This document shows positions 1 to 64,000 of a DNA stretch of 64,000 nucleotides, in pieces (the stretch's first letter is position 1; every line of letters begins with the position of its first letter). The notes under the pieces were generated by a model that made no database searches, had not been told where the DNA came from, and was given only the letters and a program-made list of their open reading frames with translations. The stretch covers positions 13,727 through 77,726 of the IMG/VR virus record IMGVR_UViG_3300028887_000104; one strand, written 5' to 3'. The position numbers were made by a program, and so were the translations under genes. Origin of the DNA: a virus (taxonomy: Duplodnaviria; Caudoviricetes).

Positions 1-1
1 C

Positions 2-394
2 GATATCTCCCCTGTCTGGAACTACGACATCACGGACTACTACTTCGCAGCCGTTCGGGAAACACGTAATAATGACCACCTGCCTCCGTACTGGAACGCC
101 GGCGTCATGCTCATGAACCTCCGTAAACTCAGAGCGGATGGAATGGATGACCGCATTATCCGCGAAATCAATACCCACTATCACAAACACTTAGAACAAG
201 ACGTGCTTAATTTCTTCTGCCATGACCTCATCCTCGACCTGCCATCTACCTATAACGCCTGCTTCGTTACGGACCCGTGCAAGTATCCTCGAATCATGCA
301 CTACCTGTCCACGGCGAAAAAAGACCTGCCAAAGGCACAGCAACAGTACCAGGACCTCACTATCGATCAGCTCAATTTCGGGAAGGAGGAATAA
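2..394 (+). CDS. Glycosyltransferase family 8-like protein (5' truncated by window)
   Basis: Frame open from base 2; motifs YWNAGVMLMNL and EQDVLN followed by L..TYN are typical of GT8. Confidence 0.75.
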   Translation, partial: DISPVWNYDITDYYFAAVRETRNNDHLPPYWNAGVMLMNLRKLRADGMDDRIIREINTHYHKHLEQDVLNFFCHDLILDLPSTYNACFVTDPCKYPRIMHYLSTAKKDLPKAQQQYQDLTIDQLNFGKEE

Positions 395-396
395 CA

Positions 397-957
397 ATGA
401 CTGACGGAGCGAATCTGTCTGATGAACAGATCACAGAAGTGGTAAAAAAGAAACGCGGAGCGAAATGGACACAGGAGCTTTCCGCTGAAGGCGTCGGTAT
501 GGAACCGGGTGAAAACGCACGATATATCCGAAATGCTCTGGCATCATGGAATCTTCCACCGATTGATATTTCCGACCCAAAACAGGTCCAGCAACGCATT
601 ACAGAATACTTCCAGCATTGCGTAGATAACGACAGAAGACCTCAGATCGTAGGCATGTGTAATTGGCTCGGAATAAACAGGAATACGCTGAATGAGTGGA
701 AAAATGGGGAAGTGCGGAGCGGAACACATGGCGACATTATAAAAAAAGCCTATAGCTTGATGGAAGAAATGTGGACCGATTATATGACTAACGGAAAGAT
801 CTCGCCACCTACCGGAATATTCCTTGCAAAAAACTGGTATGGATATAAAGACGTAGCGGATGTAGTCGTAACACCGAATAATCCGCTCCAGGATATGAAC
901 CCGGATGACGCCAGAAAACGACTGGTAGAAGCTATCCCGGAAGAAGATGACGAATAA
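397..957 (+). CDS. terS: Terminase small subunit (P22 gp3-like DNA packaging protein)
   Basis: GGAGGA RBS before ATG 397; ...ITEYFQHC...GMCNWLGINRNTLNEW...GIFLAKNWYGYKD resembles gp3-type TerS. Confidence 0.7.
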   Translation: MTDGANLSDEQITEVVKKKRGAKWTQELSAEGVGMEPGENARYIRNALASWNLPPIDISDPKQVQQRITEYFQHCVDNDRRPQIVGMCNWLGINRNTLNEWKNGEVRSGTHGDIIKKAYSLMEEMWTDYMTNGKISPPTGIFLAKNWYGYKDVADVVVTPNNPLQDMNPDDARKRLVEAIPEEDDE

Positions 958-963
958 CACAGC

Positions 964-998
964 AAACAGGACCAGACGCGATTCTGGCCCTGTTTTTG
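964..998 (+). terminator. Rho-independent terminator after terS
   Basis: AAACAGGACCAGA / TCTGGCCCTGTTT stem followed by T run. Confidence 0.6.
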
Positions 999-1388
999 AT
1001 AGAAAGCAATGCAGGCGTGACGAGAAGGATAATATAATAATAAATGTACATTATGTACACTCATATCTATATTTATATATCCCCAACGTAGCAGGTTGCT
1101 TTTGCTATTCCGGAGCGGACTGTACGTGCAGCGGATGGTTTGCTGATCCGGAAAGCAAGCCTGTTCTTCATTCTTCGGACCGGAGCGGATCCGGATGCCG
1201 CCAGGATGGGCAAAAATGTTCAACTATTCGTAAAAGTATAGTTTAGCGAATAGTTGATATACTATATGTAGTAGTGTATCGACACATGAGGCACTATAGA
1301 AACGATTTTGCATAAGTATGCAGTATATTTACACAATATACGCATAGAAAATATGCATTGATGACCGGCAATATGCGTGAATATGCAT

Positions 1389-1432
1389 AAAAAATGCCCG
1401 CTTCGGAATGCTCCGGAGCGGGTTGTTTTTTA
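1389..1432. terminator. Bidirectional terminator closing the leftward island
   Basis: AAAAAA-TGCCCGCTTCGG / CCGGAGCGGGT-TGTTTTTT hairpin with A and T tracts. Confidence 0.6.
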
Positions 1433-1727
1433 TTTCCAATTAATCCAGTAGGTCAGTAGGTTTGTCTTTCGCGGTTGCAATTGATAGCGTTTGCGCTTGA
1501 CTTGTGGCCTTGGTACTGTCTTGCGCGTTGGATCCGTGCTGGTCCAGGCGCTTTTGTTTGATCTTGTGCCGGAATGGTAGGCGTGTTTGGATTTGTTCCC
1601 GGTCCAGCGTTAGAACTGGTTCATTATGTGGTGGAAAATCAATTACCACTGTTGGCACTTCCTTTGTCGGTTCGGATTGGCAGCAGGTGATACGGGATTG
1701 TCATATGGCGTGTTCTTTTTTTGCGAG

Positions 1728-1940
1728 TTATCCAATGATCAGATCGTCCGGAGCGATTTCTAAGTACCGGCGGAGGAACTCCAGGTCGCTACATGGGGCG
1801 AGTTCATTGCTGACGATTTCCCGGGTATCGTCGTCCATGAGGTTGACGATGATATCCCACGGCACGGACGCGATTGCTTCTTCCGGATTACAGAATGAAT
1901 GTCCGTTGTCGATGCTGATTTTCCTGATCTGATTGTTCAT
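1728..1940 (-). CDS. Hypothetical phage protein
   Basis: AGGAGG RBS, 70 aa, collinear with neighbours. Confidence 0.65.
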   Translation of the reverse strand: MNNQIRKISIDNGHSFCNPEEAIASVPWDIIVNLMDDDTREIVSNELAPCSDLEFLRRYLEIAPDDLIIG

Positions 1941-2000
1941 TTGTTTGTCCTCCTTTTGATTGTTGTTATTATAGCGGATTATGGGACGCGTTGCAATGGG

Positions 2001-2216
2001 TTATGCCGGGTACGCGGCGCATAGTTCGTTCCAGTACGCAGCACACTCACGGTACAGTGACGGGTCTGGAGAGTAATCATCCGTGTCTTTCATGCGGAGC
2101 GACTCTACCAGGTCGATTCGCATCTCTTCCGGTGTCATCGTCTGGCCCCAGCAGTCGGAACAGTGGTACAGGTCAGCTATCCACTGTTTGTATTCGGTAT
2201 CCTTCATTGTTATCAC
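2001..2216 (-). CDS. Hypothetical phage protein
   Basis: AAGGAAG RBS, 71 aa, directly downstream of the FtsK-like gene. Confidence 0.6.
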   Translation of the reverse strand: MITMKDTEYKQWIADLYHCSDCWGQTMTPEEMRIDLVESLRMKDTDDYSPDPSLYRECAAYWNELCAAYPA

Positions 2217-2222
2217 TTCCTT

Positions 2223-2975
2223 TCACGATGCAATGCAGGCGGAGGTTGTCCACCAGTTGAGCAGGGACGGCAGGACGTTGTCGGAATACTTGTAGATGAA
2301 TTCCTTGTGCAGGTTGGCACCGTCGCGAATCCATGCATAGCTTTTGTGCTCTGTGGTCGGGTCCGGGAGCAGTTCACATCCGGGAGCGTCAATCAGGTAC
2401 ATGGACTGACGGCGGGAAGCGGTCCGGAGGCCGACAACGGTCGGGAAATTGCATTTTAGAACGGTTGGGATGGTTACGGCCAGGACGTTCTGGGTGCATG
2501 CTATCATGTGGACGCGGGCAGCTCGTCCGACCTGAGCGATCCTTTGCAGGAGCGGAAGCACAGCGTTTTTCTGTGTCGTCATCAGGTCTGCAAGCTCGTC
2601 AATGATGACGTACATGTCGGAACCGTCGTAGCTTTTGACGTGTTGCGCCTGCATGACGTGGAAACGGCGGTCCATCTCTTCTACGGTCCACTCCAGGGCG
2701 CGGATCATGTCATCAGGTTCCGACGCATAGCGGACCGTGTGTGGGAGCGGAGCGAAGTCCAGAAGCTCAACGCGCTTCGGGTCCAGTAGGACGAATTTGC
2801 AGGATGACGGCGAGCGCTGCATCAGGAGCGTGGTAATAATGCCGTTTACCAGTACGGACTTTCCGGAACCAGTGGCGCCAGCTACCAGGAGATGAGGACG
2901 GGCGGCAAGGTCTAGAAACGGAGCGTAATATTCACCACCCGGGAAACGATATGCTTTCGGAACGGAGCGGATCAT
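2223..2975 (-). CDS. FtsK/SpoIIIE-family ATPase, motor domain only
   Basis: PHLLVAGATGSGKS Walker A, LLDPKRVEL, EEMDRRF, VIIDELADLM Walker B, GRAARVHMIACTQ; no TM or gamma domain. Confidence 0.9.
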   Translation of the reverse strand: MIRSVPKAYRFPGGEYYAPFLDLAARPHLLVAGATGSGKSVLVNGIITTLLMQRSPSSCKFVLLDPKRVELLDFAPLPHTVRYASEPDDMIRALEWTVEEMDRRFHVMQAQHVKSYDGSDMYVIIDELADLMTTQKNAVLPLLQRIAQVGRAARVHMIACTQNVLAVTIPTVLKCNFPTVVGLRTASRRQSMYLIDAPGCELLPDPTTEHKSYAWIRDGANLHKEFIYKYSDNVLPSLLNWWTTSACIAS

Positions 2976-2978
2976 TTT

Positions 2979-3344
2979 TCATACCTCCTTCAAGCACACG
3001 ATATCATTTTCGACGGTGACGTCATAGAAGCCAACAGATACATCGTCATCGTGGTTTTCTTTCCGAAGCGAACGCGCGAAGCGGAGCGCAGCGCGTTTGT
3101 TGGAAAACTCTTTAGCGCCAGCAGAGTGAAACACGATATATGCAAACTTGCACACGACGATTTCGCATACAGAAACGTCGTCCAGGTCCGGAACGCTATG
3201 GGCGAAGCGTAGCGCGTCCGTTTTCCTGGTAAACGGAGCGGGATTTACGCCATCCCGCGACGGACTGATTTCGACGGAGTATCGGCGAATTGTTGCACAA
3301 CTTCCCGGATTGTAATCGTTAATTGTTGCGTACATTCTTCTCAC
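2979..3344 (-). CDS. Hypothetical protein with internal repeat (DALRFA/AALRFA, DDVSV x2)
   Basis: 121 aa ORF, AAGGA RBS. Confidence 0.6.
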   Translation of the reverse strand: MRRMYATINDYNPGSCATIRRYSVEISPSRDGVNPAPFTRKTDALRFAHSVPDLDDVSVCEIVVCKFAYIVFHSAGAKEFSNKRAALRFARSLRKENHDDDVSVGFYDVTVENDIVCLKEV

Positions 3345-3366
3345 ATCCTTTCAAGTGCTTTGGAGG

Positions 3367-3600
3367 TCAAAACTGCGAAACCGGAGCGGATGATATAATG
3401 GCCAGCGGAGCGGAGCGGGACGCGGTCCGGTAAACCCTTACGACGCCGGAGCGGACCGGGATCCGGATGTGTGTATATCCGCCTTCCGTACTGAATCTAT
3501 AGTGGATCCGGTGACGGCGGAGCGACTCCGTGACATCTTTTTCAGTTCTGGCGTTTGATAATACGGAGCGGATACGGTCCGCGGTTAGTAAGATTTTCAT
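3367..3600 (-). CDS. Hypothetical phage protein
   Basis: AAAGGA RBS before ATG at 3600 (MKILLTADR...). Confidence 0.6.
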   Translation of the reverse strand: MKILLTADRIRSVLSNARTEKDVTESLRRHRIHYRFSTEGGYTHIRIPVRSGVVRVYRTASRSAPLAIISSAPVSQF

Positions 3601-3725
3601 GTGATTATGTCCTTTCGTTTTCCTGTAAGCGGAGAATGTATTGGGGCGTTTTTTGTTCAGGCCAGATGCCAGATCAAACCCCGGAGCCTGGGAGCGGATC
3701 ACCGCTCCCATACTCCGCCGGAGTG

Positions 3726-4016
3726 TTATGCGCTCTTTTTCCCTGCGCTTGCTTTTTCTTTCGCGGTTATGACGTTGTATTCCGTAATGGTCCCATATGC
3801 GTCTTTGATATCCGGAAAGTCCTTGTATAGCGCTTTCGTGTCGATTCCGGTCCGCGTTCGCTTATCAATGACGACGTTGTAGGCGTCTGTTTGGAAAAAG
3901 TCCGCGCCTTTCGCATGCTCAAGTATAAGTGATGCAAGCTTTTCTTTTTCCTTCTTTGCTTCCGTTTCGCGGTTTTTTGCGTCGATGTACGCGGAAATAA
4001 TTGCATTAATGTCCAT
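3726..4016 (-). CDS. Hypothetical phage protein (coiled coil + RTGIDTKALYKDFPD motif)
   Basis: GGGAGG RBS, 96 aa. Confidence 0.65.
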   Translation of the reverse strand: MDINAIISAYIDAKNRETEAKKEKEKLASLILEHAKGADFFQTDAYNVVIDKRTRTGIDTKALYKDFPDIKDAYGTITEYNVITAKEKASAGKKSA

Positions 4017-4034
4017 CTTTTTTTCCTCCCGTTT

Positions 4035-4730
4035 TCAATGTTTAGTGAAGTAGGAATCACGTCCCATCTTTGAAAGAAACCAACAAGCTTTACAGTGATT
4101 ACAATCTCCCGGACAATGGATTGCGTTTTCCGGGATCCTTGTTTCTGCCCCGTCATCACACCACGCAACGCGATAATGTTTCCGTAAATCTTCCGGGATT
4201 GTTATTCCAGTCCATCCGGAAAGAACAAGTTCAAAGTTTTCCGTTTGGTAGAATCTTACATGCCGGACAATGTCAAATTGTTTGGTGAAAGCAAGGAAAC
4301 GCGTTTCCGGATGTTTCTTTGCTAACCGTTTCCACATCCGCGCATATTCTATAGAAAAGAAGTCACCGGAAGAATGTACGCGGAATAATGCGGGGTGATA
4401 TTTTTCCAGCCACGCGTCAAGAAGTTTTTCAAGCTTCCGGAGGTGCTTCCGTGAAAGCACTGTATTTTCAGTCCATGCGCGTAAACAGTTATTTTTTTCC
4501 ATGTCGTATCCATGACATAATGCATTTTTCACCGCATAACATCCATTAATACCACATGTCCGGCGCGCTTCCGGGGAACATGTGCACATGGGAAGTAAAT
4601 TCCATGCAGGGATACCATTCAATTTACTGTTATCCCGTGGCGCGTGAAATGTCGCGTTGTCCATTTCCAACGCGTCTTTTTCGATGTGAAAAAGCTTACT
4701 CACATCGTATCCTTTCCTTGTGTTACCCAT
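4035..4730 (-). CDS. Gene product 88 (gp88)-like protein, radical-SAM-related
   Basis: NSKL..IPAWNLLP..TC...C...GCYA and FRVHSSGDFFS..Y...W..LA...PET.F.AFTK motifs. Confidence 0.75.
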   Translation of the reverse strand: MGNTRKGYDVSKLFHIEKDALEMDNATFHAPRDNSKLNGIPAWNLLPMCTCSPEARRTCGINGCYAVKNALCHGYDMEKNNCLRAWTENTVLSRKHLRKLEKLLDAWLEKYHPALFRVHSSGDFFSIEYARMWKRLAKKHPETRFLAFTKQFDIVRHVRFYQTENFELVLSGWTGITIPEDLRKHYRVAWCDDGAETRIPENAIHCPGDCNHCKACWFLSKMGRDSYFTKH

Positions 4731-5555
4731 GTTTCTTTCCTTCTTTCCTTTTATTTTTCGCGGTTTTCCCGCGTATACAGGAAACGCACTTTCATTTCCT
4801 GTATACGCGGGACGGGATCGGGATCCCGTCCGCTTTACTTACTTGTGGAAACGTTCCGCGCTTCCGACGATTTCGTATCCGTCCATATCCAGCGCTTGCA
4901 TTCCGACGATAATCCCGCTTTGTGTTACTTTCCGGATTACTATCACCGGGATATCCGCGTTTCCATAGTACGGGGAAAACATCATGGTTTCGTTTGCTTC
5001 GATAATGTCGAACATTGTTTTTCCCCCTTTATGCGATTTCTACAACGATCGTTTCGTCGTATGGATAAATCCGGAGGACGTCCGCGTTTCTGTATTCTTC
5101 CGGGATATCCATTACAGAAAACCCATGGAAAATACATATGTTGTTTCTGTAAACCTTGAAAAAACCATCAAAAGGAATGTAACCCAGTTTCATCTTTCCC
5201 ACCCTTTCCGCGCTGTCAGATCAAGCGCTTCGTAACATTTTCGTAACATTTTGCCAACCACCCTCCCGGGTTCATAAGTATTCTATCAAATATTTTTGAT
5301 AATTGCAAGTACTTTTGATAAATTTTATCAAATTTATTTTATAGATATTATCTATATTTGATATAGGTGGATCCTATGGCCGCGTCGAACGTGGGACAAA
5401 TTTGTCCCGCGTCTGGCCTGACGGAATCCGGGACAAATTTGTCCCGGCTTTTCCAGGCTGACCTGGCTGGCGGGATCCCACCCCTTGGGGGTAACCCAGC
5501 CGGCAGCCAGGGTGGCTCGTCACCCCCTTCCGTACCCAAAGCGATAAAAAAGTCG

Positions 5556-5584
5556 TTGACAAATTCAAAAATAGCTGATAATAT
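5556..5584 (+). promoter_or_regulatory. Sigma-A type promoter for the XRE gene
   Basis: TTGACA-17 bp-TAATAT with TG extended -10. Confidence 0.65.
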
Positions 5585-5615
5585 CATTACAGAATAAAAC
5601 GGAGGTTGATAAAAA

Positions 5616-5939
5616 ATGAAAGTTTCAGAAGCGATTAAGATGGCGATGAAGAAGAAAAAAATCACGCAAACGGAGATGGCAAATCAGCTTGGAACTGGAC
5701 AGAGCAATTTAAGCATGTGGATGCGCAGTGAGAGCGGAATGCGTGTAGAGAATGTTATCCGGATGGCGAACGCGTGCGGATATGATCTTGTGCTTGTTGA
5801 CAGAAGTGACGTGAAAAATGCTTTCGTGATTGGCGAACGTGATGAAATCCAGTTGGAAAGCTGCGACGATGGGTTTGACGAACGCGTTAGGAAGATTATA
5901 GAAGAAGAGTTTGCAAAAAAGTCGAAGCAGGAAGAATGA
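5616..5939 (+). CDS. XRE-family HTH regulator
   Basis: ITQTEMANQLGTGQSNLSMW HTH signature, GGAGG RBS. Confidence 0.85.
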   Translation: MKVSEAIKMAMKKKKITQTEMANQLGTGQSNLSMWMRSESGMRVENVIRMANACGYDLVLVDRSDVKNAFVIGERDEIQLESCDDGFDERVRKIIEEEFAKKSKQEE

Positions 5940-5954
5940 TTTGGAGGGATTCAA

Positions 5955-6224
5955 ATGGCAGGGAAAAATACAAGGCTGATAATTGAACTGAACGACGGCA
6001 TTGGAGTGATTGACGGACTGGAAGCAATTCTGAACGCGATGAAGGACCTGGACACGCATGGTGAGATGGCCGGTGGCAATGTGATTGAGTGGGATCTGTC
6101 GAAGAATGTACCCGGGTTCAACATTAAAATGCGTGACGAATGCGTTGGCGTTCCTATGAAATATATAGTTTGGAAAGCAAAGCGTACACGCAAGTCCCCC
6201 ACCCCGGTCAGTGAAGTGCAGTGA
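5955..6224 (+). CDS. Hypothetical protein
   Basis: GGAGGG RBS, 89 aa. Confidence 0.6.
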   Translation: MAGKNTRLIIELNDGIGVIDGLEAILNAMKDLDTHGEMAGGNVIEWDLSKNVPGFNIKMRDECVGVPMKYIVWKAKRTRKSPTPVSEVQ

Positions 6225-6280
6225 TTTTCGGAAAATGCGGTTTTGAAAAATCCAGAAAAAACAAAAAAGGAGGGTTCTGT

Positions 6281-6775
6281 ATGAAACGGTTGGTAAGTAT
6301 CCTGTTGGCGGTGGTGCTGGTTTTCGGAATGGCAAGTTCCGCGATGGCGAGTGATGAAAAAGATCTGGCTGAAAATATCCTTAATTACAGTGTAGGGATG
6401 TTGAAGATGTATAAGATGATGTACGAAACATTTGGCGATATGATGGGTGATACGTACATACGGAACGCTTACGCGTATTTAATGATGGCATATGGCGCTT
6501 ATGCTGTGAAAACTGCTGAACTCGCTGACGCGTTGAAAGCGAGTGCCATTAAAGTAAATGAGGAAACCTACAAGCTTTGTGGAGACACGGACATATTGAT
6601 TATAGCGATGCATGATGTTGTATCGCGTGCGGACCAGGCGTATGCGGATTACTATGGCGGGAAGATCACGAGGGAGGAGTTTCTGAAGACGCTGATGGAG
6701 CGGGTTGACCGTGTTATCAGCATGATCGACAGCGCGAACCAATACATGGAAGAGTACAAGAACGGAGGGAACTGA
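6281..6775 (+). CDS. Secreted protein with signal peptide (moron-like)
   Basis: MKRLVSILLAVVLVFGMASSAMA signal peptide, GGAGG RBS. Confidence 0.7.
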   Translation: MKRLVSILLAVVLVFGMASSAMASDEKDLAENILNYSVGMLKMYKMMYETFGDMMGDTYIRNAYAYLMMAYGAYAVKTAELADALKASAIKVNEETYKLCGDTDILIIAMHDVVSRADQAYADYYGGKITREEFLKTLMERVDRVISMIDSANQYMEEYKNGGN

Positions 6776-6999
6776 TGTTTACGATTCTGGTGATCCTGCT
6801 GGCGGCGTTCCTGATCTACGTCGGCGGCGGTAACGGTGAGTTGGGTGTTGTCGCGGTAGCTGTGGTTCTCGGATTGCTGTTGCTGGGGTTGATTTCAGGT
6901 GCGAAGCAGGAGAACAGAGCTTATGGGAACTTTGTAGACTACTGGGCGAAGGGCGGACCGGAGAGTAACCGACGGCACCAGAGTAACCGGAGACGGTAA
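6775..6999 (+). CDS. Small two-TM membrane protein
   Basis: Two hydrophobic stretches, overlaps the previous stop (TGATG). Confidence 0.6.
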   Translation: MFTILVILLAAFLIYVGGGNGELGVVAVAVVLGLLLLGLISGAKQENRAYGNFVDYWAKGGPESNRRHQSNRRR

Positions 7000-7080
7000 G
7001 GAACGGATTTAAGACGCAATATTGCGGGAATGAGGCTGTTTAAGCGGCCTTGTTCCCGTTTTTTGTTTGGGAGGAATGTG

Positions 7081-7292
7081 ATATGGCCAGGATGATTGAG
7101 GATGCAAAGGTTGAAGTGACATGGGGAGATGGAAGAAAGGTGCAGATTGGAACGATTCATATTGAAAGCGAATCGAAGGACACGGTCCGGATCAGGACGA
7201 ATGTGTCACGGTTGCGGATCGGGTGGAGTTTTGTGCGATTAGGGCTGAGTATTATGAAGCGTGGCACCTGCCGGATGAAGGACGGTGTGTGA
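7081..7292 (+). CDS. Hypothetical protein
   Basis: GGGAGG RBS; shorter start chosen within the tracked 7050..7292 ORF, exact start codon uncertain. Confidence 0.45.
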
Positions 7293-8934
7293 TTCTGTGA
7301 ACGAGCTTGAACTGATCCGGAAGAGCATAGAGCGCAGGCCGAACGACCCTGGCATATACCGGGATGCTGTGGCGATCATATATGATGAGATTCAGCGGAA
7401 CGGAAGCCTGGAAGCAAAGTGCTTGAATCGTGTGGTCCGGAACAGGATCCAGAAGGCGATCCGGGCGTGCACGGATGTACGCGTGGCGGAGTCGCTGAAT
7501 GATACGTATTATAAAAGCTTGCTGATGGACGCCAGGGTGGATTTCGACGCGTATTGCCAATACATGGAAAAGAACCGGGACCCGAGGAAGCGGTTCTACC
7601 TGCCAAGGCGGAAGCAGCTGTTGCCGGTGGTGAAAAGTTTACAGAAACTGATGGATGATGAGCTTGATCTGCTTGGGATTAGTCTCCCGCCCGGAGTCGG
7701 GAAAACGACGCTGGCGATATTTTTGCTGACGTGGGTAGCGGGACGGTGGCCTGAAGAGCCGAATTTGACCGGAAGCCACAGCAACGCGTTTGTAAGGGGC
7801 GTGTATGATGAATGTCTGCGGGTGTTTGATAAGAACGGGGAATATCTGTGGCATGACGTGTTTCCGGAAGTGAGTGTATCGAACACGAACGCGAAGGATT
7901 ACCGGATTGACGTAGGCAAACGGAAACGTTTTGAAACACTGGAGTTTACGTCAATTGGCAGCGGGAATGCCGGTCTGTACCGGGCCGGGAGGCTTCTGTA
8001 CTGTGATGATCTGATCAGCGGACTGGAGATCGCGCTGAGTAAGGATCGGTTGGATAAGCTGTGGGAGACGTATACAACAGACCTGCGACAGCGGAAGATC
8101 GGCGATCACTGTAAGGAATTACATATAGCAACAAGGTGGTCTGTGAATGATGTAATCGGAAGGCTTGAGCGTCAGTATGAAGGCTCGGATCGGGCGGAGT
8201 TTATTGCGGTTCCGGCGCTAAATGCGGAAGATGAAAGCAATTTTGACTACATGTACGGTGTTGGTTTCAGCACGGCGTTCTATCATGAGCAGCGGGAAGT
8301 CATGGACGATGCCAGCTGGAAAGCACTGTATATGAATCAACCGATTGAAAGAGAAGGATTGCTGTATGATGCAAAAGAATTGAGAAGGTATTTTGAATTG
8401 CCGGATACGGAGCCTGACGCAATTATTTGTGCATGTGATACAAAAGACCGTGGTACAGACTATTGCGTTATGCCGATAGCGTATCAGTACGGGAAGGATT
8501 ACTATATTGAGGATGTTGTATGCGATAATAGCAATCCGGAGATTGTAGAGCCTCGCCTGGCACAGAAATGCGTAAAGCACAAAGTACACTTTGGTCGGTT
8601 CGAATCAAACAGCGCTGGTGGAAGAGTTGCACAGGCGGTGCAGGAGATGATCAAAGCGCAAGGTGGGAGAACAAAACTAACGACAAAGTTTACTACACAA
8701 CAAAAAGAGACGAAGATCATTATGGCGAGTCCGTTTGTGAAAGAACACTTCATATTTAAAGACGACAGCGTAATTAAGGATAAAGAATACCGAAAATTCC
8801 TAAACTTCCTTTGTTCGTATACAATGGCAGGCCGTAACAAATTCGATGACGTTCCGGACAGCATAAGTATGTTAGCAGATTATGCGCAGACATTCATATC
8901 TGGACAGGTTCAGGTTTTCGCAAGACCGTTTTAA
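7285..8934 (+). CDS. terL: Terminase large subunit
   Basis: SLPPGVGKT Walker A, LLYCDDLISG Walker B, nuclease DTKDRGTDY and FDDVPDS; start uncertain. Confidence 0.92.
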   Translation: MCDSVNELELIRKSIERRPNDPGIYRDAVAIIYDEIQRNGSLEAKCLNRVVRNRIQKAIRACTDVRVAESLNDTYYKSLLMDARVDFDAYCQYMEKNRDPRKRFYLPRRKQLLPVVKSLQKLMDDELDLLGISLPPGVGKTTLAIFLLTWVAGRWPEEPNLTGSHSNAFVRGVYDECLRVFDKNGEYLWHDVFPEVSVSNTNAKDYRIDVGKRKRFETLEFTSIGSGNAGLYRAGRLLYCDDLISGLEIALSKDRLDKLWETYTTDLRQRKIGDHCKELHIATRWSVNDVIGRLERQYEGSDRAEFIAVPALNAEDESNFDYMYGVGFSTAFYHEQREVMDDASWKALYMNQPIEREGLLYDAKELRRYFELPDTEPDAIICACDTKDRGTDYCVMPIAYQYGKDYYIEDVVCDNSNPEIVEPRLAQKCVKHKVHFGRFESNSAGGRVAQAVQEMIKAQGGRTKLTTKFTTQQKETKIIMASPFVKEHFIFKDDSVIKDKEYRKFLNFLCSYTMAGRNKFDDVPDSISMLADYAQTFISGQVQVFARPF

Positions 8935-8946
8935 AGGAGAAAAAGC

Positions 8947-9546
8947 ATGAGCGATAACAGGCATCGTACCGCATGGAATAAAAGACATGGCGAAAGTCAT
9001 ACACCACTTCATAATATCTGGTGCGGAATGAATAACAGGTGCAATCCAAAGCATAAAAACTCAGAAGAATACGGAAAAAGAGGAATAATTGTTTGCGATG
9101 AATGGAAATCATACGAGATGTTTGCAAAGTGGGCCAAAGAAAATGGATATGAACCAGGTCTAACGATTGAGAGAATCGATGTGAACGGGAATTACTGTCC
9201 GGAAAACTGCACATGGATTCCGTTATCAAAGCAGGCGCGGAACAGAAGAACAACAGCATGGGTGACATATAATGGAAGACAAATGTCACTTGCGGAAGCC
9301 AGCGAGATTGCCGGATTGCCTTACAAACAGGTATGGTTCAGGATTCATGTGTCTGGATGGACGTTTGAAAAAGCAATATCAACTCCGCTTGGGGCAGATT
9401 TGGGTCAAAGAGAATCGTCGCATGTGTGTGTTATATGTGGGAAAGAGTTTGTGTCACATAGTTGCAGAAGTAAATATTGCTCTTTGACTTGTTATAGAGA
9501 GTACAAAAATGCAATGCGCAGAAAATCTTCTTTAATTTTGTCATAA
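8947..9546 (+). CDS. HNH homing-endonuclease-like protein with C-terminal Cys zinc finger
   Basis: IWCGMNNRC...YGKRGIIVCDEW...TIERIDVNGNYCPENCTW; tail CVICGKEF...KYCSLTC; lower GC than flanks. Confidence 0.8.
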   Translation: MSDNRHRTAWNKRHGESHTPLHNIWCGMNNRCNPKHKNSEEYGKRGIIVCDEWKSYEMFAKWAKENGYEPGLTIERIDVNGNYCPENCTWIPLSKQARNRRTTAWVTYNGRQMSLAEASEIAGLPYKQVWFRIHVSGWTFEKAISTPLGADLGQRESSHVCVICGKEFVSHSCRSKYCSLTCYREYKNAMRRKSSLILS

Positions 9547-9582
9547 TTATTACTATTTGTTATGATGTTACCACGAAAAGCA

Positions 9583-9611
9583 TTGACAAGACGCAATATG
9601 TTTGATATATT
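9583..9611 (+). promoter_or_regulatory. Sigma-A type promoter upstream of portal
   Basis: TTGACA-17 bp-TATATT with TG extended -10. Confidence 0.6.
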
Positions 9612-9694
9612 TTAGTCAGGAATCCATGTCCGTTTATTTTCGTGACCATAAAATTTTTATCGGTCGCGGGGTATTGTCACAGCGGGCATGAACC

Positions 9695-9739
9695 GAAAAG
9701 ACGCTGAACGGCGAGAAATCGTGTGTTCAGCGTCTTTTC
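9695..9739 (+). terminator. Terminator/attenuator-like hairpin in portal leader
   Basis: GAAAAGACGCTGAAC / GTTCAGCGTCTTTTC perfect 15-bp inverted repeat. Confidence 0.6.
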
Positions 9740-9767
9740 ATAAGGCGCAGCGGAAAGGAGGATCCGG

Positions 9768-11513
9768 ATGGGAGTCAGTCTTGAAAAGTACGATGTGACT
9801 ACGGTTGACGGATATGATCCGGCGTTCTCCAAGACGCTGCATGGCCGGCGCGTGATTTATTCCGGTGAGAAGGAAATCACCCGGGATAACGTGATTGACG
9901 TGCTCCAGAAAGCGCTTGCGACGCACGAGATCAACCGGCGAGAGATTATTTATCTCCGGAAGTACGAGCGCGGAATCATGCCAATTCTGGAGCGGAACAA
10001 AGTTTATCACACCGAGATCAACAACAAGGTCGTCATTAATATCCCCAACCAGATCGTGACGTTCAAAAGCGCCGAGTTTGCCGGGGAACCGATTCAGTAC
10101 ATCAGCCGTCGCGGTAATAAGTCTGTTGAGGACGAGAACAAGGAAATTCCGAAGAAGGTTTCCCAGATCAATGACATGATGATCTCGGAAGGCAAGCGCG
10201 CGATTGACTATACGATGGCGTACCAGATGTTTACGTGCGGTATGGCGTACCGGCTGACGTATCACGACGAAAAGTCAGCGAGTGAGTATCTGGATGAGGC
10301 ACCGTTTGAGATCGCGAATCCCGACCCGGAGAATACGTTCATCGTGTATCGGAACGACGTGCGGAAGAGCGTGCTGATGGGCGTGACCTATGTGTATAAG
10401 GATCCGCCCATGAACCAGGTGGAGTACACGGTGTACACGCCGAACGTGACGTACACGATTGAAGGATTGCCGCTGCTGAACGGTACCGGCGGACTGGAGA
10501 TCACGAACGAGGTTCATCATAACTTCGGAATGGTCAGTTTGATTGAGTATCCGTGTAATCCGGACCGGATCGGCGCGTTTGAAGTGGTTATCGACCTGAT
10601 CGATTCCATGTGCCTTGCGTTAAGCAACCAGATGGACGGCCTGGAACAGTTCATTCAGGCGCTGATGGTGTTTGACGGCGTGGATATCAGCCGGGAAGAC
10701 TTCCTGGAACTGAAGGACCTCGGCGCGATCAAACTCCCCGCCTCCCCCGCCGGAAGCACAAGTGGGAAAAAGCTGTACTACCTGAATGAGCAGCTCGACC
10801 AGACGCAGACGAACAGCCTTGTGGACAGCATGAAACAGATGATCCTGGAGATTGTCGGCATGCCTGGGCAGGGCAACGCGAGCACGGGCGACAGCAGTAA
10901 TAACGGCGCTGTGATTCTCCGGAACGGCTGGTGGCATGCGGAGAGCCGCTCGCTTCAGACGCAGGCGATGTGGGAAAAGGCCGAAATGGAGTTTCTGAAG
11001 GTCATCCTGAAGATCTGCGCGGACACGAACACGCTGACCGGATTGAAAGTAAGCGATCTGGAGCCTCGGTTCCTGCGGCAGAGTTATGAAGACCTGCTGG
11101 TGAAGACACAGAGCTTTACGACACTGCGGACGGCTGGTATGCCGGCAATCCAGGCGTTCAAGTTCAGCCATCTGAGCACTGATCCTGAAAGCGACGCCAT
11201 TATTTATGACGATTATCAGGAGATGCTTGCACAGGAACTGGATCGGCTGAACGGTGTCGCGGAGACACTGGCACAGGCGAAAGCGGCGGCTGAAGAGGTT
11301 CCGCTGAAGGATGATGAGACGCTGAACCCGACTGAACCGGATAATATTCAGGCTCAGGCAAAAGCGCAGGGAAGCGGAAACAGCGGGAAAGGCTCGTACG
11401 CGATCTGCCCGGTGTGCGGAAAGCGGTTCGTGAAGAAGGAAGCGAATCAGGTGTATGACAGCCTGTCCTGCGCGAACCGTGGACGGCGGAGCACGCCGAG
11501 ATACGGAGTGTAA
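9768..11513 (+). CDS. Portal protein (SPP1 gp6-like) with C-terminal extension
   Basis: Position after terL, GEPIQY, G.AY...Y, GAFEVVIDLID motifs; extra acidic linker and CPVCG...C tail. Confidence 0.88.
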   Translation: MGVSLEKYDVTTVDGYDPAFSKTLHGRRVIYSGEKEITRDNVIDVLQKALATHEINRREIIYLRKYERGIMPILERNKVYHTEINNKVVINIPNQIVTFKSAEFAGEPIQYISRRGNKSVEDENKEIPKKVSQINDMMISEGKRAIDYTMAYQMFTCGMAYRLTYHDEKSASEYLDEAPFEIANPDPENTFIVYRNDVRKSVLMGVTYVYKDPPMNQVEYTVYTPNVTYTIEGLPLLNGTGGLEITNEVHHNFGMVSLIEYPCNPDRIGAFEVVIDLIDSMCLALSNQMDGLEQFIQALMVFDGVDISREDFLELKDLGAIKLPASPAGSTSGKKLYYLNEQLDQTQTNSLVDSMKQMILEIVGMPGQGNASTGDSSNNGAVILRNGWWHAESRSLQTQAMWEKAEMEFLKVILKICADTNTLTGLKVSDLEPRFLRQSYEDLLVKTQSFTTLRTAGMPAIQAFKFSHLSTDPESDAIIYDDYQEMLAQELDRLNGVAETLAQAKAAAEEVPLKDDETLNPTEPDNIQAQAKAQGSGNSGKGSYAICPVCGKRFVKKEANQVYDSLSCANRGRRSTPRYGV

Positions 11514-11516
11514 GCC

Positions 11517-12188
11517 ATGGATGTGAGGAAGGTTGACTACTACGGAGCATGCGACAATGCCATCAAATCCATGAACCGCAGCAACCTGGAAGCATTCGGG
11601 CGGCTGAAGATGGCAAAGTGGGACGAGATTAACGTCATCCAGACTGTAAAGCGGGTATATCAAAAGAGCGAAAAAGAGGCCCGCAGACGGTACTACGAGG
11701 TGTCATTTGAAGCGTACCTGATGATGTTGGCCCTGTGCGACATCGACCCCCGCAAGGCCCATCAGATGGCCGAAGAGACCATTACGGAGGCATGGGTCGC
11801 AGACGTACTGAAGCAGACGGACTTCGTTACACTGTATCGGTTCGATACGGAAACGGAGCGCAAGGCGTACCGGCTGGCAGAAGCACTGGAAGCAACGGAC
11901 GACCGGGATACGGAGATCAATAAAGCGCTCCGGTTCTGGAGTCAGCAGCTTGGGCAGTACGCGATCAACATGACGGACTACGCAATGCTGGCGGCGATGG
12001 ATGATGCGGGGATCGAGTTCGCCGAGTGGGTCACGATGGAAGACGAAAAGGTTTGCCATGAGTGCCGGATCCTTGACGGGCAGGTGTTCCGGGTGGATGA
12101 GTTTCCGAGCAAACCGCATTGGGGATGCAGGTGCAGAATGCGCCCGGTCTTTCGGAACAGCAAAGATCAGGAAGCTGAGACGGCTTAG
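11517..12188 (+). CDS. Head morphogenesis / minor capsid protein (SPP1 gp7 / Mu F-like)
   Basis: WVTMEDEKVCHECRILDG...KPHWGCRC. Confidence 0.85.
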   Translation: MDVRKVDYYGACDNAIKSMNRSNLEAFGRLKMAKWDEINVIQTVKRVYQKSEKEARRRYYEVSFEAYLMMLALCDIDPRKAHQMAEETITEAWVADVLKQTDFVTLYRFDTETERKAYRLAEALEATDDRDTEINKALRFWSQQLGQYAINMTDYAMLAAMDDAGIEFAEWVTMEDEKVCHECRILDGQVFRVDEFPSKPHWGCRCRMRPVFRNSKDQEAETA

Positions 12189-12229
12189 GCCCAGGAGAGG
12201 TATTAGATGGTGAAAGCCATTTGATATAA

Positions 12230-12325
12230 GTCGGAGAGAAACGACGCTAAATACTCGCAAACGCTGAGAGAACAGCGTTAACAAACGCACAATAAACGGA
12301 GAGAACCGTTCAAACGCAAAGGAGA
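12230..12325 (+). promoter_or_regulatory. Triple stem-loop leader of scaffold gene
   Basis: Three hairpins with AGAGAA loops (12230, 12260, 12295) and three CAAACGC copies. Confidence 0.55.
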
Positions 12326-12331
12326 AGCATC

Positions 12332-13009
12332 ATGATCAGAAACCGAAACGGATATTGGATGAGTCCGAAATTCTTCTTCTCGCCTAACGATGGTGGCGGA
12401 GAGAGTGGAAACGGTGCGGACAGCGGTACTGGCGGTGAGAATACACCTGTTGACGACAATAAACAGAACGGTACCGAAAAAGTGTCGGAAGATCCGAAGG
12501 AACTTATGGCTCAGATTGAGCAGCTGAAGGCCGACATAGCAAAGCAGAAGCTTGCTTTGGACTCCGCAACAAGCGAAGCCGGAAAATACCGGAAGGAGCT
12601 TCGGGCCAAGCAGACTCAGGAAGAAATCGACGCGGCAAACAAGAAGGAAGCCGAAGAAAAGGCTGCCAAGGAACTGGAAGAACTTCGGAAGGAAGTCGCC
12701 CGGGCGAAGTCCACGAAGAGCGTGATGAGTAAGCTCAGCGTAGATGAAGACGCTGCCGGAAAGATTGCGGAATGCATGGCCGGATGCGACGACATCGAGA
12801 ATGCACTGCTGCTGATCAGGCAGGCGTGGGAAGCCAGGGAAAAGGCGCTTCGGCTTGAGTTCGGAAAGATTCCGGGACCCGGGACCGGCGGAAGCAGTGA
12901 AGAGGACGCCGAGGAAAAGGCGGCGCTTGAGATTGCGAGACGGCTTGGAAAGAACCGCGCCGACGCAGACAAATCCGTTGTGGACGGTCTGAAAGGGTAC
13001 ATCCGGTAA
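12332..13009 (+). CDS. Capsid scaffolding protein
   Basis: Acidic flexible N-terminus, coiled coil, position before head genes. Confidence 0.75.
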   Translation: MIRNRNGYWMSPKFFFSPNDGGGESGNGADSGTGGENTPVDDNKQNGTEKVSEDPKELMAQIEQLKADIAKQKLALDSATSEAGKYRKELRAKQTQEEIDAANKKEAEEKAAKELEELRKEVARAKSTKSVMSKLSVDEDAAGKIAECMAGCDDIENALLLIRQAWEAREKALRLEFGKIPGPGTGGSSEEDAEEKAALEIARRLGKNRADADKSVVDGLKGYIR

Positions 13010-13081
13010 AGCTGGAAGGTTCAGCCTGAAGGCTTGAACCGATGGACAATATTAAACTCTTTTGAAAGGAGAGAAACCCAC

Positions 13082-13450
13082 ATGAAGTATAGTCAGACGA
13101 CTGTTGGCGGCGGTGTTGAAATCCTCGCCAGCAAGGACTACCAGGCGATTCCCGTGAATGTGGCCGGGTCCACCAAGCTGAAGGCTGGTACCCCGATCAC
13201 GGCTGCCGGCGAAAGCACCACCGGTTCCGGCGCTATCGGCATCCTGCTGTATGACGTGGATCCCACCGAGAATCCGAACGGCGCGGCTGTGGTGCAGGGC
13301 ATCATCAACGCGACCGTGGCGCAGGCCCACAGCGAAGTCTCTTACGTGGATGCGCTGTATTCCGCGCTGCCCGGGATCATCTTCCGGACCAACATCGGTG
13401 TGAACGGCGCTACCGGCGCTACCGGCGCTACCGGAAGCACGGGTGCCTGA
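13082..13450 (+). CDS. Head decoration protein with (GAT)n collagen-like tail
   Basis: KAGTPI...GILLYDVD...VVQGIIN; ends [14 protein letters not shown]. Confidence 0.75.
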   Translation: MKYSQTTVGGGVEILASKDYQAIPVNVAGSTKLKAGTPITAAGESTTGSGAIGILLYDVDPTENPNGAAVVQGIINATVAQAHSEVSYVDALYSALPGIIFRTNIGVNGATGATGATGSTGA

Positions 13451-14394
13451 TGAACAAAGTACTGTTTGCCAGTACGAAGCCGTTTGACCGGGCGGAAAAC
13501 ATCCGAACGGTATACGAAGCGTACGACGGTCCGAAAGATTTCGCGCAGGTGAACGGATGCAGAAGGCATCCGGCGATCCGTTCCGGAGCGTATGACCTGA
13601 TGGTGATTGACGAGTTTCCGACGGAAACGCCCGGGAAGTGCATCATGATCTGGCATGCGATTCAGGGCGGAAAGACCATCGGACTGGATCAGCCGCATCC
13701 GTACTACGCGGAATGGCAGGCTCCGCTGATGACATTCATCATCACAAGCGGAACCGAGGCTGTCCGAATGTTCGCACAGTGCAGCGGGCTTCCAAAGGAA
13801 CGCGTGCTGCCTCTGGGAATGCCGAGGACAGATACGTACATCGGGAAAAAGAAGGGCGACGGGCAAACAGGCTTTGCATCAAAGCGCATGTGGCTGTATG
13901 CGCCAACATTCCGGAGCAGAGAAGAAACGCCGTTTCCGGAGATCGACTGGGAATGGCTTGACAGCCGGATGAATGATGACGAACTGATCGTCGTAAAGGC
14001 CCATACCATGACGGACGGACGATTCCTGAACGGAACGTACCGGCACATTGTGGAAGTGGACGCGTACGAACCGACAGCGCCGTACCTGTACGACTGCGAT
14101 GCGGTGATTACGGACTACAGTTCAGTGATCTTCGACGGATATCTGCTCGGAAAGCCTGCGGTACTGTTTGAGAAACGCAAAGGGTACCTGGAGACGCGGG
14201 GCATGTACCTGGATTATCCGTGGCAGTACTGTTCGCGGTACTGTGCGGATGAGGAAGGCCTCCTGTATCACCTGCGTCAGGCGAACGGACTGCGGGAAAC
14301 AGAAATGGAGTGCCTCCGTCTGGTGGCTGACGCCTGCGACGGACACGCCACGGAACGAACATGTTCCCTGATCAGGCAACTGGCAGGGCATTAA
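13450..14394 (+). CDS. CDP-glycerol glycerophosphotransferase (TagB/TagF-like)
   Basis: IWHAIQGGKTIG, LGMPRTD, LYAPTFR, VKAH, ITDYSSVIFD motifs. Confidence 0.85.
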   Translation: MNKVLFASTKPFDRAENIRTVYEAYDGPKDFAQVNGCRRHPAIRSGAYDLMVIDEFPTETPGKCIMIWHAIQGGKTIGLDQPHPYYAEWQAPLMTFIITSGTEAVRMFAQCSGLPKERVLPLGMPRTDTYIGKKKGDGQTGFASKRMWLYAPTFRSREETPFPEIDWEWLDSRMNDDELIVVKAHTMTDGRFLNGTYRHIVEVDAYEPTAPYLYDCDAVITDYSSVIFDGYLLGKPAVLFEKRKGYLETRGMYLDYPWQYCSRYCADEEGLLYHLRQANGLRETEMECLRLVADACDGHATERTCSLIRQLAGH

Positions 14395-14408
14395 GATGGA
14401 GGAAGTCC

Positions 14409-15053
14409 ATGAAAATACTGATTGCCGTCCCTACATTTGAGACGATTTATCCGGACACGTACAAGTCGATCTGGGACCTGGACAAATGCGGGCATGAAGT
14501 GCTGTTCGAAAGCGTTCGCGGCTATGATGTCGCCACAGCGAGAAACCGGATTGCACAGATTGCGCTGGACCTGAACACGGACTACGTATTGTCGGTTGAC
14601 AACGATGTTACGCTGCCGAAGGACGCGCTGAAACTGCTGCTGGAAGATCCGAAGGATATCTGCATGGGGTTTTACGCCCACCGGGATTCTGACAACATCT
14701 ATCGCGGCAGAACGTGCGCGTGCAAGCTCAAGGATGAGAACGGCAAGGAGTACTACAACTATCCGCTGGAAAGCGAATACACGGCGGCTGAAATGAAAGC
14801 CATGGCGAACGCAGGGGTCACCAAGATTCCGGTTCACGGCGGCGGAATGGGATGCGCTCTGGTAAAGACAGACGTGTATCGGAAAGTGCCGTATCCATGG
14901 TACGACTGGGTAAACTACGGAGACGCAAACCGGGGAATGCTGAGTGAGGACCTTTACTTCTGCGTTCTGTGCCGGAACAGCGGATACACAATTTACACGG
15001 ACGTTCGGGTCGGGTGCGCACACCTGATGCGGCATAATCAGTGGCCGGTTTAA
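14409..15053 (+). CDS. Glycosyltransferase family 2-like protein
   Basis: ILIAVPT, ARNRIA, VLSVDND (DxD), GMGCALVK, SEDLYFC. Confidence 0.8.
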   Translation: MKILIAVPTFETIYPDTYKSIWDLDKCGHEVLFESVRGYDVATARNRIAQIALDLNTDYVLSVDNDVTLPKDALKLLLEDPKDICMGFYAHRDSDNIYRGRTCACKLKDENGKEYYNYPLESEYTAAEMKAMANAGVTKIPVHGGGMGCALVKTDVYRKVPYPWYDWVNYGDANRGMLSEDLYFCVLCRNSGYTIYTDVRVGCAHLMRHNQWPV

Positions 15054-15087
15054 CCGATGAAATAAAACACGAAAGGAGTCAAAACCT

Positions 15088-16161
15088 ATGAATCTTACTG
15101 AGTTTCGTAAGCTGGTAACCCCCAAGGTTATCGCTGCCAACTGGACCGAGGCGGTCAGTAACCGGATTCCGTATCTGGGCGAAACCCTGTTCCCTTCCAA
15201 ACAGAAGGCCGGTCTGGACCTGAAGTGGATTAAGGGAAGCAAAGGTCTGCCTGTATCCCTGATGCCCAGCGCGTTTGATGCCAAGGCCACGTTCCGTGGG
15301 CGGGAAGGCATCAAGATGCTGGAGACTGAGATGCCTTTCTTCCGGGAAGGTTTCAAGCTCAAGGAAAAGGATCGCCAGGAAATCCTGCGGATCCGCGAAA
15401 AGAATGATCCCTATCTGAACGACGCCCTGAACCGGGTGTTCGATGACGCCAGTAACCTGCTGGAAGGCGCGCTGGTCGTTGCGGAACGCGAGATCATGCA
15501 GCTGCTGTTCCCGGAGGACGGCGATGTGGGCATCACCATCGAAGCCAATGGTGTGAAGTACCTCTATGACTACGATCCCGGCGATGCGTGGAAGACCACG
15601 AACTACTTCCCGGTTCCAAGCGATTACACCTGGGACAAGCCGAACGCAGCTGACCCGCTGACTGATATCCGGACCGCGCAGGACGCGATTCAGGAAAAGG
15701 GCGGCAAAGGCGAACTGCTGGTCATGAACAATGCGACCTTCAAGCTGTTCCGCAGCATCAAGGCCATCAAGGACCTGTTCCTGACCACGAACGGTCTGGC
15801 GGTTGGCTATCTGACCGACGCGCAGATCATCACCGTGCTGAAGGACGCTCTGGGCCTGGCCGGCATCGTCGTGTACGACAAGAAGTACAAGGACGAGAGC
15901 GGCGAAACCCACAAGTTCGTTCCGGACAACTACGTGGCTGTCCTGCCGAACGGCGTTCTGGGCAACACCTGGCGCGGCACCACGCCTGAAGAAGCTGACC
16001 TGATGGGCAGCGGCAAGGCGGATGTGGCGGTCGTGAATAACGGTATCGCCCTGACCCAGATTCTGGATGAACATCCTGTGAATCTGAACACCTTCGCGTC
16101 CGAGATCGTCCTGCCGAGCTTTGAGCGGATGGACGAGTTCGCCCTGATCAAGGTGAAGTAA
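15088..16161 (+). CDS. Major capsid protein (HK97 fold, lambda gpE-like family)
   Basis: YLGETLFP, KWIKGSKGLPVSL..FDAKA, MPFFRE, GNTWRGTTPEE, VLPSFERMD. Confidence 0.9.
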   Translation: MNLTEFRKLVTPKVIAANWTEAVSNRIPYLGETLFPSKQKAGLDLKWIKGSKGLPVSLMPSAFDAKATFRGREGIKMLETEMPFFREGFKLKEKDRQEILRIREKNDPYLNDALNRVFDDASNLLEGALVVAEREIMQLLFPEDGDVGITIEANGVKYLYDYDPGDAWKTTNYFPVPSDYTWDKPNAADPLTDIRTAQDAIQEKGGKGELLVMNNATFKLFRSIKAIKDLFLTTNGLAVGYLTDAQIITVLKDALGLAGIVVYDKKYKDESGETHKFVPDNYVAVLPNGVLGNTWRGTTPEEADLMGSGKADVAVVNNGIALTQILDEHPVNLNTFASEIVLPSFERMDEFALIKVK

Positions 16162-16231
16162 TTTGATGCGGTTCCGGAGGATGTAATATTCATCCTCCGG
16201 GCCACAATCTCCCATGAAGGAGGAACAGACC

Positions 16232-16444
16232 ATGCTGGTGAAAGCCAAATGGAATGTGAGAGACGCAGAAGGCTGGCACAGTGCCGGAGAAGTATGGGAC
16301 GCGAAAGGCGATCTCGGCGATGCGGTCGAGGTTCTGGAAGCGCCCAAAGCAAAACCGGCAGCGGAACCGGTAACGGAATCCAAATCGGATGAACCGAAGA
16401 CGGAACCGAAACCGAGGACCAGTCGGCGGAAAGTCAGCAAGTGA
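16232..16444 (+). CDS. Small head-associated hypothetical protein
   Basis: GGAGG RBS, position after MCP. Confidence 0.55.
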   Translation: MLVKAKWNVRDAEGWHSAGEVWDAKGDLGDAVEVLEAPKAKPAAEPVTESKSDEPKTEPKPRTSRRKVSK

Positions 16445-16461
16445 GAAAGGAGGCCGGGAGG

Positions 16462-16785
16462 ATGACCAAGGAACAGAAAATCATCATGCTGGAGCAGATG
16501 ACGGATGACGGGACGCCTCCCAACATCCTGGAGGTTTATCTGGAGCTTGCGGCACAGAAGGTGCTGAACCGGATGTATCCGTATAAGGAGGATTTCGAAG
16601 GGATTGAAGTCCCGGCGAAGTATGATTCCATTCAGCTCAAGATAGCCAACTACATGCTGAACAAGCGCGGGGCAGAAGGGCAGATTCAGCATATCGAGAA
16701 CGGAATTCACCGGAACTACGGATCGGCAGATATTCCGGACGGTATGCTTCAGGAGATTGTTCCCTACTGTCAGGCGATCCGGTAA
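16462..16785 (+). CDS. Head-tail connector (adaptor)
   Basis: LNKRGAEGQIQHIENGIHRNYGSAD motif, position. Confidence 0.75.
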   Translation: MTKEQKIIMLEQMTDDGTPPNILEVYLELAAQKVLNRMYPYKEDFEGIEVPAKYDSIQLKIANYMLNKRGAEGQIQHIENGIHRNYGSADIPDGMLQEIVPYCQAIR

Positions 16786-16797
16786 GGAGGCGGCGAT

Positions 16798-17178
16798 ATG
16801 CAGCTTCTGAAACGGAATGGTACGGAACTGGAATACCTGCCGTACACGGGACTGAGCGACGATCAGATCGTTTATGAAAGCGATGATAAGAACGAGGAAC
16901 CGGTCGGCGTGCACACAGGAGAGTTTCACCGGACATACGGCGATCCCGTACAGATTAAGGGAAGCATCTCCGCACCGAGCGGGCGTCTGAATGAGACGTT
17001 CTACGGGCAGGATATCCGGTATACGCACACGCTGGTTGTGAAGGATGAAGATATCCGGGAAGGCGGACTGATCCGCTACAAAGGCGAACTGTATGACATC
17101 CAGGCGGTACGGCCCACGCTGAACTTCACGAGCGTCGCACTGAAGAAGCAGACCACGGACGGTGAGTCCGATGAGTAA
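16798..17178 (+). CDS. Head closure / stopper protein
   Basis: Position and size. Confidence 0.6.
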   Translation: MQLLKRNGTELEYLPYTGLSDDQIVYESDDKNEEPVGVHTGEFHRTYGDPVQIKGSISAPSGRLNETFYGQDIRYTHTLVVKDEDIREGGLIRYKGELYDIQAVRPTLNFTSVALKKQTTDGESDE

Positions 17179-17710
17179 GCTTCTGAAAAGTATCGACATT
17201 GAACTGACAGCATCATCCATTAACGCGGCGATCCGCGAGATCAACATGATGGCAAAGCAGCTGGAAGAACAGATGCTCGACCTGGTCCGAATGCTGACGG
17301 AAGAAGGCATTGAGATCGCCAAGATGCAGATCATTTCCATGGATGCACTGTTTACCGGAGACCTGGAGCAGAGCATCAAGGGCGTGTTTTTTAAGGAAGA
17401 AGGATGCGGCGTTATCTTCTCCGATGTACCACAGGCTATGTATGTGGAATACGGAACTGGATACGAAGGCGCTTCAGAACCATACGTGGGTGATCTGAAA
17501 GGCTGGGAGTATGACACGAACCAACACGGGATGTCTGGATGGTGGTATCCGGCACCGTGGGGATGGTGGATTCCGAAGGAGGGTGTCCATGCCGGGGAAC
17601 CAATGGCATGGACCAGAGGTATGCCGTCCAGGCCGTTCCTGCTGAATACGCTGAGATGGCTTGAAGAAGCAGCGCCGGAACGGGCCAGCGGTATGTTTAA
17701 CCAGATGTAA
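17171..17710 (+). CDS. HK97 gp10-like neck/tail component
   Basis: TGDLEQSI, YVEYGTG, GMPSRPFL. Confidence 0.75.
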   Translation: MSKLLKSIDIELTASSINAAIREINMMAKQLEEQMLDLVRMLTEEGIEIAKMQIISMDALFTGDLEQSIKGVFFKEEGCGVIFSDVPQAMYVEYGTGYEGASEPYVGDLKGWEYDTNQHGMSGWWYPAPWGWWIPKEGVHAGEPMAWTRGMPSRPFLLNTLRWLEEAAPERASGMFNQM

Positions 17711-17724
17711 GGAGATGACAGCGG

Positions 17725-18120
17725 ATGATTGACTACGAAGTGCAGGTGTTTAACCGTGCATACGCCAAAGCAGCTCCGCTGTGCGCCAGCAAACGGTTTG
17801 TCAGCACCGTGATCACAGAGGCACCGACCGCATTCCCGGCGGCAAGCCTGATCGAGGTCAGCAACACTACCGTACGCAGGCTTCAGACATCTACACCGGT
17901 TGAAAACTTCGCTGTAATCACCTATCAGCTGGATGTATACGCAACCAGCAAGAGCGGATGCAAGAACGTGCTGAGCGCCGTGGATGAAGCCATGATTGCT
18001 ATGAACTTCACCCGGATCAGCGGCACGTACATCGGCAACGCGACGAACACAAAAGTGTTCCGCTATACGGCACGTTATGAGGCGATGATTGACCAGGACG
18101 GCAACATCTACCGCAGGTAA
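17725..18120 (+). CDS. Tail terminator / completion protein
   Basis: Position; FP...IEV..N, YQLDVYA, RYTARY. Confidence 0.65.
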   Translation: MIDYEVQVFNRAYAKAAPLCASKRFVSTVITEAPTAFPAASLIEVSNTTVRRLQTSTPVENFAVITYQLDVYATSKSGCKNVLSAVDEAMIAMNFTRISGTYIGNATNTKVFRYTARYEAMIDQDGNIYRR

Positions 18121-18224
18121 CGGACCGTCACAACTGAATCACAGGAAGGCGCATGAATTGCGAGTATGGGTTAGGCCCACGCATTCATGCGTTTTTATTA
18201 ATCAATGAAAGGAGAAAACCGATT

Positions 18225-18671
18225 ATGTCTACTGCTGTAAAGGGGATTTCCACGTATCAGACTTATCTGATGTATCGGACGACCACGAGCGGCGAATATG
18301 CCAAGCTGATCGATATCTCCTCCTTCCCGGACCTGGTTCCGGCCAAGGAACGTATCGACATTACCTCCCTGTCCGATTATATGCGCGTGTACATCAATGG
18401 TATTGGTGACACGTCCGAGTTTGAGTTCGCTGCGTTCTATACGCCGGACAACTACTCCAAGGTGAAAGCGCTGGAAAATCATCAGTATGACTACGCTGTG
18501 TGGTTCGGCGCATCCGGTTCCGAAGGATCCGAAGTGCCGGATGGCCACATGGGCAAGTTCAGCTGGACCGGCGACGTCTCTGCGGGTATCAGCGGCGGCG
18601 GCGTGAATGAGGCTGTTGGTATGACCATCAACTGCACGCCCGCTACGGTTATCGTGTACTCCACCACCTGA
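18225..18671 (+). CDS. Major tail (tube) protein
   Basis: DISSFPDL...IDITSLSD...INGI; GGAG RBS. Confidence 0.75.
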   Translation: MSTAVKGISTYQTYLMYRTTTSGEYAKLIDISSFPDLVPAKERIDITSLSDYMRVYINGIGDTSEFEFAAFYTPDNYSKVKALENHQYDYAVWFGASGSEGSEVPDGHMGKFSWTGDVSAGISGGGVNEAVGMTINCTPATVIVYSTT

Positions 18672-18747
18672 TGGTGAGTACGGCCGGAGCGGGCAGTGGA
18701 CATGATGTCCGCTCCGGCCAATATTTCAATAACAGGGGGCCATAGAT

Positions 18748-19140
18748 ATGGCGAAAAAGATTGTGCCGATGGACTCGGCGAGAAAGGAAGGCAAGCCAAT
18801 GGCTGCGAATGAAAAGGAATTCACCAAGGTAATCATTACCGACAAGCATGGAAGCAAGTACACCCTGGAGTTCAACGCCCGTGTTGTGAAGAACATGGAG
18901 CGGAGCGGTTTCAAGATCGACGCGGATTATCCCAACACGATGATTGAGAAGCTGTTTACCGGCGCATTCCAGATGCATCATAAAGGCATGATGACCGAGC
19001 GCATCATGAGCATCTGGGACGAACAGAACAAGAAGGACGAACTGCTCGGCATCCTGACAAAGCTGTACATGAAGCCGCTGGAAGACCTGATGAAGGACAG
19101 CGGGAATGAAGAAGACACCCCTACGTGGGAGACCGTCTGA
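18748..19140 (+). CDS. Tail assembly chaperone
   Basis: Position between tube and tape measure; YTLEFN. Confidence 0.65.
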   Translation: MAKKIVPMDSARKEGKPMAANEKEFTKVIITDKHGSKYTLEFNARVVKNMERSGFKIDADYPNTMIEKLFTGAFQMHHKGMMTERIMSIWDEQNKKDELLGILTKLYMKPLEDLMKDSGNEEDTPTWETV

Positions 19141-19601
19141 CGGAGGAACCACCACCGCAGACGGACACCCCGTATGGCGATATATTTGACCAACTGTTTC
19201 CCCAGTTTCTGGTGATGGGCATGAGTCCGGAAGAATACTGGGACGGGGAGAGTTCTCTGAAAGCCGCTTACAAGAAAGCATACGAGATTCGTATGGAAAC
19301 AGAACAGCGGCTGGCGGACCGGAATAACTGGTACATGGCGCAGTACATCATTAACGTACTGCAATGTGTACCGCTGCTGGTAGGCGGACTGAACGTAAAG
19401 AGCACGACCAAGCTGCCACAGTTCCCGGACAAGCCGTACTTCGAAAAATTCGAAGCGCAAAAAAAAGAAGAGGCTCGGAAGAAACAGGAACAAGACCAGA
19501 TGATGCTTGCCATGGCGTTTTTCCACGCCGGCGTCGAGAAGTTCAACAGGAACATCGAAGCGCGGCTTGAGAAAGAGAAGGCAGCATTGTCCGGGCAGTA
19601 A
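19125..19601 (+). CDS. Tail assembly chaperone C-terminal (GT-like) ORF
   Basis: Overlaps upstream ORF in -1 frame; MGMSPEEYWDG motif. Confidence 0.6.
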   Translation: MGDRLTEEPPPQTDTPYGDIFDQLFPQFLVMGMSPEEYWDGESSLKAAYKKAYEIRMETEQRLADRNNWYMAQYIINVLQCVPLLVGGLNVKSTTKLPQFPDKPYFEKFEAQKKEEARKKQEQDQMMLAMAFFHAGVEKFNRNIEARLEKEKAALSGQ

Positions 19602-19636
19602 GAATACGGGGCGCGGAAGCGAGGAGGAAATGACTT

Positions 19637-22600
19637 ATGGCAGATGTTGGTGTATTAAATTTACAAATCAAAGCAAATGCATCACAGGCAGCACAGAGTC
19701 TGAGGTCCCTTGCTTCCGCGCTTTCGCGTGTCAAGGATGCCATCGGAAAAGGCCTGACGCTTGGAAGCACAGGAACAACGCTGAAGAGGCTTAAAGAACT
19801 TCTTGGCGGCGACTGGAGCGGAAGTGATCAGTTTAAGATCGCTATGGGCAACCTGCGGGACGGAGCGAACATGCTGTCCAAAAGCGGTACGGCGGCGAAA
19901 CTGGAAGGCGCAGCCAAGGCCATGAAGACCATTTCCGATGCGTATCAGAAGTATATTCAGTCTTTCGCACAGAGTAATAACGAGGCCAGCAAAGCGACGG
20001 CAACCGTTAAGGAGGCTGTCGGCGATTGGCGTGGAAAAATGGCCGGAGCGAATAGCAAAGGAACGAACCTGCAATTCTTTGCATCGTCGCCAAAGGGCGA
20101 GAAAATGAATGCCATGAACTGGGCAAACGGCGCTGTCGAAGCCATGCATAAAGTCAATGAGGCAGCAGGCGGTGTCGATGCAGGAACGGTTAATAATATT
20201 ACAAACCTTACAAATGCGCTGAACGGACTAAAAGGCGTATCCGGAATCGGCGGTCAGTTAAAAACGCTGGCTGAAGGACTGACCGCAATCCTTCGGTTCG
20301 ACGGTGATCATAAAGGATCCAGCGGAACAATCGAGAGAATCGGAACATCTCTGAAACACTTCAAAGAAAAAACATCCGGATTCAAGTCTCCGAATTTTAG
20401 TGGCATTATCAAACTTACCGATGCATTACAGAGAGGCTTTTTTGCGTCCGTTGAAATTGAGAATATTGCCAAAGCACTGGAGCATCTGAGTAAAGTCGGC
20501 GAAAGCTTTACGATGCCGAATTTGTCCGGATTGAAAAAGCTTACGTCCGCTATATCAGGAACACAGACAGCGGACGCCAAAGCAACATCCAGCATGAAAA
20601 AGGTCAGCGACGTTGTTGATGAGGCTGCCGGCAAAATGCAGACTGTTGCACCAGGCGTTGAAGCAAACGTTGGAACTGCGGCAGAAGAGGCGGCGCAGAA
20701 AGTAGAACAGATCAGCGATGCTGCAAATCATGTTGCCGCCGGGATGAAAAACGTTGAATCCGGAATTGAAAGCGTCGGGAAACGAGTTGAGATCGTTGCT
20801 CAAAGAATCGCTGACCAAATGAGTAATATTCTTCCGGATAATATGAGTTGGAATGTTGGCGAAAAAATGGTCTCTGTTGATGGGAAAATGCAAACAAGTG
20901 TTGATGATGTTAAAGCTGTTGCTGATGCGGTTGAAAGCGGTTATAGCCGGATGGAAAAAATTACAGACAACGGTCCGGTTCATATGGAGTTTGTTAAAGT
21001 TGATCCTGACGCAGATGAACAAAGGATTAGAGAAGGTACAGAAAGGGTAGCAGCAACTGCTCAGCGGCGCCTTGATAAGCTGAGAGAAATGTTTAAAAAT
21101 TCTTCCCCAGTTCGTCAGGAAGATATTGCAAAAGACTTCGGCATGACACGAGAGCAGATGTTCCCGGATCCTGTGGAAGCACAGGCATCCGCGCAGGGAC
21201 TGAAAACAGTAACGGAAGCTATGGAGAATTATATCAGCGTAGAAGCAGAAATGCCGAAGACTGATATATCCGCTCCAGGTTCTATGTCCAGTACATTGAT
21301 GGATATCATGAACCAGCCAACAAGCCCTGCATTTGATAATCTGAAGGAAAGCGAGCAACAGACATCGCAACAGACAGAGCAACTCACCGGAGACCTGAAA
21401 GACCTCGACCGGGAAATGAAGCAGAAAAAGCCTGACGCAGAACAGGCTGCCAGCGCCATGGACCGGTTCAAGGCGTCAATGAAAGACCTTGGAAGCGGCG
21501 TGAAAACGCTGTTTAAGCCGCTGACAAACCTGGCGAAGCAGTTCTGGCGTATCGCAAAGCGGATGGCGATCCGGGCGATCATCAAGCAGGTTACCAGCGC
21601 GTTCCGGGAAGGCACGGAAAATGTGTACCGGTACAGCGAAGCCATCGGAAGCAGTTTTTCTTCGGAGATGGACAGCGCTGCCACATCTTTGAACCAGATG
21701 AAGAACAGTATCGGTGCGGCGGTCGCTCCGGCAATTCAGATGCTGCTTCCGATTCTTCAGAGCGTTGTGTCCTGGCTGACTACGGCGATCAACTACGTGA
21801 ACCAGTTCCTGTCTCTGCTCAGCGGAAAGAGCACATGGACACGGGCACTCCCTGTCGCAACAAAAGCGTTTGATGAACAAAAGAAAGCCGCGAAGAGCGC
21901 CAGCGATACGGTTAAAGATATGCTGGCGGACTTTGATGAACTGAACATTATTCAGCAGAATGGTAACGGCGGAAGCGGAAGCGGAAGCAGTGATACTGCT
22001 ACTGACTATACGACGATGTTCGAAGAAGTCAGTGAATTCGACAGCAAGATTAAAGATATGGTCCAGTGGATTGAGGACCATATGGATTCCATTAAAACCA
22101 TGGCGATTGCAATCGGAACAGCCATTCTTGGATGGAAAATCAGCAGTGCATTTAACGGTGTGCTTGGAACGCTTGGCAGTATTATTGCAGGCGGCGCGCT
22201 TGTTGTTCTCGGCTTGGAAATTGGCAAAATCAGCGGGTATGATGTTGGATTAAACGGAGCAAATGCGACAAACGTAACGGCTTCTATTGTTGGCGCTGTT
22301 GCAACAGCTATCGGTGGGTACTTAATTGCCGGATGGGGCGGTCTGGCTGTTGGACTGACAGTTTATACAGGTATATGGCTTGAAGAATATTTTGCCGGGA
22401 AAAAGAAAGCCGCATATATTGCAACATTCGGGAGTATTGTGCTTGATGCAGATCAAATGAAAAAATGGGTACAATCCATGTTTGTATTCCCGATTGATGT
22501 ATATATTGAACTCATGAATACTTCCATTGCAAATTATCAGGAAGCGAAAGAGGCTCTTAAAGTTAAAATTAATGCATTCAATATGAGTCTCAATAAAATC

Positions 22601-24457
22601 AGGCTTCGTGTTGATACATCAAATGAAGCACTCGATCAGCTGTTAACAGATGCAAACAATACGCTAACAGCGTTTAAAGAAAAAAACCAGGCAGCACTTC
22701 AAATGATCACTGTTGGAGTTCAGCTTGGAACACTTACAGATGGGAATAATCAGCCGCTTCATATAACGTCTCTTGATCAGATTGGAATGGATTTGACAGG
22801 GCTTGAAGAGGCAGCGAATTATGCAGGAAAGCAATTGTCTTACTGGGTGTCACAGGGAATGAGCGATGGTTTGGATGAAACAACTCAAGCGATGATTGCA
22901 AAATATTCTTCGTATTTGATGAGAATTACATCAGCCGGACAAACCGGACAGATCGAAGGTCAATTTGAAACAACAATGGCTATTGCTGTTGGCGATTTGT
23001 CTCATGGTTCTCTTATGGAAGGAATCAAGAAAATGACAACCGCCGTTGATGATTACGCAAATGCAATTAATGAATTAAACATTAACAACGCAACACAGTT
23101 CAGCGAAATGGCAGCATCATTCCGAGAAGTGGAAAGAATGTATACAGAAGAAGCAAATGCTGCACAAGATCAGGCAACGGCAGAACATTTCCGCGAAGAA
23201 GCTGAAAAAGCAAGGTTAAAAGCGGTACAATATGAAGAAGAAGCACAAAAGATAAGAGAAAACCTGAACGTATCCAAGCAGAATGCACGGTTAAAAGCCC
23301 TAGAAAGAGTGCAGGAAGAGTTTAGAAAGATTTTTAAAGACGACGTCAATTTGTTTCAGGGCGGCCAGGGCCAACTAGAAAACGTTGAAAATATGTGGTC
23401 GAAAAGCTATGGCGATTTCGGATCATTTGAAGACAGATTTAAAGAATATATCAATGGAAACAATACATGGGATTTAACGGCAAGCCAAATTGGAGGACTT
23501 TTATCGAGTAATGTTTATTCTGTGCTTGGAAAACTTGATAAAGAAACAGAAAAGATAGTTCAGGGTCTTGGATTAAGCGGATGGGAAATTCTTCCTAAAA
23601 GTGCAAGAAAACAATTATATCAGTATATTAAAGACGCATCGCCCAGCACATTAGCTGCAACAGAATTTATGCGTGATGCATTCAATGTCGATATAAGCCA
23701 AATGATCGAGATATCCGGATGGGAGAATCTGAGCGAAGACGCCAAGGCCAGATACATGAGAATCTGGGAAGAAGTATTTGGAGAAGATTCACTTAAAGCG
23801 GCATTAAAACAAACAGACTTTGGACAAAATGCAGAAGTGTTTGCCAACTTTATTGGTGAAAACTTCGGGAATATGGGTCTTGAACCACGCGCATATCTGC
23901 TTAGAAGAATGACAGACATGTTTGGTGAAGACTCTGTCCGCGAATTGCTGAACAGCAGATATTCTTCTGATATTGCAGATCAGTACATGAATGAAATGCA
24001 AATTATCAGATCAATTGTAGAATACGGAGTAAATGAAAGTGACCTTCGTGCACAATACGCCGATATTATTAGCCAGTATGAATACATCATTACTGAATTG
24101 CAAAACAGACTTGATCAAAATGGAAACACCAGAGGAGCAAATTACGATCCGACAAGGTTGCGTGCATCTGCAATGCCTGGGATGCCGTTAGGAACTGCAC
24201 CTATTCGAAGCAGGACTTCTGTTGACATAGAAGGTCCAGAATATGAAACGGACACGCGCACTGCGGAAGCTACAGAGGCTACCAGTCAAAGCATGACAGA
24301 CCAAAATACAAAGATTGACGTACTAACCGGACTGCTTCGGGCTGTTTTGGCACGGCTGAATGCAGGCCTGAATGTGAACATGGGTCAGACGTCCACGGCG
24401 GGACGGGTTGTAGGCGGAGCGTTGGCGGCGTTTGCCAGAGTGACCGGGGATAACTGA
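19637..24457 (+). CDS. Tape measure protein
   Basis: 1606 aa, Ala/Ser-rich helical, hydrophobic central segment. Confidence 0.9.
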   Translation: MADVGVLNLQIKANASQAAQSLRSLASALSRVKDAIGKGLTLGSTGTTLKRLKELLGGDWSGSDQFKIAMGNLRDGANMLSKSGTAAKLEGAAKAMKTISDAYQKYIQSFAQSNNEASKATATVKEAVGDWRGKMAGANSKGTNLQFFASSPKGEKMNAMNWANGAVEAMHKVNEAAGGVDAGTVNNITNLTNALNGLKGVSGIGGQLKTLAEGLTAILRFDGDHKGSSGTIERIGTSLKHFKEKTSGFKSPNFSGIIKLTDALQRGFFASVEIENIAKALEHLSKVGESFTMPNLSGLKKLTSAISGTQTADAKATSSMKKVSDVVDEAAGKMQTVAPGVEANVGTAAEEAAQKVEQISDAANHVAAGMKNVESGIESVGKRVEIVAQRIADQMSNILPDNMSWNVGEKMVSVDGKMQTSVDDVKAVADAVESGYSRMEKITDNGPVHMEFVKVDPDADEQRIREGTERVAATAQRRLDKLREMFKNSSPVRQEDIAKDFGMTREQMFPDPVEAQASAQGLKTVTEAMENYISVEAEMPKTDISAPGSMSSTLMDIMNQPTSPAFDNLKESEQQTSQQTEQLTGDLKDLDREMKQKKPDAEQAASAMDRFKASMKDLGSGVKTLFKPLTNLAKQFWRIAKRMAIRAIIKQVTSAFREGTENVYRYSEAIGSSFSSEMDSAATSLNQMKNSIGAAVAPAIQMLLPILQSVVSWLTTAINYVNQFLSLLSGKSTWTRALPVATKAFDEQKKAAKSASDTVKDMLADFDELNIIQQNGNGGSGSGSSDTATDYTTMFEEVSEFDSKIKDMVQWIEDHMDSIKTMAIAIGTAILGWKISSAFNGVLGTLGSIIAGGALVVLGLEIGKISGYDVGLNGANATNVTASIVGAVATAIGGYLIAGWGGLAVGLTVYTGIWLEEYFAGKKKAAYIATFGSIVLDADQMKKWVQSMFVFPIDVYIELMNTSIANYQEAKEALKVKINAFNMSLNKIRLRVDTSNEALDQLLTDANNTLTAFKEKNQAALQMITVGVQLGTLTDGNNQPLHITSLDQIGMDLTGLEEAANYAGKQLSYWVSQGMSDGLDETTQAMIAKYSSYLMRITSAGQTGQIEGQFETTMAIAVGDLSHGSLMEGIKKMTTAVDDYANAINELNINNATQFSEMAASFREVERMYTEEANAAQDQATAEHFREEAEKARLKAVQYEEEAQKIRENLNVSKQNARLKALERVQEEFRKIFKDDVNLFQGGQGQLENVENMWSKSYGDFGSFEDRFKEYINGNNTWDLTASQIGGLLSSNVYSVLGKLDKETEKIVQGLGLSGWEILPKSARKQLYQYIKDASPSTLAATEFMRDAFNVDISQMIEISGWENLSEDAKARYMRIWEEVFGEDSLKAALKQTDFGQNAEVFANFIGENFGNMGLEPRAYLLRRMTDMFGEDSVRELLNSRYSSDIADQYMNEMQIIRSIVEYGVNESDLRAQYADIISQYEYIITELQNRLDQNGNTRGANYDPTRLRASAMPGMPLGTAPIRSRTSVDIEGPEYETDTRTAEATEATSQSMTDQNTKIDVLTGLLRAVLARLNAGLNVNMGQTSTAGRVVGGALAAFARVTGDN

Positions 24458-24468
24458 GGTGATAGCAG

Positions 24469-24849
24469 ATGAGAAAATATAAGTATTCCATGGGAATCAA
24501 GGTAAACGGAACGAGCATTCCGGATCCGACCAGCTGGACGTATCAGGTGAGCGACCTGGATACGGAAGGCGGGCGGGACGCCACCGGACTGCTTCACCGG
24601 GCGTATGTGGCGACGAAAGTTAATTACGACTTTGTATGGAACGCACTTGACTGGGAAATGCTCCAGCGGATCGTCGCCGCAATCCAGACGCCGTCGTTCA
24701 CCCTGCTGGCACCGGACCCGAGAACGTTTAACACTATGTATACCGGCACATATTACTGCGGAGACCGGAGCGGAAGCTGCCACTACTATCTGATTGAGAA
24801 TCAGGAGATTGCGCAGTTTGAACTGAAAGTGAATTTTATTGAGTACTGA
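24469..24849 (+). CDS. Distal tail protein-like
   Basis: IPDPTSW.YQVSDLD...RDATGLLHR, FTL...DP, YCGDRS. Confidence 0.65.
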   Translation: MRKYKYSMGIKVNGTSIPDPTSWTYQVSDLDTEGGRDATGLLHRAYVATKVNYDFVWNALDWEMLQRIVAAIQTPSFTLLAPDPRTFNTMYTGTYYCGDRSGSCHYYLIENQEIAQFELKVNFIEY

Positions 24850-24908
24850 TTTTTTTCTTCCATGATACTACTATATGTGGTATGATTATCACGAAAGGAG
24901 GATACATC

Positions 24909-26042
24909 GTGTATAATGCAAGCAGCGCATTCCATACAGCCTGCCAGGGAAACGCGCCACAGATTGCCTTGCTGATATTCGAAGACGCGATCTTCAGCAA
25001 TTCGGACATCAACGTGCAGAACGGACTGGAATTCCACGACTACTTCAACACAGAAGAGGACATTTCCATCGGGCAGGCGCTGAGCAACGAGACCCGGTTC
25101 ACGCTGTTCAATGATGCGCGGCTGCTGAACGATTACGGTTTCGGCGAGTTCCAGGCAACGCTTGGTGTCCGGATCAGCACGGGAACGTACTCGGACAATT
25201 CCAACGTGATTGCGTATGACGGTAACGTGATCTGGCGCGGACGGAGTTCTTCTCCGTACCTGACGCGGAACGGGACGGCAGTATCCTCCCAGCCAAGCTT
25301 TCCGGTATGGTCTATTGCAATCTACGGAACGAAGGTGTACGCATTCGGGAGCAACGGTCAGTGCAAGATCTACACGAACGGCGGGTCTGCCGTCAGCGGC
25401 GGAATCAACGCGTTCATGCAGAACAAGGTAAAGAAGTGGAAGGGCCTCGGATTCAACCTGAACACAAGCACGCGAATCCTGAAAGTGTACGGCGACGGGA
25501 AGACGGAGACGTACGAGTTTGTGCCGCTGGGAATGTTCATTGCGGAACGGCCCGACAGTCCGGACAAGATCAGCATTGATCTCAGCTGCCATGACCGGAT
25601 GGAGAAGTTTGACAAGGACATGCCGGACACAGCGGCGCTTGGGATCACCTACCCAACGACCATCGGGACGCTGTTCACGAAGCTGTGCACGTATGCGGGT
25701 GTCCCCTACCGGACCGCGACGTTTATGAACAGCACGGCAACGGTCAGCAAGATGCCGGAGCAGTTCAAGAACGCGAACATGCGGACTGTGATCGGATGGA
25801 TTGCGGAGGCCGCCGGAAGCAACGCCGGGTTCGACCGGGACGGATACCTGGTCCTGAAGTGGCTGACGAGCACGGGCCAGACGTTTGACGAGAACGGATA
25901 CTCCTCGTGCGTACCGAAGTACTACACGACGCCGACGGTGACGAAACTGTACAAGCGGAATACGAGCGGCGGAAACGACGTGACCGTCGGAAGCGGAAAT
26001 AGCGGATACCTGATCCAGGATAACCCGCTGATGAATGGATAA
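24909..26042 (+). CDS. Tail/baseplate hub protein
   Basis: GTG start after AAAGGAGG; PLGMFIAERP, CHDRMEKFD. Confidence 0.65.
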   Translation: MYNASSAFHTACQGNAPQIALLIFEDAIFSNSDINVQNGLEFHDYFNTEEDISIGQALSNETRFTLFNDARLLNDYGFGEFQATLGVRISTGTYSDNSNVIAYDGNVIWRGRSSSPYLTRNGTAVSSQPSFPVWSIAIYGTKVYAFGSNGQCKIYTNGGSAVSGGINAFMQNKVKKWKGLGFNLNTSTRILKVYGDGKTETYEFVPLGMFIAERPDSPDKISIDLSCHDRMEKFDKDMPDTAALGITYPTTIGTLFTKLCTYAGVPYRTATFMNSTATVSKMPEQFKNANMRTVIGWIAEAAGSNAGFDRDGYLVLKWLTSTGQTFDENGYSSCVPKYYTTPTVTKLYKRNTSGGNDVTVGSGNSGYLIQDNPLMNG

Positions 26043-26060
26043 GGAAAGGAGGAATGCGAC

Positions 26061-28814
26061 ATGGCTGCGGCCAGCATGCAACCGATTTATGACCGGCTGA
26101 ACGCGGTGGCCGGATATAATCCGCTGACGGCGGAAACGTTTGGCGACTGGGCCATGGAAGCCGGGGACATCGTTCGTGTCATACGCGGAGAAGACGCATA
26201 CGACGTACCGGTACATTCCTCCACGCTGATCTGGCGCGGCCAGCAGCGGATGAACATCGACGCGACCGGCAAAAAGGAACGGGACAGCATCGCCAAAGCC
26301 AGCGCGCAGAAGTACGGACGCGGCGGGGCGGCAGTTCGCGGATCGCAGAGCATGTACCAGTACTTTGAGAGCGAAAATCAAAGCCTGCGGTCTGAGTTCG
26401 AAATGAGCTATGAAAGCCTGCGTGTTACGTTCGAAAATGAACTGGACAGCACGCGGTCAGAATTCCAGATGACAGCTGAGTCACTGCGGATTCAGTTTGA
26501 GAACGAGATCGCGAGCACCCGGTCTGAGTTTGAAATGACGAGCGAGTCGCTCCGGATCGAGTTTGAAAACGAGATTGCGAGCACGCGGTCGGAATTCAAC
26601 ATGACGGCTGAATCGTTACGGATTCAGTTCGAAAATGAACTGAGCAGTACACGGTCCGAGTTTGAAGCCACGAGCGAAAGCCTGCGGATTACGTTTGAAA
26701 GCGAGATCAGCAGTACACGTTCAGATATTCAGGTACAGGCGAACCGGATCGGACTGGTGGTGTCCGGTACGGGGTCGAACGCGAGGATCAAGGCAGCGGA
26801 GATTGCGGTTGCCATTAACGATGATAACAGTGAAGCATTCATCAATGCTGATCATGTATACATCAGCGGAACCACAAAACTGAGCGGTCAGCTGACTGTC
26901 CAGGATGGATCTCTTCTTGTTAAGACGGCACTGCTTGTCAGCGGTTCGACAGGCGGAAACGTTACGATTAATAACGGGAAGATTACCGCAAAAGAGTACC
27001 AGGTGAATTCCGGAGGCGAGATTGTTTTTGTCGGAGCCGGGACCGGAGAACATTACGATCTCAGCGCGAGTACGCTACAGGGAATGATCAAAAGCTTTTC
27101 TGTTACCGGAAACGTACTGACATTGACGCCGTTTTACGGAGACCCGGTGGATTTTAGCAAAGCCGTTTCACTGTCCGGAACGTGGAGCGGCGGCGTACTT
27201 ACGGTGAGCGCATCACCTTCCGGAGTTGGTGAACCCTGGGTGCGGTCTCTGCACCAGACAGAAACATCATGGAACGGATACGATGCTATCATTCCAGTAA
27301 ATGTGTTCCGGACGTCCGGAGCGAGCGAATACGATGAAGGCACGATTATCAATGTTTCCGCTTCTGTTCCAAGCGATAAAAGATACACAACCGGATGGTC
27401 TGAAGCGTATGAAAAAGTCGTTATCCCAGGGACAAATACGTCAACGAATTCGGCGACGTTTAAAACGCCAAACGCTACGGCGTCGAGCAATCCTGTACAG
27501 AATTCTCATGTGCTTTCCATGGGAAATGACGGGAATAACGCTGTTGTTCTTTACAGGGCAACGGATAGCGGAAGCGCTGTTACGATTGCGAAGTTTACGC
27601 ACAACAAATACGATTCCGGGAAAACACAGGGATGGTCAGACGCGTATGCAAAGGTCGCTATTCCCGGAAGCAATACATCGACGAATTCGGCCACGTTCAA
27701 AACTCCGAACTCAGCCGCAACGAGCAACCCTGCACAGAACTCTCATGCACTGAGTATGGGGAATGACGGAAACAATGCTGTTGTTCTTTACCGGGCAACA
27801 GACAGCGGCAATGCTGTTACGATTGCAAAGTTTACCCATAATAAATATGATTCTGGGAAAACCCAAGGATGGACAGACGCATACAACAAGGTGTCTATTC
27901 CTGGAAGCAATACAAGCACAAACTCAGCGACATTTAAAACTCCGAATTCAGCTGCAACAAGTAACCCAGTACAGAATTCTCATGTTCTGTCAATGGGCAA
28001 CGACGGGAACAATGCGGTTGTTCTTTACAGGGCAACAGACAGTGGGAACGCTGTCACAATAGCGAAGTTTACGCATGATAAATATACAAGCGGCCAGAAT
28101 GCTGTTACGTTGAACGATGCGAGCTGGAATTCGATTTCAACGCTTACATCCAGCAGGACAGTAACAGTCAGCACAAGCGGAAGACCTACACAGCTCAGCA
28201 AGAGCAAGACCGTTTATCTCACCGCCGGAACATGGTCAAACGGAAGCATGCCGACCTATATCCGGGACGGAAGCACAAGCGGAACGATTATTGCACAAAG
28301 CAGCGTAAGCGCTCCGAGTGCCACCATGGATGTTGGTTCATGGTCCAGTGGGAGTATAACCGTAACCGCAAAAAACGGAACGGCTTCCATGGGATCGGCT
28401 ACTGTTACATTGCCTGATATATCCGCATTTGATACAACAGCTCCGAATGGAGAGTCTATAACGGTTGGAACGACAACGTATACGAACAATTCCAGCGGTT
28501 ATGATCTGAACGGTTCCGGAAGCTCCGCGACATGTATTATGGTCGTTAAGTCCACATGGACGCAGGGCGGCAAAAGTATGAGCGGAAAAAGTTATCTTCA
28601 ATCCGCTCCAACCGCATTATACAGAAAAGGATATTCAGATGGGTACAGCGTAACAAAGAGCCAAATTACCGGGTCTCGCGGGAATAAACAGACATCACAG
28701 CCGACATATGATACGAAGATTTCAGATATTTCAGGATCGTCAGGTGTTGGCTGGTATGTCATTACAGTAACAGTTCACGGCACGAGTAAAACATTCGGAC
28801 TTCACATAACATAA
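26061..28814 (+). CDS. Tail tip / central fibre protein with internal repeats
   Basis: 917 aa; five 22-aa repeats and three 79-aa repeats. Confidence 0.7.
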   Translation: MAAASMQPIYDRLNAVAGYNPLTAETFGDWAMEAGDIVRVIRGEDAYDVPVHSSTLIWRGQQRMNIDATGKKERDSIAKASAQKYGRGGAAVRGSQSMYQYFESENQSLRSEFEMSYESLRVTFENELDSTRSEFQMTAESLRIQFENEIASTRSEFEMTSESLRIEFENEIASTRSEFNMTAESLRIQFENELSSTRSEFEATSESLRITFESEISSTRSDIQVQANRIGLVVSGTGSNARIKAAEIAVAINDDNSEAFINADHVYISGTTKLSGQLTVQDGSLLVKTALLVSGSTGGNVTINNGKITAKEYQVNSGGEIVFVGAGTGEHYDLSASTLQGMIKSFSVTGNVLTLTPFYGDPVDFSKAVSLSGTWSGGVLTVSASPSGVGEPWVRSLHQTETSWNGYDAIIPVNVFRTSGASEYDEGTIINVSASVPSDKRYTTGWSEAYEKVVIPGTNTSTNSATFKTPNATASSNPVQNSHVLSMGNDGNNAVVLYRATDSGSAVTIAKFTHNKYDSGKTQGWSDAYAKVAIPGSNTSTNSATFKTPNSAATSNPAQNSHALSMGNDGNNAVVLYRATDSGNAVTIAKFTHNKYDSGKTQGWTDAYNKVSIPGSNTSTNSATFKTPNSAATSNPVQNSHVLSMGNDGNNAVVLYRATDSGNAVTIAKFTHDKYTSGQNAVTLNDASWNSISTLTSSRTVTVSTSGRPTQLSKSKTVYLTAGTWSNGSMPTYIRDGSTSGTIIAQSSVSAPSATMDVGSWSSGSITVTAKNGTASMGSATVTLPDISAFDTTAPNGESITVGTTTYTNNSSGYDLNGSGSSATCIMVVKSTWTQGGKSMSGKSYLQSAPTALYRKGYSDGYSVTKSQITGSRGNKQTSQPTYDTKISDISGSSGVGWYVITVTVHGTSKTFGLHIT
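26380..26725 (+). repeat. About 5 x 66-bp in-frame repeats
   Basis: SLR(V/I)xFE(N/S)E(L/I)xSTRSEFxMTxE units. Confidence 0.85.
27393..28090 (+). repeat. 3 x 237-bp (79-aa) in-frame repeats
   Basis: GGATGG anchors at 27393, 27630, 27867; GW.DAY.KV.IPG.NTSTNSATFKTPN... units. Confidence 0.9.
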
Positions 28815-28832
28815 CGGAAAGGATTGAAACAA

Positions 28833-29048
28833 ATGGAACAGCGCGTCATGACCGCAGAGGAAGTTGTAAAAATTACGATTAACGATCTCAGCAGGATTCA
28901 GGTTCCGGCGGCCCTGATTCAGCAGATCGGAATTCCGATTGCTGACGCGATTAACAAACTGAACCTGTGCGTTGAAAGCTGGGAAAGAACCCGGCATGAA
29001 GAAGAATCGAAACAGGCCGATAAACCCGGCGAGGCAGAGAGCGAATAA
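28833..29048 (+). CDS. Small tail-associated hypothetical protein
   Basis: AAAGGA RBS, 71 aa. Confidence 0.55.
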   Translation: MEQRVMTAEEVVKITINDLSRIQVPAALIQQIGIPIADAINKLNLCVESWERTRHEEESKQADKPGEAESE

Positions 29049-29079
29049 CGACAGAATACAGCAATCGAGGTGATGCAAA

Positions 29080-32436
<3,357 letters not shown>

Positions 32437-32477
32437 GAATTGGCAGGGGCTTGTCCCCTGCCCCAAGAGGTGAAAGT

Positions 32478-32635
32478 ATGAAGTGACAAACGAAGGAAAA
32501 CGGAACCAAAGCCGGGTAGAGTTCGACAATACGTACTTCGCCGTTGATGACGATATCGAAAACCTGATAACAACCAACTTCGGATTAAAAGGCGAAAAGC
32601 TTGGATACCGAGGCTTGGGAGACATAAATCGCTGA
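32478..32635 (+). pseudogene. Truncated, frameshifted Avd-like (DGR accessory) gene
   Basis: GAGGTG RBS, ATG-AA-GTG, then VTNEGKRNQSRVEFDNTYF...NLITTNFG resembling Firmicute-phage Avd N-termini; stops after 50 codons. Confidence 0.45.
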
Positions 32636-32709
32636 AGAATGGCAATCAATAGGCGTAGTCATGTGAGGTGCAAATCCTTGCCCCGTGATTTGGCCCAATA
32701 TGGTCAGAT

Positions 32710-32833
32710 GAACGAAAAGTAAGTAGCAGACAACCGAACCGGTGGCAAAGGGTGAAAGCATACCCGGAAATCGAAAGTTGTCTGTGTGATAGAGGATACG
32801 GGAACGGGAATCGGCTCGTTCCCAACCTCGTTC
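32710..32833 (+). ncRNA. Putative multi-stem structured RNA cassette
   Basis: Stems GAACGA/TCGTTC, CAGACAAC/GTTGTCTG, GGGT/ACCC, GAGG/CCTC, GGGAACG/CGTTCCC; no ORF. Confidence 0.5.
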
Positions 32834-41823: not shown

Positions 41824-42393
41824 TTATGGAGCGGGTTTTTGCTTTACGCAATCGTACCAGGCATCCTCTGCCATTTGCCGGACTGTCGGAAGCAATTCAA
41901 CGGCCTGACAGAACGGCGGCGTCCAGGATTCATCCGGGGTCTTTGGCGTGTTCTCATCGCGCTGGATTTCCAGACGACGGAGCAGTTCGAAGGTATCCAG
42001 CGCGTTACTGAATTTGATCTCTTCTTCCCATCTTCTGAATGCTTCTTTCGCATCATGCTCTCTTTGCCGCTTTTTGGCGGCTTCCAGCGCCTCCGGAGAC
42101 AAAGGTGAGTCAATGTTCAGGTTGAGATGGAAGGCGGCGTTTAACCACGCTACGGCGTCTTTAAACGGCATATCGTAGTAATGTTGAACTAATGAAATAA
42201 CGTCCCCGCCGGATTTGCATACGTGACAGTAGTATCCGCGATTCCCCGGATAAAGAACACAATTGAAGTCTGTTCCTCCATGGATCGGGCACTGACAGCG
42301 GCTGTGGCGAATCTCCAGGCCGAGCATTCTTCCGACATCCTGCGCAGATACCGTGCTTTTGATCGTCTGTGCTGCGAGAGTTAGCTGGTTCAT
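41824..42393 (-). CDS. CHC2 zinc-finger (primase-like) protein
   Basis: CPIH...YYCHVCKSGGDVISLV...FKDAV.WL. Confidence 0.8.
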   Translation of the reverse strand: MNQLTLAAQTIKSTVSAQDVGRMLGLEIRHSRCQCPIHGGTDFNCVLYPGNRGYYCHVCKSGGDVISLVQHYYDMPFKDAVAWLNAAFHLNLNIDSPLSPEALEAAKKRQREHDAKEAFRRWEEEIKFSNALDTFELLRRLEIQRDENTPKTPDESWTPPFCQAVELLPTVRQMAEDAWYDCVKQKPAP

Positions 42394-43778
42394 CGGATGA
42401 TCACCGCACCCATCTTCCGATAACTCGTGCAGCGTTTTTTGTAAGCGCCCTGGCAGAAACCGATATCATCCACGAAATCATACACGACTGGCGGTTCCTT
42501 ACCCGGGAACGTGCGCTGGACGCGACCGACCGCCTGCGTGATGATCGCGCTGTACTTGCACGGGGATGCAAGGAAGAGACGATCCAGGCAGGGGACATCG
42601 AGACCTTCTTTTGCCAGACTGTAGGATGCAAACAAGTATTTTTTCTTCCCGGTGCGCATGTCCTCAATCGCCTGTTTGCGCGCGGCCTTTGCCTTTTTGC
42701 TTTGCATCTGGCCGTTGATATACGCGGCATTTTCCTTCATGTCATTGGGCAGCCATGCGATGATCGATTCCAGCTGCTCCAGACGGTCGGACAGGATCAG
42801 ACAGCTATGGTCCCAGTTCTGAACGATTGTTTCCGCGATTATCCGGTTCCTTCGTTCATCCGTTGTCAGGTATCCGATGAGCTTGACGTAGTTTATAGTA
42901 CCGTCATCATTCAGGCATTCATCTGCGATCTCGGTTCCGGTATCAATCCGGCGGATTGTCGCCTGCATGGTGCGGTCCGCAACGGCAGAGTCCGGAACTG
43001 TATAGACCACATCGCCGAGCAGTGCGAACGTGGTGCGGATCAGTCCGTCGGACCTTTCCGGAGTGGCCGTGATTCCCCACTTATGACGGGCGGACAAGTG
43101 ATTCAGAACCTTCTCATAGCGGGTAAAGGATTTAGCGGAACTGCTGACACGGTGGCATTCATCCACGATAACGACATCCCAGTAATCCCGGTACTGCTGA
43201 AGCTCCAGGTTTGCCATGGTCTGAACAGTCGCGAACGTAACGCCGACGCCGATATTGGTTTTCCCTTCCGTAATCGTTCCGATCAGAGATTCATCCATGT
43301 ATCGGAGTGCACGTTCCCGGGACTGGTTTAACAGGTCCGCCGTATGGCACAGCCAGAGTGCACGGCGACGTGTTGCTTTAATCAGCGCAATTCCCATCTG
43401 CGTCTTTCCGGAACCTGGTTTACTCTTCAGGATGCCATACTTCGCTTCCATCATTTTCATTACGGCTGTTTTCTGATCGTCGTACAGTCCCATGCTTTTG
43501 CTGCCGTAATCGATAATATTATCCTGGCGGAAGTCGCATGTGACCAGCGTATCCCGCAGAAGCGGCATAATTTCCCGGATAACGCCGAAAGGCATGATCA
43601 ACGTGTTCCCGTTCCACTCATACAAGCGAAGTTCGCGCGGGGTCCGGCCCAGCCAAAACCCCATGCGCTGCTTCTTTTCATATTCCGGATTGGCGAAACA
43701 CAGGTTTGTCTTTGCCCAGGAGATAACGTCATTGGACGGATCCTCAATAAAGATACGGTTGGCGATCTTCGTATTCAC
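42390..43778 (-). CDS. Superfamily 2 DEAD/DEAH-like helicase
   Basis: PGSGKT, VDECH, GITATPERSDG, EGLDVP.LD, QAVGRVQR. Confidence 0.9.
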   Translation of the reverse strand: MNTKIANRIFIEDPSNDVISWAKTNLCFANPEYEKKQRMGFWLGRTPRELRLYEWNGNTLIMPFGVIREIMPLLRDTLVTCDFRQDNIIDYGSKSMGLYDDQKTAVMKMMEAKYGILKSKPGSGKTQMGIALIKATRRRALWLCHTADLLNQSRERALRYMDESLIGTITEGKTNIGVGVTFATVQTMANLELQQYRDYWDVVIVDECHRVSSSAKSFTRYEKVLNHLSARHKWGITATPERSDGLIRTTFALLGDVVYTVPDSAVADRTMQATIRRIDTGTEIADECLNDDGTINYVKLIGYLTTDERRNRIIAETIVQNWDHSCLILSDRLEQLESIIAWLPNDMKENAAYINGQMQSKKAKAARKQAIEDMRTGKKKYLFASYSLAKEGLDVPCLDRLFLASPCKYSAIITQAVGRVQRTFPGKEPPVVYDFVDDIGFCQGAYKKRCTSYRKMGAVIIR

Positions 43779-44209
43779 ATATCATCCCCCCACGTTTCAC
43801 TGGCCTTTAGCCATTTCTCCAGCGGCCACGCCTGCGTGCGAATATCGTTATCCGTCATGCGTTTTCTGTTACGGTTTTTCATGGTTTCCATGCGTTCCAG
43901 AGATATCATCCACATTGTCCCATCCGGAAGGCGAAACGCAAAATAACAGAGTTCAAATGCTTTCTTATGAAACATCTTCATGGCTGATCTCTGGTTGTCC
44001 TCAATTCGTTCGAACGGAAACCCTTTGTCATCACTGATCACCTTGCAGTCGATCAGCGTATGATAGTGCCCACGGATGGCGATAATGTCCGCAGGCTGGC
44101 CGGATTTGTTCTGCTGGAGAACATGCACCCAGAATCCGGCGTCCGCCATGATATGGGACAATTCCTGTTCGAACCGGCCGCCGACGGTACGGTTATCGGT
44201 TTTCTGCAT
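43775..44209 (-). CDS. Holliday junction resolvase-like PD-(D/E)XK nuclease
   Basis: GGRFEQE, QPADIIA, LIDCK; GAGGAGG RBS. Confidence 0.7.
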   Translation of the reverse strand: MQKTDNRTVGGRFEQELSHIMADAGFWVHVLQQNKSGQPADIIAIRGHYHTLIDCKVISDDKGFPFERIEDNQRSAMKMFHKKAFELCYFAFRLPDGTMWMISLERMETMKNRNRKRMTDNDIRTQAWPLEKWLKASETWGDDM

Positions 44210-44489
44210 CCTCCTCGTCCTCCTCAAAGATGGCCTCTGCGAATTTCTCGTATTCAACCTTGCCGGTGACGTATTTCAGTTTTCCAGGCTGCGTTCCGAA
44301 CAGGCTGCACATCATTTCCTGATCTGCGGTAAAAGAGTCGCAGCAGCAGACGCCAAGCTGATCATTCCCACGGGACGTATCACAGACGATTTTGTCCCCA
44401 GCTTCCAGCAAAATTGATTTGGGGACTTTGAACAGGTATTTTCCATTGTCTTGCAGATGCTTTATAATCACAAACTTTTTCAGAATCAT
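44193..44489 (-). CDS. Hypothetical phage protein
   Basis: AGAGGAG RBS, 98 aa. Confidence 0.65.
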   Translation of the reverse strand: MILKKFVIIKHLQDNGKYLFKVPKSILLEAGDKIVCDTSRGNDQLGVCCCDSFTADQEMMCSLFGTQPGKLKYVTGKVEYEKFAEAIFEEDEEDAENR

Positions 44490-44559
44490 ATTTATTCTCC
44501 TCTAAAAATAGTCTCCGGATGCCGATCTCTGTCGGTGCTTAATCCGGAGGAATAATATT

Positions 44560-44674
44560 GCAATGCGGGTGAGGATTTGCACCTCACATGGATTTTTCGC
44601 TATTTAGCCACGCGCAGCGTCAAGCAGCATGTCTCCGTGCTATTTGCGTCTACCTATTCCAGCCACCGCATCGC
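44560..44674 (-). ncRNA. tRNA-like RNA with atypical central domain
   Basis: Minus strand: GCGATGCGG/CCGCATTGC acceptor, TGGCTGGAATAGGTAGACGC D-arm, GTGAGG-TGCAAAT-CCTCAC T-arm. Confidence 0.65.
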
Positions 44675-44859
44675 ACAGTCAGCGCCTATCCCTCGTCATC
44701 GCTGTTGCCGCGCAAACCCATACCTACACATACGCGGTCCCCACAACTGTATTGCCGTTGTGCCGTCTCCCCACCAATCAGGCACAAGTCCCGCCGATCC
44801 AACCGCCCCGGGTGCACGTCCTTGGAGTTGGAAAGGACTACTCCGAATTGAGAACATGT

Positions 44860-45261
44860 TTAGAATGGCAATTCACCTTCTGGCAATTCCACAGGCGTCA
44901 TGTTCGGCTGCACGGGAGCTTCTGCGGCCTGGGCCTGTTCAGACTGTCCGACCGGAGACAGGAACTCGACGTCCTCCGCAAAGACTTCAAGCGTCGCAGA
45001 CGGCTGATTATCCCGGTTCGTAAACGCATGGACCGATACGGCACCGACAACGACGACCTTCTTGCCTTTGACCAGATATTTCTGGCAGTTTTCGCCAAGC
45101 TTGCCCCAGGCGGATACGCGGAAGAAATCCGCTTCCGGCTGACCTTCTGTCCTCCTGCGGCGGTTGACAGCAACGGTGAAATTGCAGACGGACTTGCCGT
45201 CCTGAGTGTTTCTGGATTCCGGATCCCTTGTGAGATTCCCGATGATAGTAAGTCGATTCAT
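44860..45261 (-). CDS. ssb: Single-stranded DNA-binding protein
   Basis: IIGNLTRDPE, FTVAVNR, ADFFRVSAWGKLGE, acidic ELPF tail. Confidence 0.95.
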   Translation of the reverse strand: MNRLTIIGNLTRDPESRNTQDGKSVCNFTVAVNRRRRTEGQPEADFFRVSAWGKLGENCQKYLVKGKKVVVVGAVSVHAFTNRDNQPSATLEVFAEDVEFLSPVGQSEQAQAAEAPVQPNMTPVELPEGELPF

Positions 45262-45457
45262 GTCTGCTTCTCCTCTTCTGTATTATTGATTGCCTGTTCC
45301 TTCAGGTATTTCATCAGGTTGATGCATCTGTTTTTGTAATTGCACATAATTGTTGTGTTGTGGATTTCTTCACCGTTTATAAGATATAATGTTTCCCTGT
45401 CTACAACCGCGTCAAACCGATCACAATTCTGACAGTAATCCTGAACTTGCAGTTCAA

Positions 45458-46387
45458 TCATTCTCCCGCCTCCGCCATGAGCTGCGCGGCGAGATCGTTA
45501 GCCTGGGCATTCACAGCTTTCACGACATCTTCCGCTTTCACGGCGTTCTGTGTGGCTGCATCCATTGCCGTTTTGGCTTTCTGACCGCAGTTTACGCACA
45601 GCGGCCTGCCATACTTTTCCTTGCCCATTTTGGCAATGGTTTCCGCAGTGAAATCCTTCACGCCGATGATTTCCGAACCGCAGTCAGCGCACTTCGGAAC
45701 AGTCTTTTTCTTCGCTTTTTCCGGCTTTTTTTCCGGTTCCGGAGCAGGTTCTTCCGACAGGATTGCATTGCTCAGATTCTGAGCAGACGGAACCGGCATG
45801 ACCGGACTGGCATCGTAGATCTCTTCTGCCGTCTGGAGACCCATCATGGCCTCCGGGCAGAACATCCTGGCGAAAAAGCTTGCCGCACGGTATCCAAGCA
45901 TCTGCTCCGGCATGTTCTTCCACTTGCTGTTGCTCATCCATCCTTCGCTTTTCGCCATCTGGATGGTGACCTCGGTTCCACGCAGGACTTCGCCGTCTGA
46001 AATGCGCGTAGCTTCCACGTAGCATCCGCGATTATCCGTTCCGCGTTCGCCGGTATAAACGTGTTTCACATTGCGGAACTTACCGCAGGCGGAAATCATC
46101 GCCATGCAGGCCTGACCGGCCCAGCTGGGTTTGCCTTTCACAACATAGAGGTTCTGCATGATAAAGATCGGACTTGTGTTCATCCGTGCCGCCATTTCCA
46201 CGGCGATGAAACAATCTTCCGGTTTGCCACGGTAGGTCTCCGGGACAATCGTGCTCTTGCTGAGCATGTTCGCGACCCGGGCAACCTGGTCAAAGGCCTC
46301 CTTGTTCTGCCATACGTTCATGGCAGCCTGCGTCGGGATCTGAATCCCTGTGTTCTGTTCCTGCTGAATGATTCCTGTCTCGCTCAT
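45458..46387 (-). CDS. recT: RecT-family ssDNA annealing recombinase with C-terminal zinc finger
   Basis: IMQNLYVVKGKP, W..MPEQML.YRAASFFAR, MGLQTAEE. Confidence 0.75.
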   Translation of the reverse strand: MSETGIIQQEQNTGIQIPTQAAMNVWQNKEAFDQVARVANMLSKSTIVPETYRGKPEDCFIAVEMAARMNTSPIFIMQNLYVVKGKPSWAGQACMAMISACGKFRNVKHVYTGERGTDNRGCYVEATRISDGEVLRGTEVTIQMAKSEGWMSNSKWKNMPEQMLGYRAASFFARMFCPEAMMGLQTAEEIYDASPVMPVPSAQNLSNAILSEEPAPEPEKKPEKAKKKTVPKCADCGSEIIGVKDFTAETIAKMGKEKYGRPLCVNCGQKAKTAMDAATQNAVKAEDVVKAVNAQANDLAAQLMAEAGE

Positions 46388-46527
46388 CGTACGTTCCTCC
46401 ATTCGTAGTTTTTGCTACCTTTTCCCAGTGATTTTTTGTCCATTGTTTTCGCTTTTCTTTGTTCTTTTGATAGTATTGCCTATAATATTCTCGTCTTGCA
46501 TTAATGGCTTCTTCGGATAATTTTTTC

Positions 46528-46983
46528 TCACAATCCATAATGCTCTTCTCCGTATTCTTTAATAATCTCTGCGACAACAATGTATTCAGGGATTGAATGC
46601 GTGTTGTGTTTTTCACAAAGCTCTATTTTCTTACTATGTATCGTTTTTCTTATTGTTTCAGTTCGTGGGATTTTAATCGTATTAGCAATCCTTTGGGGTG
46701 ATGAATGTTCTTTATAGTATTGCAAGAACTCTTCTCTTCTTTTGGCAAGATCCATAATGTAACTGTGTCCTTCTTTGCTTGTAATGCCATTGTTAAATAT
46801 AACTATATCGTTTGGATACAGTTCTTTCACTGCCAAAGACGTTTTCATCCCCCAATTGCGTCCTGAAATTGAATTGCCATTCTCTTTCGCATACTTTGTA
46901 AGAAAATCGATAAGCTGTTTCTTATCATAAAGATCAACATTCAAACATGAAAGTTGATTTTTAGCACGCAATAAATGATCCAT
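46528..46983 (-). CDS. AT-rich hypothetical protein
   Basis: 151 aa, visibly low GC between recE-like gene and recT. Confidence 0.55.
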   Translation of the reverse strand: MDHLLRAKNQLSCLNVDLYDKKQLIDFLTKYAKENGNSISGRNWGMKTSLAVKELYPNDIVIFNNGITSKEGHSYIMDLAKRREEFLQYYKEHSSPQRIANTIKIPRTETIRKTIHSKKIELCEKHNTHSIPEYIVVAEIIKEYGEEHYGL

Positions 46984-47792
46984 TAATCGTCATCCTTCAG
47001 CCATTTCGGCAGGTGAATCTGCGCGATCTGATTATCAAAGCCTTCGTATCCGGGCCACGTCCGTTCCGTGCGGCACTTGTGATACAGCGCCAGCAGACTG
47101 CGATACCCTGGAACCTTGCCGGTCTTATCGCCATTCATGCCCAGGCGGATCTCGTCCTCGCCGCACTGAAGGACGTTCACCGCGTACGGAGGATCCTTCT
47201 CGACTGCTACGAAGACAAACACGCTGTCTTTGCCGGTATGACATTTTACACCATCGGAGTACATTGCCGCCTGCATGAAGTATCCGTATTTGACGGCATC
47301 CCGGACAAACTCTTCCGTTTCCGCGCTGGCGCAGGTCTTCAGGTCCACAATGTAGTGTACGTCGTTGATATCCGTCTCACAGTCGGTCTTGCACTTGCAG
47401 CGTTCGCCGGTTTCCGGATCGTTCCAGAAGTGGGCTGTCTCATGCTTCCCGGTCAGCAGGCGCTTCGCAAACGGATTTGCTTTGATCGCTGCGGCAATAC
47501 TGTCGATTTGTTCACTCTGATCTTTGGTCAGCAGGATCTTCCCGGCATCCAGGGCCTGCTGCTTCAGCGCTTTGCCTTCCTTGGTGCGGGCGTCAAAGTC
47601 AGCTACCATGTACGTCTTTTTAAACTGCCTGGGTTCCAGGACTGCGCAGTGAACCGCGCTTCCAAAGGCCATCGCCGCATTCTGCTCTGCGGGATGATCC
47701 ACCGCATAACGGAAATGCGCAGGACTCCTTTTCAGTTTCCACAGGTCGCTCCGGCGGATCCCTTTCCGCCTGTTATAGGTTTCCTCAGTCAT
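46983..47792 (-). CDS. RecE/exonuclease VIII-like PD-(D/E)XK nuclease
   Basis: SPAHF, FGSAVH..VLEP, CKCKTD, IVDLKT, YFMQAAMY. Confidence 0.85.
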   Translation of the reverse strand: MTEETYNRRKGIRRSDLWKLKRSPAHFRYAVDHPAEQNAAMAFGSAVHCAVLEPRQFKKTYMVADFDARTKEGKALKQQALDAGKILLTKDQSEQIDSIAAAIKANPFAKRLLTGKHETAHFWNDPETGERCKCKTDCETDINDVHYIVDLKTCASAETEEFVRDAVKYGYFMQAAMYSDGVKCHTGKDSVFVFVAVEKDPPYAVNVLQCGEDEIRLGMNGDKTGKVPGYRSLLALYHKCRTERTWPGYEGFDNQIAQIHLPKWLKDDD

Positions 47793-48413
47793 GATTTTCC
47801 TCCTCAATCATCTTTCCAAGCTCACGTAACTTTTTCTCTGCCATCCATTTGGACAGCAGGCAGATATTCACCACGCCGGTTACCCATCCGCCAGCGAACA
47901 TCAGCAGACCACCCTGCTGGTATGCGATGACGGCGGCGACCCCGGCAATGATTCCGCTTAAAAAGGTCAACCACACTACGTTTTTCACACTCCTTTACCA
48001 CGTTTCGTAATATTAGTGGGGATTTAAAAACGGCTGTCCCCAACCGGCGGCTAACTGTCCTTTCCATTATCCACCCGGGAAAAACGGTCAAAGAAGACGA
48101 GTGGTTTTTGAGGACAATGCGCGACAGGAGGTCTCCGCTCTGGATCAAGTCCATTGCCTAAAGTATTATTCATACGGAGTGTAGTCTCTCCGACGATACT
48201 TTCTGTTCTTGCGATCCTTTATGATCAGTCTGATAAAGCTTTCGCTCATTGTGTTCTGGCTTTCTCTGTACTCGCGCTCTTTCTTGCGCATTTCGTCCAG
48301 TTTTTTCCTCCATGCTTTGTAGCGTTCGCATTTGCCATGGCATCCGATCTCCCTGTCTTTGCATCCCTTGCACACGCATCCGCCCGGGCCTGGGAACCGA
48401 CTGTTGGGATTCT

Positions 48414-48905
48414 TCAATTCCCCCACTCCCTTCCGTTGTACGGACAGAGATATGTACCTTCGTACGTATCCATCGGGAGATGGGTCTTCAGCAGTTTGCA
48501 CAGATTGCACTTCGCGCTTTCTTCGAACGTGTCCGTGCAGTCCATGCACTTGATCTGGGCCGCGTCGATCAGTGTCCTCAGTTCTTCCTTTTGCAGGACG
48601 ACACTGGTTTTTGACGGTGTCGCTTTCGGAACGAGACGCATCTCATAATCCGTAGCTGTTGCCATCAGGTTGGCGCGCTGCTTTTCCGGGATCGTCTGGC
48701 GGATTTCGTTCAGGATTCTGATGCTGTCATCCGCGAGGAAGGCCATGCGCTCCGTACCGTTTTCCACCATTTTCAGGCGCTTTGCAAGATCCGTTTTCGA
48801 ATCAATCAGGGTTGATACGGTATTCATGAGGAACAGCAGGCAAGTCTTCTCCCGGCGGTTCAGATCAACGGCGTCTTCTCTGGTAGGATATACAAAGTTC
48901 ATCAT
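48414..48905 (-). CDS. Hypothetical protein with C-terminal Cys cluster
   Basis: GGAGG RBS; CMDC...CNLC...CPY. Confidence 0.6.
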   Translation of the reverse strand: MMNFVYPTREDAVDLNRREKTCLLFLMNTVSTLIDSKTDLAKRLKMVENGTERMAFLADDSIRILNEIRQTIPEKQRANLMATATDYEMRLVPKATPSKTSVVLQKEELRTLIDAAQIKCMDCTDTFEESAKCNLCKLLKTHLPMDTYEGTYLCPYNGREWGN

Positions 48906-49447
48906 TCTCCTCCAAACTCCAGGTATTCGGATCGCACATACCCACGATTCGTGACAGACCATTCCGGCGTCCAGTAATAGACCGTAACAACGGTCATCGG
49001 TTTCAGCCAGCGCGTCCGTCTTCCATTGACGTATTTCCTGGCGGCGAGACGCTTATTTGCGATTACGGTATACCGTTCGTTCTTGTATTCCGGCCTGTCG
49101 TATACAACGAACCCGGAATGGATCCAACCTTCCGATTGTTCGAAGCTCAGATCAACGCAATGCAGATATCCGTTCTGTTCATCGCCGTCCAGTTTGACTA
49201 CGTCTCCGGGTTCCAGGATTCCGATACTGTTGCTGTTTTTGTTCGGACTGTTCCGGACGTTGACGTAATCATCCGGCATGCAGATCACATAGCCGTCATA
49301 GGTCCATACTTCGTCCGCGAATGCATCCGCAAAGCCGAGGTTTTTGTACAGCCAGACTACGCTGTAGATGAACGCGGCGATCAGCGCGATCTCCAGCAAC
49401 AGGATCAGGATTTTGCAGGTGTCCGTATCCCGGAAACGTTTCTTCAT
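48902..49447 (-). CDS. Membrane-anchored SH3b-domain protein
   Basis: N-terminal TM; YVNVRNSP, GWIHSGFV, GYVRSEYL. Confidence 0.75.
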   Translation of the reverse strand: MKKRFRDTDTCKILILLLEIALIAAFIYSVVWLYKNLGFADAFADEVWTYDGYVICMPDDYVNVRNSPNKNSNSIGILEPGDVVKLDGDEQNGYLHCVDLSFEQSEGWIHSGFVVYDRPEYKNERYTVIANKRLAARKYVNGRRTRWLKPMTVVTVYYWTPEWSVTNRGYVRSEYLEFGGE

Positions 49448-49902
49448 TCTGTTTGATCTCCTATCACTTCATTAATTGCGTGGATTACTCCGGCAAGCTC
49501 AGCCAGGGTCTGATACTTTGCTTTGAAAGATGTTAGTTCGCGCTTTGCGATATTGAGTAAACGCTCTTTCTTTGACTCATCGCTCATGATCACTTCCGTA
49601 GGAATGTACTCATGCGATGTGCGCTCAATGTTGAAATAGGCACGGACTGGTGGCGATTGTTCTTCATCATCCACCGTTACGGAGATGCTGGCGATCATGA
49701 CGCGCCCGGTTTGTTCCCGCCACTTTTCAGCGGCAATGGAATCGTCCCATTCAAACTCGTTATGCAGCGGCGAATCATCCGGCCTGCTCACTTCCACGAG
49801 TTCCGCAGGACTTAGCCTGCCTTTACTTGCGAGCTGATCCATTACGCTCTTTGCAACTTCTGCCGATACTTTAAACCGGCTCCCTTTTACCCATGAGATC
49901 AA
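49444..49902 (-). CDS. Accessory protein of the Cas7-like/GGYNN locus
   Basis: AAGGAG RBS directly after the array; LSPAELVEVSRPDDSPLHNEFEWDDSIAAEKWR. Confidence 0.75.
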   Translation of the reverse strand: MISWVKGSRFKVSAEVAKSVMDQLASKGRLSPAELVEVSRPDDSPLHNEFEWDDSIAAEKWREQTGRVMIASISVTVDDEEQSPPVRAYFNIERTSHEYIPTEVIMSDESKKERLLNIAKRELTSFKAKYQTLAELAGVIHAINEVIGDQTE

Positions 49903-49924
49903 GTGTAATCACTCCTTCTTTTTT

Positions 49925-50410
49925 GCCTGCCGCAGGCTTGCCTTACCGTACCGCGCCTTTCCTTTCCAGGGCGCACCATGCATTGCCAGAACGCACCTTG
50001 CCTCGCCTGCCGAACCGAACCTTGCATTTCCATAACAGAACAAACCCTATCGAACCAAACCACACATCGCCATGCCTGCCATACCATTCCTCACGCCTGC
50101 CAAACCATGCCGGACCGCGCCAGACACGGCCTTGACATAACTTGCCTGCCATACCTTACAAAACGTTGTCTTGACATATCGAACACCGACTCAACATGCA
50201 TCAACATGCCTTGCCTGCCTTGCCTTGACGCGCCAAGACTAAACGCAACATGCCGTATCCCAACTCGCCTCGCCTGCCATACCAGGACACACCAGGCACT
50301 TCCTTAACTAACCTCCCGTAACAAACCAAGCCTGCCAAACCATGACGCACCGAGACTAAACTTGCACGACCGTGCCACGCAACACCTTAACCAGACCTCC
50401 CATGCCTGCC
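49925..50410 (-). ncRNA. GGY-NN pentamer guide-like array (8 units delimited by 9 GGCAGGC)
   Basis: Strict 5-nt phase; GCCTGCC at 49925, 50005, 50074, 50095, 50144, 50213, 50272, 50330, 50404. Confidence 0.8.
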
Positions 50411-50421
50411 AGTTGCCATGT

Positions 50422-51150
50422 TCATGCGTTTTCAATATGGAACATACCGTACTGTCCGTCGCGTTCCGGTCTCCATTCGCCGATGCCGCAGACATATCCA
50501 CCAGCGTTGATCATGCTCATGATCTGGTCGATGTTGTACTGGCCGCTTTCGTTGAAAGAAATCGTCAGGTCTGCGTACCAGTTATCAAACTCGCCACGGT
50601 ACCGCAGGTCTGCACTGCCCATGCCAACCTTTACCATATCCTGGCGCATCGACAGCTTTTCATACTTGATCTCCACCATCGGTTCGTTGTGGAACACGTT
50701 CGGAATGATGTCGATCCGCTTATGGTCCGGAGCAATTTCCATGTCACCGGCCCAGTAACCGTTCACCTGCGGTTCGATGAAGAACACGCCGCGCAGCGAC
50801 ATCTTGTCCTTCGACCATCCCATCCGGTAAGCTGCACTGATTGCCGCCTGCTTAATACCGGTCAGCGGGAATCCGAATCTCGCGCCATTTTCGATAGCGT
50901 CGCTGATGCTTTCTTTCGTCAACGGATCCGGCATTTTGTCGAGCCAGTACATGCTGGTGGCAAAATCTTCATATGGGTTCTTCGGATCTTTTACGACCCG
51001 CTTGATGCCCATTTCGGACTCAAGCATCGCGCGTTTCGCTTTTACATCCCAGCAGTGGGTGATCAGCGGAGAATCTCCGACGATCCTAATGTTGACCAGT
51101 TTCTTCCTAATGGGTTCGATAGTAATGAGTTCCTTTTTTGCCGCAGCCAT
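50422..51150 (-). CDS. Cas7/RAMP-like RNA-binding protein (Vipr-like)
   Basis: IRIVGDSPLI N-terminal strand, FPLTGIKQA, and C-terminal Gly-rich loop GGYVCGIGEWRPERDGQYGMF as in RAMP proteins. Confidence 0.65.
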   Translation of the reverse strand: MAAAKKELITIEPIRKKLVNIRIVGDSPLITHCWDVKAKRAMLESEMGIKRVVKDPKNPYEDFATSMYWLDKMPDPLTKESISDAIENGARFGFPLTGIKQAAISAAYRMGWSKDKMSLRGVFFIEPQVNGYWAGDMEIAPDHKRIDIIPNVFHNEPMVEIKYEKLSMRQDMVKVGMGSADLRYRGEFDNWYADLTISFNESGQYNIDQIMSMINAGGYVCGIGEWRPERDGQYGMFHIENA

Positions 51151-51194
51151 AATTTTCTCACTTTCCCCGCATTAGCGGTCTTTATTTATAAACC

Positions 51195-51443
51195 TTACGG
51201 TTTATTTGCAATATTGTCGTATACGAGCATCGGGATTTTACCTTTTGCCCAGGCCAGGAATCCGAGCCTTGGAAACCGGAACGAGTGGCCACACCGGCAT
51301 GTCGGAAATCCCAACCATTTGATGTCGCGTTCGCATTGGTCCCTGATTAATTGCGGAGCCATGTGAAGGCATTCAGCAATTTCTTTTACGGTCAGGAAAT
51401 CGGTGTCCAGTTCCTCAATCTGCTGCAAGGTCACTATAATCAC
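51195..51443 (-). CDS. Excisionase-like winged-HTH protein
   Basis: FLTVKEIAECL...FRFPR..FLAW. Confidence 0.6.
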   Translation of the reverse strand: MIIVTLQQIEELDTDFLTVKEIAECLHMAPQLIRDQCERDIKWLGFPTCRCGHSFRFPRLGFLAWAKGKIPMLVYDNIANKP

Positions 51444-51693
51444 CGGTCCTTATTTTGTTCAGCATGCAGTCATCGCAGGCGACATCTTCCCGCATGTAGT
51501 GTTTGCATCTGAGACACAGTGCGTCCGCGCAATCCTCTAAGATGCTTTTCAGCTTCTTGTTTTCCTGCGTCATGGATTCGATCTTCCGGTTCAGTTCGCG
51601 ATTCTCGCTGGCGCATGCCAACAACTTTCTCGCAGTGGCATCGAGCTTCTGCCTGGTGTTGTTCAGATCGACTTCAAGTTCTGTCATCGCCAT
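51415..51693 (-). CDS. Coiled-coil hypothetical protein
   Basis: 92 aa, overlaps neighbours. Confidence 0.55.
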   Translation of the reverse strand: MAMTELEVDLNNTRQKLDATARKLLACASENRELNRKIESMTQENKKLKSILEDCADALCLRCKHYMREDVACDDCMLNKIRTGDYSDLAAD

Positions 51694-52043
51694 TCTCCTT
51701 CCGGCGTTCCGTACAGGGCATTGCGTTCTTCCTGTGTCATCAGTATTGGCGCGGGCATTTTTGGCACGTTCGCTTCTGCCAGACGGACAAACTCGTCCGT
51801 CACTTCTCCGTCACTCAAATCACCGGCTAGCAGCATGTATGTCCGCGAATGCTTCCGAAAATCCTGATTTGGTTCAAGCGTTTCTTCGGCGATAGAGAAT
51901 AGCGCATCGCACAGCATTCCGGATATTTCATCCGCCCAGGTCAATCCGCCGCTTACAAGTTGCTTCTGTGTATCTTCCGCCAGACGAAGCGCAATTCGTG
52001 TTGCTTTTACTACCCGCAACAATGCGTCTTTACCTATTGTCAT
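51684..52043 (-). CDS. Hypothetical protein
   Basis: GGAGA RBS, 119 aa. Confidence 0.6.
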   Translation of the reverse strand: MTIGKDALLRVVKATRIALRLAEDTQKQLVSGGLTWADEISGMLCDALFSIAEETLEPNQDFRKHSRTYMLLAGDLSDGEVTDEFVRLAEANVPKMPAPILMTQEERNALYGTPEGEWR

Positions 52044-52063
52044 AATTCTTCTCCGGTTTAGTT

Positions 52064-52294
52064 TTAAGTCGTTTCGTCATATTTCGGATCAAAAAAAATT
52101 TCCTGAACTGTTTTTCCGAAGTAGTTTGCGATAAGCGCCTTTGATTGGTCGTTCGGCTGTTTCAGGCCATCTTCATATTTCGATAATGCCGAATAACTGA
52201 TACCAATTTCCTGCGCGGTGCCGGTCCGTTTTCGTATTCCGCGAAGTTTTCGCAGTCTCCGACCGACCTCCTTTGGATCCACCACAGTGTTCAT
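52064..52294 (-). CDS. Cro-like XRE regulator
   Basis: TAQEIGISYSALSKYEDG.KQP; divergent from repressor. Confidence 0.85.
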   Translation of the reverse strand: MNTVVDPKEVGRRLRKLRGIRKRTGTAQEIGISYSALSKYEDGLKQPNDQSKALIANYFGKTVQEIFFDPKYDETT

Positions 52295-52444
52295 CTTCCG
52301 TCCTCCTTTCGTGTAAATAGATTATCACGAAACGACATAATTGTAAAGCATCTAAGGTGTTAAATGTTTATGATAATAATGTTACAAAAGTATTGACTTT
52401 TAACACGTAGCGTGATAGCATAACAGCGGAGGTGAATAGAATTA

Positions 52445-52804
52445 ATGAATTATTCTGATAAAATACGCAACCTTCGCATTCAGCGTGGACTAACTCAAAT
52501 GGAAATGGCAGAGCGCCTTGGGACGAGTCAATCAGCAATAACCAGCTGGGAATGTGGAAGAAGAGAACCTGATTTTGCTACACTTCGTAAACTGGCAAAT
52601 TTCTTCAATGTTCCGCTTTCCGCATTGCTTCCATCTGACGACACAGTAGATGATGATTATATCGGAGCAGTTGCTGAAAGCCTTCATCAGAATCCAAAGC
52701 TTCGTTTGCTTTTTGACAGGTCAAAATTCCTGAGTGATTCTGATCTGGATACGGTAATTTCTGTTGTTTCTGCTATTTCTAAGGAGCGCAATGATGACGC
52801 CTGA
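52445..52804 (+). CDS. CI-like immunity repressor (XRE)
   Basis: LTQMEMAERLGTSQSAITSWECGRREPD. Confidence 0.88.
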   Translation: MNYSDKIRNLRIQRGLTQMEMAERLGTSQSAITSWECGRREPDFATLRKLANFFNVPLSALLPSDDTVDDDYIGAVAESLHQNPKLRLLFDRSKFLSDSDLDTVISVVSAISKERNDDA

Positions 52805-53000
52805 TCAGATTCCTGTTGTATTAATGGATTTACCAACACATATTCGTGGGTTTGTTGTTCTTGGTTCTGATTATTCTCCATGCATTATTATTAATTCCAG
52901 AATGACTATAGAACAACAGAAAATAACATGGCAGCACGAAATGAATCATATTATCAACGGCGATTTGGACAACGACGAATACGTTGAATACGGTGCATAA
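52791..53000 (+). CDS. ImmA/IrrE-like small metallopeptidase (HExxH)
   Basis: IIINSR...WQHEMNHI..GD between repressor and integrase. Confidence 0.7.
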   Translation: MMTPDQIPVVLMDLPTHIRGFVVLGSDYSPCIIINSRMTIEQQKITWQHEMNHIINGDLDNDEYVEYGA

Positions 53001-53002
53001 CG

Positions 53003-54169
53003 ATGGCTGATATATTTTGCCCAAAGTGCGGCAAAGAAGTACCTACCGGATCAGCATTCTGCAACCATTGCGGAAAAAAACTGATTGCTCCGGAGAAAAA
53101 GGCAGTCCGAAAAGTGCGCGGAAATGGCATGGGTTGCGCAATTAAAAGAGGCAAGACCTGGACCGCTGTCGTGACCATGGACTGGATCCGGCCGGAAGAT
53201 CCGAGCAAACCTAAGAAGCCAATCCGTCGGACAAAAGGTGGCTTTCCAAGCAAGGCGGCTGCGATTGCCTATTGCCCAACACTTCTGGCTGGAGGCTATG
53301 AGAAAAAAGAAGAAGCCCCCAGGCTGTCGCATTATTGGAAGGTCTATTCTGAAGGCGATATGCTGACGATATCAAAAGGAAAACAGTCAGCGTATCGGAC
53401 CGCATGGAATAAGCTGAAATCTATACATGACGTTCGCGTGGATGCTATTACGGTAGAGCTTCTTCGAAACACTGTGTCGGAAGCATGTAAAACATTCGAC
53501 CCGGCAAAGGATTGCAAATCGCTTCTGGCGAATCTGTTTGAATTGGCGGCTGCGGATCGGTTCGCTGTTCGTGAGCTTCCTTCTTATATCATTCTGCCTG
53601 AACATATAGTAAAGGAAAGAGAAACGTTTACCAAGGAAGAACAGGCTGCGTTGTGGAAGGCATATGACAACGGTGATATACGAGCTGCCGTGCCGCTTCT
53701 GATGATCGCCAGCGGGATGATGCCGGGTGAAATGATGCTTCTTAAAACGGATAACATTGATCTGGACAAAAGGATCATTGTCAGGGCCGGACTGAAGACA
53801 AAGATACGGAAGCGCACACCTGTTGTGTTATCGGATGCGATCCTTCCGGTTGTGAAAGATCTGATTGATCATGCCATGCCATCCGGATATATATGGAAGC
53901 GCGATGAAAAGCTATGGTATGATAACTATTACGCCGTACTTGAGAAGACTGAATGCAGGAAACTGCAACCATATTGCTGTCGGCATACCTGCGCGAGTCA
54001 GCTGTCCATTGATCAGAACATACCGCCGCAGACCATACGCCGGATTATGCGCTGGAGCACGACAAAAATGTTAGATCATTATGCTCATCCGGATACGTCG
54101 GATGCCCTGGCTGGAGTCAATAAGATCCAGAAACCTACAGATGACACGGATGGCAAGAGTGAGTCATGA
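53003..54169 (+). CDS. int: Phage integrase (tyrosine recombinase) with N-terminal zinc ribbon
   Basis: CPKCG..CNHCG, arm-binding-like W.A.V, PYCCRHT, MRWSTTKMLDHYAH. Confidence 0.85.
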   Translation: MADIFCPKCGKEVPTGSAFCNHCGKKLIAPEKKAVRKVRGNGMGCAIKRGKTWTAVVTMDWIRPEDPSKPKKPIRRTKGGFPSKAAAIAYCPTLLAGGYEKKEEAPRLSHYWKVYSEGDMLTISKGKQSAYRTAWNKLKSIHDVRVDAITVELLRNTVSEACKTFDPAKDCKSLLANLFELAAADRFAVRELPSYIILPEHIVKERETFTKEEQAALWKAYDNGDIRAAVPLLMIASGMMPGEMMLLKTDNIDLDKRIIVRAGLKTKIRKRTPVVLSDAILPVVKDLIDHAMPSGYIWKRDEKLWYDNYYAVLEKTECRKLQPYCCRHTCASQLSIDQNIPPQTIRRIMRWSTTKMLDHYAHPDTSDALAGVNKIQKPTDDTDGKSES

Positions 54170-54233
54170 TGTATGGTTCACGTACGGTTTACATCGAGCG
54201 CTGGGCCCGTTGAAAATCAACACTTTACTGTTA

Positions 54234-54292
54234 CCCTGCTAAGGGAGTAGGAGTGTTAAAGCTCGCCCGGGTTCAAATCCCGGCTTCTCCGC
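54234..54292 (+). mobile_element. attP core: 3' half of tRNA-Ser(GCT)
   Basis: CC-CTGCTAA-GGGAG anticodon loop, long variable arm, CCGGG-TTCAAAT-CCCGG T-arm, CTTCTCCGC; no 5' half; GTTTAC repeats on both sides. Confidence 0.8.
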
Positions 54293-54723
54293 TTGAAACC
54301 CTTGAAACATAAGCGTTCAAGGGTTTTTTCATGCCTAAATATCAATATTACGAATCGTGATAAATCATGATAAATCGTGATCTACGGTTTACACTACTGT
54401 TTACATGGTTTTTAAATTTACTGTTTACAATGGGGAAGCATATTTTCAGATTTTTTGAGGTTGTCCTCCTACTCCCCTGTCATAGGAGCAGTATTTTGGC
54501 CTCCTACTCCCCAGGCGTGGAGCATAAGAAAACCCGCCATGATCGGGCGGGTTAATGTTGCCTTTAACGCATTTGCTACGGACATTTATGTCCTTCGCAA
54601 AATAACCTGTCACAAATAAAACAACCATTTTTTATCTCGCATAGATTCGTCCCTTTTGTGGGACGTTGTATCTGCGGTACGGAATATTGCTTTTCAAAAG
54701 CATCAACTGTACTCTGCATAACA

Positions 54724-54936
54724 TCACCGTCCTTCCTGCTCAATTCTTCGTAATGTTTCAAGCGTTTCAATTCGTTTCTGTTGCTTTTTCAGAAGGGCAA
54801 GGGCATCTATCAACGCTTTGTCTTTAAGTCCATTCAGTGACAACTTATAGACGTGTCCTGCTTTTGCTAAATTACCGGACAAAGCGTCCTCTATTTCTAC
54901 GATAACCTTCTCCCTGTCAGGCATCATCGTTCGCAA
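54724..54936 (-). CDS. Hypothetical phage protein
   Basis: MPDREKVI...DALALLK motif shared with 61681 ORF. Confidence 0.55.
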   Translation of the reverse strand: MRTMMPDREKVIVEIEDALSGNLAKAGHVYKLSLNGLKDKALIDALALLKKQQKRIETLETLRRIEQEGR

Positions 54937-55249
54937 TCCTCCTGATCTGTTTCATGTAGCAGAGTATTTTCAGCAGTTGCATAAACTCCACGCAGTCAAT
55001 CTCAACAGTTTCCTTCCTGTTATCATGCAGTTCCTGCATTTTTTCCTTCATATATTCGTACAGTTTATCCATGTCGCCCTCCGTTTTATCGTCGCATTTA
55101 AGTTCTTTCTTGTTTATCGCACCATTTATAAAATGGGCATACTCCACACCCACAAAACGCTTTTGCAATACATTCTGTGGGCGTTTCTTGCGTTAATGGA
55201 GCAACTCCTTCTCCTATCATTCCACATCACCACCTTTTAACTTAAAGCG

Positions 55250-55597
55250 TCATTTATTTTCCTGCCATCTGGCATATGCCTGAATCAGCAGGTTTGTCAA
55301 CGTCTTCCGTTCTGAATCTGTCATGGCGCTGTACGCTTTTGCAAAGATGTCGCTGTTCGGAAGCAACGCCATTTTGTCTATCGTCTGCGTTCGGTCATCA
55401 GACCATCCCATCAGGTACGGCCTGGAAACATTGAACAGCGAAGCCAGCAAGTCGATCTTTTGCAACGGAATGTTTTTGATGGATCCGTTCTCGTATTTAT
55501 ATATGGTCGCCCGGTTGACACCGATGATCTCCCCCACTTCTTCTAGTGTCATATGCGCTTCCGTTCGCAATGCTTTTAACCGTTTCGAAAATGTCAT
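55250..55597 (-). CDS. Second XRE-family repressor-like protein
   Basis: MTLEEVGEIIGVNRATIYKYENG. Confidence 0.85.
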   Translation of the reverse strand: MTFSKRLKALRTEAHMTLEEVGEIIGVNRATIYKYENGSIKNIPLQKIDLLASLFNVSRPYLMGWSDDRTQTIDKMALLPNSDIFAKAYSAMTDSERKTLTNLLIQAYARWQENK

Positions 55598-56284
55598 GTT
55601 AATTCCTTCTCATCTTTATATTTCATAATACATACTAGTGCACAACAAAGTGTTTTGCAACGGCATTATAACACGTTTCTTATCAGGAAACAAGTTAATT
55701 TTTATTTAATATTTTCGTTATTTTACAGTAATATTTTTCGTGTATATTATGTTTCATGATAGGAAACTTTTTGAGAAAAGGAGACGAATCAATGAGAGAA
55801 GCGCTTGAGAAACTGGTTAAGATCGCTCTGGATAACATGAAGATTGACAATGCGTTTACCAATCTTGGCTACACATGCAACCCATTCTTTGATACCTATG
55901 GTGATGTAATCGACGCCATTTGCTATCTGCTCGATGATCGTCAGGAATCCATTGAACTCACAAAGGCGTATCAGGTATTGAACATGGAAGACGCAACAAT
56001 GGAACAGCGCATTGATCTGCTGATGGAGGCTTGTCTATGAATGTGTCTGTTGAGTTGAACCAGGCGACTATAATTATATTGGAAGAAACTGCAAACAAAA
56101 AGGGCGTTTCCGTTTCTGACGTGGTCCGGATCATTATTAATGAGTGGGCCATACGCAACGAACTTTTGAAAGCAGCCAATGTAAAACCGTTCTGAACCGG
56201 ACGGTGCTATTGGCTATTTTTTGGATTTACAAATATCACGTTTCGTGGTATAAGTAATTTAAACAAGAATAAAGGAGGCGTCAT

Positions 56285-56536
56285 ATGACGAGTGAACTGA
56301 AACCAGAAGAATACTATGCGGTACATCAGAAAGCGTTCCGGACAGCTTTTGATTTTCTGACGAAACATTTCCCGCCGGAACAGGATACAACGTGGTGGGA
56401 AAAGACCGCGCAGGACGCAGGCGATGCGTACATTGCTGTCGGTCAGGAATCGTTGGCATATCAGCTGCTCCGGGGCGTGTATGAGTATCTGGACACGGAA
56501 TGGAAAAGGAGGTTTAAGGATGCCACTGAAAGTTGA
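56285..56536 (+). CDS. Hypothetical protein
   Basis: AAAGGAGG RBS. Confidence 0.6.
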   Translation: MTSELKPEEYYAVHQKAFRTAFDFLTKHFPPEQDTTWWEKTAQDAGDAYIAVGQESLAYQLLRGVYEYLDTEWKRRFKDATES

Positions 56537-57150
56537 ATGCGTAGGCACAATGTCCGGAGTAGATACCATGCGGATATCCGGATTCATGGACAGCGAACTG
56601 AGTGAACTGAAAAACATGGAGCATACGGAATCCGTTGAAAAACTGATGGACATGCTGGATGCCAGGAATGGCGCACTGGGCCGTCGGTGGGTGCGCGGAT
56701 ACGGTGTGCGCAGCGTATGGTATGACGATGAATATGCATATGTGAACATCTGGAACAGCTGCGATTGATTTTTTATGCTCTTCGATATTACGAAACGAGG
56801 TAATGATATTGGATATTCGATTATATACCGGGTTGATTATCCGGAAAGACGGTGAATATCTGGTCTGCCGGGATCCGTTCGGGCATCTGAAGTGGAGCAA
56901 TAGTCCATGGTCAGCATGGAGCACACGGATTATTGCAAACGCACGGTCTGTTGCTGAGAAGGTTGGCGGAGAGATTATGCTATTCAATCCGGTAGCAGGA
57001 AAGGTGATGACCTTATGAGACAGTTAAAAATGGAGTTTGAGCGCGATGATGATTGAAGTATGAAATAATTTATTTTTTTCGATTTGATATTACAAAACGT
57101 GATAGCAATAGCAACGATACGATTATGCATTGGAGGCCAATTAGACTTTT

Positions 57151-58323
57151 ATGAGAGATCAGATATTGCTTCGTCAATTGCAAAGTCTTTCATTGACAGC
57201 CAAAGTATCAATGGCTGAGCAGCGGATTATGGAATGGTACAAGCATTTTGACGGCAAGGTTGTTATTAGTTTTAGCGGTGGAAAAGACAGCACAGTTCTG
57301 ACGCATATTGTTCACAGCCTTTATCCGGACGTTCCGCTTGTGTTTGCAAACACCGGCCTGGAATACCCTGAAATTCAAGCCTTTGCAAAGAAAATGGGCG
57401 CGGAGTTCGTTCGTCCAAAGATGACGTTTTCCGAAGTGATCAGCAAATATGGCTATCCGATTATTAGCAAAGAAAACGCCGGGACAATTTATTACGCTCG
57501 AAAGATCAGAAAAAGCACGGATTCTGAGCAGGTTGAATATGATTCCGGCAAGCAATACAAAAGCGAAGACGGCACATGGGAAAAAACGAGCTGGAAAGAT
57601 TGGAGAAGGCAAAGCCTGCTGGGAGTTGGACATTTTTCTGAAGGTCAGTCGACCTTGTACAACAAAAAGAAGTGGTTGCCATTGGCGCAGGAAACGCAAT
57701 TTCTTATTGGGAATCAATGCTGCGATGTGATGAAAAAGTGGCCACTTGACAACCATATTAAGAAAACAAATTCATATCCAATCGTTGGGACCCTGGCAGA
57801 AGAAAGCAAAATGAGGGAGCAAGCCTGGTGCAGACATGGGTGCAATGTATTTGAAGGCAAGCATAAAATGAGTTCTCCGATGAGTTTTTGGAAAGAACAG
57901 GATGTATTGAAATATATCGTTTTAAAAGGGATAGATATCGCAAGCGTTTATGGCAATATTGTTGCAACAGACGTTTCCGGAATGCAGTATTCTCCAATGC
58001 CCGGCGTTGATTGCCAGTTAAAATGCACAGGATGTTCTAGAACTGGATGCATTTTTTGCATGTTCGGTATTCATCTAGAAAAAGGCGAAACAAGGTTCCA
58101 GGCTTTGGCACGTACACATCCGAAGCAATATGAATATTGTATGAAGGGGGGGCAGTGGGTAGATAATCCAAAGTATGATCTAACGGCACCAAAGTATGAT
58201 GGGCAATGGAAAAACTGGAATCCTAAAAAGATCTGGGTGCCAAGCAAAGACGGTCTTGGCATGAAGCATGTTATTGAAGAATGCAATCAAATTTATGGGA
58301 AGGATTTTATACGCTATGAGTAA
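57151..58323 (+). CDS. PAPS-reductase-family (PP-loop) protein
   Basis: SFSGGKDSTVL, NTGLEYPE, CCDVMKK, GTLAEES, RTGCIFC. Confidence 0.88.
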   Translation: MRDQILLRQLQSLSLTAKVSMAEQRIMEWYKHFDGKVVISFSGGKDSTVLTHIVHSLYPDVPLVFANTGLEYPEIQAFAKKMGAEFVRPKMTFSEVISKYGYPIISKENAGTIYYARKIRKSTDSEQVEYDSGKQYKSEDGTWEKTSWKDWRRQSLLGVGHFSEGQSTLYNKKKWLPLAQETQFLIGNQCCDVMKKWPLDNHIKKTNSYPIVGTLAEESKMREQAWCRHGCNVFEGKHKMSSPMSFWKEQDVLKYIVLKGIDIASVYGNIVATDVSGMQYSPMPGVDCQLKCTGCSRTGCIFCMFGIHLEKGETRFQALARTHPKQYEYCMKGGQWVDNPKYDLTAPKYDGQWKNWNPKKIWVPSKDGLGMKHVIEECNQIYGKDFIRYE

Positions 58324-58530
58324 TGAAAAGATTGAAACTGTACGCAATATTGTTAATGACGCGTTCAGAAGGCTTGTATTGGTGAAGCCTCGTGTTAGCG
58401 GAACAAGAAATACGTGGGGTAACTGGCATTATGAGTGTCCAGAGTGCGCGACGGCAATCGATTATTGTGATCGTTATTGCCGTAAATGTGGCGTTCCATT
58501 TCGATGGGATGACAATGAGGAAGATCAGTA

Positions 58531-59487
58531 ATGCGTATCGGATTAATTGACGTAGACGCTGTAAACAACCATGGCGCAAAGTTTCCGAACCTGGCGTTGA
58601 TGCGAATATCCGCATGGCATAAGGCGAACGGAGACGAAGTCGAGTGGTGGTGGACTGATCTGATTCACTACGACATCGTGTACATGAGCAAAGTATTTTC
58701 CGATACATACAGTAAAGACATCCCGGAACCGATGAATGCAGATCAGGTTATCAAAGGTGGCACCGGATACGCAATTTTCACTAGGGGGGGGGTAGAAGAA
58801 TTCGACAAATCAAAGCATCGTGATCTTCCACCTGAAATGGAAAAGATGTTTCCTGATTACAGCATTTATCCTGAATTTAGTTTTGCTATCAGCATGACCA
58901 GCAGAGGCTGTCCGAGAGGATGTTCATTCTGCCATGTGGCTGCAAAAGAAGGCAGATGTAGTAAAAAGGTTGCTGACGTTTCAGACTTCTGGACTCCTGA
59001 AACAGGCAAAAAAGAAATTAAGATTCTGGACCCAAACATTACAGCATGCAGGGACAAACGTGACCTAATGCGGCAGTACAGAGAGACCGGATGCCTTCTG
59101 GATTTTACGCAGGGACTTGATATCCGATGCCTGAATGATGACGATATTGACGACATTAATCATATGCGGATCGGCACGTTGCATTTTGCCTGGGACAATC
59201 CGAAAGATCAGCTGGAAGAAAAATTTCGAAGGTTCGCTCAGTTGTTCAGACGGAAAAGTAATATTGGAACAGTTTATTGCCTGACGAACTTTAACAGTAC
59301 GATGGAAGAAAACCTGACACGAGTGCGAATTTTGTCTGGGCTTGGTTATGATCCGTACATAATGGTGTACGACAAACCGCATGCACCGCAAGAAGTGATT
59401 GATCTTCAGAGGTGGTGTAATAACAAAATCATCTTCAAGAAGTGTCCGAATTTTGAGGATTATGTACCGCACAGGAAAGTAAAATGA
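58531..59487 (+). CDS. Radical SAM protein
   Basis: SRGCPRGCSFC CxxxCxxC motif; FPNLALM, DFTQGLDIR. Confidence 0.88.
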   Translation: MRIGLIDVDAVNNHGAKFPNLALMRISAWHKANGDEVEWWWTDLIHYDIVYMSKVFSDTYSKDIPEPMNADQVIKGGTGYAIFTRGGVEEFDKSKHRDLPPEMEKMFPDYSIYPEFSFAISMTSRGCPRGCSFCHVAAKEGRCSKKVADVSDFWTPETGKKEIKILDPNITACRDKRDLMRQYRETGCLLDFTQGLDIRCLNDDDIDDINHMRIGTLHFAWDNPKDQLEEKFRRFAQLFRRKSNIGTVYCLTNFNSTMEENLTRVRILSGLGYDPYIMVYDKPHAPQEVIDLQRWCNNKIIFKKCPNFEDYVPHRKVK

Positions 59488-59696
59488 CGAAACAACTATA
59501 CTCCGTCTGGCATGATACACCCGGAAATGATCTGCCGGTCGCAATTGACTGTCCAGCTCGCCAGTGTGCGGATGCCATGGGCGTATCGTACAGTTATTTT
59601 AAGTTCATACAGTCAATGGCCGGGAAACGTCCGATTCCATGGGTTGTGATCAAGACGGATATGAGGCAGGTACCGGAATGGTACGTGGAGGAAAAA

Positions 59697-60307
59697 TGAA
59701 AATATACGTTGTTACATCAGGAGAATATTCCGACTATCACATCGAAGCTGTGTTTACCAACTATCATCTGGCTACGCAATATGCGAACCTGGATTCAGAC
59801 AGAGAGATTGAAGAGTATGAAGCTGATTCGATACAGATAAACGATCCAGAATTGTTTTACTGTATTGAGTACGATTTCGAAAAAGACAAGATTGTAAGTC
59901 TTGGTCCCGGCCGTGCGAGAGACACAGAAATCTATGAGTATCAGCCGATCATGCGTTTCTCTGTTCGGATGAATGACCGTCTGTTTGACGATATCCGCGA
60001 GCATGGGTGCCAGAGTGAACTGCTTTTGAAGATTTCCAGGGATAAACTGGCACAGGAACTGGAAAAGCTTCAGCTGAGCAAAAACGCTCTGATCGACAGG
60101 ATATACAGATCACGCAATCATTACTTCAACCGATACTCGCTGGCCACAACATCCCTGGACACACAAACGAATCCGTTTGAGAAGGTTGCAACACAAGAGG
60201 TTACGGATCAAATTAATGCGATGTACGAGAATGGCGAGCAGCTTCCGGATGCGTTTACGCTGATGAAGATGATCCGGGAAAGTCGGCAGAAAATGGAGGG
60301 AAAATGA
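59697..60307 (+). CDS. Hypothetical protein
   Basis: GGAGG RBS before MKIYVVTSGEYSDY. Confidence 0.6.
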
Positions 60308-60502
60308 TACAAAGTGTTACGATCTTGCCCGGTGAACATCCTGGATTATATAACATATACATTGGTGATCAGAGACTTGATTGTGTAACAGGCGTTGACG
60401 TTCGAATGCGCGTGGATGAACTGCCACAAGTAGAACTGAAGGTCATTGCATCGGACGTTACGATTGCACTACCTGAATCAGATATTAAACTGGAGGAGAA
60501 CA

Positions 60503-60904
60503 ATGGCGGTTGAATACACACTAACACTGGACAGCACACAGGCTGCTGAATTGCTGAAGGCGATTGATCTTTTTATGCGGCTGAAGATAAACCAGCCGGA
60601 AAATATCACATGGATGGTTATGCCTGATGATTACTTTGCTGAGAACGGAGCAGTTGATTCGAAACGATTTGATGACTACATTAAACGGCGCGATAACGCA
60701 AATGTATATTTACGGAAAGCTTTTGCATTTATGTTTCCTCATGGATCCACAAAGGATCAGGAATTGTACCGGCTGTACAATCTATACCAGGTGATCCGGT
60801 ACGCACGGCATGAGGCTGAGTTTCCGGACAGTACAGGAGTAGACAGTTATCCTCCGATGCAGTTCACAGATGAACCGATGCCGAAGTGTACGTGGAGAAA
60901 ATGA
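60503..60904 (+). CDS. Hypothetical protein
   Basis: GGAGG RBS before MAVEYTL. Confidence 0.55.
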   Translation: MAVEYTLTLDSTQAAELLKAIDLFMRLKINQPENITWMVMPDDYFAENGAVDSKRFDDYIKRRDNANVYLRKAFAFMFPHGSTKDQELYRLYNLYQVIRYARHEAEFPDSTGVDSYPPMQFTDEPMPKCTWRK

Positions 60905-61390
60905 CGCTTTATCTTAATTGGAGGAAGCATGAATATAACATTCAAACGGGACAATGAAATCAATTATGGAGATTTGGATATAGGTGATGTCTTTACGCAT
61001 GGCGGTCATGTATATATGCTCACAGACCAACCAGAAGAAGATAGAGAAGGCGAATTGAAATCCGTAAATCTTGCGAACGGGAACATGGAAATATTTGGCA
61101 CAAAAGTAATTGTAACAAAGTTTGACGAAGCAAAATTGGTTCTTAGTTAAAGGCTATTTCCAAAATGGAAATACCCACTTAAAGGTGGTGAAGTATGAGA
61201 GACGAGGACGAAATGGATATGCTTGAAATATACATTCAGCATCGGCTTGAACATTTCAACATAATTCCAGAACAAACAGGAAATGATGCGCTACTGATTG
61301 ATATTTTCAAACATATACTTGAGTGCATAAAAGAATTACGGAAACGGTTATTAACTTAACCGCAACAGTGACGCAATAAGTGAGGTAAAC

Positions 61391-61666
61391 ATGGAAAGGT
61401 TGAAACGGTGTCCGTTCTGTGGATATGAGAAACCGGGATTGATGATGTGCAAGGGAAGGAAATTTGTAAACGGACTTGACCAACCAATAGAACAGCACAA
61501 ATGGTATGTCCAATGTCCTAAATGCAAGGCGCGTGGTTCTGTTGCAAGCGGTAAAGTAAATTTGTTGGAGAATCTCAACCATGATTTACCAAGACCGATA
61601 TGGCAAACAACGGACGATGAAATCAAAAGAGTGGCAGTAAAACTATGGAATTATCGAATTGATTAA
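61391..61666 (+). CDS. Lar-like zinc-finger protein
   Basis: LKRCPFCG...VQCPKC.A...WN. Confidence 0.65.
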   Translation: MERLKRCPFCGYEKPGLMMCKGRKFVNGLDQPIEQHKWYVQCPKCKARGSVASGKVNLLENLNHDLPRPIWQTTDDEIKRVAVKLWNYRID

Positions 61667-61680
61667 AAGGCGGTGATACG

Positions 61681-61989
61681 GTGGCAGATATTGAGAAGGT
61701 TATTAAAGGATTAACGGCACACGCAGATGGCTGTGGATACAGGTCATACCATTGCGATGACATGGAATGTCCATATCGTTACGGTGATGAGAGTTGCGAC
61801 ATTGAGGAAATGTGCCGTGATGCTCTGGAACTGCTGAAAGAGCGGGAAGCGATTGAACCGACTCTGATACGTGAAGGACGAAACAAGCATTACAATGATT
61901 ATGTATGCCCCTGCTGTGACAATGAAGTTGTTTACGAACAGAATTATTGTTCAGAGTGCGGTGTGCGGTTTCTGTGGAAAGGTCGGTGA
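61681..61989 (+). CDS. Modular zinc-ribbon protein
   Basis: MADIEKVIKGL...DALELLKE...CPCC..NYCSECG...W. Confidence 0.65.
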   Translation: MADIEKVIKGLTAHADGCGYRSYHCDDMECPYRYGDESCDIEEMCRDALELLKEREAIEPTLIREGRNKHYNDYVCPCCDNEVVYEQNYCSECGVRFLWKGR

Positions 61990-61993
61990 AGTT

Positions 61994-62447
61994 AATGAAT
62001 GCAGTAATTTACTTGGATGTTCCTGACTGGCAGATTGGACAGGACGTTACAGTTTATTTCCCAGACACAATGGCGAAACGTGGAAAGTGCGAACTGCTGA
62101 AAGAGCAGGACGAATGGCTCCACAAAAAACAGCATGACATTGACAGGCTATGCAATGAAATCAGTGAATGGAAACACAAGTTTCATGACAAATCGCTGAA
62201 AGAGCAGGACGAATGGCTCCACAAAAAACAGCATGACATTGACAGGCTATGCAATGAAATCAGTGAATGGAAACACAAGTTTCATGACAAATCGCTGAAA
62301 GAGCAGGAAGCGGTCGTTCACCCAGAACCGTCATGCGAAATGACTTACATCACAGATTGTTGTTGCGATTTATGCGGTGTTCAGTTGATTCGTGAAGACA
62401 ATTTCTGCCGTTGTTGCGGGAAACGCATTGAATGGGAAGGTCGGTGA
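61994..62447 (+). CDS. Modular protein with 99-bp tandem duplication and zinc ribbon
   Basis: LKEQDEWLHKKQHDIDRLCNEISEWKHKFHDKS x2; start approximate. Confidence 0.6.
62097..62308 (+). repeat. Perfect 99-bp tandem duplication
   Basis: CTGAAAGAGCAGGA at 62097, 62196, 62295. Confidence 0.95.
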
Positions 62448-63240
62448 AGTGAATGAGTGACTCGGCTGCATTTGTAATGACGATTTCTATTGTTGCGGTT
62501 GGTGGTCTACTGTATACGGCGATTTACAGACTCGCTGAAATCATAAAAGATAAGAACTTCGTCAGAATAAACAACTTCGGCATTAAACGCTCGGAAATGG
62601 ATGAGCTTGTCCGGTGCAAGGATTGCAAACATGGGCAGTACGAAGAATGGGACAACGGGGAGTGCGTTGACAAGACTGTTTACTGTGATGGATATGGGAT
62701 TCACAAACCGGACTGGTTCTGTGCAGACGGTAAACAGAAAGATTGATTCGACAAATAGGAGTATTGCGAAGGAGTAGTTGTGGAATGAAAAAGATACCGA
62801 GAATTCACATAGAGGATTAATGCAAAAGGAGCGAAACGGGAATGATTAAGATAGAGCTTGAAATGGACAAGCCGAAGGAATGTCATGAATGTCCGTTTCA
62901 GTTAAAATTCAAGGATGATACCGTTGATGATTGGTATATGCGTCGGTGCGTGATAATCAATCAGATAATAGAATATCCTTTACCAGATTGGTGCCCGATA
63001 GAAGCAATAAATCAGACTTAAAGTCAACTTTGAATAAGGAGCGTACTGCATGGATATACGGAAAGACGTGCCGGGTCTTTGGTGCGATGACATCACGTTT
63101 TGTCAGGAAACCTGTGAACGCATGGATTGCCCACGAAACAAACACCACATTCGTGATAGGAGTGTGCCACATTCGTTTTCAATAGAAAGACCGTCAGATT
63201 GTCCAAAGGAAGTTGATGAAATAATTCGGGGGGAATAACA

Positions 63241-63450
63241 ATGACAGAGCAGATTGATTTCGGAACATGGTTTAAAAACGAGCTGCGGAAACAGGGAATT
63301 ACGCAATGGGATTTCGCTAACATGGTATATGTTGACCAGTCTGTTGTGAGCAAATGGTCCTGCGGGGCACGGATTCCTAAGTTTTCAGAGATGCAGAACA
63401 TCCTGGGTGCATTGGGGTACCATATTGAATTTGTAAAAAACGAGGCGTGA
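63241..63450 (+). CDS. XRE-family HTH protein
   Basis: ITQWDFANMVYVDQSVVSKWSCG. Confidence 0.75.
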   Translation: MTEQIDFGTWFKNELRKQGITQWDFANMVYVDQSVVSKWSCGARIPKFSEMQNILGALGYHIEFVKNEA

Positions 63451-63469
63451 CAGAACAGGAGAAATAATA

Positions 63470-63787
63470 ATGCTGATTAAAAAGATTGATGCCATGCACA
63501 GTCTGTACGGTGTACGGCAGAAAATGATTAACGGAAGGCCTGCTGTATGCGGAGACTGCCCATATTATCATTCTGGAAGATATCATGACAGGATTCTTCG
63601 GAAGTGCGAAGCATATGGGATGACACATTCTGAAGCTACTGATTGGAAGAGGAGCAATGAACCATGTGGTCTGATTGATCTTCAATTGCCGGATGATTTT
63701 GTTCCGGTAATTGATAGACTAAAACACGAAAGAATTCAAAAAGAAGAGCCAATACCAGGACAGATAGCAATGTTTGATAATTATTGA
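63470..63787 (+). CDS. Cys-rich hypothetical protein
   Basis: CGDC..., KCEAYG..., IPGQIAMFD tail. Confidence 0.6.
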   Translation: MLIKKIDAMHSLYGVRQKMINGRPAVCGDCPYYHSGRYHDRILRKCEAYGMTHSEATDWKRSNEPCGLIDLQLPDDFVPVIDRLKHERIQKEEPIPGQIAMFDNY

Positions 63788-64000
63788 GTAAAAACTTCGT
63801 AATATAAGCAAATTGCATATATTCACATTTATCGGAGTCATTTTTCTTTATTGCCTGATACCACGAAATGTGTTATTATTATTTCAGTATTGAATTAGAC
63901 CTTGTGTAAGGGGGAACTTATTTTATGTCGATAATTACACCGCTTATAACAGATACACATATTGTCATGTCCGTGTGACGTACATCAAATAATCTTCAGA

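What the first reader, a model, noticed from the sequence alone, without database searches (positions are those of the whole stretch)
49444..51150. Cas7/RAMP-like gene + GGY-NN pentamer array + accessory gene: candidate RNA-guided system (VIPR-like)
Seen: on the minus strand a 242-aa ORF with a RAMP-like N-terminal strand and C-terminal Gly-rich loop is followed about 10 nt after its stop by about 490 nt of non-coding DNA in strict 5-nt phase. Each pentamer is a conserved triplet (GGY, variants GTY/TGY/GAY/GGA) plus a variable dinucleotide. The array ends in a GCCTGC-G-GCAGGC hairpin and the RBS of a 152-aa gene. There are no cas1/cas2, nuclease or repeat-spacer CRISPR array. Known: Cas7-family proteins polymerise along guide RNA with fixed periodicity. 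From memory (not verified here), recently reported phage VIPR systems have this layout, and the NN bases form a non-contiguous guide to DNA. Inference: each protomer grips one triplet and presents the NN bases, giving a programmable repressor. It sits in the early leftward operon, consistent with use against competing phages or elements.
Basis: partly seen in the sequence, partly recalled or inferred. Interest (0 to 1): 0.95.

Follow-up and report, generated by a model that had tools for sequence, protein, structure and literature searches.

The report
Phage VIPR guide-RNA system, staggered array
This temperate phage carries a complete VIPR system (a Cas7-like protein, an array of eight GGYNN-repeat guide RNAs and an accessory gene); it belongs to a family first described in 2026, and two of its guides decode to genes of a rival prophage family, including that family's BREX defence operon.

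The parts
50422..51150 (-). vipr: 242-aa Vipr protein (minimal RAMP/Cas7-like). The G-loop CGIGEWRP is at residues 221-228. H32, R185, E225, W226 and R227 align with the SUSP1 GGY-binding residues H17, R138, D177, W178 and R179.
49925..50410 (-). Staggered vrRNA array: eight blocks of GGYNN units punctuated by GGCA|G junctions. It is co-oriented with vipr and the accessory gene.
   Evidence: RNA fold z-score 0.14, so no structure beyond chance. No Rfam hit.
50337..50410 (-). Block b1: GGCA plus 14 units. Target not found.
   Evidence: Parse. The 10-unit seed gave 0 hits in viral contigs and in metagenome contigs.
50279..50336 (-). Block b2: GGCA plus 11 units, one of them an irregular 4-nt unit. 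Target not found.
50220..50278 (-). Block b3: GGCA plus 11 units. Target not found (only background-level hits).
50151..50219 (-). Block b4: GGCA plus 13 units. It decodes to brxC (the BREX ATPase gene) at the peptide NIDIEGSINK.
   Evidence: The first 10 units match 20/20 (23/26 overall) on 9 IMG/VR contigs, with the skipped base on the wobble position. BrxC identified by Pfam and PADLOC. Six of the 9 contigs also carry the rival-family DUF2800 exonuclease.
50102..50150 (-). Block b5: GGCA plus 9 units. There is one 18/18 hit, which is at chance level.
50081..50101 (-). Block b6: a 21-nt degenerate remnant block.
50012..50080 (-). Block b7: GGCA plus 13 units. Target not found.
49932..50011 (-). 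Block b8: GGCA plus 15 units, one of them an irregular 6-nt unit. It decodes to a ParB_N + N6_N4 DNA methyltransferase gene at the peptide EKALNIALNKAT.
   Evidence: Units 1-12 match 24/24 on 51 IMG/VR contigs. More than 117 contigs match units 1-8. Alignments; gene identity.
49925..49931 (-). Terminal GGCAGGC junction.
   Evidence: Not conserved in homologues.
49444..49902 (-). Accessory (vap-like) gene: 152 aa, TTG start, RBS at 49912-49917. Conserved motif PLH-EFEWDD-AAE-R. Fold and function unknown.
   Evidence: Found downstream of the array in L001, L002, L006, L007, L008 and L255-L258. 162 homologues. Invariant residues H47, F50, A57, A58, R62. phrog_15946; no Pfam, NCBIfam or PDB match.

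Best explanation
This is a phage-encoded VIPR (Viral Interference Programmable Repeat) system of the staggered-array kind.

Inferred from gene order: the early leftward transcript of the temperate phage runs through vipr, the array and the accessory gene.

Inferred from homology to the solved SUSP1 complex: Vipr protomers polymerise along the RNA, one per pentamer, gripping each GGY (here often GTY or TGY) and presenting the two N bases.

Shown here by decoding: each block of 9-15 units between GGCA|G junctions acts as one guide. Its NN string pairs with double-stranded DNA that reads NNxNNx..., skipping every third base.

Targets. Guide b8 recognises the ParB-methyltransferase gene, which lies just upstream of the terminase genes, in a widespread family of proviruses (DUF2800 exonuclease, Gp2.5-like SSB, PolA, ParB-MTase, TerL). 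Guide b4 recognises brxC in a BREX operon carried by members of that same family.

Inferred from the published SUSP1 experiments: the bound filament blocks transcription, so the phage silences a resident or co-infecting competitor and possibly that competitor's BREX defence. The accessory protein probably assists, as Vap1 does in SUSP1; how it does so is unknown.
For: Protein.
- The only PDB sequence match is SUSP1 Vipr.
- The GGY-contact residues named in 10.64898/2026.04.26.720927 align with H32, R185, E225, W226, R227 and C221. R185 and R227 are invariant across 86 homologues.

Array.
- 5-nt periodicity has z 8.8, with a low-entropy triplet and high-entropy NN.
- GGCA|G punctuation with block lengths of 4+5n recurs in 12 homologous loci, with Vipr identity ranging from 90% down to 45%. 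The NN bases differ throughout.

Decoding.
- b8 matches 24/24 on 51 contigs. The expectation is about 4e-4, calibrated on 26 background hits per 16 specified bases.
- The skipped base falls on the wobble position of a conserved peptide, and the target sites differ only at the skipped positions.
- b4 matches brxC 20/20, and 6 of the 9 contigs are of the same family.
- In a fair test on 27 guides from other loci against 2 Mb of DNA that was not chosen for them, only skip = 1 gave matches of 90% or more (5 guides, against 0 for skip 0, 2 or 3).
- Guides from eight other arrays hit identified genes of the same family: PolA, SSB, exonuclease, TerL and a SAM-synthetase-like gene.
- b8 and b4 have the same sense as the mRNA, so the target must be DNA.
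- There is no self-target in the 77.7-kb record.
Against: - Nothing here shows transcription, processing or RNP formation.
- Only 2 of the 7 usable window guides were decoded.
- 46% of the triplets are not canonical GGY, and the SUSP1 pocket is described as recognising both guanines.
- The b4-brxC seed match alone is only marginally significant (about 0.1-0.2 expected). Its weight comes from the linkage to the rival family.
- Silencing brxC on infection would not remove BREX protein that is already made.
- The accessory protein has no recognisable DNA-binding or nuclease domain, and only the C-terminal third of Vipr aligns well to SUSP1 Vipr.
Confidence: 0.87

Rival explanations
1. It is a true VIPR system, but the outcome is destruction or replication block of the target rather than transcriptional silencing. 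In this reading the 152-aa accessory protein is recruited as an effector, as predicted for the nuclease-associated VIPR types III-V.
For: - The accessory gene is strictly syntenic with vipr and the array, and its function is unknown.
- The preprint reports nuclease or helicase vap genes in some types.
- The targets include replication and packaging genes, where cutting would be effective.
Against: - No nuclease or helicase domain or motif was found by Pfam, NCBIfam, PHROGs annotation or a PDB profile search.
- According to the preprint, phage-borne VIPRs with small vap genes are of the DNA-binding/silencing kind.
Confidence: 0.1
2. The array is a decaying or idle relic: Vipr is present, but the guides are too degenerate to work.
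For: - 46% of triplets are GTY, TGY, GAY and similar rather than GGY.
- One block (b6) is a 21-nt remnant, and b2 and b8 contain irregular units.
- Five guides have no identified target.
Against: - The same degeneracy (position 2 is G 78% and T 18%) is seen across 477 units in 9 arrays. That set includes guides with perfect 20/20 to 22/22 targets; a further 20/20 guide comes from a later-parsed array.
- b8 itself has 4 non-GGY triplets among its 12 perfectly matching units.
- The preprint notes frequent internal degeneracy and variant consensus units.
Confidence: 0.04
3. It is not an RNA guide array at all. The pentamer repeats would be DNA-level binding sites (iterons) or a low-complexity spacer, and the target matches would be coincidental.
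For: - No expression data exist.
- Promoter and terminator scans are uninformative.
Against: - 51 exact 24-base gapped matches were found where about 4e-4 were expected.
- The matches are specific to the 1-nt-skip rule.
- Independent arrays converge on one phage family.
- The adjacent protein is homologous to one solved in complex with such RNA.
Confidence: 0.01

Closest known systems
Type II VIPR of Escherichia phage SUSP1 / Pseudomonas fulva prophage (bioRxiv 10.64898/2026.04.26.720920, .720927, 2026.10.15.759431)
   Same: - A homologous Vipr protein with conserved GGY-binding residues.
- GGY/NN pentamer guides of 9-16 units.
- The 1-nt-skip, wobble-phased DNA code.
- A minimal vipr + vap locus in a phage.
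- Targets in competing mobile elements, including other vipr genes (L004 guide b2 against the L002 vipr).
- No self-targeting.
   Different: - Sequence similarity is distant (E 4e-7, mainly the C-terminal 65 residues).
- There is no 3' tail or pseudoknot: guides abut through a GGCA|G junction instead.
- The whole array lies between vipr and the accessory gene.
- The accessory protein shows no detectable relation to anything solved or to any Pfam family.
- The triplet is more degenerate (G/T-G/T-Y).
- The host is probably a Clostridia bacterium (L003).
'Staggered vrRNA arrays' named in the VIPR preprint (fig. S18 legend, read)
   Same: The legend says that individual vrRNAs derive from 1-nt overlapping positions, so that the end of one marks the start of the next. 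Here each block ends in GGCAG, and its last G is the first G of the next block's first GGY. This produces the -1 phase slip.
   Different: The figure and supplementary tables are not held. I therefore could not check which VIPR type this belongs to, whether the junction word is the same, or whether this clade is among the 667 catalogued systems.
Class 1 CRISPR backbone subunits Cas7/Csm3 (e.g. 6IFN chain E, 9G9G, 8DO6)
   Different: Sequence identity is about 10-12%. There is no repeat-spacer array, no cas1/cas2 and no Cas6, Cas5 or large subunit. The register is 5 nt rather than 6 nt, and the guide is non-contiguous.
Protein anti-BREX factors such as T7 Ocr (from general knowledge, not tested here)
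   Same: If guide b4 is functional, the phage counteracts a BREX system.
   Different: The action would be RNA-guided silencing of the brxC gene on a rival prophage, not protein mimicry or inhibition. It would not affect BREX protein that is already present.

Membership tests
VIPR system | Sequence homology to an experimentally characterised Vipr | tested here: met
   SUSP1 Vipr (36pp_D) is the only PDB hit: E 4e-7 with the single sequence and 1.3e-13 with the profile. The well-aligned part is the C-terminal 65-73 residues.
VIPR system | Residues that hold the GGY motif (SUSP1 H17, R138, C173, D177, W178, R179) | tested here: met
   They align with H32, R185, C221, E225 (D to E), W226 and R227 (residues). 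R185 and R227 are invariant in 86 homologues. The H32 alignment lies in a weak-scoring segment.
VIPR system | Adjacent non-coding tandem GGYNN (YNNGG) units, at least 4 in a row and 9-16 per vrRNA | tested here: met
   93 regular units in 8 blocks of 3-15 units; seven of the blocks have 9-15.
VIPR system | Conserved triplet with hypervariable NN across related loci | tested here: met
   Entropy 0.57/0.95/1.28 bits against 1.77/1.95 bits over 477 units from 9 arrays. The NN strings differ between loci; four further arrays parsed later show the same.
VIPR system | Guides decode by the 1-nt-skip rule to natural DNA targets, often wobble-phased in coding sequence and on either strand | tested here: met
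   b8 matches 24/24 on 51 contigs. Only skip = 1 works. Both gene orientations are seen, e.g. L002 b3 is antisense while b8 and b4 are sense.
VIPR system | No self-targeting at 80% NN match or above | tested here: met
   The best self scores on the 77.7-kb record lie within the shuffled-guide range.
VIPR system | Minimal locus with a vap accessory gene and no cas genes or CRISPR array | tested here: inconclusive
   A syntenic 152-aa gene is present. It cannot be assigned to vap1-6 because no reference sequences are held and it has no Pfam, PDB or NCBIfam match. No CRISPR repeat family was found in the window. The remaining genes of the window were not screened one by one for cas genes.
VIPR system | vrRNAs are expressed, processed and bound by Vipr | not testable with these tools
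   Needs small-RNA sequencing and a pull-down.
VIPR type II (SUSP1 clade) | Invariant structured 3' tail (pseudoknot) after each repeat tract | tested here: not met
   The blocks abut directly. The array RNA folds no better than shuffles (z 0.14). There is no conserved non-repeat segment between blocks. The locus is therefore not filed under type II.
CRISPR-Cas (class 1) | Repeat-spacer array with a cas1/cas2 adaptation module and a multi-subunit effector | tested here: not met
   There are no direct repeats of CRISPR type and no Rfam CRISPR family. The neighbouring genes are phage early genes.

The most novel reading that the evidence does not exclude
The phage uses one VIPR guide (b4) to bind and silence brxC. 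By polarity this would silence the BREX operon carried as cargo by a rival prophage family. VIPR would then act as an RNA-guided anti-defence weapon as well as an anti-competitor weapon. No paper in the held library mentions VIPR or vrRNA together with BREX.
Probability: 0.5. Interest if true: 0.7.

Novelty: new member of a known kind. Interest (0 to 1): 0.5.

Why it matters
VIPR was reported only in 2026 and was characterised in two proteobacterial type II systems. This locus is a clean natural example of the tail-less staggered architecture in a probable Clostridia phage, and its guides can be read directly from sequence.

Decoding identifies the opponent. It is a widespread provirus family, which arrays of this clade hit at PolA, SSB, exonuclease, methyltransferase and terminase genes.

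Decoding also suggests that a prophage-borne BREX operon is itself a target. If that is confirmed, the known uses of non-contiguous RNA guides would extend from repressing competitors to disarming their defences.

The cultured Gordonia phage UmaThurman has the same punctuated array, currently annotated as a protein gene. It offers a tractable system for testing how staggered arrays are processed.

Tried and rejected
- A single-sequence AlphaFold run gave an unusable model (pLDDT 32). It was replaced by the alignment-based run.
- The search for related loci with the 86-sequence alignment failed because no stretch was conserved enough.
- The genome search 'relatives' is not available because the record is a virus, so no host genome could be scanned.
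- 10-unit exact seeds for b1 and b3 gave no hit in viral contigs. The b1 seed gave none in metagenome contigs either.
- The b3 9-unit seed in metagenomes gave 24 heterogeneous hits with no significant extension.
- The b7 and b5 8-unit seeds gave only background (26 hits each). The best extensions were 22/26 and 18/18, both at chance level.
- Scanning the window guides as degenerate peptides against 270 Vipr homologues gave nothing above shuffles.
- Scanning ten whole rival proviruses (G001-G010) found only the b8 site among the window guides.
- Skip rules 0, 2 and 3 were rejected.
- Rfam (E-value mode on the locus, gathering mode on the window) and ARAGORN found nothing. Tandem Repeats Finder misses the array because the units are too degenerate.
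- The accessory protein has no match in Pfam, NCBIfam or PDB, by sequence or by profile. The ESM Atlas lists only unnamed viral clusters.
- The VIPR type (I-VII) could not be assigned because the preprint's supplementary data are not held.
Full report
**What is there.** On the minus strand, a 242-aa ORF (50422-51150) ends 11 nt before the first GGCAGGC word (50410). A 486-nt ORF-poor stretch then runs to 49925. It is followed by an AAGGAG ribosome-binding site (49917-49912) and the TTG start of a 152-aa ORF (49444-49902). The surroundings are a temperate-phage control region: an integrase at 53003-54169(+), a cI-like HTH gene at 52445-52804(+), a cro-like HTH gene at 52064-52294(-), then the leftward early operon. 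Downstream lie an SH3_3 protein and an exonuclease VIII-like DUF3799 protein. The window belongs to a 77,726-bp virus record.

**Periodicity.** Lag-5 identity is 0.455, against 0.282 +/- 0.020 for shuffles (z 8.8). Lag-3 identity is 0.20, so the short ORFs that the ORF listing reports inside the stretch are not coding. A dynamic-programming parse gives 93 regular pentamers. The triplets are GGC 29, GGT 21, GTT 13, GTC 9, TGC 6 and minor others. Position entropies are 0.58, 1.11 and 1.29 bits for the triplet, and 1.73 and 1.94 bits for the two N positions.

The phase is not constant. A 4-nt unit GGCA occurs eight times, always followed by G, and each occurrence shifts the register by -1. The blocks are 74, 58, 59, 69, 49, 21, 69 and 80 nt long. 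Read as overlapping units, each block ends in GGCAG, and that last G is the first base of the next block. This matches the preprint's legend for 'staggered vrRNA arrays', in which vrRNAs 'derive from 1 nt overlapping positions'. The array RNA is no more structured than shuffles (z 0.14). It matches no Rfam family.

**The protein.** Pfam and NCBIfam find nothing, and PHROGs places it in phrog_4652, of unknown function. Against all PDB sequences the only real match is 36pp_D, 'SUSP1 Vipr protein' (E 4e-7; 1.3e-13 with a profile of 86 homologues). In that alignment the residues the cryo-EM preprint names as holding the GGY motif (H17, R138, C173, D177, W178, R179) correspond to H32, R185, C221, E225, W226 and R227. 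R185 and R227 are invariant in the 86-sequence alignment.

The family is large: 4,691 proteins in the 90%-cluster search and 2,224 clusters at 50% identity. Among cultured phages, 32 GenBank records of Gordonia and Mycobacterium phages carry 29-35% identical genes annotated as hypothetical.

**Synteny and array turnover.** Twelve homologous loci have the same order: vipr, then a GGCA|G-punctuated array, then (where the contig extends that far) a 148-166-aa homologue of the accessory gene. Vipr identity ranges from 90% down to 45%. The sources are a Clostridia MAG, IMG/VR contigs and ENA/Logan assemblies. The intergenic regions holding the arrays range from about 240 to about 1,040 nt, block lengths are 4+5n, and the NN content is unrelated between loci. 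One 37%-identical homologue (L010) has the accessory gene directly after vipr.

In more distant members the unit after GGCA is GTT, GAC or GAT rather than GGC, so the invariant punctuation is GGCA|G. The terminal palindrome in the window is not conserved.

**Decoding.** The preprints show that vrRNA NN dinucleotides pair with double-stranded DNA while skipping one base (target NNx), usually with x on the codon wobble position. I applied this rule.

No window guide matches its own 77.7-kb record above shuffled controls.

*Guide b8.* An 8-unit seed from b8 hit more than 117 IMG/VR contigs. All hits were in frame on the peptide EKALNIALNK of a 425-480-aa ParB_N + N6_N4 methyltransferase, and the sites differ only at the skipped positions. 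The 12-unit pattern (24 specified bases) is matched exactly on 51 contigs. Unrelated 16-base seeds give 26 hits each, which implies about 4e-4 chance matches for 24 bases. Two of the 51 contigs come from metagenomes 3300028832 and 3300028833. The first of these also holds close relatives of this VIPR locus (L002, L004, L005).

*Guide b4.* An 8-unit seed from b4 gave 50 hits. Nine of them extend to 10 perfect units (20/20; 23/26 overall) on the peptide NIDIEGSINK of a roughly 1,190-aa protein. Pfam and PADLOC identify that protein as the BREX ATPase BrxC. Taken alone, this extension has a chance expectation of about 0.1-0.2. However, six of the nine contigs also encode the DUF2800 exonuclease that marks the phage family hit by b8, and the three that lack it are incomplete records. 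One of the six is a 67.8-kb provirus that CheckV rates 100% complete. On L048 and L025 the order is: replication module, small ORFs, an ABC-3C system, then brxA-brxB-brxC. I therefore regard brxC as a probable, not proven, target.

*The rule and the opponent, tested on independent guides.* I tested guides from the other arrays against about 2 Mb of viral DNA that had been fetched only through window-guide seeds. Five of 27 guides reached 90% NN match or better with skip = 1, and none did with skip 0, 2 or 3. The hits fall in:
- the large terminase (L002 b5, 22/22);
- the DUF2800 exonuclease (L002 b3, 27/28);
- family A DNA polymerase (L256 20/20; also L002, L007, L258 and L001);
- the Enc34/Gp2.5-like SSB (two L003 guides and one L004 guide);
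- a SAM-synthetase-like gene (L257, 21/22).

All of these genes are in the same provirus family. Whole proviruses of that family (G001-G010) confirm the hits, and five of them, checked with the window proteins, carry no vipr. One L004 guide matches the vipr gene of the L002 phage, from the same metagenome, at 19/20. It spares its own vipr by two units, which echoes published vipr-on-vipr targeting. Guides b8 and b4 have the sense of the mRNA, so they cannot act by pairing with the transcript. L002 b3 is antisense. This fits DNA recognition on either strand.

**Mechanism.**
- Shown here: homology and fold of Vipr; the unit structure and punctuation of the array; conservation of the module; the specific gapped complementarity to rival-phage genes.
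- Taken from the published SUSP1 work, not tested here: one protomer per pentamer, GGY flipped into protein pockets, triplex or R-loop binding of double-stranded DNA, and transcriptional silencing.
- Inferred: the array is co-transcribed with vipr from the early leftward promoter and cut or bounded at GGCA|G. Binding inside the ParB-MTase gene, which lies just upstream of the terminase genes (L109: MTase 127-1401, TerL 1909-3474), would also depress packaging genes by polarity. Binding in brxC would depress pglX/pglZ.
- Unknown: the role of the accessory protein. It has no match in Pfam, NCBIfam or PDB, and its conserved motif is PLH-EFEWDD-AAE-R.

**What remains open.** Guides b1, b2, b3, b5 and b7 have no significant target in IMG/VR, in the JGI/ENA metagenome collection (exact seeds only) or in ten rival proviruses. 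Block b6 is a remnant. The VIPR type cannot be assigned without the preprint's supplementary tables. The host is inferred only loosely, from a Clostridia MAG that carries a 56%-identical syntenic locus.

**Novelty and verdict.** Three things may be new: the identity of the opponent family, the concentration of guides on its replication, methylation and packaging genes, and above all the candidate targeting of a prophage-borne BREX operon. No paper in the held library links VIPR with BREX.

Noticed in passing
L254 3128-3451 (NC_031249.1 33362-33685, Gordonia phage UmaThurman): The CDS annotated 'gp40 hypothetical protein', directly after the Vipr homologue gp39 (35% identical to the window protein), has lag-5 identity 0.57 and lag-3 identity 0.21. 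It reads as GGYNN units with GGCAGG punctuation. It is very probably a vrRNA array mis-called as a gene, in a cultured phage.
   Followed up: partly
L255 1-3612: In a 66%-identical relative, the vipr-array-accessory cassette sits between a DUF2800 exonuclease and an Enc34-type SSB. This is inside the kind of replication module that other arrays of this clade target, so the cassette moves between phage backbones.
   Followed up: no
L048 2500-12230; L025 3-9400: Members of the rival provirus family carry a defence island next to their replication module. It holds two different ABC-3C systems (CTD11/DUF2326 in one, CTD6/MC2 in the other) followed by brxA-brxB-brxC.
   Followed up: partly
L004 array block 2 against L002 3138-3167: A guide from one phage matches the vipr gene of a related phage from the same metagenome (3300028832) at 19/20, wobble-phased. 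Its own vipr differs at two units. This looks like vipr-against-vipr conflict within this clade.
   Followed up: yes
L257 2472-3250: This is the largest array seen: about 1 kb between vipr and the accessory gene, with about 15-20 GGCA-punctuated blocks, several of them truncated to 5-9 nt.
   Followed up: no
L121 1926-2765 and homologues: Rival proviruses encode a 265-282-aa protein with an S-adenosylmethionine synthetase N-terminal domain, about 1.2 kb upstream of their ParB-methyltransferase in L121. An L257 guide targets it at 21/22.
   Followed up: partly
window 1-64000: ARAGORN finds no tRNA and Rfam (gathering thresholds) finds no family anywhere in the window. Earlier first-reader notes on this genome describe tRNA-like mimics at about 33790-44858. 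Those elements were not examined here.
   Followed up: no
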